A program made the translations under genes and the position numbers. A DNA stretch of 40,881 nucleotides from Gemmatimonadales bacterium (GTDB taxonomy: Bacteria > Gemmatimonadota > Gemmatimonadetes > Gemmatimonadales > GWC2-71-9), in the NCBI GenBank assembly GCA_041615815.1, contig JBFJCP010000034.1, positions 1 to 40,881 of the forward strand, given 5' to 3'. Shown here in pieces: positions 1 to 40,881 of this stretch (positions are counted from its first letter, which is position 1; every line of letters starts with the position of its first letter). Below the pieces are notes generated by a model that was not told the DNA's origin, did no database searches, and worked only from the letters and a program-made list of their open reading frames with translations.

Positions 1-3
1 CAA

Positions 4-936
4 TCACTCGGCCCCGACCGGGAAAGAGCTCAGATGCACCAATCGACTCTGGTCTTCGAGCTCTCCCCCCAACACCCCCTCGGCCAGCACGCGGTAGGTA
101 CCGCGGCCCACGGTTGGAGCATCGACTCGAGGGGCGGTGGATACCTGCTCGAGAAAGGCTGCGGCGTGCCCGTCGTCCGCAGCGTTGGTGGAGACCGTAC
201 GGGATGCGAGTGCATCCATGATGTAGCCAGTCACGAGCCGCTCGTGCACCATGGCGTAGAGGTCTTGGCTTCCGATGACGTCCATCCCGAGTACCCGATC
301 CCCCGCGAACGCGAGCACTCCCACCTGTCCGTCGATCTGGGGAAAGGAGGCTACCCAATCGTCGACTTCTGGGGATTTCTGCTCATAGATCTCGTCGAGC
401 GCCCCGGTTGGTGTGAACGCGCCGGTCGTTGACCCGTAGTGTGAGATTTCTTGCCACACGCGGGACTGGGCCTTGGCCAGAACCTCGGGAGCGGCGCGCC
501 TTCGCGCCTTCGCTAACCCGGCCTCGACGGCGCGGGCGTGACGCCGAACCCCGCTCGGCGAATAGTGGGGGGATGAGCTAAAGACACGGCTCGTGAACCG
601 CCACCGGCCTTGCTCCATGCAGGAAACGGGAATCTCGACCTCACTGCGGGCCGGGACGACGATGCTCCTGTTGGTCATGCGGTTCTGCCGGGCACCGATG
701 AGCTGCTCGCCATCCAAGATCAGGACGTCGAGATCGCCGCTGTTCACCGCAACGACTTCTGGCACGCTCCCAGCTCCCACTTCGGTCACGGTGAGCATGC
801 CCTCCTCGATCGCGTCCTTCATCAACATGTACGGAAGCTCGGACACACGAGAAAACTCCGGCGCACCCGTGTCGGTGAGCGGGTACACCGTCAAGACTCC
901 ATGGCGCTGCGGTGGTGCCAACGTGACGCTCAGCAT
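4..936 (-). CDS. ARPP-1 / DUF6569-like domain protein
   Basis: ATG at 936 with a GGAG RBS. The motifs LILDGEQLIGARQNR and IPVSCMEQGRW match my recollection of the ARPP-1 (DUF6569) family. The upstream extension to 1056 looks non-coding. Confidence 0.7.
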   Translation of the reverse strand: MLSVTLAPPQRHGVLTVYPLTDTGAPEFSRVSELPYMLMKDAIEEGMLTVTEVGAGSVPEVVAVNSGDLDVLILDGEQLIGARQNRMTNRSIVVPARSEVEIPVSCMEQGRWRFTSRVFSSSPHYSPSGVRRHARAVEAGLAKARRRAAPEVLAKAQSRVWQEISHYGSTTGAFTPTGALDEIYEQKSPEVDDWVASFPQIDGQVGVLAFAGDRVLGMDVIGSQDLYAMVHERLVTGYIMDALASRTVSTNAADDGHAAAFLEQVSTAPRVDAPTVGRGTYRVLAEGVLGGELEDQSRLVHLSSFPVGAE

Positions 937-1629
937 GGTAACTCCCAGCGGGTGATGCCCTGTCGAAATGTACTTGGAGGGACTGAGGGAAACGTCCGGC
1001 GGCACCGCTTTGGTTCTCGCCGCGGTTCTCCGTGGGTGAGCAGGTCCGGCGCGCAAGCGTCGATCATCGTCCAGTGGGAGCTACTCCTGCCCGCCACTCA
1101 TCCCCTCGATCCGCCCAGCTATCCCTCCCGACCGACCGCACACGGATTTCTCGTTGCCTGCGGGGTCCGGGTTGGCTGAGATTGCAGCCAGTAACGAGAG
1201 GGATCAGTAGCCGGAGCCGGGCACGTCTGCCGCCAGGCACGATCTCGTCAGGGAGGGACGAGCGGGCAGCACCACTCACCACGACGCCGCTGCCTGGCCC
1301 GGTTCCGGTGGCTGGTCTGTACTTACCGTCCTGTCCTCCACGGCCGCCGCGGCTGCCTCTGCCGCAGCTGCACTCCCCACCCGCATCTTGCTCGCGGCCT
1401 CGGGCCGCAAGAGCGTTGCACGGGCGTCGTGCTGTCTCGCATCAGGATCCCGAGCGGCGGGTCGACGGCGATGCTGGGTAGCGCTGAGGAGTGGCGTGCC
1501 TGGGGCGATTCCTAGGCGTGGGTTGCAGAGGTCCAGCGTGATTGGCACACCCGAATGCACACTGCTGTTGTCACCTTACGAACTCACCGGTGGGCGAGAA
1601 GCGTCTCCCGCCTTCTTCGCTTCTTCCCC

Positions 1630-1905
1630 TTATACCAAGGCCGCCCTCAACAACCTGACCGCCACCGTCGCCAACTTTCCGGCGTTCTTCCGGAACGCCG
1701 CCGCCCGCAGGTTCTCGGAGGAAGCCGCCGCCACGATCGCCATCAACTGGGCGAGGTGCTCTTTGTCCCGCTTGGTGGGCACGAGCCGGCTCACTTCGTC
1801 CTCCGTGAGCGGTGTGAGCCGCGCGATCTCGGTTGCCAGTTCCTGATTCGTCTCTTCGCGGACTTTGGCGGCAATGCGCCGAAACTTCTCGGATCGACTC
1901 GCCAT
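1630..1905 (-). CDS. small alpha-helical hypothetical protein (91 aa)
   Basis: ATG preceded by GAGGGGG; amphipathic helical composition; co-oriented directly downstream of the lipoprotein gene. Confidence 0.75.
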   Translation of the reverse strand: MASRSEKFRRIAAKVREETNQELATEIARLTPLTEDEVSRLVPTKRDKEHLAQLMAIVAAASSENLRAAAFRKNAGKLATVAVRLLRAALV

Positions 1906-1933
1906 TCACGCCCCCTCTCGCCTGTCGCCCGTC

Positions 1934-1989
1934 ACCTAGCCCCTCATCCCGAGTCCCTAAGCCCTGAGCCCTAAGCCCTAAGCCCTAAT
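1934..1989 (-). repeat. heptamer tandem array (CCCTAAG)n / (TTAGGGC)n, 8 imperfect units
   Basis: + strand reads acctagc ccctcat cccgagt ccctaag ccctgag ccctaag ccctaag ccctaat. The TAG stop of the lipoprotein gene lies within the unit at 1983-1989. Confidence 0.9.
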
Positions 1990-2740
1990 TCCTCCCCATG
2001 ACCCTCTTGAGTTCTTCGATCAATTCCGCCGCTCTCCCTGCCTTCCCCGTGATCTCCACCATCTCGTCATTGAGCTCGAGTGCTTCACGGATCAGAGCAT
2101 CCCTCGCCCTGAGCAACCCGAGGCGCTGCAACACCGCCTCTTGTTCTACCACCACGTCCCTCACGGACTGCACGAATGCCGTCACCGACCCTTGCATTTG
2201 CAACAACTCGGCGTAGTTGGCTCGGAGCGCTTCCAGGACCTGTCGCTCCTGTCGATCGATCGGGACCATCAGCTCGCGCCGCTGAAGCTCGATTTGCTCG
2301 ACCGCTGCCGCGGCGAAATCCAACATGATCATCCCCTGGTCCGCATCACCGAGCCCGCGGCGCACCGCGTCGATGGCTGCCTCTCGTTGTGTGGCGCCCA
2401 ACCCTGCGCGCTCGAGCTCCTCCCGCAGCCGCGCTTCCTGGTCGTCGGTGAAAGGTTGAGGTTGCTCCAACTCGTCGAGTACTTGAGACTGCACCACGAA
2501 GGCCTGCATGAATTCCGGGATCCAGCGTCGCTGCAGAAAATCTTCGACTCGATTCCGGGAGAGGTCGAAATACGCCGACACGAGAGCCTCGTGCCGGGCC
2601 TGCATGGCGGCGATCCCCTCGGCAACGGCGGCAGAGAGCTCGACCGCCTCGGGCGGCACCTTGGGACCACACGCGCCGACGAGCGTGGCGCTGACGAGGA
2701 TAACGGATGGGAGTGCGGTCCGGCGCCGGGCTGCGTGCAT
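1985..2740 (-). CDS. putative helical lipoprotein
   Basis: ATG at 2740 after GAGGGGAAG; basic N-terminus, hydrophobic stretch and lipobox LVGA-C; the remainder is coiled-coil-like. Confidence 0.8.
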   Translation of the reverse strand: MHAARRRTALPSVILVSATLVGACGPKVPPEAVELSAAVAEGIAAMQARHEALVSAYFDLSRNRVEDFLQRRWIPEFMQAFVVQSQVLDELEQPQPFTDDQEARLREELERAGLGATQREAAIDAVRRGLGDADQGMIMLDFAAAAVEQIELQRRELMVPIDRQERQVLEALRANYAELLQMQGSVTAFVQSVRDVVVEQEAVLQRLGLLRARDALIREALELNDEMVEITGKAGRAAELIEELKRVMGRN

Positions 2741-2971
2741 CTTCCCCTCGGCTGGAGGAGTATCCGGTGGGGCTCGTGCTGATCGAAGGTAGGTCGTGGT
2801 GGAGGGCTGGGCCAGTGGCGAGAAGGGGGCGGGGTAGGCGGCATTGGGACGTTGGAGTGCACTTGATTTCTGAAGCCGACCCTCGGAGGCCTGGCTTCCT
2901 TTGGCAGTCGCTGACCTCGTGGGTGCCGGGTGCGATCGATGCTGGTGAAGTCTACGGGCTCCCAAGGCGCG

Positions 2972-3035
2972 CGGCGGGATGAGCACAGATGACCCCTCCC
3001 GCCACTCCCGTCCATCCCGCCTATCCTCCCCTATC
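2972..3035. repeat. degenerate 9-mer array with one inverted copy
   Basis: cctcccgcc actcccgtc catcccgcc tatcctccc, preceded by the inverted unit ggcgggatg. Confidence 0.6.
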
Positions 3036-3102
3036 AGAAGCCAAAGAGCCGGGCAGACGCGCTACCCGGCTCTCCAGCGTTGGCAGATGGTTTCGGATTC
3101 GC

Positions 3103-3771
3103 TTACGCTTCGCTCGCTTCGCTCCCACCCATACTTCCCGCACTCCCGATCTTGAACGCCGTCACCACCGCCAGCGCAAAGAAGATGATGTCCATCAATC
3201 CGAACGTGTAGAAGAACCCTTGGTTGGCCAGGACCTCTCGAAACGCTGCAGCCGACTCGGCAATGTTCGCCTCTAGCTGCGCCTTGAACTCCTCTTGCTC
3301 CACGGGCGACATGGCATCCCATCGAGCCTGCGCCACCGTCCACACCTCGCCGGGATAATCGACCGCGCCCGCTCCATTGTACGGCTCAGCCTCCTCGGGC
3401 CACTGCAGCGTCTGTCCCTCGTCCTCGAACTCCGCCACGACGTCGTCGGCAATGTAGGACACCACCAACTCGTTGTCCTGGAGTGCTTCGATGGAGTTGG
3501 AGACGAGTTCGGACTCGTCGGGAAGGATCATCTGGACCATGGCGTACTTCCCACCGGCCACCGACATGGCCGCGAGGACCGCCGCCATCACCCCCGCCGC
3601 CGTGCTGCCCTCCCCCTTGTTGCCGATCGCCACGCCCACCCCCACCAGGATCCCGATACCCCAGGCAATCCAGCCAATCTCATAACCGGTGAAGGCTGCG
3701 ACAGCCGCCCAAATGGCTGTCCCGACTGCCCCACCGATCAGTCCGCCAAAGATCGCGCCCAGCTTGTACAT
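3103..3771 (-). CDS. hypothetical membrane protein
   Basis: ATG at 3771 with AGGAGG RBS; three Gly-rich N-terminal TM segments, an acidic soluble domain and a C-terminal TM (MDIIFFALAVVTAFKIG). Confidence 0.85.
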   Translation of the reverse strand: MYKLGAIFGGLIGGAVGTAIWAAVAAFTGYEIGWIAWGIGILVGVGVAIGNKGEGSTAAGVMAAVLAAMSVAGGKYAMVQMILPDESELVSNSIEALQDNELVVSYIADDVVAEFEDEGQTLQWPEEAEPYNGAGAVDYPGEVWTVAQARWDAMSPVEQEEFKAQLEANIAESAAAFREVLANQGFFYTFGLMDIIFFALAVVTAFKIGSAGSMGGSEASEA

Positions 3772-3938
3772 GCCGCCTCCTTGCAACTCACAGCGCACGG
3801 GGGGCTGCAAACTGGGACGCCCAGTAGTGCGGTGCCGTGGAATACGTCACAATATTGAGTGTCTAAACGACGCACTCACTCGCAGAGCGCGAGTGGAAGC
3901 GACAGTGACTGCACGCTTTACTGAGGGTGCTGACGCCA

Positions 3939-5264
3939 ATGCCGCGACGGTTTATCGCCAGCCGTAGTGCCGCGTTTCACCCCGGGCCGCTCACCAATGC
4001 CCGGGATTTCGTGATGCTCTTTGGGGACGAGGTCGAGACCACCGGCCGCCAGCGGGGCGGCCGCGACGAGGTCCTCTACCGGCGTCGCCCCGGCTGGGTG
4101 CGCTCGGACCGGCTCATCGAGCATCACCCTCTCGAGCTCTATGCCGTCGACGTGGGGCAGGGAGATGCCACGTTCATCGTGACCCCAGGAGAACGTACCA
4201 TCCTGGTGGACGGTGGGATGGGAGACGAGGCCTTTCAGTTCCTCGTGTGGAAGTACCGGTTGGACGTAGCGGACGCACAGCCGGTGGACATCGATCTCTT
4301 GATTCTCACCCATACCGACGGAGATCACATTGCCGGACTCGCATCCATCGTGCGGCACCCGCTGATCAACGTGCGGCGGATCGTCCACTCCGGGATCGCC
4401 CGGTTTCGCTCCGGGGCGTTCGACAGCGACTTGGGCGATACGCAAGGCACCGGCACGCAGAGAATACTCCTCACCCGGCACGACCGGATCGACGAGCTGC
4501 AGCGTGACGACCTCACGAGCAATCTCCAGAGCTGGTTTGATGCCGTGACGCAGGAGCAACAGACGGCAGGGCTCGACTACGGCGCCGTGGATGCGACGAC
4601 GGGCACGATCGACATTGGTGATCCCGCCGTCACGCTCCACGTCCTGGGCCCCAGACTCGGTCGCCATCCGGTCACGGGCGATCCCGTGTACCCTTGGCTC
4701 TCCTCCGCGCCCAAGACCGTGAACGGGCACTCGGTGATTGTCCGGCTCGATGTGGGCAACGTGAGGATGTTATTGCCCGGCGATCTCAACGAGCGTGGGG
4801 CGAGCTACCTCATGGCCGATCCCGACTTCGTGGCTGCGGCCGACGCCCACGTGCTCAAGGCGCCCCACCATGGGAGTCACGATTTCCATCGACCATTTCT
4901 GGAGGCGGTGAGCCCTCAGATCTCGGTCATCTCCTCGGGGGAGTCGCCCGATCACGGACACCCGCGGGCCAATTTTCTCGGCACCGTTGGACAGGCCTCC
5001 CGGTCGCGAGAGCCGCTGATCTTCTCGACCGAGCTCGTGGCCATGTTCGCCGTCGACGACGATGCCGCCGCGCCCGACGCCGACGATCCCGTGGATCCCA
5101 CCGATCCCGCCATGCTCGGTCAGGCGCGGCGTCGGTTCAAGAAACGGCTCAATGGCATCATCAACATCCGAACAGACGGCGCAGACCTCTACGCCGCCCG
5201 CCGAGTGGCAGCGAGCTACCAGTTCGTGACGTATGGGCCCTTGGCGCCGGCTGCGCGGGAGTAG
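3939..5264 (+). CDS. ComEC/Rec2-type metallo-beta-lactamase-fold hydrolase
   Basis: Motifs DVGQGDA, LVDGG, THTDGDHIAG, LLPGDL, KAPHHGS and HGHP; ATG at 3939 after GAGGG. Confidence 0.9.
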   Translation: MPRRFIASRSAAFHPGPLTNARDFVMLFGDEVETTGRQRGGRDEVLYRRRPGWVRSDRLIEHHPLELYAVDVGQGDATFIVTPGERTILVDGGMGDEAFQFLVWKYRLDVADAQPVDIDLLILTHTDGDHIAGLASIVRHPLINVRRIVHSGIARFRSGAFDSDLGDTQGTGTQRILLTRHDRIDELQRDDLTSNLQSWFDAVTQEQQTAGLDYGAVDATTGTIDIGDPAVTLHVLGPRLGRHPVTGDPVYPWLSSAPKTVNGHSVIVRLDVGNVRMLLPGDLNERGASYLMADPDFVAAADAHVLKAPHHGSHDFHRPFLEAVSPQISVISSGESPDHGHPRANFLGTVGQASRSREPLIFSTELVAMFAVDDDAAAPDADDPVDPTDPAMLGQARRRFKKRLNGIINIRTDGADLYAARRVAASYQFVTYGPLAPAARE

Positions 5265-5305
5265 TGGTTACCGATGGGCGGGATAGTTTCAGTTTTCAGG
5301 GCTAT

Positions 5306-5410
5306 TCGCGAGCTGCTGCGCGCGGAGGGAGCCCAGCCCACGAAGTCGCATGAAGTAGTCGCCACCGGCTAGAGTGGGGTCGCACACTCAACTCGGGATG
5401 CAGCTCGCGA
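5306..5410. repeat. 105-bp element bounded by 11-bp perfect inverted repeats
   Basis: tcgcgagctgc (5306-5316) and gcagctcgcga (5400-5410), lying between convergent genes. Confidence 0.55.
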
Positions 5411-5436
5411 TGGAGCGGTCACCGGGAATGTTTTCC

Positions 5437-7428
5437 CTAGCCGTGTCGGTCTCCGGTGCTCGGTACCGGTGCCTCGCCATCCCGCCCGTCCCGCCGCTCT
5501 TTCCTCCTATCCCACTCCCTAGCGAAGACATACTCGTCCACGTAGGCGGCATAGGCGGGATCGAGGGTCAACAAGCTCGTTTCACGCGCCCGATTGAGAC
5601 TCTGGCCATCCCAATTCGTGGACCCGTTGTACACGCACTCGCCATCGATGGTGGCGACTTTGATGTGATACGCACCGGGGACGTCCGCCAGCTTCCTCCC
5701 GTTGTAGACCCACCAGCGGAACTCGAGCTGTCCCCACGCGTGAAGCGGTTTGACCTGGGCGGGATCGACCGGAATCTCGAGCAGGGCGGGTAACTCATGC
5801 GTCCGTCCCGCGGCGACCGATCCCTGCACCACGGCGAGTCGCCGGCGCAGCCTCCTCAGCGCGGTCTCGTTACTCCCACCCCCAAACGGGAGCCTGACTT
5901 TTCGCAGATTTCGCTTGTAGGGGAGCAGCAACTTCACATTGACGCCGCGGGCGAGCGCATAGATCACGGCGTCGATGACCGGCTCGTCGTTGAAGTTGGG
6001 CGCCGTCATGTGGAGCTGGCGCGTGGCCATTCGCATCGCCACCAGCAGTGCCTGCGCAATGGGGTGATCAATCGAGTTGGACCAGAACGCGGGGCGCTTG
6101 AACTTGTCGAGATAGAACACCGGAACGCCCTCGGGGTCGGGAAGCCCGAGGGCACTCCAATCGGGGTTCGTGACCGCAGACTCGTGCCCGTGCATCCCGC
6201 CGGGGATTCGATCGATCGTTCCCCTTCGGCAACTCCGCAGATCGATGGCCATGTGACCGTTCGCGTCGGCGCGGCGCACAGCCAAGAAGTTGGTCTCCCG
6301 AAACCACGAGTGATCGAAGGCGCGGAGCGCGAGCTGTGCCACTTCGCCCTTGTAGAGGTATGCCGTGTCCCGTTCCTCTCGATTGAAGTTGTTGTTCGCC
6401 TGCAGATTTGCTCCGCCGATATGCACGTATCGTCCGTCCACGTAGGCGATCTTGGAGTGATCCTCCCCTGGTCCGATGTGCTGATGCACGGCCACCTCGA
6501 TCCGGACATATCTCGGATCCACCGTCTCGAACGCCTCGAGGATCTCGAGCGCCTTTTTCCTCTTCATCGCGCGAATGAGCCCGAGAAATTGAAGCGGCCA
6601 CAGGTAGGCCGGCACCAGGAGGTCCGGGATGATCCGGATGACCACCGGATGAAAGGGACGTTCGCCGAGTCCCCGCTCGTGGCGTATGAGATCGCGTTCG
6701 ATGCGCTGTTGCAGGCGCAAGGCACCGGCGGCAATCTGCCTGAGCGGATCTGACCTCGTGACATTGCCCGATCGAATACCCACTTCGTACCTGGCGTTTG
6801 CCACAAGTTCCGCGAGTCCGAAAAAGATCCCGGCTCCGTGCAGCACGGGGCCCACCGCGTTGCGCATCGTCAGGGCCTCGCGTCCTGCAACGGGCGCATC
6901 CAGGTGCTGCAGCGATCTGGCGATCTCATGGCCGAGCACTGTCACCCCGTTGCCGGACCGAGACGGCCTCCACATGTGGGGACCCCCGAGCTGATTAAGA
7001 CGGAGTCGATAGCCAAAGTCTCGCCCGCCCCGTTCGCGAACGAAGATTCGATGACGTCCGTCCTGCGTCATGGTGTGGCAGAGATGATCGTCGAGCGGTC
7101 TCGCCTCGATCGAGCCGATGTTCTCTCCCCGCACGAGGGGCTCGGGGCCGGATGGCGGATACAACCGTAGCTCAGGATCCACGGGGCTGTTGTCCGACTG
7201 CCGATCGAGGGCCTCGCGATAGCCGGCCGGGTCGATGGTGGGGCGGGGGAACGGGGCGAGGAGAATGCTCACGACGTCACCGGCCCGGGCATCGAAGGTG
7301 TACCAGTGCCCGTCTGTACGGGGGAAATTCCCCTGCACCATCTGACCGTAGACGAGATGCGTAACCGGTGGGTCCGAGCGCCGCGGCGGTCGCGGCGCCT
7401 GTGGACGTGGATGCTGGAGATCGGTCAT
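5437..7428 (-). CDS. phospholipase D superfamily protein (two HKD motifs) with N-terminal PPC-like domain
   Basis: HSKIAYVD..GGAN and HIKVATID..GSTN motifs. The N-terminal HWYTFDARAGDVVSI...DPELRLY resembles a pre-peptidase C-terminal (PPC) beta-sandwich. Start at ATG 7428 is uncertain. Confidence 0.85.
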   Translation of the reverse strand: MTDLQHPRPQAPRPPRRSDPPVTHLVYGQMVQGNFPRTDGHWYTFDARAGDVVSILLAPFPRPTIDPAGYREALDRQSDNSPVDPELRLYPPSGPEPLVRGENIGSIEARPLDDHLCHTMTQDGRHRIFVRERGGRDFGYRLRLNQLGGPHMWRPSRSGNGVTVLGHEIARSLQHLDAPVAGREALTMRNAVGPVLHGAGIFFGLAELVANARYEVGIRSGNVTRSDPLRQIAAGALRLQQRIERDLIRHERGLGERPFHPVVIRIIPDLLVPAYLWPLQFLGLIRAMKRKKALEILEAFETVDPRYVRIEVAVHQHIGPGEDHSKIAYVDGRYVHIGGANLQANNNFNREERDTAYLYKGEVAQLALRAFDHSWFRETNFLAVRRADANGHMAIDLRSCRRGTIDRIPGGMHGHESAVTNPDWSALGLPDPEGVPVFYLDKFKRPAFWSNSIDHPIAQALLVAMRMATRQLHMTAPNFNDEPVIDAVIYALARGVNVKLLLPYKRNLRKVRLPFGGGSNETALRRLRRRLAVVQGSVAAGRTHELPALLEIPVDPAQVKPLHAWGQLEFRWWVYNGRKLADVPGAYHIKVATIDGECVYNGSTNWDGQSLNRARETSLLTLDPAYAAYVDEYVFAREWDRRKERRDGRDGEAPVPSTGDRHG

Positions 7429-7679
7429 GAGCGTCCGTCTACGGGGTCTTGCATGGAATGTTGATGCTCCGGTGGTGGGGGGCAAGCCGTGGAGGCGGGG
7501 TGGAAAAAGCGGAGGGTGGGTAGGGGAGTGTGCGGCGCTTCCGAACGCGTGTCTCAGTGAGCGGTGCTTGTTCGGTTCCCAACTGCGGGGCCCTCGCGAC
7601 CGGCAGCGTGTGGAGGAAGCCCCACCCACGGAACCAGACTTGACCCCCACCGTGCACCCTATCCACTTACGCGACTGAC

Positions 7680-9011
7680 ATGACACACCTCCGTCGCTCC
7701 CTCGGCCTCACCCGCGCCACCGCCATGGTCGTTGGCACCATCATTGGGGCCTCGATCTTTGTCCAGCCATCCGAGATCACTGCGCTGGTGCCGTCGCTCA
7801 CCGCCGTCGCCCTCGTCTGGGCTATTGCGGGTATCCTCACGCTCTTTGGGTCCCTCGTGTGCGCCGAGCTGGCGTCGGCGTACCCCACAGCCGGCGGTGT
7901 GTACGAGTTTCTCAAGAGAGCCTTCTCGCCGGCGATGGGCTTTCTGTGGGGATGGGCGATGTACTGGAGCATGCACTCCGGGATCATCGCCGCCATCGCC
8001 GTCGTGTTTGCCCGCTACCTCGCCTTCTTCGTTCCGCTGTCTGACCTCGGCATCCGTGTGGCGGCCATTGCCGTCATTCTCGTGCTGTCGGCGGTGAACT
8101 ACGTGGGAGTGAAACACGGCAGCGCACTCCAGACCGCGGTCACGATCGGCAAGGTTGTCGTCATTCTGGCCATGATCGGAGTGGGAGCCGCGCTGGGACC
8201 GCGAGCACCGATCGACCGCGCGGCAACGCTCGTGTCGGCGAATATCGGTCCGGCGTCCGTCGCGCTCGCGCTCATCGCGGCGCTGTTTGCATTTGGTGGA
8301 TGGCACATGGTCACCTACACGTCGGAAGAGACGCACGATCCCGAACGCACGATTCCGCGCGCCCTCGTGATTGGGGTGCTCGTGGTCACGGTCTGTTACG
8401 TTCTGCTCAACGGCATCTACTTCTACGTATTGCCGTTGGCGACCGTGGTCTCTTCCACACGAATCGCAGCCGATGCCGCCGATGCCGTGGTGGGCAGGGG
8501 CGGAGCCGCGTTCATGTCCGCTGTGGTGATCTTTTCGACCTTCGGAGCGCTCAGCGGCATCGTCCTGACGGGACCGCGTGTCTACTTTGCCATGGCGCGG
8601 GATGGAATGCTGTTTCGCTGGATGGGAGTGACGCACGAGCGGTTTCGCACCCCGCATCGCGCCATCCTGCTCCAGGCCGTCTGGGCCTGCGTCCTGGTGG
8701 CAACGGGAACCTATCGAACGCTGTTTACGCGGGTGATCTATACCGAGTGGATCTTCTTCGCCTTGATGGCTGTAGGTCTCATGGTGCTGCGTCGCCGCTC
8801 GGACTATGCACCCCGATACCGGGTCTGGGGCTACCCCCTGGTACCGATCGTGTTCGTCGCGTCTTCGTTAGTGATCGTCCTGAATCAAGTCGTGAGCGAT
8901 CCCGTGGAGAGCGCCACCGGACTGCTGCTCGTGGCGGTGGGTCTTCCGGTCTATTACTTCTGGGTACGAAAACGGGCTATCGAAGCGGGAGCCACACGTG
9001 CGGATCATTGA
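7680..9011 (+). CDS. APC family amino acid permease
   Basis: GTIIGASIF TM1 motif, AELASAYPTAGG, FAFGGW, EETHDPERTIPRA; about 12 TM segments. Confidence 0.95.
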   Translation: MTHLRRSLGLTRATAMVVGTIIGASIFVQPSEITALVPSLTAVALVWAIAGILTLFGSLVCAELASAYPTAGGVYEFLKRAFSPAMGFLWGWAMYWSMHSGIIAAIAVVFARYLAFFVPLSDLGIRVAAIAVILVLSAVNYVGVKHGSALQTAVTIGKVVVILAMIGVGAALGPRAPIDRAATLVSANIGPASVALALIAALFAFGGWHMVTYTSEETHDPERTIPRALVIGVLVVTVCYVLLNGIYFYVLPLATVVSSTRIAADAADAVVGRGGAAFMSAVVIFSTFGALSGIVLTGPRVYFAMARDGMLFRWMGVTHERFRTPHRAILLQAVWACVLVATGTYRTLFTRVIYTEWIFFALMAVGLMVLRRRSDYAPRYRVWGYPLVPIVFVASSLVIVLNQVVSDPVESATGLLLVAVGLPVYYFWVRKRAIEAGATRADH

Positions 9012-9978
9012 CTTTCACAATCATTATTATCCTCCATCCTACCTGAGCGCCCTCGAATCCGAGGACGGTCCCGTGAGAGTCACGCGTGACGACGATGGGA
9101 ACCCGGTGCTGCACTCGCCCGGGGACGCCAATATCGCCGTGCGTGGACACCGGGACATCGAGTACCGACAGCAGGTGCTCGACGACGAAGGCGTCGACAT
9201 GCAGGTCCTCAGTTTCACGGCACCCGGTGTTCTGATGCATGCGCCGGAGCGCGCCATAGTCTATGCGCGGCTGGTCAACGATGCTCTCGCAACGATCCGC
9301 CGAAGCCGGGGAGATCGGTTCGCCGCCCTCGCTACACTGCCCCTCAACGACCCGCACGCGTCGCTTGTGGAACTGGAGCGCGCGATCATCGAGCTCGGCT
9401 TTCCGGGCGTCATGCTGTTTAGCAACATGAACGGCATGAGCCTGAGCGACCAAGCGTTCTGGCCGATCTACGAGAGGGCCAACGAGCTCGAGGCTGTCAT
9501 CTACATCCATCCAACGTATCCGGTGGGGGTCGAGGCGATGACAGAGTATTGGCTCATGCCGCTCGTGGGGTTCACGTTCGACACCACCCTCGCCGCCGCC
9601 GGCCTCGTGTTCAGCGGGGTAGTCGAACGGTTTTCAGGGATCAAATGGGTCTTGGCGCACCTAGGAGGGGCAATTCCGTATCTCGCGGAGCGGCTGGACC
9701 GTGGCTATCGGGCTTTCCAGGCCTGCCGTGCCAACATCTCCAAGCCACCCAGTGCCTATCTCGAGGAGTTGTATTACGACACGGTGAACTTCGACCCGGC
9801 AGCCCTCAAGCTAGCGCTCGAATTTGCCGGTGCCGACCGGTTGCTCGCCGGAAGCGATTACCCACACCAGATCGGAAGCGTGCGCTCGATGATCGAGAGC
9901 ATCCGCAGCTTGCCGATTGCGGACCAGGATAAAGAGAAGATCTACGGAGGGAATACGGCGCAGTTGCTCGGTATCTAG
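8998..9978 (+). CDS. amidohydrolase family 2 protein (ACMSD-like decarboxylase/hydrolase)
   Basis: IIDFHNH, YIHP, AHLGG and GSDYPH motifs; GTG start overlapping the 3' end of the permease. Confidence 0.9.
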   Translation: MRIIDFHNHYYPPSYLSALESEDGPVRVTRDDDGNPVLHSPGDANIAVRGHRDIEYRQQVLDDEGVDMQVLSFTAPGVLMHAPERAIVYARLVNDALATIRRSRGDRFAALATLPLNDPHASLVELERAIIELGFPGVMLFSNMNGMSLSDQAFWPIYERANELEAVIYIHPTYPVGVEAMTEYWLMPLVGFTFDTTLAAAGLVFSGVVERFSGIKWVLAHLGGAIPYLAERLDRGYRAFQACRANISKPPSAYLEELYYDTVNFDPAALKLALEFAGADRLLAGSDYPHQIGSVRSMIESIRSLPIADQDKEKIYGGNTAQLLGI

Positions 9979-10008
9979 TCTGAGGCAACGCCTCTGCCGC
10001 CCCCCATC

Positions 10009-10869
10009 CTATTTCATTCTGACAATCAAGTCCGCCAGCACCCCATAGTGATCGGACAGCGGCTGCGCTGGGTCGTTCAGGACGATCGAGGCTCGTTTCA
10101 CGTCGATTTCGTGCTTGGCCGACGGGCGATAGAAGATCGAGTCGAAATCCTGGCCCCCCTGTTCCTTGTTGGACCAGAACGCAGCCAGCGGATTCTTGTC
10201 GACATCGTACGTGATCTTGGTCATTGATCGGTCCCCGTCCACGACTTCCACCAGGCCGATCTTCCGCAAGAAGCGGTACTCAGGCTGGGATCGTTCCTCC
10301 ACGGGGCGCCCCTCTTCGTGCCATGCGTTGAAGTCACCCGCCACGATGACCGGCTTCTCTTCTGTCTCCGAGCCGAGGGTGCGTGAGAAGTGATGGAGCT
10401 GCATCGTTCGAACCGCGCGATCCCCCGCCTTTCCGCCAGCGTAGAGATGGACGTTCAGTACTTCGACCTTGCCAAACGGCGTCTCGATGATGGTGTGCAG
10501 CACGCCTTTTTCTCCTACACGCTCCGGAAATTTGGACTCTGCCGGCAGTGGATGCGCCACGAACTCGCTGTGGAGAATGGGAAACTTGGAGAGTGTTAGG
10601 AGCCCGCCCGTGCGATCGATGGGGAGTACACCCAATACCCAGCGCGCATCGAGTGCGTTGTCGTTCACGTCATAGCGGTCTCGCAGCTGTTGGACGATGG
10701 TGCGTCGGGACTGGGGATCGAACGCCTCCTGGATGGCCACGATGTCTGCATCGATGTCGCGAAGCGACGAGACGATCCGAGCAAGCCGTCGGCGCCTGTC
10801 CATCTTCGGTACCGGGAGCGGCAACAACCAGACGTTGAAGGTGAGAACGGTGAGACTGAATTGACTCAT
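10009..10869 (-). CDS. endonuclease/exonuclease/phosphatase family protein (sphingomyelinase-like)
   Basis: TFNVW, AIQEAF, NVHL, AGDFN and SDHYG motifs. Confidence 0.9.
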   Translation of the reverse strand: MSQFSLTVLTFNVWLLPLPVPKMDRRRRLARIVSSLRDIDADIVAIQEAFDPQSRRTIVQQLRDRYDVNDNALDARWVLGVLPIDRTGGLLTLSKFPILHSEFVAHPLPAESKFPERVGEKGVLHTIIETPFGKVEVLNVHLYAGGKAGDRAVRTMQLHHFSRTLGSETEEKPVIVAGDFNAWHEEGRPVEERSQPEYRFLRKIGLVEVVDGDRSMTKITYDVDKNPLAAFWSNKEQGGQDFDSIFYRPSAKHEIDVKRASIVLNDPAQPLSDHYGVLADLIVRMK

Positions 10870-10900
10870 GCTCTGCCTGTTCTTCCACTGGTGCCTCATC

Positions 10901-10968
10901 CGCCTCGCCGCCCCTGCCACCCGTCCCGCCCCTGCCGCCCGCCGTCTCGGCGGGTCTCTGCCGCCTCT
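10901..10968. repeat. degenerate 9-mer array (CCTGCCGCC-like)
   Basis: cctcgccgc ccctgccac ccgtcccgc ccctgccgc ... ctctgccgc, between the DDAH and EEP genes. Confidence 0.6.
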
Positions 10969-11779
10969 AAAACCTCAACGACATACACGTCAATCCTCCA
11001 TCCCTCTTCCGCATCTCACTCACGTCCAACTCGACGATGGGCATCCCCAACCGCTCGAGCTTCGTTCGGACACGCGGAAACTGTGTTGGCATGAGCAGTC
11101 GCTTGTTGACCGCGAGCACGTTGGCCGCGAATTCATCGTCCTCGTCGACCACGATCTGCCGAAAACCCGCGAAGATCTCGCTCCGCATGTCGCCGGCCCC
11201 GAGCCATTCTCCGCTGCCGAGCCCCCACTCGCCCCGTGCCATACCGCGAGTCATGAGAAGCGTATTGTCTCGCACCCAATTGACGTTCGATTTCAGATGC
11301 AGCCCGACATCCACCGGGACCAGGACGCACTGGTACCCAATCGGACCCAGAAGCGTCGCGAGCTGACGGGCTCCCTCTTGGTTGGTTCGCCGAGAGACGC
11401 CGATAAACACCCGCTTGCCCGCTACCAGCACGTCCCCACCGTCGAGCGTGCCCGGGTCTTCGATCCGTGCGATGCGTCGAAAGGCCGCAAGCACAGACTC
11501 CATGGCCTCCGTTTCCCCGCGCCGCTCCGGCGCTCCGGGCCGCGCGATGACCGCGAGTTCGGGCACTACCACCGCCACGTCTTCCACGAAGTACGCGTCC
11601 GGAAAGTCGGGCAGTGGTTCGAGTACCGTCACGTCCAACCCCGCCTCTTCGAGTGCTTGGACGTAACACGCATGCTGCTGGAGTGCCCGCGCGTAATCCG
11701 GCGCGCCCAACTCCCCGGTGGACAGTCCGTCACCGAGGTTCGGCCCCGGTCTCCGGACGATCGCCTTGAAAAAATTCAC
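10967..11779 (-). CDS. dimethylarginine dimethylaminohydrolase (DDAH) / amidinotransferase family
   Basis: FPDAYFVEDVA, RRGE, LDGGD, LHLKS and C-terminal GGLTCMSLRF, giving the Cys/His/acidic triad. Confidence 0.9.
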   Translation of the reverse strand: MNFFKAIVRRPGPNLGDGLSTGELGAPDYARALQQHACYVQALEEAGLDVTVLEPLPDFPDAYFVEDVAVVVPELAVIARPGAPERRGETEAMESVLAAFRRIARIEDPGTLDGGDVLVAGKRVFIGVSRRTNQEGARQLATLLGPIGYQCVLVPVDVGLHLKSNVNWVRDNTLLMTRGMARGEWGLGSGEWLGAGDMRSEIFAGFRQIVVDEDDEFAANVLAVNKRLLMPTQFPRVRTKLERLGMPIVELDVSEMRKRDGGLTCMSLRF

Positions 11780-11840
11780 GATGATACGAAGTCCATGTGG
11801 AGTCCTGTTTCGCCTGTCTCCCGTGTCCTACCGCACCAGC

Positions 11841-11908
11841 CCCCTGTCCCTGGCCCGTAGACCCTAATCCCTAGTCCCTAACCCCTCACCCCCTCCCCCC
11901 ACCCCCCT
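11841..11908 (-). repeat. heptamer tandem array (CCCTARY-like) spanning the APC gene stop
   Basis: cccctgt ccctggc ccgtaga ccctaat ccctagt ccctaac ccctcac; it encodes the Gly-rich tail GVGGGGEGLGTRD*. Confidence 0.8.
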
Positions 11909-13231
11909 CCGTCTTCTGAGCCACACATAGATCGGCAGGCCCGCCAGCATCAGCACGAATCCCAGATACACCGTTTCCTGTCCGGCGCCGATGACCGCCC
12001 ACATCGCGTAGGCGAACGCGCCCAACGTGATGAGCAGCGATCCGACGCTCGGTCGTGTTGCCGTCCCTGCCGACCCCGCCGCCGATCCAGCCAATACAAA
12101 CCGCCATTCTGCCATCGTCGCAAACACGAACGGCACCACGGCCGTCAGCGTCGCCAGGAGGATTGTCTTCGTAAAGAGCTCCACCAGCGTGCCGGTGTAA
12201 TTGAACAGCAACAGAATCGTGACGAACACGCTCGAGAGCAGCACTGCCACCGCAGGTGTACCGTCGGTCCTCGTACGTGCGAACAGGGCGGGGAACACAC
12301 CATCCTTGGCCATGGCCATGGGGATTTGACCCTGGACCAGAATCCACCCATTGAGCGCGCCGAAGCATGAAATGATGGCGCCCAGTCCCATGAGATAGAA
12401 GGCCCAACCGCCCCAGATCATGCGCCCGGCGTCCGCGAACGGGGCCGTGGAGCTGGCCAGCACCGTGTTCGGCACGATACCGATGACGGCGACCGTACTC
12501 AGGATGTACACGATCGCCGTCAACACCGTGCCCAACACGGTGGCTCGTGGAATGGTGCGCGTGGGATCCTTCACGTTCTCCGCGGGAATCGTCGCCGTCT
12601 CGAGTCCCAGAAACGCCCACAGGGTGAGCGCAACCGTGGCATTGATCGATCCCACTCGCGTCTGGCCCTCGCCCAAGGTCAGTGCAAACGAGTCCGCCTC
12701 GATATACAAGAGTCCAAGGATGCCGATGGCGAGGAGGGGGATCAGTTTCATGACCGTCGTGATCAGCTGCGCCACGCCCCCGTTTCTGACCCCACTCGCG
12801 TTGAGCAAGCTGAGCACCCAGATGGCGGCCAACGCCACCAACGCGGCCACGGTGGGGCTCTGTCCCAGGGCGGGCCAGAATACGGTGAGGTAGCTGACGA
12901 ACGCCACGGCGATGGCGGCGACGCTGGCGATGGTCGAGATCCAATACCCCCAAGCAATGAAGAACCCGGCGAAGTCGCCGAAGCCTGCCCGCGCGTAGGC
13001 GTAGGGTCCGCCCGCTCGCGGGATCCGCCTCGCCAAACGCGCGAACACCACGGCCAGCATCAACGCGCCCGCGGCCGTGATCAGCCACCCCACGATCCCG
13101 TATCCTCCATGCGGCGCGAGCGAGGCCGGCAGCAGGAAGATGCCGGATCCAATCATGTTGCCGATGACCAGCGACGTGGCCATCCAGAGGCCGAGTTGGC
13201 GAGCAGGGCGGTTGGTGGGACTGATGGTCAT
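11864..13231 (-). CDS. APC family basic amino acid/polyamine antiporter (AdiC/ArcD/PotE-like)
   Basis: GNMIGSGIFLLPASL, WGYW, LWAFLGLE and GALNGW motifs; ATG at 13231. Confidence 0.92.
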   Translation of the reverse strand: MTISPTNRPARQLGLWMATSLVIGNMIGSGIFLLPASLAPHGGYGIVGWLITAAGALMLAVVFARLARRIPRAGGPYAYARAGFGDFAGFFIAWGYWISTIASVAAIAVAFVSYLTVFWPALGQSPTVAALVALAAIWVLSLLNASGVRNGGVAQLITTVMKLIPLLAIGILGLLYIEADSFALTLGEGQTRVGSINATVALTLWAFLGLETATIPAENVKDPTRTIPRATVLGTVLTAIVYILSTVAVIGIVPNTVLASSTAPFADAGRMIWGGWAFYLMGLGAIISCFGALNGWILVQGQIPMAMAKDGVFPALFARTRTDGTPAVAVLLSSVFVTILLLFNYTGTLVELFTKTILLATLTAVVPFVFATMAEWRFVLAGSAAGSAGTATRPSVGSLLITLGAFAYAMWAVIGAGQETVYLGFVLMLAGLPIYVWLRRRRGVGGGGEGLGTRD

Positions 13232-13267
13232 GGCGCCATTCGAAATGGTGCAGGAAGCTATGGGACC

Positions 13268-13335
13268 GGCGGAAGAGGCGGAAGACGCAGACGAGGTGGG
13301 AACGTCCCGCGTTCCGGCCTTTCGACCTTCTCGCC
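13268..13335. repeat. 9-mer array with opposing pyrimidine-rich copies
   Basis: ggcggaaga ggcggaaga cgcagacga followed by ggcctttcg accttctcg cctttttcg. Confidence 0.55.
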
Positions 13336-13509
13336 TTTTTCGTCCGAACCTCCCCATCCCCCAGGTACACTCGCCATATTTATGGTGGTAACGGCCCCCG
13401 CTTGGGATCTATTCCTTCGTCTCGGCCGCCGCCGGCGCCACACGAACAGGAAACCGTGCAAAGGGCTGCCCCACTTGGAGCGGCCGAGAATCTCTCACAC
13501 GATCATCGA

Positions 13510-14214
13510 ATGTCCAGAGACTCTATCCCACCCACTCCCGAAGACCCCGAAGCCACCTTCGAAGTCATCGAGGATTCCCTGCGTGATCTCTGGAAGGTCG
13601 TGGATGACCTGTCTCGGATCCGGGCGCCGAAGAGTCCGTACTACCGCGTGACCATCTTCGGATCGTCTCGCATGCGGCCGGGTGACGCGCTCTACGACGA
13701 GGTACGGGATCTTGCGGCGCAGCTCGCTGGCATGGGATGCGACATCGTCACTGGAGGCGGGCCGGGACTCATGCAGGCCGCCAATGAAGGTGAGCGTATT
13801 GGGGATGTCGATGGACGGACCCGCTCGTTTGGGCTTCCCATCGAGCTACCGACAGAAGAGGCCGCGAACCCCTTCGTCGAGAAAATCTACGCTCACCGCA
13901 CGTTCTTCACTCGCCTCCACCATTTCGTGCGTCTGTCGAACTCGTTCATCGTCATGCGCGGCGGGATCGGCACGACCCTCGAAGCGCTCATGATATGGCA
14001 GCTGTGTCAGGTGCGCCACGTGCGGGATCGCCCGTTCGTGATGATCGGAGACATGTGGAAAGGACTCGTGGACTGGGCAGGCGCGCACATGGTCGATCAC
14101 GGCGGTCGTAAGCTGGCCAACCCCGAGGACATCCGGATCCCCGACTGCGTGGCGTCGATTGGGGAGGCGGTGGAGATCATCCGGAGCCACAAGGGAGTGT
14201 ATGATGAGGAGTAG
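13510..14214 (+). CDS. LOG family (type II-like) nucleotide 5'-monophosphate nucleosidase
   Basis: VTIFGSSR, TGGGPGLMQAAN and GGIGTTLE motifs. Confidence 0.88.
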   Translation: MSRDSIPPTPEDPEATFEVIEDSLRDLWKVVDDLSRIRAPKSPYYRVTIFGSSRMRPGDALYDEVRDLAAQLAGMGCDIVTGGGPGLMQAANEGERIGDVDGRTRSFGLPIELPTEEAANPFVEKIYAHRTFFTRLHHFVRLSNSFIVMRGGIGTTLEALMIWQLCQVRHVRDRPFVMIGDMWKGLVDWAGAHMVDHGGRKLANPEDIRIPDCVASIGEAVEIIRSHKGVYDEE

Positions 14215-14311
14215 CGGACGCCGCTGAAACATGCAATGCTGAGTGGCGCGCGGGGTACCAAATGTCTCGCATCCTCAGAATCTCCCTCCACCGCTTCTGC
14301 TCCCTCGGCCC

Positions 14312-15715
14312 TTACAAATCGAATGCCTCTCCTCGCTCGGGAATCCGCACGTCGGAAGCTCCCTGTTCCCGGAGACCCTTCGCCAACGCTACCATACTCT
14401 CCTCTTCGCCGTGCACCAGAAAGATCCGTTTGACCTTGCCGGTCTCCTGCACCGCCTTGGCCCACCGAAGCAACCCGTTGCGGTCCGCGTGGGCGCTGTA
14501 CCCCTCGGCCTTCGTGACGGTGGCGCGGATCTCGTACTCGTCGCCGTAGATCCGGACCGGGTTCTTCCCATCGAGGATCTTGCGTCCCAACGTATGCTCC
14601 GCTTGGAAGCTCACGAACATGATCGTCGTGTTGTGATGGATGCCGTGATTCTTGAGATGGTGGAGGATCCGGCCACCCTCGCACATTCCCGATGCTGCAA
14701 TGATGACGGCGGGAGCGCGATACTCGTTGAGCTTCTTTGACTTCTCGACGGACCGAACGTACTGGAGACCATCGAAGCAGAGCGGATCGTCGTCTTCGTC
14801 GTTGGTCATGGTGTTCAGGTAATCGCGGTCGTAGCACTCGGGATGTAGACGGAACACCTCCGTGGCGCTCACGGCGAGTGGGCTGTCCACGAATACGTCG
14901 ATCTTGGGTGTGCCATCCTCGTTCCAGATCTCGTTCAGGCGATACACGATCTCCTGCGTCCGCCCCACGGCAAAGGCGGGGATCAAGAGTTTGCCGCCGC
15001 GACGCGCCACGTCACGCACGGTGTCGCGGAGCAGATCGATGGGGTTTCCCTGCGCCTCGTGCAGGCGATTCCCGTAGGTGCTCTCCATGATGACGTAGTC
15101 GGCGTTCTCCGCTGTCTGCGGGTCTCGCAAGATCGGCAGTCCCTTCCGGCCCACGTCACCGCTGAACAGGAGCCGCGTCTCACGGTTCTTTTCGGTGACG
15201 TCCACGATCACGATGGCCGATCCCAAGATGTGACCGGCATCCCGAAAGTGTACGGACACGCCCGGCACAGGATGGAACGGGTGATCGTATGGCACCGAAT
15301 GGAATCGGTCCAGCGTCTCGAGCGCGTCCTCCTTCGTGTACAGAGGCTCGAAGGGAGTCTGGCCTTTGCGGCGGCGCCGGCGATTGACGTATTTGACGTC
15401 TTGTTCCTGAATGTGTGCTGAATCCACGAGCATGTACGCGCAGAGATCTCGGGTCGCCGAGGTGGCGTAAATGCAACCCCGGAATCCGGCCCGGACCAGG
15501 GAAGGCAAATTGCCGGAATGGTCGATGTGCGCGTGAGAGAGGATGACGGCGTCGATCGTGGACGCGTCGAACGGCATCGAGCGATTCCGTTCGAACGCCT
15601 CTTTACGCCGGCCCTGATAGAGGCCGCAGTCGAGAAGGAGCCGCCGTCCGTGGGCCTCGACGAGATGCATCGAGCCGGTGACCGTTCGTGCCGCTCCCCA
15701 AAACTGGATTTTCAT
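14312..15715 (-). CDS. beta-CASP MBL-fold ribonuclease (YSH1/TTHA0252-like)
   Basis: GAARTVTGS, SHAHIDHSG, AGHILGS, MESTYG, FAVGRTQE, ASGMCEGGRI, SAHAD and VHGE motifs. Confidence 0.95.
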   Translation of the reverse strand: MKIQFWGAARTVTGSMHLVEAHGRRLLLDCGLYQGRRKEAFERNRSMPFDASTIDAVILSHAHIDHSGNLPSLVRAGFRGCIYATSATRDLCAYMLVDSAHIQEQDVKYVNRRRRRKGQTPFEPLYTKEDALETLDRFHSVPYDHPFHPVPGVSVHFRDAGHILGSAIVIVDVTEKNRETRLLFSGDVGRKGLPILRDPQTAENADYVIMESTYGNRLHEAQGNPIDLLRDTVRDVARRGGKLLIPAFAVGRTQEIVYRLNEIWNEDGTPKIDVFVDSPLAVSATEVFRLHPECYDRDYLNTMTNDEDDDPLCFDGLQYVRSVEKSKKLNEYRAPAVIIAASGMCEGGRILHHLKNHGIHHNTTIMFVSFQAEHTLGRKILDGKNPVRIYGDEYEIRATVTKAEGYSAHADRNGLLRWAKAVQETGKVKRIFLVHGEEESMVALAKGLREQGASDVRIPERGEAFDL

Positions 15716-15982
15716 GACAGCCCTTCGTATCGCACCATTTGTGTTGGATCCGCGTCGCGGTTTTGAAATCCGACATCGCAGCGTTGCGGGAGCGCCCGCA
15801 GGCGACGGTTTGTGGATCCGCCGTCCCATCAGCGGAGCACTATGAAAACGCCTCGGACCAGGATCAGCAACGGTACCACCGACACCATGAGACCACGGCG
15901 TCGTCATGCACCTCATGTGCACCACGGATCCTCACACCGATCGCCTCCCCCCATCCCGATCCCGAAAAGCGGCCGCAAGCAA

Positions 15983-16011
15983 AGAGCCCCGAGATATACT
16001 CTCGGGGCTCT
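15983..16011 (-). terminator. intrinsic terminator downstream of the beta-barrel gene
   Basis: Perfect 12-bp stem agagccccgaga/tctcggggctct with a 5-nt loop, followed by a short T-rich tail on the minus strand; 26 nt after the stop at 16038. Confidence 0.75.
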
Positions 16012-16037
16012 AGGACCACTGCTGACAGCCTCGGCCG

Positions 16038-16553
16038 TTAGCGGGTAAAGACTGAGAACCCGACTAGGCCGGAGAACTCGTTTCGGCTGTCGAACATCGA
16101 GTCGACGCCACCCTGAAACCGCAGGGCGATCTGCTTCGCCACGGGCCACGTGAGGCCCGCCGCCCCCAAGATGCCGAACTCGCCGTCACTCGCCTCGAAG
16201 TCCACGAAGCGGTATGACATTCCCGCCTTCAGGTACGGTCGTAGACTCCCCCGGTTCGACCCGAAGTGATACAGCCCGGCGATGTCCGTCCGCAGGAGCG
16301 TCAGGTCAGTGCTGTTCTCGAAGCTCGTGAAGTCGAAGCTCGTCGAGTTTTCGATCGACCAGTGCGGCGCTACATGAACGCCGAACCGGACGGATCCGAT
16401 CGGCACCGAGAAGCTGGTGATGTCCACGTCGGTCCCGTTGGCGCCTACTCGCACACCGGCGTCGGTGCCGAACTCGAGCGCCACCTGTCCCGTCACTGGC
16501 CGCGCCGCCAGGACGAGCACGGCAACGAGCATCAAACGCGTCATGGTCCTCAT
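16038..16553 (-). CDS. outer membrane beta-barrel protein (OmpA-TM-like)
   Basis: Signal peptide, alternating beta-strand pattern, RPYLKAG and C-terminal GFSVF; GGAGGGG RBS. Confidence 0.8.
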   Translation of the reverse strand: MRTMTRLMLVAVLVLAARPVTGQVALEFGTDAGVRVGANGTDVDITSFSVPIGSVRFGVHVAPHWSIENSTSFDFTSFENSTDLTLLRTDIAGLYHFGSNRGSLRPYLKAGMSYRFVDFEASDGEFGILGAAGLTWPVAKQIALRFQGGVDSMFDSRNEFSGLVGFSVFTR

Positions 16554-16702
16554 AAAGTCCCCTCCCAGGGTGAAGTGGTCCAAACGCGAAAGTGGAAGGG
16601 CCGCGTTTGTGCGGTCCCCTCCACCAGCGGGGAATGATACACCTGGCGAGTTCAGAGGTGCAGTGGGATCCCGCGGGCTTCGGCAACGCTTCGGGGGTGT
16701 AC

Positions 16703-16730
16703 TAAACCGAAACGGGTCGGGCCGCATCTA
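16703..16730 (+). promoter_or_regulatory. possible ECF-type promoter
   Basis: TAAACC-N16-CATCTA upstream of the ECF operon resembles AAC...CGTC-type ECF promoters; a weak pattern match. Confidence 0.3.
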
Positions 16731-16754
16731 CCCGGTGAGACCAGGAGCGACGGT

Positions 16755-17513
16755 ATGCAGCTCGTACTTCGGTTTTGGATCCGTGTAGCCCTGTGGACGG
16801 CCGGATTGGTGGTGGTATTCACCGCGATACCGCTGATCGCCGGTATGGGCCTCGGCAATGCGATCCCGCGCCTGGCGGTGTGGGGGGGTCTCGCGCTGGT
16901 CCTCGCCGCCTTTCCCGCAGGCATCGCTGTGGCGAAAGACGTTTTTCCCGAGACTGGCCGGCCGTCACTGGGTCCGTCGGTGGCGGTCAGCCTGGGGGCG
17001 CTCGCGCTTTCGCTGGCGGTCCTGGTCCTGGGGGGATGGGTGGGACCCACGTTGGTCAAGGAGTGGGCGGCGGATCTCCCTACCCACGAGCCCGCCATGA
17101 TGACGCTCCCCGAGCTTCGGGCCGAGGCGGCGAGTGCCGTTCGCCAGGCGGAAGCGGCGGGGGAGGGATATTCCGTGAGCCGCTGGCAGCGCGCCAATAC
17201 CCTCGTCTGGCAATACGTGCGACGCCTGGCGGGCGGGGCCCAGCCATTCCTCTTTGCCTGGCTGGGGGTGCTCACCGCGTTCTGGGCCCGATGGTCGCCG
17301 CGGCCCGAGATTGCGCAGGCCCAGTATTGGTTGATGGGGCTCTTCCTGGTAGTCTCGACGTACTTGGCCGGTGAGAACAGCTACGAACTGATCGCGCTGC
17401 AGGCCGCAGGGCCAGCCTTCTTCGCGGGCTGGTTCGTGCTGATGGTGCCGACGCTACTTGTGATTGGGTTGGGCTGGCCGGCCGTGGTCGCGCTCTGGCA
17501 GCGACGAGCCTGA
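16755..17513 (+). CDS. hypothetical multi-pass membrane protein
   Basis: About 6 TM segments and AGGAG RBS. The MMTLPELR...RRLA..PFLFAWLG region loosely recalls LptF/G-type permease helices. Confidence 0.8.
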   Translation: MQLVLRFWIRVALWTAGLVVVFTAIPLIAGMGLGNAIPRLAVWGGLALVLAAFPAGIAVAKDVFPETGRPSLGPSVAVSLGALALSLAVLVLGGWVGPTLVKEWAADLPTHEPAMMTLPELRAEAASAVRQAEAAGEGYSVSRWQRANTLVWQYVRRLAGGAQPFLFAWLGVLTAFWARWSPRPEIAQAQYWLMGLFLVVSTYLAGENSYELIALQAAGPAFFAGWFVLMVPTLLVIGLGWPAVVALWQRRA

Positions 17514-17524
17514 GGAGTCGAATC

Positions 17525-18064
17525 CTGATCGCACTCTCGAGCCAAGAGCTTGCGCAGTTTCACCAGGGAGATCCGGCGTTGTTTCGCCGAATCGTGGATG
17601 CGCATTCGCCGCGCTTGTTGGCGGCCGCGCGTCCCTTTGCAGCCGACGCGGACGAGGCGCACGATCTGGTGCAACGAACGTGGCACCGGGCGTATCAGCG
17701 CCGACGCGCCTACTCGGGGTCGGGTACGCTGCTCGGATGGCTCTATGCCGTGTGCCGCAACGAATGCCTGGGGGAAGCGCGCAGCCGAGAGACGCGTGAA
17801 CGATGGGAGCAACGCGCGGCCGCGGCTCGGGCAACCACGGATCCCCATCAGGAATTGGAGCGGATCGAACTCCACCGTTCGATCTGGCGCGCGCTCATGG
17901 AGCTTCCAGCGCGTGAGCGCGACGTGGTGATTCTCCGAATGCTCGAGCAACACAGCACGCGGGAAACCGCACGTCTCCTGGGATGCGCGGAAGGCACGGT
18001 CAAGGCCGCGCTCCACCATGCTCTCCAGAAACTCAAAGGTCCCATGGAGGTGTGGGTGCGATGA
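17525..18064 (+). CDS. ECF sigma-70 family RNA polymerase sigma factor
   Basis: Region 2 (AHDLVQRTW..GWLYAVCRN) and region 4 (ELPARERDVV..STRETARLLGCAEGTVKAALHHA). Probable CTG start at 17525, 7 nt after GAGGAG; the ORF-track start is TTG 17579. Confidence 0.9.
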   Translation: MIALSSQELAQFHQGDPALFRRIVDAHSPRLLAAARPFAADADEAHDLVQRTWHRAYQRRRAYSGSGTLLGWLYAVCRNECLGEARSRETRERWEQRAAAARATTDPHQELERIELHRSIWRALMELPARERDVVILRMLEQHSTRETARLLGCAEGTVKAALHHALQKLKGPMEVWVR

Positions 18065-18483
18065 ATGAATGTCTCGATACCGAGAAGTTGGTTTCAGTGG
18101 GAATGGCGCTCGACTGGAATACGGAGGACGCGCTACGTCATCTCGTGGAGTGCCGCCGCTGCCGCGAGGAACTGGAGCGCCTCGCAACCGTATGCGACGT
18201 GGTAGGATCCGCGATGCCAGCGGACCCGGGGTTCACCGACCGCGTGATGGCCGGTATGGCCCAAGGTGGGACACCGCAGGCTCAGCCGTGGTGGTCCGTG
18301 ACCGTCGGACTTCTCGTGAACCCCGCGTTGGCGGGGATGACGGCCTTGTTCACGGTCGGGCTCGCTACCCAGACAGGGCCGATGTCCGGCGGACCCGCGG
18401 CGGTGGCTGTCGTGGTGGGTGCGATGGCGCTGACGTTCGTGGTGAATCGACGGAGGGCCGCTCGAGCGCCGTCTGCCGTGTGA
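18061..18483 (+). CDS. zinc-binding (HxxxCxxC) membrane anti-sigma factor
   Basis: HLVECRRC motif, two C-terminal TM segments, ATGA overlap with the sigma gene stop. Confidence 0.85.
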   Translation: MNECLDTEKLVSVGMALDWNTEDALRHLVECRRCREELERLATVCDVVGSAMPADPGFTDRVMAGMAQGGTPQAQPWWSVTVGLLVNPALAGMTALFTVGLATQTGPMSGGPAAVAVVVGAMALTFVVNRRRAARAPSAV

Positions 18484-18592
18484 AGGCGGGCGGTAGTGAG
18501 GCAGGAGCGGTAGCGGAGCGATGAGACTCCGCTCCTCTCCGCCTTCCTGCCGCTCGGCGTCGACTGCCCCTGCCGCCTCTGCCGCCCATCCA
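18484..18592. repeat. opposed 9-mer arrays between convergent genes
   Basis: ggcggtagt gaggcagga gcggtagcg gag... facing ctccgctcc tctccgcct tcctgccgc ... cctgccgcc tctgccgcc. Confidence 0.65.
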
Positions 18593-18593
18593 C

Positions 18594-21500
18594 CTATCTC
18601 ACCCTATACACACTCACCAACGAGGAATCCCCGTCCTGACTGGCCAGTGCGACGGCGCCACCCCGCTTCGTCATCGCCTGGTGAAACACGTGCTCCGGCA
18701 CGGCACCGAATAGGAGATCCAACATCCAGTCGCTCCCCATGACGCCGGCGGCTTCGGGAGCGGACGCGTCCTCGACCCGCGGTAGCGTCAACGCCGTCGC
18801 GTCCGCGTTGGTCAAGTTGACCACGACGGGCGCCGATCCGTAGGCATGGAGGAGGAGCTCGTCATTCGCGACCAGCTTGCCGGTGTGATAGTAGCCGCCG
18901 AGCTCGCCCACCGGATTGATGGACCGGGCCGCGGGGTCGACCGTCCAAATTCGAGTGCGCGATTCCCGTTCCGTGCCCGCGCAGACGTACGTGGCCTGGT
19001 TTGCCAGCGGTTCGGCGCACCACACGTGGAGCGTGGTGAGGGCGAGACGCTCGCGCAACGATCCTCGCAGCGTGCCCAGCTCCGACAGCGTCCAATAACT
19101 CGCCAGCGGGCTCAGATAGACCGGGAAAACATCGAACTCGGCGAAGTCGAAACGACTTGCGATGACCAGCGCGTGTGGCCCCGCTCCCACCTTGAGGTCG
19201 TCGAGAATCAGCTCGTCCGGTTCCTCGAACGTCCAGCGGTGTTGTTCGTAATCCTGCTGCCCAAACTGGCCGGTGATGAGTGTCGTCACAGACCTCGAGT
19301 AGTCCGTGCTGACCACATCCCAGCGGCGCTGCACCGGATCGATGCGGAGCGTTGGGCTGGCGAGCTGGGGAAGGGGGATTTCGTGAATGACCCACGGGCC
19401 CAACGCCAGGTTGGTGGCCTGAAGCACCAGGCCGTCCTTCGTGACACGGAGGATGGCTACCAGATCGTCATCCATGAACTGAACGTCCCAGGCCGCCACG
19501 GACCAAAGCTCGTCATCGGCTTCGATGCGAAACAGCGGACGCTCACCCGGGGCAAATCGTTGGTAGTGCTCCTCCGAACCCATGGCGGCGGCAAAGCGCT
19601 TCCCACTCGGCGAGAGTCGGAGGTCGGACACGTATCCCGCGATCGCGCGCGTTCGAACTGCTTGGAGCTCTGCGTTCCGCAGGGGTACCGTCTGTACGGG
19701 ACCGGCCAGCGGATCGTCAGCGAAGTGCGAGCGGAACCACCGGCTGCCGCCCGCGATGATCAGCGCCGCCACCGCGAGCAGCACGAGCGCGGGAACGCGC
19801 GCGGCCCGCTTCCGCCGCAGCGTGAGCATGGCCGCTGCCAGTCCGGCCAGTACCAACGCCAACCCGGCATCGTGTCGAGCCCACAGGTGGAACTCCATGA
19901 TCGGGAGGGGGGAGGCGAACCGGCTCGCAGCCCGCAACGCATACAGCAGGCCCAGCGCCGCGAGGGCGGTGATGGTAACCAGCTGCATCGACGAAGCGTC
20001 CGGCAGGCGCTGTTGTCCGGCTCGGCGGGCTTCCAAGAGGAACAGGAACCCGAGTCCGACCTTGAGCGCCACCGGAAGTACCAGCACCTGCCCGCCAAAC
20101 AAGAATGACTCGGGGCTCCGCAGACCCAGCAGAGCCGTCGCGAGGGCGATCGCTCCCGCCGCCGCGAGCGTCGCGCGACTGGGGCGAATGAGGATCAGCA
20201 GCGCGCCGAGCATGAAGGGAAGGGAGAGTGGCGGCAGGATTCCGGTGAGCATCGCGACCGACGCCCAAAACCGATTCTTTCGAGCGAATGCCGCCTGGGT
20301 GACCTGGCGAGCCTCGGAGTCGCGCGACATGCTGTGCAACTCGAGCTCCACTTGCGGGAGCCGTTCCTTCACCGCGGTGACATCATGAGGGTGGAGTGCG
20401 AGACGCAGCTCCTTTCCCAGCGCATCAACGGCCACCAGACGCCGCACGTCGCCACGCCCAACTTCGATGCGCAGATCGCCCAACTCGCTGTACCGGATCG
20501 TGCGCGCCTCTGCGGATTCGGCCCACGGTATCGCGGGATTGAGCGTCCCCTCCGCGGGCACGCCGCGCAGCCAGTGCAGCCGGTCGGGACCTAACACCAC
20601 CGCGGTGCCGGGCTCGTCCGCGGATCGCACCATGATGCTTGCGGCCGTCGCGGCGGCGCCGGCTGGCGTCCCGTGGCCGCTCGCGTCGCGAATAGCTCTG
20701 ATCCGTCGGGCGAGGCTGGGGTGAGACTGATGTTTGGCGCCCCGCGGGCTCCATCGGCGCGGCAACCGCATGAGCGCGTGAATCTTGGTGAGGGCGGTGA
20801 TGACGATTTCGGGATCGCCCACTAGCTCCACCGCGCGAAGATCGCTCTGATGTTCGTGGGCCTGATTACGCGAGGCCACGAACAGCAGCGCGAAGAGGCA
20901 GAGGAGCGGCCAGCCAACCTGCACGGCGCGGGCCGCGAGCGATTCCAACCCGAAGCCAAACAGCAGCGCGAGGAGGATCGCGACGAGGATCACGAGCAAG
21001 ACATCGCGGATGACGAGCCGCCGCTGACTGAAGTGCTCCAGGTGCGCCACCTCGTGGGCGAAGATCGCCGTGGTCTCCTCCGGAGTCAGCGCATCCAAGA
21101 GTCCGCGGGATAACAAGACGCCCGGATGCCAATGGGAGGGCAACGCGAAGGCGTTGACCCAGTGGCCTCCGGGCGCATCGGCTTGCAGCACGCGGAGGCG
21201 GGGGCAGGTGGCGCGCTGGAGGACGCTCTCGAACCGCCCGGCGAGGTCAGCGTCGCGCAAGGGGCGCGCCCGAACGAGCACGGCGAAGATTTCAGCACTG
21301 AACTGGGTCCAAAGAAAGGCCAACACGCCAAGCCCCACGGCTGCCGCCAGGGCGTGCCATCCTGCGGTTTCCGCTTCTGCGACGGTCATCGTCACGCCGG
21401 GGATCACCGCCAACAAGATCCACACCCCCATCGCCCCCACCCAAAACCGCACGTTGAATACCAGGTACGACAGCATTCCGCGCTGTTCCTTGAACACGGC

Positions 21501-21761
21501 GCGCCGCAGCGTGAACAAGCCGGCGGCCGCACCCACGAGGCCGAGCGTGATCTTGCCGATGGCGGCATGCGGACTGACAATGACGCCGAGCGCGAGGCAG
21601 GCGCCCAACACGGCTCCCACCCGCTGGTGGAAGCTCATCTGGAGCTCGGGAAAGACCGGGTCGTCCAACCGACGCGTCAGCCGGCGTCCCACCCAGTACG
21701 CGTAGATGGCAGGTGCCGCGATGCACACGAAGGACAGGACTTCCCGCAAGCCGCTTGACAT
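18594..21761 (-). CDS. M48 (HtpX/Ste24-like) zinc metalloprotease fused to extra membrane and beta-rich domains
   Basis: NAFA, FAHEVAH, E..SD..AV and SHPSLARRI motifs; then a soluble domain, about 7 further TM segments and a roughly 350-aa beta-rich C-terminus. Confidence 0.85.
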   Translation of the reverse strand: MSSGLREVLSFVCIAAPAIYAYWVGRRLTRRLDDPVFPELQMSFHQRVGAVLGACLALGVIVSPHAAIGKITLGLVGAAAGLFTLRRAVFKEQRGMLSYLVFNVRFWVGAMGVWILLAVIPGVTMTVAEAETAGWHALAAAVGLGVLAFLWTQFSAEIFAVLVRARPLRDADLAGRFESVLQRATCPRLRVLQADAPGGHWVNAFALPSHWHPGVLLSRGLLDALTPEETTAIFAHEVAHLEHFSQRRLVIRDVLLVILVAILLALLFGFGLESLAARAVQVGWPLLCLFALLFVASRNQAHEHQSDLRAVELVGDPEIVITALTKIHALMRLPRRWSPRGAKHQSHPSLARRIRAIRDASGHGTPAGAAATAASIMVRSADEPGTAVVLGPDRLHWLRGVPAEGTLNPAIPWAESAEARTIRYSELGDLRIEVGRGDVRRLVAVDALGKELRLALHPHDVTAVKERLPQVELELHSMSRDSEARQVTQAAFARKNRFWASVAMLTGILPPLSLPFMLGALLILIRPSRATLAAAGAIALATALLGLRSPESFLFGGQVLVLPVALKVGLGFLFLLEARRAGQQRLPDASSMQLVTITALAALGLLYALRAASRFASPLPIMEFHLWARHDAGLALVLAGLAAAMLTLRRKRAARVPALVLLAVAALIIAGGSRWFRSHFADDPLAGPVQTVPLRNAELQAVRTRAIAGYVSDLRLSPSGKRFAAAMGSEEHYQRFAPGERPLFRIEADDELWSVAAWDVQFMDDDLVAILRVTKDGLVLQATNLALGPWVIHEIPLPQLASPTLRIDPVQRRWDVVSTDYSRSVTTLITGQFGQQDYEQHRWTFEEPDELILDDLKVGAGPHALVIASRFDFAEFDVFPVYLSPLASYWTLSELGTLRGSLRERLALTTLHVWCAEPLANQATYVCAGTERESRTRIWTVDPAARSINPVGELGGYYHTGKLVANDELLLHAYGSAPVVVNLTNADATALTLPRVEDASAPEAAGVMGSDWMLDLLFGAVPEHVFHQAMTKRGGAVALASQDGDSSLVSVYRVR

Positions 21762-21854
21762 GGCCCACGAAAATCGCGGCGCCCTCTGCCCGGCATGGTG
21801 ACAGACGTCACAGGAGGGGCCTCATGCCACTGTCGGGGTAGTGCTCGACCCGGG

Positions 21855-21892
21855 GTTGCATACAAATTCAACTTGATGTATATAGATGCGCC
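21855..21892 (+). promoter_or_regulatory. tandem ARG boxes (ArgR operator)
   Basis: gtTGCATACAAATTCAac (21855-21872), a 2-nt spacer, then gaTGTATATAGATGCgcc (21875-21892); an AT-rich island upstream of argR resembling the TGNATA...ATNCA consensus. Confidence 0.8.
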
Positions 21893-21982
21893 TCGGGGAG
21901 CGGGTCGGAGATCAGGCACGGTGTATCCACCCACGTCTGCGCCCGTTCGCGGCGAGAATGGAAAGGAAGAGGTCAAAACCGT

Positions 21983-22459
21983 ATGTCGGATCACGTCGAC
22001 AAGATGCGCCGCCACCGTTTGATCCTCGAGATCCTGCGGTCGAGTCCCATCGGCAGTCAGGAGGAACTGGCCGGGGCGCTCGAGGGGCGGGACGTGGTCG
22101 TGACCCAGCCGACGCTCTCCCGCGATCTGCACGAACTCCGGGTGACCCGGGTACCCACGGACGACGGCTATCAGTACGTGCCTCCCGAGTTGGGAAACGG
22201 TGGGCATCGGCCCACGCCGCAGCGGCTCCAACGGCTGGCGGCCCTCGAAGTCACGGGTGTCGAAGCCAACGACGTTGTCGTGGCCGTTCACACGATGCCG
22301 GGTCGGGCCCAGGGACTCGCCGCCTATCTGGACAACCTCGAGATTCCCGAGCTGATGGCGACCATCGCGGGCGACGACACCGTCATCGCCCATCCCCGCC
22401 GGACCAGGCAAACCGCCAAACTCAGGCGCACCTTGACCGAACTCCTGAGCATCGCCTAA
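21983..22459 (+). CDS. argR: arginine repressor
   Basis: SQEEL, VTQPTLSRDL (winged HTH) and TIAGDDT arginine-binding motif. Confidence 0.95.
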   Translation: MSDHVDKMRRHRLILEILRSSPIGSQEELAGALEGRDVVVTQPTLSRDLHELRVTRVPTDDGYQYVPPELGNGGHRPTPQRLQRLAALEVTGVEANDVVVAVHTMPGRAQGLAAYLDNLEIPELMATIAGDDTVIAHPRRTRQTAKLRRTLTELLSIA

Positions 22460-22487
22460 CAACCGACAACACGAACCCCTAGGACCA

Positions 22488-23720
22488 ATGCCCAAGTACG
22501 TCCTCGCCTATTCCGGAGTGCTCGACACCTCCGTAATCCTGAAGTGGCTGCAACTCGAGCATGGCGCCGATGTGGTGACCGTGACGGCGGACCTCGGCCA
22601 GAAGAAAGAATTGCTCGGTGTGCAGGCCAAGGCTCTGGCGTGCGGCGCGACGGCGGCGTACGTGGAGGATCTGCAAGATCAGTTCGTGCAGGAGTTCGTC
22701 TGGCCCACCCTCAAAGCCGGGGCGCTCTATCAAGGTGTGTATCCGATGGCCACGGCCATCGGACGGCCGTTGATCGCCAAACGGCTGGTGGAGATTGCCA
22801 GAGAGGTTGGCGCAGACGCCATCGTGCACGGCTGCTCCGGCAAAGGGAACGATCAGGTGCGTTTCGAGGTGGGCATCGCTGCCCTGGCGCCGGACTTGAA
22901 GTGCCTCGCGCCGCTTCGCACCTGGAACCTCACGAGTCGAGACGACGAGATCGAGTGGGCCCGGCGTCATCGGATTCCCGTGACCGCCAATCGCCAATCG
23001 CCGTACTCGATCGATGAAAACCTGTGGGGACTCTCCGTGGAAGCTGGTCCACTGGAAGATCCGTGGGCGGCACCACCCGAGGACTGCTGGCAGCTGACCG
23101 TTGATCCGGAGATGGCGCCCGCGCAGTCCGTCGAGTTGACGATTGGGTTCGAAGAAGCGGTTCCCGTGTCGCTGGACGGCGAGTCACTTCCGGGAGCGGA
23201 TCTGGTGCGCGCTCTGCGCGACATCGGGGCCGCGCACGGCGTGGGACGCATCGACATGGTCGAAGATCGGTTGGTGGGGATCAAGTCCCGGGAAGTCTAC
23301 GAGGCGCCCGCCGCCATCACGCTCCACGCTGCCCGGCGGTCGCTCGAGCAACTGACACTCGATCGCGAGACCCGACGAGTCCTGCATACCATGGGTGACG
23401 AACTGGCCCGCTTGGTATACGATGGCTTCTGGTTCTCACCGCTGCGCAAGGCCGTTGCGGCCTTCGTGGACGAAGCGGTGAAGCCGATGAGCGGCGAGGT
23501 CCGGGTACGGCTCCATCGCGGCCATGTGACGCCGGTGGGCCGCCGGTCGGCCTATGCGCTCTATGACAGCTCCCTGGCCACGTATGGCGCCGGCGACGGC
23601 TTCAAGCATGCGGCCGCCGAAGGGTTCATCGAGCTCTTTGGCTTGGGTTCGCGGATCGCCAATGCGAACCGTGCCAAGAATGGCGCGCCGGTCACCCCAC
23701 CCCAGGAAGTGCTGGTGTGA
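22488..23720 (+). CDS. argG: argininosuccinate synthase
   Basis: AYSGxLDTS, HGCSGKGNDQVRFE, SIDENLWG and GIKSREVYEAP motifs. Confidence 0.95.
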   Translation: MPKYVLAYSGVLDTSVILKWLQLEHGADVVTVTADLGQKKELLGVQAKALACGATAAYVEDLQDQFVQEFVWPTLKAGALYQGVYPMATAIGRPLIAKRLVEIAREVGADAIVHGCSGKGNDQVRFEVGIAALAPDLKCLAPLRTWNLTSRDDEIEWARRHRIPVTANRQSPYSIDENLWGLSVEAGPLEDPWAAPPEDCWQLTVDPEMAPAQSVELTIGFEEAVPVSLDGESLPGADLVRALRDIGAAHGVGRIDMVEDRLVGIKSREVYEAPAAITLHAARRSLEQLTLDRETRRVLHTMGDELARLVYDGFWFSPLRKAVAAFVDEAVKPMSGEVRVRLHRGHVTPVGRRSAYALYDSSLATYGAGDGFKHAAAEGFIELFGLGSRIANANRAKNGAPVTPPQEVLV

Positions 23721-25123
23721 GCGACCTTTGGGGCGGTCGCTTTTCCGAAGAACCCGACGCACTCCTCCGGCGGTTTTCGTCTTCCTTGTCGGTGGACCGG
23801 CGGCTGGTCACCTACGATCTGACGGCGAGCAAGGCGCATGCAACGGCGCTATGGGACGCGAAGCTCCTGACGGAGGACGAATATCGAAAACTGTTGGAAG
23901 GGCTCGCCCAAATCGAACGAGAAGTGCGAAGCGGCGCATTCCCGTCTCACGACACCAACCCGCTTCCCGAGGATATTCACAGTGCCATCGAAGCGCGGCT
24001 CGTCGAGCTGTGCGGCGATACGGGATACCGAATCCACACGGGGCGGAGCCGAAACGATCAAGTCGTGACGGCCGCCCTCCTGTGGCTGAAAGACGCCGCC
24101 CAGGAACTCGAGGGTGCCGTCCGCGAGGTGCAACGGGCTCTGATCGCGAAGGCACAGGAATACCCCCGTCTGATTGTGCCCTCGTATACGCATCTGCAGC
24201 GCGCCCAACCCGTGCTGCTGGGGCATCATCTCCATGCCCATTTTGAAGCACTGGAACGAGACGTGGGGCGGATCCGTGAGGCCGCGGCTCGAGCGGACCG
24301 CAGCCCGCTCGGTGCCGCCGCCTGCGCCGGATCCTCGTTTCCGTTGGACCGGGAGATCACCGCGCGCAGGCTCGGGTTCAGTCGGGTGTCGCGCAACTCG
24401 ATCGATGCCGTGGCCGATCGCGACTGGGCTCTGGAGATGCTGTCCGTGTGCGCAACAACCATGACGCATCTGTCGCGCCTGGCCGACGAGCTGGTGCTGT
24501 GGTCGAGCCAGGAATTCGGAAGCGTGCGCATTGCCGATGCATGGTGCACCGGATCGTCCGCGTTGCCGCAAAAACGGAATCCCGATGTGGCCGAATTGGT
24601 TCGCGGCCGCGCCGCGCGGGTTCTCGGCGACCTCGTAACCCTCCACGGGGTGCTGAAGGGACTTCCGCTGGCCTACAATCGGGATATGCAGGAGGACAAA
24701 GAGCCCCTGTTCGACGCTGTGGACACCACGCGGGACGCTGCCTTGGCCTTGGCCGGGGCGATCGCGCACACGGAGTTCCTCGAGCCCAGGGATACCGGAC
24801 CGGACTTCTCCACCGCGCTAGATTTAACCGAAGAGTTGGTGCGCCGCGGCACACCCTTTCGCCGGGCACACCGACTGGTTGGAGAGTTGGTGCAAATGCT
24901 CGAGCGAGACGGGCGCGGGCTGCCCGAAGTCACATCGGACGAGTTGGCTCAGATCGGCCTCGCCGATCTCAATCGCTCAGTGCTCACGGCGGAAGGGAGT
25001 ATCAAGGCCAAACGCACCTTCGGCTCCACCGCCCCAAACGAGGTGGCCCGCGAAGTGCAGGATGCGGTTCGGGTGTTGGATGCCCGCGATCGATCGACCA
25101 ATACCATGGAGCTCCACTCATGA
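23717..25123 (+). CDS. argH: argininosuccinate lyase
   Basis: LWGGRF, HTGRSRNDQ, YTHLQRAQP, GSSALPQKRNPD and AYNRDMQEDKE motifs; GTGA overlap with argG. Confidence 0.95.
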   Translation: MSDLWGGRFSEEPDALLRRFSSSLSVDRRLVTYDLTASKAHATALWDAKLLTEDEYRKLLEGLAQIEREVRSGAFPSHDTNPLPEDIHSAIEARLVELCGDTGYRIHTGRSRNDQVVTAALLWLKDAAQELEGAVREVQRALIAKAQEYPRLIVPSYTHLQRAQPVLLGHHLHAHFEALERDVGRIREAAARADRSPLGAAACAGSSFPLDREITARRLGFSRVSRNSIDAVADRDWALEMLSVCATTMTHLSRLADELVLWSSQEFGSVRIADAWCTGSSALPQKRNPDVAELVRGRAARVLGDLVTLHGVLKGLPLAYNRDMQEDKEPLFDAVDTTRDAALALAGAIAHTEFLEPRDTGPDFSTALDLTEELVRRGTPFRRAHRLVGELVQMLERDGRGLPEVTSDELAQIGLADLNRSVLTAEGSIKAKRTFGSTAPNEVAREVQDAVRVLDARDRSTNTMELHS

Positions 25124-26352
25124 CGGACGCAATCGGCACCAAGGACGCCGCGGCATATCTCGCGGAGGTCGACCGATACGGCGCGCATAACTATCACCCG
25201 CTCCCCGTCGTGTTGTCGCATGGCGAAGGGGCCTGGGTGTGGGACGTCGAAGGGAAGAAGTACCTGGATTGCCTCGCGGCCTATTCGGCCGTCAATCAGG
25301 GACACCGCCACCCCGCAATCATCCACGCCGCCAAGCAGCAGCTCGATCGGCTGACGCTCACCTCCCGAGCGTTCCACAACGATCAAATGGGTCCATTCCT
25401 CAAACGGCTGTGTGAGGTGACCGGATACGAAAAGGTCCTGCCGATGAATACGGGCGCGGAAGCGGTGGAGACGGCCATCAAGGCCGCTCGCCGCTGGGGC
25501 TATCGAGTGAAGGGGATTCCCGCCGACAAGGCGGAGATCATCGTGTGCTCGAACAATTTCCATGGACGGACCACGACGATCATCTCGTTTTCCACCGATC
25601 AGGAGCACAACGCGGATTACGGACCCATCACCCCAGGGTTCCCGATCATTCCCTATGGCGACGTGAAGGCGTTGGAGCGGGCGATCACCCCCGCCACCGC
25701 AGGCTTCCTATTCGAGCCCATCCAGGGAGAAGGAGGCGTGATCCTGCCACCCAACGGCTACATCGCTGAGGCGGCCACGATTTGTAGCGCGCACAACGTG
25801 CTACTCATGGCCGATGAGATCCAGACCGGACTCGGCCGCACGGGGAACATGTTCTGCTGCGATTGGGAAGACGTGCGTCCGGACATCGTCATGGTCGGGA
25901 AAGCACTGAGCGGTGGCGTGTATCCCGTGTCGGCCATGCTGGCCGACGCCGTGGTGATGGACGTGTTCCAGCCCGGCGACCACGGCTCGACGTACGGGGG
26001 CAACCCGCTGGGTGCGGCCGTTGCGTTGGCGGCCATCGATGTCCTGGTGGACGAGCAGCTGCCCGCGCGTGCCCTCGAATTGGGCGATTGGCTCATGCGA
26101 GAGCTCCAGGCGCTCGACGCTCCGTGCGTCACCGAAGTGCGGGGGAAAGGGCTCATGATCGGCATCGAGATCGATCCGGCCTATGGGCCGGCCCGCGTGT
26201 ACTGCGAACAGCTCAAGGAGCGGGGCATCCTGGCCAAGGAGACCCACGAGCAGGTGATCCGCCTCGCCCCACCCCTAGTCGTCCTCCGCGAGGACCTCCA
26301 GTGGGCGGCAGAACAGGTGAAAGAGGTGTTGGGTGGGGCGGAGCGGGGGTAG
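25120..26352 (+). CDS. rocD: ornithine--oxo-acid transaminase
   Basis: GAHNYHPLPVV, AYSAVNQGH, LTLTSRAFHND, EPIQGEGG, DEIQTGLGRTG, GKALSGG and HGSTYGGNP motifs; ATGA overlap with argH. Confidence 0.93.
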   Translation: MTDAIGTKDAAAYLAEVDRYGAHNYHPLPVVLSHGEGAWVWDVEGKKYLDCLAAYSAVNQGHRHPAIIHAAKQQLDRLTLTSRAFHNDQMGPFLKRLCEVTGYEKVLPMNTGAEAVETAIKAARRWGYRVKGIPADKAEIIVCSNNFHGRTTTIISFSTDQEHNADYGPITPGFPIIPYGDVKALERAITPATAGFLFEPIQGEGGVILPPNGYIAEAATICSAHNVLLMADEIQTGLGRTGNMFCCDWEDVRPDIVMVGKALSGGVYPVSAMLADAVVMDVFQPGDHGSTYGGNPLGAAVALAAIDVLVDEQLPARALELGDWLMRELQALDAPCVTEVRGKGLMIGIEIDPAYGPARVYCEQLKERGILAKETHEQVIRLAPPLVVLREDLQWAAEQVKEVLGGAERG

Positions 26353-26366
26353 GAGATCGGGTTTGC

Positions 26367-26400
26367 GGGGTCGGGTCGGAACCTCCGGAACCCCGGCCCC
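26367..26400 (+). terminator. GC-rich hairpin after rocD built from opposed heptamer-like units
   Basis: ggggtcggg-tcgga acc tccgga-a-c-cccggcccc; the U-tail is poor. Confidence 0.4.
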
Positions 26401-26403
26401 CTC

Positions 26404-26432
26404 TTGCCAGCCATTCTAGGACCCCTCATACT
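26404..26432 (+). promoter_or_regulatory. sigma70-type promoter
   Basis: TTGCCA (26404-26409), a 17-nt spacer and CATACT (26427-26432), just upstream of an AAGGAG RBS. Confidence 0.65.
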
Positions 26433-26454
26433 GCAGACGGCAAGGAGCGCTCTG

Positions 26455-26532
26455 ATGATTGGCCACTGTTTGCACCAGCCCTTTACCAGCCCCGGGATCT
26501 CGTCTGGGGGCCGAGGGTGGGGTATGCGCTGA
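26455..26532 (+). CDS. putative leader peptide MIGHCLHQPFTSPGISSGGRGWGMR
   Basis: AAGGAG (26442-26447) lies 7 nt before the ATG; the ORF ends 33 nt before the terminator hairpin; too short for the ORF track. Confidence 0.6.
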   Translation: MIGHCLHQPFTSPGISSGGRGWGMR

Positions 26533-26565
26533 TCGAAGGCGCCCGCTCTCTGTTGGTGTTGGCAC

Positions 26566-26591
26566 GCCCCCGATGACGCCGGGGGTTTTTT
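26566..26591 (+). terminator. leader (attenuator) terminator upstream of the PheRS-like gene
   Basis: gcccccg-atgacgc-cggggg followed by T6; ends 31 nt before ATG 26623. Confidence 0.8.
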
Positions 26592-26622
26592 GTGCCTGCG
26601 ACACTGAGCCCAGGAGAGTACG

Positions 26623-27739
26623 ATGCCGAACGTCAAGTTGACCCACGACGCGTATCGCCATGCCCTCGCGGTCCGGGACCTCACGGATCCGGCACGTGGC
26701 GGGCACGCCATGCAGCTGCTGATCGCCGCGATCGAAACGGCCCTGCGGGTGGCTTGGGGGTGCGACTTGCTCCTCCATCGTGCGCATCCCGTGGTGTCGG
26801 TTGCCGATAACTACGACCGGCTGCACTACCCACCGGGGGGAGCGGCGAGAGACGCGCGATACACACGATACGTCAGCGAGACGCTGCTCCTCAGGACGCA
26901 CACCTCGGCCATGATCCCGGCGCTGCTGCGCCGGCTCGCGGTCGAGCCGCCCCGCGACGTGCTGTTGGTCTGTCCCGGTCTCGTCTATCGCCGAGATCAG
27001 ATCGATCGTCTGCACACGGGGGAACCGCACCAGCTGGATCTCTGGCGGATCTATCGGGGGAGACTCGGGGTGGATTCCCTGCGAGACATGATCGCCTGCG
27101 TGGTCACCGCCGCGCTTCCAGGGCGCGACCCCATCACCGCGGCCACCACGCATCCGTACACCGAGCACGGCCTCGAGATCTACGTCCGCGATGGGGAGCA
27201 CCGGGTGGAGGTTGGCGAGTGCGGTCTCGCATCGCCCCACGTCCTCCAGGAAGCCGGACTCGACCCGCGGGTGTATAGTGGCCTCGCGATGGGGCTCGGT
27301 CTCGATCGGATCCTGATGATGCGAAAAGGCGTGGAGGACATCCGGTTGCTGCGCAGCGCCGACCAGCGGGTCGCTGCACAAATGCTGGACCTCGAGCGCT
27401 ACCAACCGGTGTCCAACCAACCACGCATCCGGAGGGATCTTTTCGGTGGCCGTGACACAGGACCTTACGCCGGAAGAGTTGGGTGATCGGGTGCGCGAGG
27501 TGCTGGGTGACTCCGCGCTCCAACTCGAGAGCCTGGATGTGGTATCCGAAACCGCGTACGACGCCCTGCCGGCATCGGCGATCCACCGCATGGGAATTCA
27601 GCCCCATCAGAAGAATTTGCTGATTCGATTGGTGATTCGTGATCCCGTACGCACACTGACGGCGGAAGAGGCCAATCGGCTCCGGGATCGCGTGTACGCC
27701 GCGGTGCATGAGGGGGAAAAGGGCGAGTGGGCGAGATAG
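26623..27739 (+). CDS. PheRS-alpha-like class II ligase with C-terminal FDX-ACB domain, split by a +1 frameshift at 27439-27442
   Basis: Frame 0 has LLRTHTS, PGLVYRRDQID..H...HQ and GLAMGLGLDRILM..DIRLL. The +1 frame restores RRDLSVAV and LLIRLVIRDPVRTLTAEEAN (FDX-ACB). Joined product is 371 aa; the unshifted product is 287 aa (stop at 27486). Confidence 0.85.
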
Positions 27740-27789
27740 GGGCTAGGGGCCCATCTAGTCCCTAACCCCTGGCTCCTATGACTCCTATC
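27737..27789. repeat. opposed heptamer arrays at a convergent gene junction
   Basis: taggggc taggggc facing atctagt ccctaac ccctggc tcctatg; the TAG stops of both flanking genes lie in repeat-like units. Confidence 0.75.
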
Positions 27790-29863
27790 TGTTCGACACC
27801 TCTGCACCCGCTGCCGTCGGCTCGGCGACGTCCTTCACATGTTGCTCGTACCAACTCATCATGTAGAGCAACGTGCGCATGGCATTGGAGGGTTTCGCTC
27901 CCGTCCCGTGGTACTCGCCCTGGAACCGCAGCAGCTTGGTGGGGACGCCACGGAGCTTGAGCGTCGTAAAGAGCTCCTCGGACTGCGGCATCGGGGTTCG
28001 CATGTCGAGCTCGCCCGTCATGACGAGGGTCGGCGTGTTGATGTTCCCCACATACATTACGGACGACTGCTCGAGCCACTGCGCGGGGTTTTCCCAGAAC
28101 GGCTGATGGAAGAAGCTCAGCGTGAACTGTGGAATATCAGTCTGTCCGAGCATGCTGATCCAGTTGGTGACGGGACACCGCACGGCCGCCGCGGCGAAGC
28201 GATCGGTGTGGCCGATCACCCAGCTGGAAAGCACACCTCCTCCACTGCATCCACCCACGTACATTCGCGTGGTGTCGACAATGCCCTGGCCGATCACGGC
28301 GTCGACGCCGGCCATGAGGTCGTCGTAGTCCACGCTGGGATACGCGTGATCGATGGCACGGGAGAAGTCCTCGCCGTAACCCGTGCTGCCACGGGGGTTC
28401 GTGTACAACACGAGGTAGCCGTTGGCCGCCATCATCTGAAACCGGACGTCGAAGCCCACGGTATACATGGCAAATGGCCCGCCGTGGATCTCCATGATGA
28501 GCGGGTACTGTTGCGACGGATCGAAATCGGGTGGCTTGACGATCCATCCTTGAATGCGTGCGTTGTTGCTGGAGGTGTACCGGATCTGCTCCACGTCGCC
28601 CAAGCGTTTTCCAAAGAGAAGGTCACTGTTGACGTTCGTGAGCCTTTGCGTCGAGCCGTTCGCCAGATTCACCCGGACCACGTCGCCGGGTTCGTCGAAG
28701 TCGCTCCGCGTGCCGACACCGGTGGATCCGGAAATCGAGCTCAATGCAAGGACCTGCGTACCGCGGGTGACCGGACGAACGCCATCCTGGATCGATGCCA
28801 GATGCACGTTCACCGTTCCTTCGTCCTGTGCGGTGAAGTAGATCCCGCCGGAGTTGGGAGCCCACCAGATCGACATGGGATTCCGGTCGAATGCTCCCAT
28901 CAGGTTGCGAACGTTGGTGCCGTCCATTCCCATCACGTAGACGTCCGGAGCCGAGTACGTGGCCGGATTCTGCGGATACCCCGTGAAGGCGATCCGTTGT
29001 CCGTTGGGCGACACTTTCGGGTCGGACCAAAAACCCGCCTGGCGAGTGAGCTGTCGCACTTGCTTCGTCCGGACGTTCACGGCGTAGATATGCGATCGCT
29101 GGTAGGCGTGATCGCCATCCTCGTCCATGAGGCCGTCGAATATGATGGTCTGACCGTCGGGTGCCCAATCGAAGCCGACGCCAAACGCGAGGCCATCGAA
29201 CCGCGCACCCACGTTCCAGTCGCCGCTCGTGATCGGTTGTGGCGTACCGCCGTCTGCGGTGACCACGAAGAGATGCGTGAATCCCGGATCGGTGAATCCG
29301 CGCCGGTCCTGGCGGTAGTGTAGCCGATCCACCACGCGGGGCGCCTCCGTCCACTTTGCCCCCTCGGGCGGTGTGGGCATCTCGATCTGCCATTGGTCTT
29401 TTGACTCGACCGTCATGGCAAACGCGATGCTGGTGCCGTCGGGTGACCACGCGGGGCTCTCCGGACTCTCGGTGAGCCGTGTGATCTGGGAGGTTGCGCC
29501 CTCGGCATCCATCCAGCGTACGAAGATCTGTGACCCCTTGGGCTCGCCCTCGGCAAGGTAGAGAATCCGCGAACCGTCCGGCGACCATCGGGGGCTCGAT
29601 CCCTTCACCAAAAACCGATTGCGCGAGCCGTCGGCATTGATGATCCAGAGCGCCGACTCCCACTTGTCCTCCAGTTTGTCGACCCACCGACGGGTGTACA
29701 CGACGCGTGATCCGTCGGGCGAGATCTGCGGATCGCCCACCCGTTCGAGATCCAGATAGTCGGCGACCGTGAGGTGGTTGGACGTCGGGGTATCCTGCGC
29801 GTACACCGGGAGGGCAAGCACCGTGACGGCAAACGTGACGAGGAGCGCTGGAACGAACCGCAT
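27785..29863 (-). CDS. secreted S9 family (prolyl oligopeptidase/acylaminoacyl) peptidase
   Basis: Signal peptide (VYA-QD), PD40-like WSPDG propeller repeats, HGGP, GCSGGG nucleophile, ELDMR and GEYHG triad. Confidence 0.95.
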   Translation of the reverse strand: MRFVPALLVTFAVTVLALPVYAQDTPTSNHLTVADYLDLERVGDPQISPDGSRVVYTRRWVDKLEDKWESALWIINADGSRNRFLVKGSSPRWSPDGSRILYLAEGEPKGSQIFVRWMDAEGATSQITRLTESPESPAWSPDGTSIAFAMTVESKDQWQIEMPTPPEGAKWTEAPRVVDRLHYRQDRRGFTDPGFTHLFVVTADGGTPQPITSGDWNVGARFDGLAFGVGFDWAPDGQTIIFDGLMDEDGDHAYQRSHIYAVNVRTKQVRQLTRQAGFWSDPKVSPNGQRIAFTGYPQNPATYSAPDVYVMGMDGTNVRNLMGAFDRNPMSIWWAPNSGGIYFTAQDEGTVNVHLASIQDGVRPVTRGTQVLALSSISGSTGVGTRSDFDEPGDVVRVNLANGSTQRLTNVNSDLLFGKRLGDVEQIRYTSSNNARIQGWIVKPPDFDPSQQYPLIMEIHGGPFAMYTVGFDVRFQMMAANGYLVLYTNPRGSTGYGEDFSRAIDHAYPSVDYDDLMAGVDAVIGQGIVDTTRMYVGGCSGGGVLSSWVIGHTDRFAAAAVRCPVTNWISMLGQTDIPQFTLSFFHQPFWENPAQWLEQSSVMYVGNINTPTLVMTGELDMRTPMPQSEELFTTLKLRGVPTKLLRFQGEYHGTGAKPSNAMRTLLYMMSWYEQHVKDVAEPTAAGAEVSNR

Positions 29864-30020
29864 AGGAACTCCGGGAGGAATTATTCCTCTAAAACAAGCC
29901 ACAGGTGAGGGTAGAGGGAAGAGGGAGCGAAGATTTCGGAGTGCCCAATGCAGATGGCCGAATTCTGCAGGGGAGAATCCGGGCCGGGCCAACCGCGGCC
30001 CTTTGCGCTCGGCACTCCCT

Positions 30021-31364
30021 TCATTCGGTACTCGGCACTCGCTGGTCCGTCTCCGGCAGCACGGCGTTCAGCACTAGTGCCACGAGTCCGCCGGTCACGA
30101 GTCCCGATCCCAGAAGCGTGCGGAGCGCATCAGGCACGTGCTGGAGCGCGTCGGGTCGGAGCTCCACGCCGAGGCCGAGACCCAACGAGACGGCGAGGAT
30201 GACCATGTTGCGCTGTGTGAGGTGGGTACTGCGGTGGATGATGGCTGCTCCGCTGGCAAAGATCATGGCGAACATGATGAGCCCGCCACCGCCAATCACG
30301 GCCGGCGGGATCGTGGCCAACAGCGCGCCCACTTTGGGTACGATGCCCAACAGAATGAGGATGACGCCTGCCACCCCGGTCACGTGACGGCTCACGATCC
30401 CGGTGAAGTTCACGAGCCCCACGTTCTGCGAGTATGAAGTATTGGGAAACGCGCCGAACAGCGCCGCGAGCGCGCTCATGACGCCGTCGGCGATCAGTCC
30501 GCCCTTGAGTTCGCTCGTCGTAGGCTCCCTCCCCGCGGCCGCGAGAATGCCGGAGATGTCCCCGAGGGTCTCCATCGTACTGATCACGTAGATGAATCCC
30601 ATGAGGACGATGGCATTCCAATGAAACTCGACTCCCCACACCAGCGGTTGGGGGACGGCGATCCAGCGGGCGGAGGTGAGGCCGGAGAAATCCACCTCGC
30701 CAATGCCAACCGCCAGCGCGTATCCCACGATCACCCCAATCAGCATGCTGGCATAGCCGACGAAGCCGCGGGAGATCCGGTTTAGCACGAGCGTCACCAG
30801 GAACACGATCCCCGCCACCCCCAGGTTGGTGAGCGAGCCGTAGTCGGCCGCTCCCACGCCACCGGCCGCGTAGTCGACACCCACGGGGATGAGCGTGAGC
30901 CCGATCAGCATCACGACCGTTCCGTTGACCAGCGGTGGGAAGAGCCGGCGGAAACGGCCAATCGAGAATCCGAGCACCACCTCCACTGCGGCGGCGACCA
31001 GGCAAGCGCCAAAGACCGCAGGGAGACCGTACTGGTGCCCAATCGCGATGATCCCGCCCACGAACGCGATGCTGGTTCCCATGATCACCGGAATGCGACC
31101 GCCCACGGGACCAATCGGATAGGCCTGGACCAGCGTGGCCACGCCGGCCATGAAGAACACCATTTGTAGCAGGAAAGCCGTGTCGCCGGTCGCGAGACCG
31201 AGCGCGCCAGCCACCAAGAGTGGGGGAGTGACGTTCCCGAGCAGCATCGCCACTAGATGCTGCACACCCAACGGCACGGCTTCCCGAATCGGCGGACGGT
31301 CGTCGATGTCGTAAACGACAGCGGTGGTCGTGCGAGGCTTGATGCGCTCGGAGTGCGGAACTAT
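30021..31364 (-). CDS. NCS2/NAT nucleobase:cation symporter (xanthine/urate type)
   Basis: QH motif in TM1 and NAT signature QNVGLVNFTG. The family-typical YDIDDRPP lies upstream of GTG 31277, so the start is placed tentatively at ATA 31364. Confidence 0.9.
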   Translation of the reverse strand: MVPHSERIKPRTTTAVVYDIDDRPPIREAVPLGVQHLVAMLLGNVTPPLLVAGALGLATGDTAFLLQMVFFMAGVATLVQAYPIGPVGGRIPVIMGTSIAFVGGIIAIGHQYGLPAVFGACLVAAAVEVVLGFSIGRFRRLFPPLVNGTVVMLIGLTLIPVGVDYAAGGVGAADYGSLTNLGVAGIVFLVTLVLNRISRGFVGYASMLIGVIVGYALAVGIGEVDFSGLTSARWIAVPQPLVWGVEFHWNAIVLMGFIYVISTMETLGDISGILAAAGREPTTSELKGGLIADGVMSALAALFGAFPNTSYSQNVGLVNFTGIVSRHVTGVAGVILILLGIVPKVGALLATIPPAVIGGGGLIMFAMIFASGAAIIHRSTHLTQRNMVILAVSLGLGLGVELRPDALQHVPDALRTLLGSGLVTGGLVALVLNAVLPETDQRVPSTE

Positions 31365-31443
31365 CGTTACGGCTCCTCGATAGCTACTGGTGAGTGTTCA
31401 CGGCCGCTGTCTGGCGGCGTCTTCCTCCCCAACCACTACGGAG

Positions 31444-31953
31444 ATGAGCCTCGTGGGCCCGTCGATCCCCGTCAAGGTCTCCGTCAATGGCGTGCCGTAT
31501 GAGCGGCGTGTCGAGCCACGCCTGTTGCTCAGCGACTTTCTGCGGCATGAGCTCGGGCTCACCGGCACCCACGTGGGTTGCGAACACGGCGTCTGCGGCG
31601 CGTGCACGGTGCTCGTAGATGGGGAGGCGGTGCGGTCCTGCCTCATGTTGGCCGTACAGGTGCGCGACCGCGACGTCATGACCGTTGAGGGACTCGCAGC
31701 TTCGGGTCAGGATACGCTCCATCCCCTGCAAGCCGCCTTCCGAGACGCGCACGGGCTGCAATGCGGCTTCTGTACGCCCGGCATCTTGATGACATTGATT
31801 CCGTTCCTCGAGGAGAACCCCCGCCCCAGCGAAGAGGAAATCCGCTACGCCATCTCGGGCAATCTGTGCCGCTGCACCGGCTACCAAAACATCGTCGAAG
31901 CCACGCGCCTGGCCGCCGATCGAGCCGCCCAGCGTGAAGGATCGACGGCGTGA
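31444..31953 (+). CDS. molybdenum hydroxylase 2Fe-2S small subunit (CoxS-like)
   Basis: GCEHGVCGACT and QCGFCTPG...NLCRCTGY motifs. Confidence 0.95.
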   Translation: MSLVGPSIPVKVSVNGVPYERRVEPRLLLSDFLRHELGLTGTHVGCEHGVCGACTVLVDGEAVRSCLMLAVQVRDRDVMTVEGLAASGQDTLHPLQAAFRDAHGLQCGFCTPGILMTLIPFLEENPRPSEEEIRYAISGNLCRCTGYQNIVEATRLAADRAAQREGSTA

Positions 31954-31981
31954 CCACGCGCACACCCCGCGGGTTGCATCC

Positions 31982-34336
31982 ATGACGGCGGGTCGCTACT
32001 TCGGTCAGTCCATCCGACGCAACGAAGACGCGCGTTTGCTCACCGGTCGGGCGCTCTTCGTCGACGATGTGCACCTGGACGGAATGTTACACGTGGCGTT
32101 CCTGCGGAGCGATTTTGCACACGGGACATTGCGGGGGGTCGATTGCGCCGCGGCCCGCGCGCGGGACGGGGTCGTGGCCGTCTATTCGGCTGAGGACTTG
32201 GGCGATTACTGGCAGCCCGGCCCGCTGCTCGTGCCGCCGCCCCCGATCAAAGGCCACGTGTTTCACGTGGCCACCCAGGTTCCCCTCGCCCGCCACAAGG
32301 TGCGTCACGTTGGCGAACCCATCGCCATGATCGTCGCGGAAAGCCGCTATGTGGCTGAAGATGCGCTTGCGGATATCGAGGTTGACCTCGAGCCGCTGGA
32401 GGCGGTGGTCGACGTGGAGCGAGCATTGGCGGTGGACTCGCCCCGCATTCACGAGCATCTGGAGTCGAATCTGGCGGCGCACGTGGTGCAACAGAAAGGC
32501 GATTACGCGCGTGCTCGGGATGACGCGGCGGTGGTGGTGGCGCGGCGGTTCCGGTACGACCGCGGTGCGTCCGCTCCCATGGAGAATCGCGGGATCGTTG
32601 CCCACTGGGATGCCCGTGCCGAAGAGCTCACCTTGTGGGACACGACACAGGCGCCTATCCCCATCCGCAACGGCCTGGCGCGCCTGCTCGGGCTCATGGA
32701 ATCGCAGGTGCGGGTGGTGGCGCCGTTCATCGGTGGCGGCTTCGGGCCCAAGATCATGATGTTCTATCCGGAAGAAGTCCTGCTGCCATGGGCGTCGATG
32801 CAGCTCTCGGTGCCCCTCAAGTGGATCGAGGATCGCCAAGAGAGCTTCTACGGCACCACCCAGGAGCGAGGCCAGGTACACGACGCCGAGATTGCGGTTA
32901 CCAAGGACGGGACGATCTTGGGTGTGCGCGATGTGTTTCTGCACGATTCCGGTGCCTACGACCCGTACGGCCTCACGGTTCCCATCAACAGCCAGTGCAC
33001 GCTCCTTGGGCCCTACCGGGTGCCGAACTACTACTCCGAGTTCACCGCGGTTTTCACCAACAAGACGATCGTGACACCGGTGCGTGGCGCCGGTCGTCAA
33101 CACGGCGTGTTCGTGATGGAACGGCTGCTGGACTTGGCGGCGCGCAAACTGGGCATCGACCGGGTACAGATTCGAAAACGCAATTATCTGTCACCGGACG
33201 AGTTTCCGCATGACCATGCGATCCTGTTCCAGGACTCCGCGCCGCTGCTGTACGACAGCGGTGACTACCTCCCCTCGATGGAAAAAGCGGAGGAGCTGAT
33301 CGGGTATCGCGCGTTCATCGAGGAGGAGCAACCTCGGCTGCGAGCTGAGGGTCGTCATGTGGGGCTGGGCATTGTCTCGTACGTGGAGGGCACCGGCATC
33401 GGACCGTACGAGGGGGCGCGCGTGACCGTGGAGCCGAGTGGCCGGGTCCGCGTCGCGACCGGCGTCGGAACGCAGGGGCAGGGACATTTCACGGCCTTTG
33501 CACAGATCGTCGCGGAGGTCTTGGATGTCGATGTCACCAACGTACAGGTGATCACGGGTGACACCCGCGAGTTCGGCTGGGGGACCGGAACCTTTGCCAG
33601 TCGAGGCGCGGTCGTCGCGGGCAGTGCCTGTTACGAGGCCGCGCTCCGTGTGCGCGACAAGATTACCAAGCTCGCCGGTGAGGCCCTCGAGGTGGCGCCC
33701 GACGATATCGAGCTGTCAAACGGTCGCGCACAGGTCAAGGGCGTGCCGTCGCGCGCGCTCGAGCTGGGTGAGCTGGCCGTCCGCGCCAACCCACTGCGCG
33801 GGGCGGTCCGGCCAGGAACGGAGCCGGGTCTCGAATCCACGGCGTACTTCGGTCCGGCTCGCGGCAGCACGGCCAACGGCGTCCACGCCATGATCGTCGA
33901 GGTCGACCCCGAGACGGCCATGGTCGAGATCAAACGGTACGTGGTGGTACACGACTGCGGTCACGTCATCAACCCCCTGCTCGTTGAAGCCCAAGTGCAG
34001 GGCGGCGTGGCCCATGGTATTGGCAACGCGTTCTACGAGCAGCTCGTCTACAATGAGGACGGGCAGCTCCTGAATGCCTCGTTCATGGACTATCTCGTTC
34101 CCACCTCCACTGACGTGCCCTCCGTTGAGATGGGCCATGTCGTGACACCCTCGCCCCTCAATCCGCTTGGGGTGAAGGGAGTCGGAGAAGCGGGGGCGAT
34201 ACCCACGGGCGCTCTGTTTGCGCAGGCCGTGGAGGATGCGCTTCGCGACCTCAACGTGGAGGTCTGCGAGATTCCGCTGAGTCCCAATCGATTGTTCGAT
34301 CTCATGCGAGAGGCAGGTGCAAGTGCCAGGGGTTGA
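31982..34336 (+). CDS. xanthine dehydrogenase family molybdopterin-binding large subunit (CoxL form II-like)
   Basis: IGGGFGPK, PVRGAGR, QGQGH, TFASRG and KGVGEAG motifs. Confidence 0.95.
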   Translation: MTAGRYFGQSIRRNEDARLLTGRALFVDDVHLDGMLHVAFLRSDFAHGTLRGVDCAAARARDGVVAVYSAEDLGDYWQPGPLLVPPPPIKGHVFHVATQVPLARHKVRHVGEPIAMIVAESRYVAEDALADIEVDLEPLEAVVDVERALAVDSPRIHEHLESNLAAHVVQQKGDYARARDDAAVVVARRFRYDRGASAPMENRGIVAHWDARAEELTLWDTTQAPIPIRNGLARLLGLMESQVRVVAPFIGGGFGPKIMMFYPEEVLLPWASMQLSVPLKWIEDRQESFYGTTQERGQVHDAEIAVTKDGTILGVRDVFLHDSGAYDPYGLTVPINSQCTLLGPYRVPNYYSEFTAVFTNKTIVTPVRGAGRQHGVFVMERLLDLAARKLGIDRVQIRKRNYLSPDEFPHDHAILFQDSAPLLYDSGDYLPSMEKAEELIGYRAFIEEEQPRLRAEGRHVGLGIVSYVEGTGIGPYEGARVTVEPSGRVRVATGVGTQGQGHFTAFAQIVAEVLDVDVTNVQVITGDTREFGWGTGTFASRGAVVAGSACYEAALRVRDKITKLAGEALEVAPDDIELSNGRAQVKGVPSRALELGELAVRANPLRGAVRPGTEPGLESTAYFGPARGSTANGVHAMIVEVDPETAMVEIKRYVVVHDCGHVINPLLVEAQVQGGVAHGIGNAFYEQLVYNEDGQLLNASFMDYLVPTSTDVPSVEMGHVVTPSPLNPLGVKGVGEAGAIPTGALFAQAVEDALRDLNVEVCEIPLSPNRLFDLMREAGASARG

Positions 34337-34381
34337 GGGTTCGGGTTCCGTGCGTGCTCCGAAGATGGAGTTGGTGTTCTC

Positions 34382-34837
34382 ATGATCGTCGAAGGTGATT
34401 TCACGTTTCAAGGGCCCAGAGAGACGGTCTGGGGCCTTCTGCAGGACCCGGAAGTGCTGGCCAAGGCGCTCCCCGGTACGAAAGAGCTCACCCAGGTGGC
34501 GCCCGATCAGTATGAAGGAGTCATGCAGGTGGCGCTCGGACCCATCACAGCAGCCAAGTTCACGGTCAAGGTGGAGCTCAAAGACAAGGTCGTTCCCGAG
34601 CGCTACGACATGATGATCGACGGTCGCGGTCCGGTGGGCTACACCCGGGGTGTGGCCAAGGTCACGTTAGCGGAGCACGGAGACGGTGCCACCGTCATGA
34701 CGTATCGTGCCGACCTTCAGATCGGCGGGAAGGTTGCTGCTGTGGGCCAGCGTCTGTTGGATTCGGTGAGCAAGATGATGACCAAGAAAGGGCTCGACGC
34801 GCTGAACGACGAGCTCAAGAAGCGGCTCGGGCCTTAG
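34382..34837 (+). CDS. CoxG / SRPBCC family protein
   Basis: VWGLLQDPEVLAKALPG and GGKVAAVGQRLL motifs. Confidence 0.9.
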   Translation: MIVEGDFTFQGPRETVWGLLQDPEVLAKALPGTKELTQVAPDQYEGVMQVALGPITAAKFTVKVELKDKVVPERYDMMIDGRGPVGYTRGVAKVTLAEHGDGATVMTYRADLQIGGKVAAVGQRLLDSVSKMMTKKGLDALNDELKKRLGP

Positions 34838-34848
34838 CGCAGGCCACC

Positions 34849-35730
34849 GTGAAGCCTGCACCCTTCGTCTACCACGCTCCAACGTCGCTCGAGCAAGCTC
34901 TCGCCCTGTTGCGGGAGCATGGAGAGGAGGCCAAACCTCTCGCGGGTGGTCAAAGTCTCATTCCGTCGATGAACTTTCGTCTCGCGCAGCCGGTTGTGCT
35001 CGTGGATCTCAATGGCGTGAACGAACTGACCTACCTCGAGGCGACTCCCGACGGATTACGGATGGGAGCCATGACCCGTCAGCGCGCCGTCGAGCGGAGT
35101 GCCGTCGTGGGCCGGTGCGTGCCGCTACTCCACGAGGTGATGCCATTCGTGGCTCATGCCCAGATCCGCAATCGCGGCACGGTAGGTGGATCGTTGGCCC
35201 ACGCCGATCCCGCCGCCGAGCTCCCAGCGGTCATGGTTGCGTTGAATGCACGGTTCCACTTGCGGAGCGCGGATGGTGGACGTTCAGTGGGGGCCCAGGA
35301 TTTTTTCACCGGGCTCTTTGCCACGGTGCTCGAGCCCGGCGAGTTGTTGGTTGAGATCGAGGTTCCGGCCAAGGGTCCCCGAACCGGTCATGCCTTTCGC
35401 GAGATCTCTCGGCGTCACGGGGACTATGCGCTGGTGGGGGTGTCCGCGAGTCTGACCCTCGACGAGACCGGCAGCGTGGATGCGGCGCGGATCGCGCTGC
35501 TGAGTGTTGGCGACGGTCCCGTCGCGGCGTCGGGTGCCGCGCGGTCGCTCATCGGTGAACGTCCGAGCGCCGAGGTCATCGCCGCGGCGGCGGAGGTGGC
35601 GGCGACCACGGATATCGACCCGCCGACTGACATTCACGCCTCCGCTTCGTATCGACGACAGCTGGTCCGCGTGCTCACCCGCCGGGCACTGCTGGCGGCG
35701 GCCGAACGGGCATCGGTGGCTGGCGCGTGA
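34849..35730 (+). CDS. molybdenum hydroxylase FAD-binding medium subunit (CoxM-like)
   Basis: MKPAPFVY, LAGGQSL, IRNRGTVGGS.AHADPAAE and RRHGDYA motifs. Confidence 0.95.
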   Translation: MKPAPFVYHAPTSLEQALALLREHGEEAKPLAGGQSLIPSMNFRLAQPVVLVDLNGVNELTYLEATPDGLRMGAMTRQRAVERSAVVGRCVPLLHEVMPFVAHAQIRNRGTVGGSLAHADPAAELPAVMVALNARFHLRSADGGRSVGAQDFFTGLFATVLEPGELLVEIEVPAKGPRTGHAFREISRRHGDYALVGVSASLTLDETGSVDAARIALLSVGDGPVAASGAARSLIGERPSAEVIAAAAEVAATTDIDPPTDIHASASYRRQLVRVLTRRALLAAAERASVAGA

Positions 35731-35770
35731 TCGAAATCTTCGCGCCGCTGCCTCGGTCCCTGCCGCCCTC

Positions 35771-37291
35771 ATGAGCTCGACACCCCCGTTGCTCACCGGC
35801 AAGATGGTCGAGCTCCAGGGCGCTCTCCCCGCCGGTCCACTGGTCAACGACGACATCGCCCCCACCGATCTGCAACACCGCACGTGGAACCTCTGGCACA
35901 TCGCCTCGCTGTGGGTTGGGATGAGCGTCTGTATTCCCACCTACATGCTGGCCGCAAGCATGATCCAGGCGGGGATGAACTGGTGGCAGGCGCTCCTCAC
36001 GATCCTCGTGGGCAACGCGGTCGTGTTGCTACCCCTGGTGATCAACGCTCACGCTGGCACCCGTTATGGGATCCCCTTCCCGGTGTATGCGCGCGCGTCG
36101 TTCGGACCACTGGGTGCGCATGTGCCGGCGCTGCTCCGCTCGGTGGTGGCGTGTGGGTGGTTTGGGATTCAGACGTGGATTGGCGGCCTCGCCCTCAACG
36201 TCCTGATGGGGATTCTCTGGGCGGACTGGCAGGGGCTCGGCGGCGATTGGTCGTTCATGGGATACGGCCTTTCGCATTTCATCAGCTTTCTGATCTTCTG
36301 GTTGATCAATCTGTACTTCGTGTGGGCCGGAACCGAGTCCATCAAATGGCTCGAGACGGCCGCGGCGCCCTTTCTGATTCTGGTGGGTGTCGCCCTCTTG
36401 CTCTGGGCGGCCTCGCAGGTCGGTGGGATCGGGAGAATTCTTCGGCAGTCCGATGCGCTGATCCTCGCTGAGGAAGATCGCACGACGTGGCAGTTCGTCT
36501 TTACGTTGTTCGTTCCGTGGGTCACGGCCATGGTGGGATATTGGGCCACCCTCTCCCTCAATATTCCCGACTTTACGCGTTACGCGAAGAGCCAGAAGGA
36601 TCAGATAGCCGGACAGGCCATCGGATTACTCACCACCATGCCGCTCTTCGCGTTCATCGGTGTGGCCGTGACCAGCGCAACGGTGATTCTCTATGGCGAA
36701 GCGATTTGGAATCCTGTGGACTTGATCTCGAGGCTCACGGCGGAGCGGGGCAGCCCGGTGTTGGGCATCCTGGCGATGTTCGTTATCGTTGTGGCCACGC
36801 TGTCCACCAACATTGCTGCCAACGTGGTGGCCCCCGCCAACAGTTTTTCCAATCTGCGTCCTCGAAGCATCAGCTTTCGGATGGGTGGATACATTGCGGG
36901 GATCATCGGAATCCTGATCTTTCCATGGAAACTGCTGGACATGTACCAAACGTGGCTCATCAGCTATTCGGGACTGCTGGGCGCGGTTGGCGGCGTGATC
37001 ATCTGTGACTATGTGGTCGTGCGGCGCGGGTGGTTGGAGCTCCGGGATCTCTACCTCGCCGACGGCGCGTACACGTATCGCCGCGGGGTCAACTGGGTTG
37101 CCCTCGCGGCGCTCGTTGCGGGCATCGGGATCGCGCTGCTGGGGGCAACGCACCCGGCTCTCAGATTCCTGTTCAATGGCGCATGGTTCTCGGCAGCCAT
37201 CGTCTCTTTTGTGGTCTATCTCGTCTTGATGCGGCGACCCCGTACGGCGCCGTCTCCGACCTCTCAGAGGAATCCGCAGGAGGCCTCATGA
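35771..37291 (+). CDS. NCS1 nucleobase:cation symporter (allantoin/hydantoin permease-like)
   Basis: WVGMSVCIPTY, YGIPFPV, ACGWFGIQTW, LNIPDFTRY and STNIAAN motifs. Confidence 0.95.
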   Translation: MSSTPPLLTGKMVELQGALPAGPLVNDDIAPTDLQHRTWNLWHIASLWVGMSVCIPTYMLAASMIQAGMNWWQALLTILVGNAVVLLPLVINAHAGTRYGIPFPVYARASFGPLGAHVPALLRSVVACGWFGIQTWIGGLALNVLMGILWADWQGLGGDWSFMGYGLSHFISFLIFWLINLYFVWAGTESIKWLETAAAPFLILVGVALLLWAASQVGGIGRILRQSDALILAEEDRTTWQFVFTLFVPWVTAMVGYWATLSLNIPDFTRYAKSQKDQIAGQAIGLLTTMPLFAFIGVAVTSATVILYGEAIWNPVDLISRLTAERGSPVLGILAMFVIVVATLSTNIAANVVAPANSFSNLRPRSISFRMGGYIAGIIGILIFPWKLLDMYQTWLISYSGLLGAVGGVIICDYVVVRRGWLELRDLYLADGAYTYRRGVNWVALAALVAGIGIALLGATHPALRFLFNGAWFSAAIVSFVVYLVLMRRPRTAPSPTSQRNPQEAS

Positions 37292-38085
37292 AGATCTATG
37301 ACTTGTCGCAGCCGCTCAATCAGGAGGTGTCGTTCTGGCCATACTATCCCCCTTTCGAGGTGAAATACATCAAACGGAAGGCGGAGCATGGCGTGAATGC
37401 GCAGTACATCCAGACGTCGAATCACATGGGAACCCACTTAGATGCGCCGCGACACTTCGTGACGAATGGCATGACGATCGACGAAATCCCCATGAAGTGG
37501 CTCTGCAGGCCGGGAGTCATCGCCAACTTGTCGGACGAGCTGGGTGATCTCGACGTCTACACCCCGGCCATGATCGAAAAGCGTGTCGAAGTCAAGAAGG
37601 GTGACCTGGTGTTTCTCCATACCGGATGGCACAAGTACGGCCAGTTTGGATCCGAGCCCGATGAAGAACGCTACCTCCACTATCACCCGGGCGCCCATCC
37701 GGACATGGTGCCCTGGCTCAAAGAAATGGAGGTGCACATCTGGGGTGTGGACTGTGTCTCCACGGATCACCCCATGGACTTGCCCATTGGACGCTTTCTC
37801 GGCAAGGGCATGCACGGACATTGTGACAAGGTGCGAAAGAGAGCCGAGGAAAAGTTTGGTGTGGACGGTGTCGCCCGGCTCTTCCCCGAAGAAGACTACC
37901 AGCTCACACACAACCAGTTGTTTCCCCACAACTGTATGCACATAGAGAATCTGGGCGGACAGATCGATGCGCCAGAGCTCCAAAACAAACGCCTGATCCT
38001 CGGATGTTTTCCATGGAAGTTCAAAGGTGGCGAAGCGGCGTTTGCCCGAGTCGTCGCATTCCTGGGCGCGTGGGAGACGCCGTAA
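37288..38085 (+). CDS. cyclase family metal-dependent amidohydrolase (KynB/isatin hydrolase-like)
   Basis: HMGTHLDAPRH motif, HIENL; AGGAGG RBS and ATGA overlap. Confidence 0.92.
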   Translation: MKIYDLSQPLNQEVSFWPYYPPFEVKYIKRKAEHGVNAQYIQTSNHMGTHLDAPRHFVTNGMTIDEIPMKWLCRPGVIANLSDELGDLDVYTPAMIEKRVEVKKGDLVFLHTGWHKYGQFGSEPDEERYLHYHPGAHPDMVPWLKEMEVHIWGVDCVSTDHPMDLPIGRFLGKGMHGHCDKVRKRAEEKFGVDGVARLFPEEDYQLTHNQLFPHNCMHIENLGGQIDAPELQNKRLILGCFPWKFKGGEAAFARVVAFLGAWETP

Positions 38086-38092
38086 CGGTCCG

Positions 38093-39526
38093 ATGAGTGC
38101 ACCGACTGAGCTCGCCGACCTTGCGGCAACGGAGATGCGACGGCTCGTCGCGACGCGCGAGGTCTCGCCTGTCGAGCTCGTCGAGGCCGCGCTCGAGCGA
38201 TTGGAGGACTACAACGAGGTCGTGAACGCGGTCGTCACCGTGTCGGACCGTGCGTTGGATGACGCACGCGCACTGGAGCAACGTCTCGCGGGCAGCGATG
38301 AGGCCGGTCCGCTCTGTGGCATTCCCGTGGGTATCAAAGACGTCACGCCGGTGCGTGGGCTGCGGACCACCTTTGGGTCACCACTCTACGCCGATCACGT
38401 TCCCAGCGAAGATGCTCTCGTGGTCCAACGGCTCCGGGCTGCAGGAGCCGTGATCATCGGCAAGACCAACTGTCCGGAATTCGCCGCCGGTGGAAATACC
38501 TTCAACGAAGTCTTCGGCCGCACGCGCAACCCGTGGAACCCCGCGCGCAGCGCCGGCGGCTCGACGGGCGGTGGTGCGGCAGCCCTGGCCACCGGGATGA
38601 TCGCGTTGGCGGAAGGAACCGACTTGGGGGGGTCGCTCCGTATTCCTGCGTCGTTTTGCGGCGTGGTGGGCCTGCGGCCGTCGACCGGTCTCGTCCCGAC
38701 GTATCCCACTGATTATGTGTGGGACAATCTGGCGGTCACCGGCCCGATGGCTCGTACTGCAGCTGACGTCGCCCTCATGTTGGATGCCGTGTGTGGGCCG
38801 AGCCCGATGGCGCCGTTGAGCGCCCCCGCGCGCGGACGCGATTTCGTCGGCGCCGTGCGGCAGGGGATCCAGCGAGGGCTTCGTCTCGCCTATGCCGCAG
38901 ACATCGCGGGGATCGGCGTCGATCCCGATGTCGAGCGGGCATGTCGAGGCGTCGTTTCCGACCTGCGACAGATCGGCGCCACCGTCGAGGAGATCGATCT
39001 GGATCTGTCCTACGGGTGGGACGCGTTCCTGGCGCTGCGAGGCCTCTGGATGGTGGCCCACCAGTTCACTCGGCTCGACAAGATGAGCCAATTTGGACCG
39101 AACGTCGCCGGCAACGTGGAATGGGGCCTCGCGGTCACCACGGAACAGCTCGGGGCAGCCGAGCACGTCCGGGGACGTCTCTGGCACTCCTTCCGCACCT
39201 TCTTCGAGAGTTTCGACCACCTGGTTACACCGTGCGCGGCCATCCCGCCGTTTCCGGTGGAGCAGGATTATCCGGAGAGTATTGCCGGAAAACCCATGAA
39301 AACCTACGTGGACTGGATTGCACCCACATTCACTCTGAGTCTGACGGGATTACCGGTCGGCGCGGTACCGTGCGGCCTCGATCCGAGCGGTCTACCGGTA
39401 GGGCTGCAAATCGTCGGCCGCCCGCTGGGTGAAGAGGCCGTGCTCGCCCTCGCGGCCCGGATACAGGAGATTCGGCCCGTGCCACCGCCCCCACTTTCGG
39501 CGCTCACCAACTGGCGACCAGCCTGA
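38093..39526 (+). CDS. amidase signature family amidase
   Basis: GIKD, GKTN.PEF, GGSTGG and GTDLGGSLRIPAS (Ser-cisSer-Lys triad). Confidence 0.95.
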   Translation: MSAPTELADLAATEMRRLVATREVSPVELVEAALERLEDYNEVVNAVVTVSDRALDDARALEQRLAGSDEAGPLCGIPVGIKDVTPVRGLRTTFGSPLYADHVPSEDALVVQRLRAAGAVIIGKTNCPEFAAGGNTFNEVFGRTRNPWNPARSAGGSTGGGAAALATGMIALAEGTDLGGSLRIPASFCGVVGLRPSTGLVPTYPTDYVWDNLAVTGPMARTAADVALMLDAVCGPSPMAPLSAPARGRDFVGAVRQGIQRGLRLAYAADIAGIGVDPDVERACRGVVSDLRQIGATVEEIDLDLSYGWDAFLALRGLWMVAHQFTRLDKMSQFGPNVAGNVEWGLAVTTEQLGAAEHVRGRLWHSFRTFFESFDHLVTPCAAIPPFPVEQDYPESIAGKPMKTYVDWIAPTFTLSLTGLPVGAVPCGLDPSGLPVGLQIVGRPLGEEAVLALAARIQEIRPVPPPPLSALTNWRPA

Positions 39527-39572
39527 GCTAGTCTTCCGTCAGCTCCGCCGCCTTCGCTCCTGCCGCTGCTGC

Positions 39573-40880
39573 TCAATCCTCGGGACCCGAAAACAATTTG
39601 CACACATCCGGCTTGGTCACCTTCCCCAGCGCGTTTCTGGGAAGTGAGCGCACGCACCGCAAGCGCCTCGGCACTTTGTACGGTGCGAGTCGTTCTCGGG
39701 CCCATTCCTGCAGAGCGTCCAGGGTCAGCTCGATGTCGTTCCGTGGCTCGACGGCTACGCACACGCGCTCGCCCCATTCGGGATCCTCGATCCCGACCAC
39801 GGCGCATTCCCCGATGGCGGGGTGGGCTCGTAGTACCTCTTCGATCTCCAACGCCGAGACCTTGAAGCCACCCGTCTTGATGATGTCCACGCTCGTGCGT
39901 CCCAGAATTCTGTATCGACCACCCTCCAACACGGCCATGTCGCCGGTACGAAACCACCCGTCCTCGAAGGCCTGGGCCGTTGCCTCTGGACGCCGCCAAT
40001 ACTCGAGGAAGACGGTGGGGCCACGAACGCGGATTTCACCGGGGATGCCCTCCCGCGTGATCGCTTCCCCCGTCTCGTCCGCCAGACGGACGTCCACACC
40101 GGGAAGCGGGGTACCCACGGTCCCCGCGATGCGCTCTCCGTCCAGGGGGTTCGACAGGGCCATGCCGATCTCCGTCATACCATACCGCTCCAGCAACACG
40201 TGGCCGCTGATCTCCTTCCACCGCGCGAGCGTTCCCACCGGCAGAGCCGCCGAGCCCGAGATCATGAGCCGCATGCGACGGCATCCCGCGGACATCGCTC
40301 GACGCTCCCCAACGGACGCTTGCTCCCAGCCCGCGATGAGCAACCGATAGATCGTTGGAACGGCCATGAAGACCGTGAGATCACCGCGGGCGATCCGTCT
40401 CCATACCTCGACGGGATCGAACTTCGGCATCATTTGACACCTGGCGCCGGCCCACATGGCACAAGTGACCACGTTGATGATCCCATGCACGTGGTGGAGC
40501 GGGAGAATCTGTAGGATATGGTCCTCGGCTTGCCACTTCCACGCCTCGATCAAGGACTCCACCTGGGACCGAATGTTGCCGTGCGTGGTGACCACCCCCT
40601 TCGCACGACCCGTGCTGCCGCTCGTATACACGATCATTGCCCGTCGCGATTCGTCGACCGCGGGGAGCGGGAGCGTGCTGGTGTGCGCGAGCGCTTCGGT
40701 GGTCGTGAGGTAGCGAATTGGGACTCGGTCCAGGAGTGATCGGACGCTGGGAGCCAGGGAGGGATGGACGACGACCGTGGAGGCATCGGCATCCAGAATC
40801 GCGTACTCCAATTCGGGAGGCGGGTGGGAAACCGCCAGTGGTACGGCGACCCCGCCCGCCCGCCACACGCCCCATTGCAC
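39573..40880 (-). CDS. acyl-CoA synthetase, malonyl-CoA synthetase (MatB/ACSF3)-like; 5' end outside the window
   Basis: YTSGSTGRAKG, LPLHHVHG, ERYGMTE, FRTGD and PRNALGK motifs. Confidence 0.9.
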   Translation of the reverse strand: MQWGVWRAGGVAVPLAVSHPPPELEYAILDADASTVVVHPSLAPSVRSLLDRVPIRYLTTTEALAHTSTLPLPAVDESRRAMIVYTSGSTGRAKGVVTTHGNIRSQVESLIEAWKWQAEDHILQILPLHHVHGIINVVTCAMWAGARCQMMPKFDPVEVWRRIARGDLTVFMAVPTIYRLLIAGWEQASVGERRAMSAGCRRMRLMISGSAALPVGTLARWKEISGHVLLERYGMTEIGMALSNPLDGERIAGTVGTPLPGVDVRLADETGEAITREGIPGEIRVRGPTVFLEYWRRPEATAQAFEDGWFRTGDMAVLEGGRYRILGRTSVDIIKTGGFKVSALEIEEVLRAHPAIGECAVVGIEDPEWGERVCVAVEPRNDIELTLDALQEWARERLAPYKVPRRLRCVRSLPRNALGKVTKPDVCKLFSGPED

Positions 40881-40881
40881 G

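Follow-up and report, generated by a model that had tools for sequence, protein, structure and literature searches.

Why a gene for a relative of phenylalanyl-tRNA synthetase (PheRS) should be preceded by a short open reading frame with a single Phe codon, and which signal such an arrangement would sense, is the question raised by a locus on a contig of a Gemmatimonadales bacterium (JBFJCP010000034.1), of which a stretch of 40,881 nt, hereafter the window, was analysed. The locus is flanked on one side by an argG-argH-rocD run and on the other by a convergent peptidase gene, as judged by profile search, in a genome with a G+C content of 64%. Our main reading, to which we give a probability of about 0.72 on sequence grounds, is that a ribosome-coupled attenuator at one Phe codon and then a frameshift at a Phe codon would both control the near-Phe-free PheRS paralogue SrmL encoded downstream (Table 1).

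Table 1. Features of the srmL locus, in window coordinates
Feature	Position	Strand	Basis
Candidate sigma-70-type promoter, TTGCCA-17-CATACT	26404..26432	+	sequence scan
Shine-Dalgarno (SD) sequence of the uORF, AAGGAG	26442..26447	+	sequence
Leader uORF, 25 codons, one Phe: MIGHCLHQPFTSPGISSGGRGWGMR	26455..26532	+	sequence and homologue comparison
Sensing Phe codon UUU, codon 10 of the uORF	26482..26484	+	homologous leaders
Segment 1, 5' arm of the 1:2 hairpin	26489..26497	+	folding
Segment 2, 3' arm of 1:2 and 5' arm of the predicted 11-bp antiterminator	26500..26511	+	folding
Segment 3, terminator 5' arm and loop, and antiterminator 3' arm	26566..26576	+	folding
Candidate intrinsic terminator, 7-bp hairpin (3:4) and U6	26566..26591	+	scan, folding
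srmL zero frame, 287 aa, class II catalytic domain	26623..27486	+	NF051887, PF01409
Predicted +1 frameshift cassette: GGAGG 27431-27435, 3 nt, CUU 27439-27441, UUC 27442-27444	27431..27445	+	sequence comparison
srmL +1 frame, 98 codons, Phe-free, FDX-ACB-like anticodon-binding domain	27443..27739	+	NF051887, PF03147 below cut-off

The leader in the window and in homologous loci

A first-pass annotation of the window had proposed an attenuator made up of a promoter, a 25-codon uORF, four pairing segments and a terminator, and all of these elements were recovered at the same coordinates. The pairing of segments 1 and 2 was reproduced at 8 of 9 positions, one of the pairs being G-U, as was that of segment 2 with the 5' arm of the terminator, where the predicted helix turned out to be longer than first seen (11 bp, formed by 26506-26511 with 26566-26571 plus 26500-26504 with 26572-26576). 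In the 3 kb scanned, two promoter-like sites were found, including that at 26404-26432, against 0.6 +/- 0.7 in shuffled sequences, and the sole terminator-like site was the hairpin 26566-26586 with its T run, against 1.3 +/- 1.0, neither count alone being above chance. Folding of the terminator region gave a z-score of -3.46, better than 200 of 200 shuffles; the 1:2 hairpin alone (z -1.58) and the whole leader (z -0.58) each failed to beat all 200. Rfam covariance models, for the T-box or any other cis-element, gave no match at gathering score and one weak match with an E-value of 0.49. A separate G+C-rich hairpin lies between rocD and the promoter (26367-26400), has no U-tail and folds no better than shuffles.

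On the comparisons that follow, it is conservation, and not the single elements, that puts the leader above chance. The sample was drawn from 223 related loci on genome contigs, of which the best 80 were used; their titles name Myxococcota, Gemmatimonadota, Actinomycetota, Gammaproteobacteria and a cyanobacterium. With the first pattern used, a leader was called in 72 of these 80 loci, giving 73 leaders together with that of the window, and the remaining eight comprise variants (L011, L012, L033, L059 and L072), one locus lacking the flank (L065) and two in which no leader was called (L030 and L080). The expectation that the uORF would be kept in homologous upstream regions was borne out by a fixed test, defined as a uORF with TTT, followed 5-6 nt later by CC, upstream of an srmL homologue, which was positive in 72 of the 78 homologous loci with enough flank and in 0 of 342 windows taken further upstream; upstream of long ORFs of the host genome the pattern occurred in 21 of 2269 windows. 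When the CC requirement was dropped, the figures became 73 of 78 loci and 8 of 342 control windows. A leader was likewise found in all eight loci located later, one of which repeats that of L011, and on two plasmids.

The Phe of the uORF lies at codon 8-13 in all 73 called leaders, at codon 10 in 37 of them, and is encoded by TTT in 72 of the 73, in a host whose ORFs use TTC three times as often as TTT (27963 vs 9358). Since four of the eight later-found loci have TTC at the sensing codon and four TTT, the fixed feature is the amino acid Phe rather than the codon. Because kin are not independent, 39 representative leaders with less than 80% identity were used for the structure tests. Around the Phe codon, the sole steady features among these are the C-run in segment 1 and the G-run in segment 2, segment 1 starting 5-11 nt, mostly 7-8 nt, from the first base of the Phe codon in homologues. 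The peptide features pointed out by the first-pass annotation were thus confirmed in part: Phe is conserved, whereas the Pro preceding it (2 of 39, with Arg in 26 of 39) and the GGRGW motif are not. At position -2, R (15), Q (5), F (5) and L (4) were the residues counted in the 39, and CGA stands directly before the Phe codon in 22 of them, CGA making up 204 of 3383 Arg codons in srmL genes. In L059 the leader core is duplicated in tandem upstream of srmL, a copy with TAT (Tyr) being followed by one with TTT. Polyproline stalling was considered and rejected, with Pro at +4 in only 14 of 39 and the CCC at +3 belonging to the selection pattern.

Promoter-like sites were found upstream of 45 of the 73 leaders and in 7 of 365 coding windows. 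In homologues these sites end mostly 6-9 nt before the uORF start, and most homologous uORFs are therefore predicted to be leaderless; in the window the corresponding distance is 22 nt.

Ribosome position and the output of the leader

Folding was carried out at equilibrium only, with a ribosome footprint assumed to end 12 nt downstream of the A-site codon's first base. In the window, the terminator has a probability of 0.98-0.99 when no ribosome is present or when one sits on the start codon; this drops to 0.00-0.25 for A-site positions at codons 6-10 and climbs back through 0.45 (codon 11) and 0.76 (codon 12) to at least 0.95 from codon 13. For the assumed footprint, the terminator and antiterminator states have equal minimum energies (-39.4 kcal/mol each). 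Among the 39 representative leaders, a 3:4 hairpin is formed with the ribosome at the stop codon in 26, a clear one being absent in the other 13, and is lost with the ribosome at Phe in 21 of these 26, a number that falls to 3 after shuffling of segment 2; it is retained in the stalled state in L034, L035, L036, L062 and L067. In silico, mutually exclusive 1:2, 2:3 and 3:4 helices are therefore set by ribosome position in the window and in 21 of 26 representatives. Two further proposals of the first-pass annotation gain support from these results, namely the attenuator geometry, from the footprint folding and the representative leaders alike, and the Phe codon as the stall point, from the loss of the terminator at codons 6-10 and the conservation of Phe in homologues.

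The step by which the stalled ribosome affects transcription is less uniform. A U-tail is found in only 8 of the 39 representatives. When the pairing of each leader's own segments was compared with cross pairing, the differences were -3.4 kcal/mol for 1:4, -2.2 for 1:2 and -0.5 for 2:3, with controls from -0.3 to +0.8 and the pairs of the window ranking 34, 10 and 27 of 39, so that little leader-specific covariation is seen in the antiterminator 2:3. The retained hairpins, the 31 leaders without a U-tail and this scarcity of 2:3 covariation together suggest that the output step may differ between lineages.

One account, which we regard as possible but rather unlikely, goes further and holds that throughout the family a long-range 1:4 helix acts together with Rho-dependent termination or another step, the U-tailed terminator being the variant of one lineage. 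In its favour are the lack of a U-tail in most leaders and the 1:4 complementarity, which reaches 15-16 bp in L020 and L032 and gives the strongest own-vs-cross signal; such matching is, however, automatic once each segment pairs with the next (1:2, 2:3 and 3:4), and in the window the probability of 1:4 is 0.00 and a U6 terminator is present.

In the reading that we prefer, srmL, a gene for a single-chain PheRS paralogue, would be under two Phe-operated switches, the first being a ribosome-coupled attenuator. When Phe-tRNA is plentiful, the ribosome would pass codon 10 and cover segment 2, or the 1:2 hairpin would form; in either case the 3:4 terminator is predicted to form and transcription to stop near 26591. 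When Phe-tRNA is scarce, the ribosome would wait at UUU over segment 1, which would let 2:3 form and srmL be transcribed.

The SrmL protein and the frame change in its gene

The zero frame of the downstream gene matches NF051887 ('PheS-related mystery ligase SrmL') with 382.1 bits, against a cut-off of 300, over model positions 1-258, and model positions 261-349 fall in the +1 frame, up to 27739; by this profile match the gene is a member of the SrmL family, with a predicted full product of 371 aa. Cut-offs of the PheRS families were not reached (TIGR00468, 104.6 vs 237.45; TIGR00469, 98.1 vs 258.35). A structure model of the homologue P0004 (mean pLDDT 73.8, with low confidence in the active-site loops) had human mitochondrial PheRS as its best match (PDB 3cmq and 3tup). 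SrmL and mitochondrial PheRS have the same domain order at 22% identity, and differ in the pocket, which is remodelled throughout the SrmL family (GEPHQxD where mitochondrial PheRS has PIFHQLE, HPY for FPF, and a Glu in GECG). Motif 2 residues also depart from PheRS across the family, while the motif 2 Arg and motif 3 (GLAMGLGLDR) are retained. In the largely open-access literature that was searched, no published function or regulation of SrmL, its leader or its frameshift was found.

The protein is also marked by an avoidance of Phe. No Phe is present in 112 of 120 close homologues, and Phe accounts for 0.02% of the residues of these 120 vs 3.5% in host ORFs, where not one of 976 ORFs of 300-450 aa is Phe-free and PheS has 22 Phe in 344 aa; the 80 srmL loci contain 20 Phe codons in total. 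The zero-frame protein of the window has a sole Phe, at codon 274, its first 273 codons being Phe-free. Among distant representatives, 26 of 57 long matches are Phe-free and many have a normal Phe content, so that Phe avoidance marks only part of the family. Six distant SrmL-like proteins (P0133, P0134, P0147, P0169, P0177 and P0186) have 9-24 Phe, most of them with the family motifs, and are possibly housekeeping copies. The same pocket motifs are found in distant Phe-normal members, and the motif changes are therefore not merely a matter of Phe avoidance.

What the enzyme does is the part of the scheme on which we are most evenly divided. SrmL may serve as a reserve ligase for times when PheST is inhibited, and on our analysis this is favoured over mischarging or repair. 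The alternative, which keeps the same Phe sensor and which we hold to be doubtful, is that SrmL charges tRNA-Phe with a different amino acid, or acts on this tRNA by repair or editing, and thereby sustains translation in true Phe starvation. A second PheRS would be useless once Phe itself is gone, and the remodelling of the pocket extends to distant members of normal Phe content, both of which speak for this alternative; the retained motif 2 Arg and motif 3, the domain order of mitochondrial PheRS and the structural match to the human enzyme speak against it.

The first-pass annotation had overlooked both the Phe-free protein and the cassette at 27431-27445, where the frame of srmL changes at its sole Phe codon, residue 274. 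The full DNA of the site is represented by the window (CGG AGG GAT CTT TTC G) and L001 (AGG AGG GAT CTT TTC C), the shift of P0003 being deduced from its protein tail; the zero frames of the window protein, P0002 (L001) and P0003 all end in RRDLF plus a few residues. The same shift site is shared by P0001, P0002 and P0003, with pairwise identities of 71%, 71% and 85%. These three shifted sequences form one clade (support 99/95, for 37 chosen rows and the first 268-275 residues), and the frameshift arose once. In both the window and L001 the +1 frame is open and Phe-free, with 62% identity between them and silent sites near saturation, and its pN of 0.29 vs a pS of 0.78 indicates, for this one sequence pair, that the downstream domain is under purifying selection. 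The cassette motif occurs once in the host genome, which is about chance level by a rough estimate; its weight comes from the contrast with 78 in-frame srmL genes, of which two have an SD-like motif, two have CTT and none has both.

Further examples were looked for in several ways. A metagenome pattern scan for the shifted site gave two matches, both in unrelated DNA, and a search for further shifted srmL genes, which took in 401 genomes from the phylum, 3 from the genus and 401 from the family, found srmL only in G346, which repeats L001 and was counted once. Contigs of the sequencing runs X1, X2 and X5 cross the site without a gap and may be the source of the window DNA itself; a contig from soil (X6, with 3 differences over 154 nt) and a divergent contig in X9 also have no gap, each with fewer than 31 aligned letters on one side.

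An unlikely alternative accepts the attenuator and takes the break at 27442 to be unprogrammed, owing to decay of the gene, to faulty assembly or to a split of the gene, the second part having a start of its own. Frame breaks are frequent in these assemblies, occurring in 4 of 79 other loci and 3 of 8 later loci, and these seven scattered breaks set the background for the one at 27442; in addition, a GTG stands at 27446 in the window, 10 nt beyond GGAGG, and a single T inserted in CTT-TCN yields CTT-TTC automatically. None of the other breaks is at a Phe codon, however, whereas the site at 27442 is common to three divergent sequences, no contig aligned over it has a gap, it survives near-saturated silent change with the second domain conserved, and L001 has GTT, which is no start codon, at the position of the window's GTG. 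Transcriptional slippage, which is unlikely at a run of four T, was judged an improbable cause of the change at 27442 for that reason.

A programmed shift has a model in prfB, for the +1 frameshift of which passages of a 2016 review give an SD spacing of 3 nt and CUU_U as the most efficient +1 site (PMC5009743). The srmL cassette resembles prfB in the spacing of 3 nt between the SD and CUU_U and, by prediction, in a slowly read A-site codon whose decoding factor would be subject to feedback. It differs in that the A-site codon is the sense codon UUC, which would sense Phe-tRNA, vs UGA, sensing RF2, and in its location at codon 274, between two domains, in one small clade, so that it would be prfB-like in its working and not a member of the prfB type. 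The host prfB carries a CUU-UGA-C cassette of its own; a prfB-like string on contig C1 was found not to be prfB.

It appears reasonably probable from our analysis that srmL is gated by a hungry codon, that is, that a prfB-style cassette on a Phe sense codon would give the full enzyme only when Phe-tRNA is exhausted, in series with the attenuator and with a protein from which Phe has been purged. A ribosome well supplied with Phe-tRNA would, on reaching CUU-UUC, read UUC and stop 13 codons later, without the anticodon-binding domain. If the geometry of prfB is a guide, a starved ribosome, with the SD 3 nt upstream, would slip by +1, its tRNA-Leu moving from CUU to UUU, and would make the enzyme of 371 aa. 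SrmL would then most likely recharge tRNA-Phe while the housekeeping PheST is blocked, the least certain step, with chances near even.

Distribution, signal and relation to known systems

The gene is rare and patchy, being present in 2 of 401 genomes of the host phylum and in 3 of 121 and 7 of 401 in two other phyla. Beyond close kin, no conserved neighbour genes were found, the largest cluster comprising 13 of 80 loci, and tRNA genes lie near srmL in 3 of 50 cellular loci, none of them for Phe. The host genome has an ordinary pheS and pheT and one tRNA-Phe(GAA), and pheT is present in 4 of 5 other srmL genomes examined. The housekeeping PheS of the host (G000:C16, L082) has RTYTS where aligned structures have HTS.

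A first viral scan with a single protein query gave no match. Five copies of srmL were found in phages, and none of them encodes a Phe in spite of a G+C content of about 30%; the leaders of two carry 4 and 6 Phe codons, with terminator-like sequences behind them, and tRNA-Phe(GAA) genes adjoin srmL in 2 of 4 viral loci. In a phage of 634,780 bp (LR745206.1; L123:3884-5088), the gene for a Phe-free SrmL of 359 aa is preceded by a leader of 16 codons, 4 of them for Phe, and by a strong terminator; no switch appeared when this leader was folded at equilibrium, its 3:4 hairpin being retained in the stalled state. On two large viral contigs (L135:929-2529 and L137:1015-1089), srmL adjoins tRNA-Phe(GAA), on both sides in L135, and no leader peptide was seen at either. 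On plasmid NZ_CP142605.1 (L122:2320-5101), a Cmx/CmrA chloramphenicol efflux gene precedes srmL and its single-Phe leader at a distance of about 480 nt.

The Phe-free homologues, the Phe-run leaders of phages and the adjoining tRNA-Phe genes point to uncharged tRNA-Phe as the most likely signal, in preference to antibiotics acting on the ribosome. That the leader answers ribosome-stalling antibiotics or general translation stress, as the first-pass annotation had suggested in the absence of a Phe run, is very improbable: a single codon is a weak sensor of an amino acid, any stall at codons 6-10 opens the switch in folding, CGA often precedes UUU and the plasmid copy follows an efflux gene, but the leader residue is Phe by either codon, the phage leaders with their Phe runs, the Phe-free regulated protein and the tRNA-Phe neighbours all indicate Phe, and there is no conserved peptide context, the leaders fitting neither the Ala/Ser/Thr rule of chloramphenicol stalling nor a fixed R/K-X-R/K macrolide motif.

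A well-known relative of the proposed attenuator is that of pheM-pheST in E. coli, in which a leader peptide with Phe codons, 1:2/2:3/3:4 helices and an intrinsic terminator precede a PheRS gene. The srmL leader is like it in all these respects, standing before a PheRS-type gene, and unlike it in having one Phe codon vs several and in its predicted control of an accessory, Phe-free, single-chain paralogue; its homologues, moreover, are mostly leaderless by prediction and mostly without a U-tail. In Streptomyces coelicolor, Vecchione and Sello reportedly described in 2010 how trpRS1, an auxiliary synthetase gene, is induced by ribosome-mediated attenuation when the housekeeping enzyme fails. 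A stand-alone auxiliary synthetase gene under ribosome-mediated attenuation would be the predicted role of srmL also, with a different amino acid and a different enzyme class, and with no known inhibitor for the SrmL case. Polycysteine attenuators of mycobacteria, in which Cys runs in leaderless short ORFs control access to the ribosome-binding site (bioRxiv 10.1101/834739), share with most SrmL leaders, as predicted, the use of a leaderless short ORF as an amino-acid sensor. They differ from the SrmL leader in relying on Cys runs and ribosome-binding-site access, where the SrmL leader has a single Phe codon and, in the case of the window, a candidate terminator.

The kind of attenuator proposed here is known. 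The frameshift would combine known parts in a role for which the consulted passages of the 2016 review state that no examples were known, namely the production of starvation-specific trans-frame proteins (PMC5009743), and later papers could change this novelty.

The reading favoured here, of two Phe-operated switches on srmL, would link the 'mystery ligase' of several phyla, plasmids and large phages to one signal, the loss of charged tRNA-Phe, and would thus show which assays to choose for SrmL. With the 15-nt cassette, a long-standing question becomes directly testable in a reporter, that is, whether frameshifting at a starved codon is ever used on purpose, and if confirmed the cassette would be a long-sought deliberate switch of this kind. 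Finally, a cassette so rare, patchy and self-regulating hints at an unrecognised natural inhibitor or toxin which may be directed against PheRS or tRNA-Phe.

Follow-up and report, generated by a model that had tools for sequence, protein, structure and literature searches.

A candidate programmed +1 frameshift site in srmL, a PheRS-like gene of a Gemmatimonadales bacterium

The srmL locus and its two reading frames

The window, meaning the whole stretch of 40,881 nucleotides from a Gemmatimonadales bacterium (GCA_041615815.1, JBFJCP010000034.1) that was analysed, carries on its plus strand a gene, srmL, whose coding sequence is divided over two reading frames (Table 1). The gene begins with the ATG at 26623, and this start uses a Shine-Dalgarno (SD) sequence of its own. 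The frame-0 ORF (26623–27486) encodes 287 amino acids and ends with a TGA at 27484–27486, and frame +1 stays open between 27443 and the TAG at 27737–27739. From 27430 onward the plus strand reads CGG AGG GAT CTT TTC GGT GGC, and direct reading thus agrees with the initial annotation, which had described the sequence CGG AGG GAT CTT TTC with GGAGG at 27431–27435 and CTT at 27439–27441; the TTC occupies 27442–27444. The SD-like hexamer, the spacer codon and the slip site are referred to below as the cassette.

Table 1. Features of srmL and of the site where its reading frame changes.
Feature	Position	Strand	Remarks
AGGAG ribosome-binding site	26612..26616	+	6 nt 5' of the srmL ATG; read directly
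srmL frame-0 part, 273 codons to CTT (Leu273), class II PheRS-type catalytic core	26623..27441	+	PF01409, NF051887
Internal SD-like hexamer CGGAGG, made of two Arg codons	27430..27435	+	AGGAGG in G001
GAT spacer codon, the E-site codon with CTT in the P site	27436..27438	+	Identical in G001
Slip site CTT_T	27439..27442	+	Read directly; identical in G001
Frame-0 continuation: TTC (Phe, competing A-site codon), 13 codons and TGA stop	27442..27486	+	
srmL frame +1 part, 98 codons and TAG, FDX-ACB domain, first residue the invariant Ser274	27443..27739	+	NF051887

The first 273 codons match PF01409 with an E value of 1.5e-32, and the +1 part has a weak match to PF03147 (FDX-ACB) with an E value of 9.4e-5, below the Pfam cut-off. 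The profile NF051887, which is the NCBIfam family 'PheS-related mystery ligase SrmL', aligns by its positions 1–258 to 26671–27441 with about 381 bits (curated cut-off 300) and by its positions 259–349 to 27443–27715 in frame +1 with 101.4 bits. Positions 258 and 259 are adjacent in the profile and one base lies between the two halves, indicating that exactly one base is surplus at the break. When CTTT is read as one step the parts join into a protein of 371 amino acids (P0001) spanning NF051887 positions 1–349, and the claim that skipping one base restores RRDL-SVAV and the FDX-ACB domain in a 371-residue product is therefore correct. The product belongs to the SrmL family, as the N part alone scores over the curated cut-off and the catalytic core and FDX-ACB domain are contiguous across the frame change. 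It shows 104.9 bits to TIGR00468 (canonical PheRS alpha, cut-off 237.45) and 97.9 bits to TIGR00469 (mitochondrial PheRS, cut-off 258.35), in both cases below the threshold, and canonical pheS/pheT are also present in the genome, on contig C16. The pocket motif of SrmL is HPYTEHG, where PheS of M. tuberculosis has FPFTEPS at the same place. P0001 is 60–67% identical to SrmL members with a continuous gene.

An AlphaFold model of P0001, built with a 34-sequence alignment, has a pLDDT of 91.6 and a pTM of 0.87. The C-terminal domain of the model is beta-alpha-beta and ferredoxin-like, and the frame junction (residues 273/274) is predicted to lie within strand 269–278, the first strand of this domain. 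The best structural match is the monomeric human mitochondrial PheRS (PDB 3CMQ, TM 0.74 over 411 columns), which has the same two-domain build, indicating that only the joined reading yields a known architecture, although the identity is 22% and the pocket motif of SrmL differs from that of PheS.

Between an upstream aminotransferase-like ORF and srmL, at about 26556–26596, a hairpin rich in G+C precedes a T run; the arrangement looks like an intrinsic terminator, and srmL therefore probably has its own transcript. An antisense ORF of 391 amino acids (26416–27591, minus strand) overlaps srmL, exceeding each of the two sense pieces in length. Programs that pick the longest ORF choose this antisense ORF, which is an annotation trap for the GC-rich srmL, and the crude ORF set from which the codon frequencies below were counted wrongly preferred it to srmL in the same way.

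If the true gene had three Ts, the frame change would be a sequencing or assembly error, and the read-level support for the break does consist of assembled contigs rather than raw reads. However, Logan contigs from runs of two studies, possibly the source samples, cover 26600–27800 with zero indels, and a 95–99% variant from a soil run of a third study (X6, record 12) is gap-free over 27419–27572, reaching only 23 nt past the site on the left. Contig X7, which begins at 27438, fails to span the site. The exact 287-aa frame-0 ORF is found on 68 contigs of the protein collection, a one-residue variant of it on 3 and the 97-aa ORF of the +1 frame on 87, so that the split ORFs recur on dozens of per-run contigs; a continuous near-identical allele was not found in this collection, in which the best full-length match to P0001 is 67% identical. 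As an identical break is also present in a different species and a different assembly (G001, below), an error of this kind is hardly conceivable.

Recurrence of the break and selection on both halves

In G001, the genome of another species of the same genus, the NF051887 match is likewise split between 258 and 259, the halves being separated by one base. The site reads AGG AGG GAT CTT TTC CGT TGC, and frame +1 continues with SVAVPHDLT. The 14-nt GGAGGGATCTTTTC is identical in window and G001 at 14 of 14 positions, in genes that overall show 64% nucleotide identity in a gap-free alignment, and only one identical run shared by the two srmL genes is longer. A third lineage is represented by P0123, encoded on an ENA contig of 1978 nt, which is identical to the G001 product at 236 of 279 residues and ends with RRDLFGCRAA. 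Its tail differs from that of G001 by two residues, R to G and T to A; these correspond to first-position changes in frame 0 and should therefore be third-position changes in frame +1, judging from the protein. The cassette DNA was read in two lineages, window and G001, while that of P0123 is deduced from the frame-0 protein. Recurrence at the RRDLS site had been put forward in the initial annotation as a check, with the frameshift reading to be abandoned if close homologues were all continuous; break and cassette do recur in G001, which is broken at 258/259, and P0123 has the same RRDLF tail.

In a quick IQ-TREE analysis of the N part with 146 rows, window, G001 and P0123 form one clade (SH-aLRT 97), and the cassette of srmL appears to have a single evolutionary origin. 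The tree path from window to G001 is 0.79 substitutions per site, and the root-to-tip lengths of the frameshifted clade are similar to those of the continuous sister clade. SrmL scores over the cut-off in two genomes among 41 relatives and in 2 of the 401 genomes (78 genera) of the host's family, in each case those of the window and G001; both tallies include eight unpublished genomes, all of them negative rows. SrmL is absent from G002, a third species of the genus. A further 160 loci, taken from metagenomes and genomes, include none broken at the cassette site, and all 159 other SrmL members examined (159/159) are continuous there. Four of the 160 loci (L155, L178, L180 and L183), from other phyla and several of them from MAGs, are broken elsewhere, at residues of about 298–318, which likely reflects sequencing errors or ordinary decay. 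The occurrence in 2 of 401 genomes, the absence from G002 and the four broken loci indicate that srmL is dispensable and breakable. In locus L111 a second, partial SrmL C-terminal domain (L111:5393-5581, query residues 308–370, 60% identity) is located about 1.3 kb downstream of the intact srmL of that genome.

The flanks of srmL have nothing in common between G001 (L131) and the window at 23000–31000, and no recurrent partner was found among 30 neighbouring ORFs at 15 loci, so the gene context gives no functional clue. The unrelated neighbourhoods in the two species, together with the absence from 399 of the 401 family genomes, suggest that srmL arrived or was moved as one gene, with the cassette already in place.

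The two ORFs could also represent a split gene, i.e. a 287-aa core and a 97-aa anticodon-binding domain that starts at GTG 27446 with GGAGG as its ribosomal binding site, the two polypeptides associating after translation. In the window the GGAGG is indeed located 10 nt before this GTG, and gene callers report the 97-aa ORF on the 87 contigs mentioned above. A start codon suitably spaced from the SD is thus present in the window but not in G001, which keeps the SD and has GTT and GTA in place of the GTG of the window. In the +1 frame of G001 the nearest start-like codons are at -25, without an SD, and at +30, with no ATG, GTG or TTG in between. A separate C-part ORF of G001 or P0123 was not found in the protein collection. 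In addition, the break would fall inside beta-strand 269–278 of the model, the codon of the invariant Ser274 is located 5' of the GTG and is conserved with a synonymous change, and CTT and the 3-nt spacing would be left without a role, all of which makes a split gene improbable. Translational coupling at the frame-0 stops was considered as well and rejected, as the overlaps ATGA (G001) and GTGA (window) lie in the third frame and not in that of the C part.

Between window and G001 there are zero indels and zero stops in either half of srmL. The N part in frame 0 has a pS of 0.68 and a pN of 0.22, with an omega of about 0.15, and the C part in frame +1 has a pN of 0.29 and a pS of 0.79, which is saturated so that omega is not computable. 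The identities at codon positions 1, 2 and 3 are 0.71, 0.83 and 0.43 for the N part in frame 0 and 0.63, 0.79 and 0.33 for the C part in frame +1, indicating that the coding signature moves to frame +1 at the cassette. The amino acid of the Ser274 codon is invariant with a synonymous change, TCG in the window and TCC in G001. Conserved columns were defined as the 154 with at least 95% conservation in 143 continuous homologues; the window keeps 148 and G001 140 of these, where continuous members have a median of 153 and a range of 138–154. In the C part 34 of 35 such columns are kept in the window and 31 of 35 in G001. Both are at the low end of the range, and the C part is no worse than the N part.

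These values bear on whether the gene is a shared pseudogene, in which the T goes back to an ancestral insertion and the gene now either decays or is tolerated by accidental low-level slippage without function. Such a history would fit an accessory gene that is present in 2 of 401 family genomes and broken elsewhere in 4 of 160 loci, the T run is a plausible site for an insertion, and the 140 of 154 conserved columns in G001 are in its favour. However, neither half has acquired an indel or a stop while synonymous sites became saturated, pN/pS is far below 1 in both halves, the codon periodicity follows frame +1 after the site, and root-to-tip lengths are similar in the frameshifted clade and its continuous sister clade. 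AGG and CTT would moreover be needed besides the extra base, and both are kept in both species. A gene dead since the common ancestor of the window species and G001 would not be expected to look like this, no relaxed selection or further disabling mutations after the break being seen, and we regard a shared pseudogene as very unlikely.

The extra base is thus neither an assembly error nor the mark of a dead gene, and we reject the alternative of the initial annotation, an extra T by assembly error or recent pseudogenisation, on account of the contigs, the second species, the selection and the periodicity. Its core reading, a frameshift cassette within srmL, appears well supported by the recurrence, by purifying selection on the domain encoded in frame +1 and by the lack of the cassette codons in continuous relatives.

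The cassette in continuous relatives and in the host genome

In the 159 continuous homologues the second Arg codon at the site is CGC in 101, CGG in 22, CGT in 20 and the cassette codon AGG in 7, and the Leu codon is CTC in 64, CTG in 57 and the cassette codon CTT in 5. Two of the 159 have at least five of six matches to AGGAGG before the Asp codon, and none of them combines an AGGAGG-like hexamer with CTT. Loci similar to the sister clade have CGC/CGT GAC/GAT CTC/CTG/TTG TCN at this place. In the window genome AGG makes up 4.4% of the Arg codons in the crude ORF set, so the AGG within the SD is rare, as the initial annotation had said; CTT accounts for 8.2% of the Leu codons in the same set, and UUC is the preferred Phe codon with 74%. 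AGG and CTT being rare at the site, the clade has gained the extra T, AGG and CTT and has kept all three while third positions elsewhere were randomised, and the comparison indicates that the cassette is built, and not merely broken.

The 4.19-Mb genome contains 15 copies of GGAGGNNNCTTT on both strands. Only the copy in srmL has the CTT in frame, with an upstream ORF of 277 codons, a frame-0 stop close by and a +1 frame that is open, and none of the other 14 sites in the genome qualifies as a frameshift cassette. Two copies that look similar are inside long ORFs read in another frame and were rejected. In the crude ORF set GGAGGNNNCTTT is found 0 times in frame and 6 times in frame 2, which are too few to show avoidance. 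The frame-0 tail is not conserved, since G001 stops 7 codons after the CTT while the frame-0 product of the window continues to the TGA given above. The minimum free energy folds of the 90 nt 3' of the site differ between window and G001, in a comparison of two sequences only.

The genome encodes one tRNA-Leu(GAG) and one tRNA-Phe(GAA). Its prfB gene (contig C5, at about 138,900–139,000, minus strand; L198 around 1508) has the sequence CGAGGT CAC CTT TGA C, and prfB of G002 reads CGAGGT TAC CTT TGA C; in both genomes the SD-like element of prfB is located one register further 3' than in srmL. With CTT_TGA_C in its own prfB, the host can be expected to be capable of CTT_T +1 frameshifting. A search of G001, an assembly that is 91% complete, gave no prfB match at E <= 1e-100, and the gene is probably unassembled. 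The 3' end of the 16S rRNA was not found in the assembly of the window genome, and the anti-SD sequence is for that reason assumed. SD usage calculated from crude starts is 26%, an unreliable estimate. The 48 tRNAs predicted in the genome by ARAGORN include a tRNA-Sec(TCA) and a tRNA-Gly whose anticodon is ACC.

The proposed frameshift and its relation to known systems

Directly observed are the cassette and its conservation, selection in both reading frames and a coherent protein on read-through. On these grounds srmL is probably expressed by a programmed +1 slip, stimulated by the SD, in which tRNA-Leu moves from CUU to UUU and a two-domain enzyme of 371 amino acids is made, and deliberate recoding is preferred to damage because related species kept the signal. 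Translation would start at ATG 26623 and decode 273 codons in frame 0. With CUU (Leu273) in the P site, CGGAGG, 3 nt upstream, should pair with the anti-SD end of 16S rRNA, and peptidyl-tRNA-Leu(GAG) would re-pair from CUU onto the overlapping UUU. Decoding would then resume at UCG (Ser274) in frame +1 and proceed up to the TAG, giving an enzyme that joins a catalytic core of the PheRS type to an anticodon-binding domain with a ferredoxin fold; the junction peptide predicted for the +1 slip is DLSVAVTQDLTPEELGDR. Should Phe-tRNA instead be accepted at the frame-0 UUC, the 287-aa product without the anticodon-binding domain would result, with its stop at TGA 27484–27486. The slip itself, its efficiency and any regulation are thus what we infer from the sequences.

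Other forms of recoding at the same site are conceivable, although together they seem highly improbable. RNA polymerase might slip on the T run, but the homopolymers known to support transcriptional slippage are longer than the four Ts present here. Alternatively, tRNA-Phe might slip by -2 from UUC to UUU, since tRNA-Phe(GAA) pairs perfectly with the UUU two bases back and the frame change is the same. This slip would however add one Phe residue, whereas the +1 product fits the family gap-free at RRDL-SVAV, and the geometry published for +1 shifts has the SD 3 nt away from the P-site codon, as far as given in the excerpted texts of PMC12421855 and PMC5009743.

For the +1 slip of tRNA-Leu the A-site codon is the weak point. 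UUC is neither a stop nor a rare codon but the preferred Phe codon, read by its cognate tRNA, so that the usual slow A-site element is missing and the efficiency could be low. Kinetic work on the RF2 site, in the portion of PMC2377451 consulted, describes slippage in the P site as dominant and the supply to the A site as modulating; from this some shifting would be expected at srmL, and more when Phe-tRNA is scarce. Shifting and the decoding of UUC are in competition, and more full-length protein should accordingly be made when charged tRNA-Phe is in short supply. A putative sensing of Phe-tRNA by the UUC, proposed in the initial annotation as an autoregulatory switch, is possible but doubtful on the sequences at hand, and because CTT_T followed by the invariant Ser codon TCN requires TTC as the frame-0 codon, the Phe codon is not independent evidence for it. 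More speculatively still, srmL might be a natural hungry-codon sensor, in which a shortage of charged tRNA-Phe would cause a pause at UUC, the SD would push the ribosome to +1 and full-length SrmL would be made. SrmL might then be a stand-by monomeric tRNA-Phe-related ligase, in an RF2-style autoregulatory loop acting on a sense codon.

Among bacterial chromosomal genes, prfB is the textbook example of +1 frameshifting at CUU_U with stimulation by an SD; to our knowledge there is no second case. In the passages of PMC12421855 that we draw on, the prfB motif has the consensus AGGGGG with CTTT three nucleotides downstream, and a premature stop in prfB is recorded in 64% of 12,753 genomes. srmL resembles the motif, as described in parts of PMC12421855 and PMC5009743, by an SD-like hexamer in two codons, a spacer of one codon and CUU in the P site followed by U. 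The Leu codon is thus in the P site of a CUU_U, the hexamer ends 3 nt before the CUU, a frame-0 stop follows soon after the slip site, and the cassette is conserved across species with synonymous sites diverged (third-position identity 0.33–0.43), and the host's own prfB uses the same device. Unlike prfB, which has UGA followed by C, srmL has the sense codon UUC in the A site, with one cognate tRNA gene and no slow decoding to be expected, and competition with a release factor plays no part. srmL is furthermore a paralogue of PheRS, its site lies within a domain, at codon 273 of 371, rather than near the start, and the cassette is confined to one small clade. The description of the cassette as prfB-like in the initial annotation consequently holds for the SD hexamer, the 3-nt spacer and CUU_U but not for a slow A-site codon, UUC being the commonest Phe codon of the genome. 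By its sequence the site should work like the prfB cassette but it lacks one defining feature, and it is best regarded as a form of SD-stimulated +1 frameshifting and not as a member of the prfB system.

An A site occupied by a sense codon, with tRNA-Leu leaving CUU, also characterizes hungry-codon +1 frameshifting, known from CUU_AGG_C of yeast Ty1/ABP140 and from starved E. coli, where yields vary with how much cognate aminoacyl-tRNA is available, according to excerpts of PMC2377451 and PMC5009743. The 2016 review by Atkins and colleagues, in the section of PMC5009743 referred to, states that no natural starvation-specific trans-frame protein from such frameshifting is known. The A-site codon in those cases is rare or starvation is imposed, whereas srmL combines the common UUC with an SD stimulator. 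Curran and Yarus reportedly engineered RF2 cassettes with sense codons in the A site; these constructs share with srmL the SD, the CUU and the sense codon, and set frameshifting against aminoacyl-tRNA selection, but they were made in the laboratory whereas the cassette of srmL is natural and conserved. dnaX resembles srmL in that its long and short products (tau/gamma) differ in their C-terminal domains and an SD acts as stimulator, but there, as given in part of PMC5009743, the shift is -1 on A_AAA_AAG and the shifted product is the short one. Our literature search returned no paper on SrmL, SRML denoting other things among the matches listed, and none on a frameshifted PheRS paralogue, supplements being outside the search. 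A 'tRNA synthetase' cluster in Table 2 of PMC3711429 is labelled PV and not programmed frameshifting.

If srmL is expressed by the proposed slip, a prfB-type cassette would be present in an unrelated gene, with a sense codon replacing the stop, and would have been kept across species while synonymous sites became saturated, showing that the RF2 device is portable. The srmL genes of this clade should not be annotated as pseudogenes, and the 287-aa and 97-aa calls would be artefacts. srmL may thus serve as a natural test case of whether sense-codon frameshifting can report the supply of aminoacyl-tRNA, and it offers an initial clue to function in the uncharacterised SrmL family.
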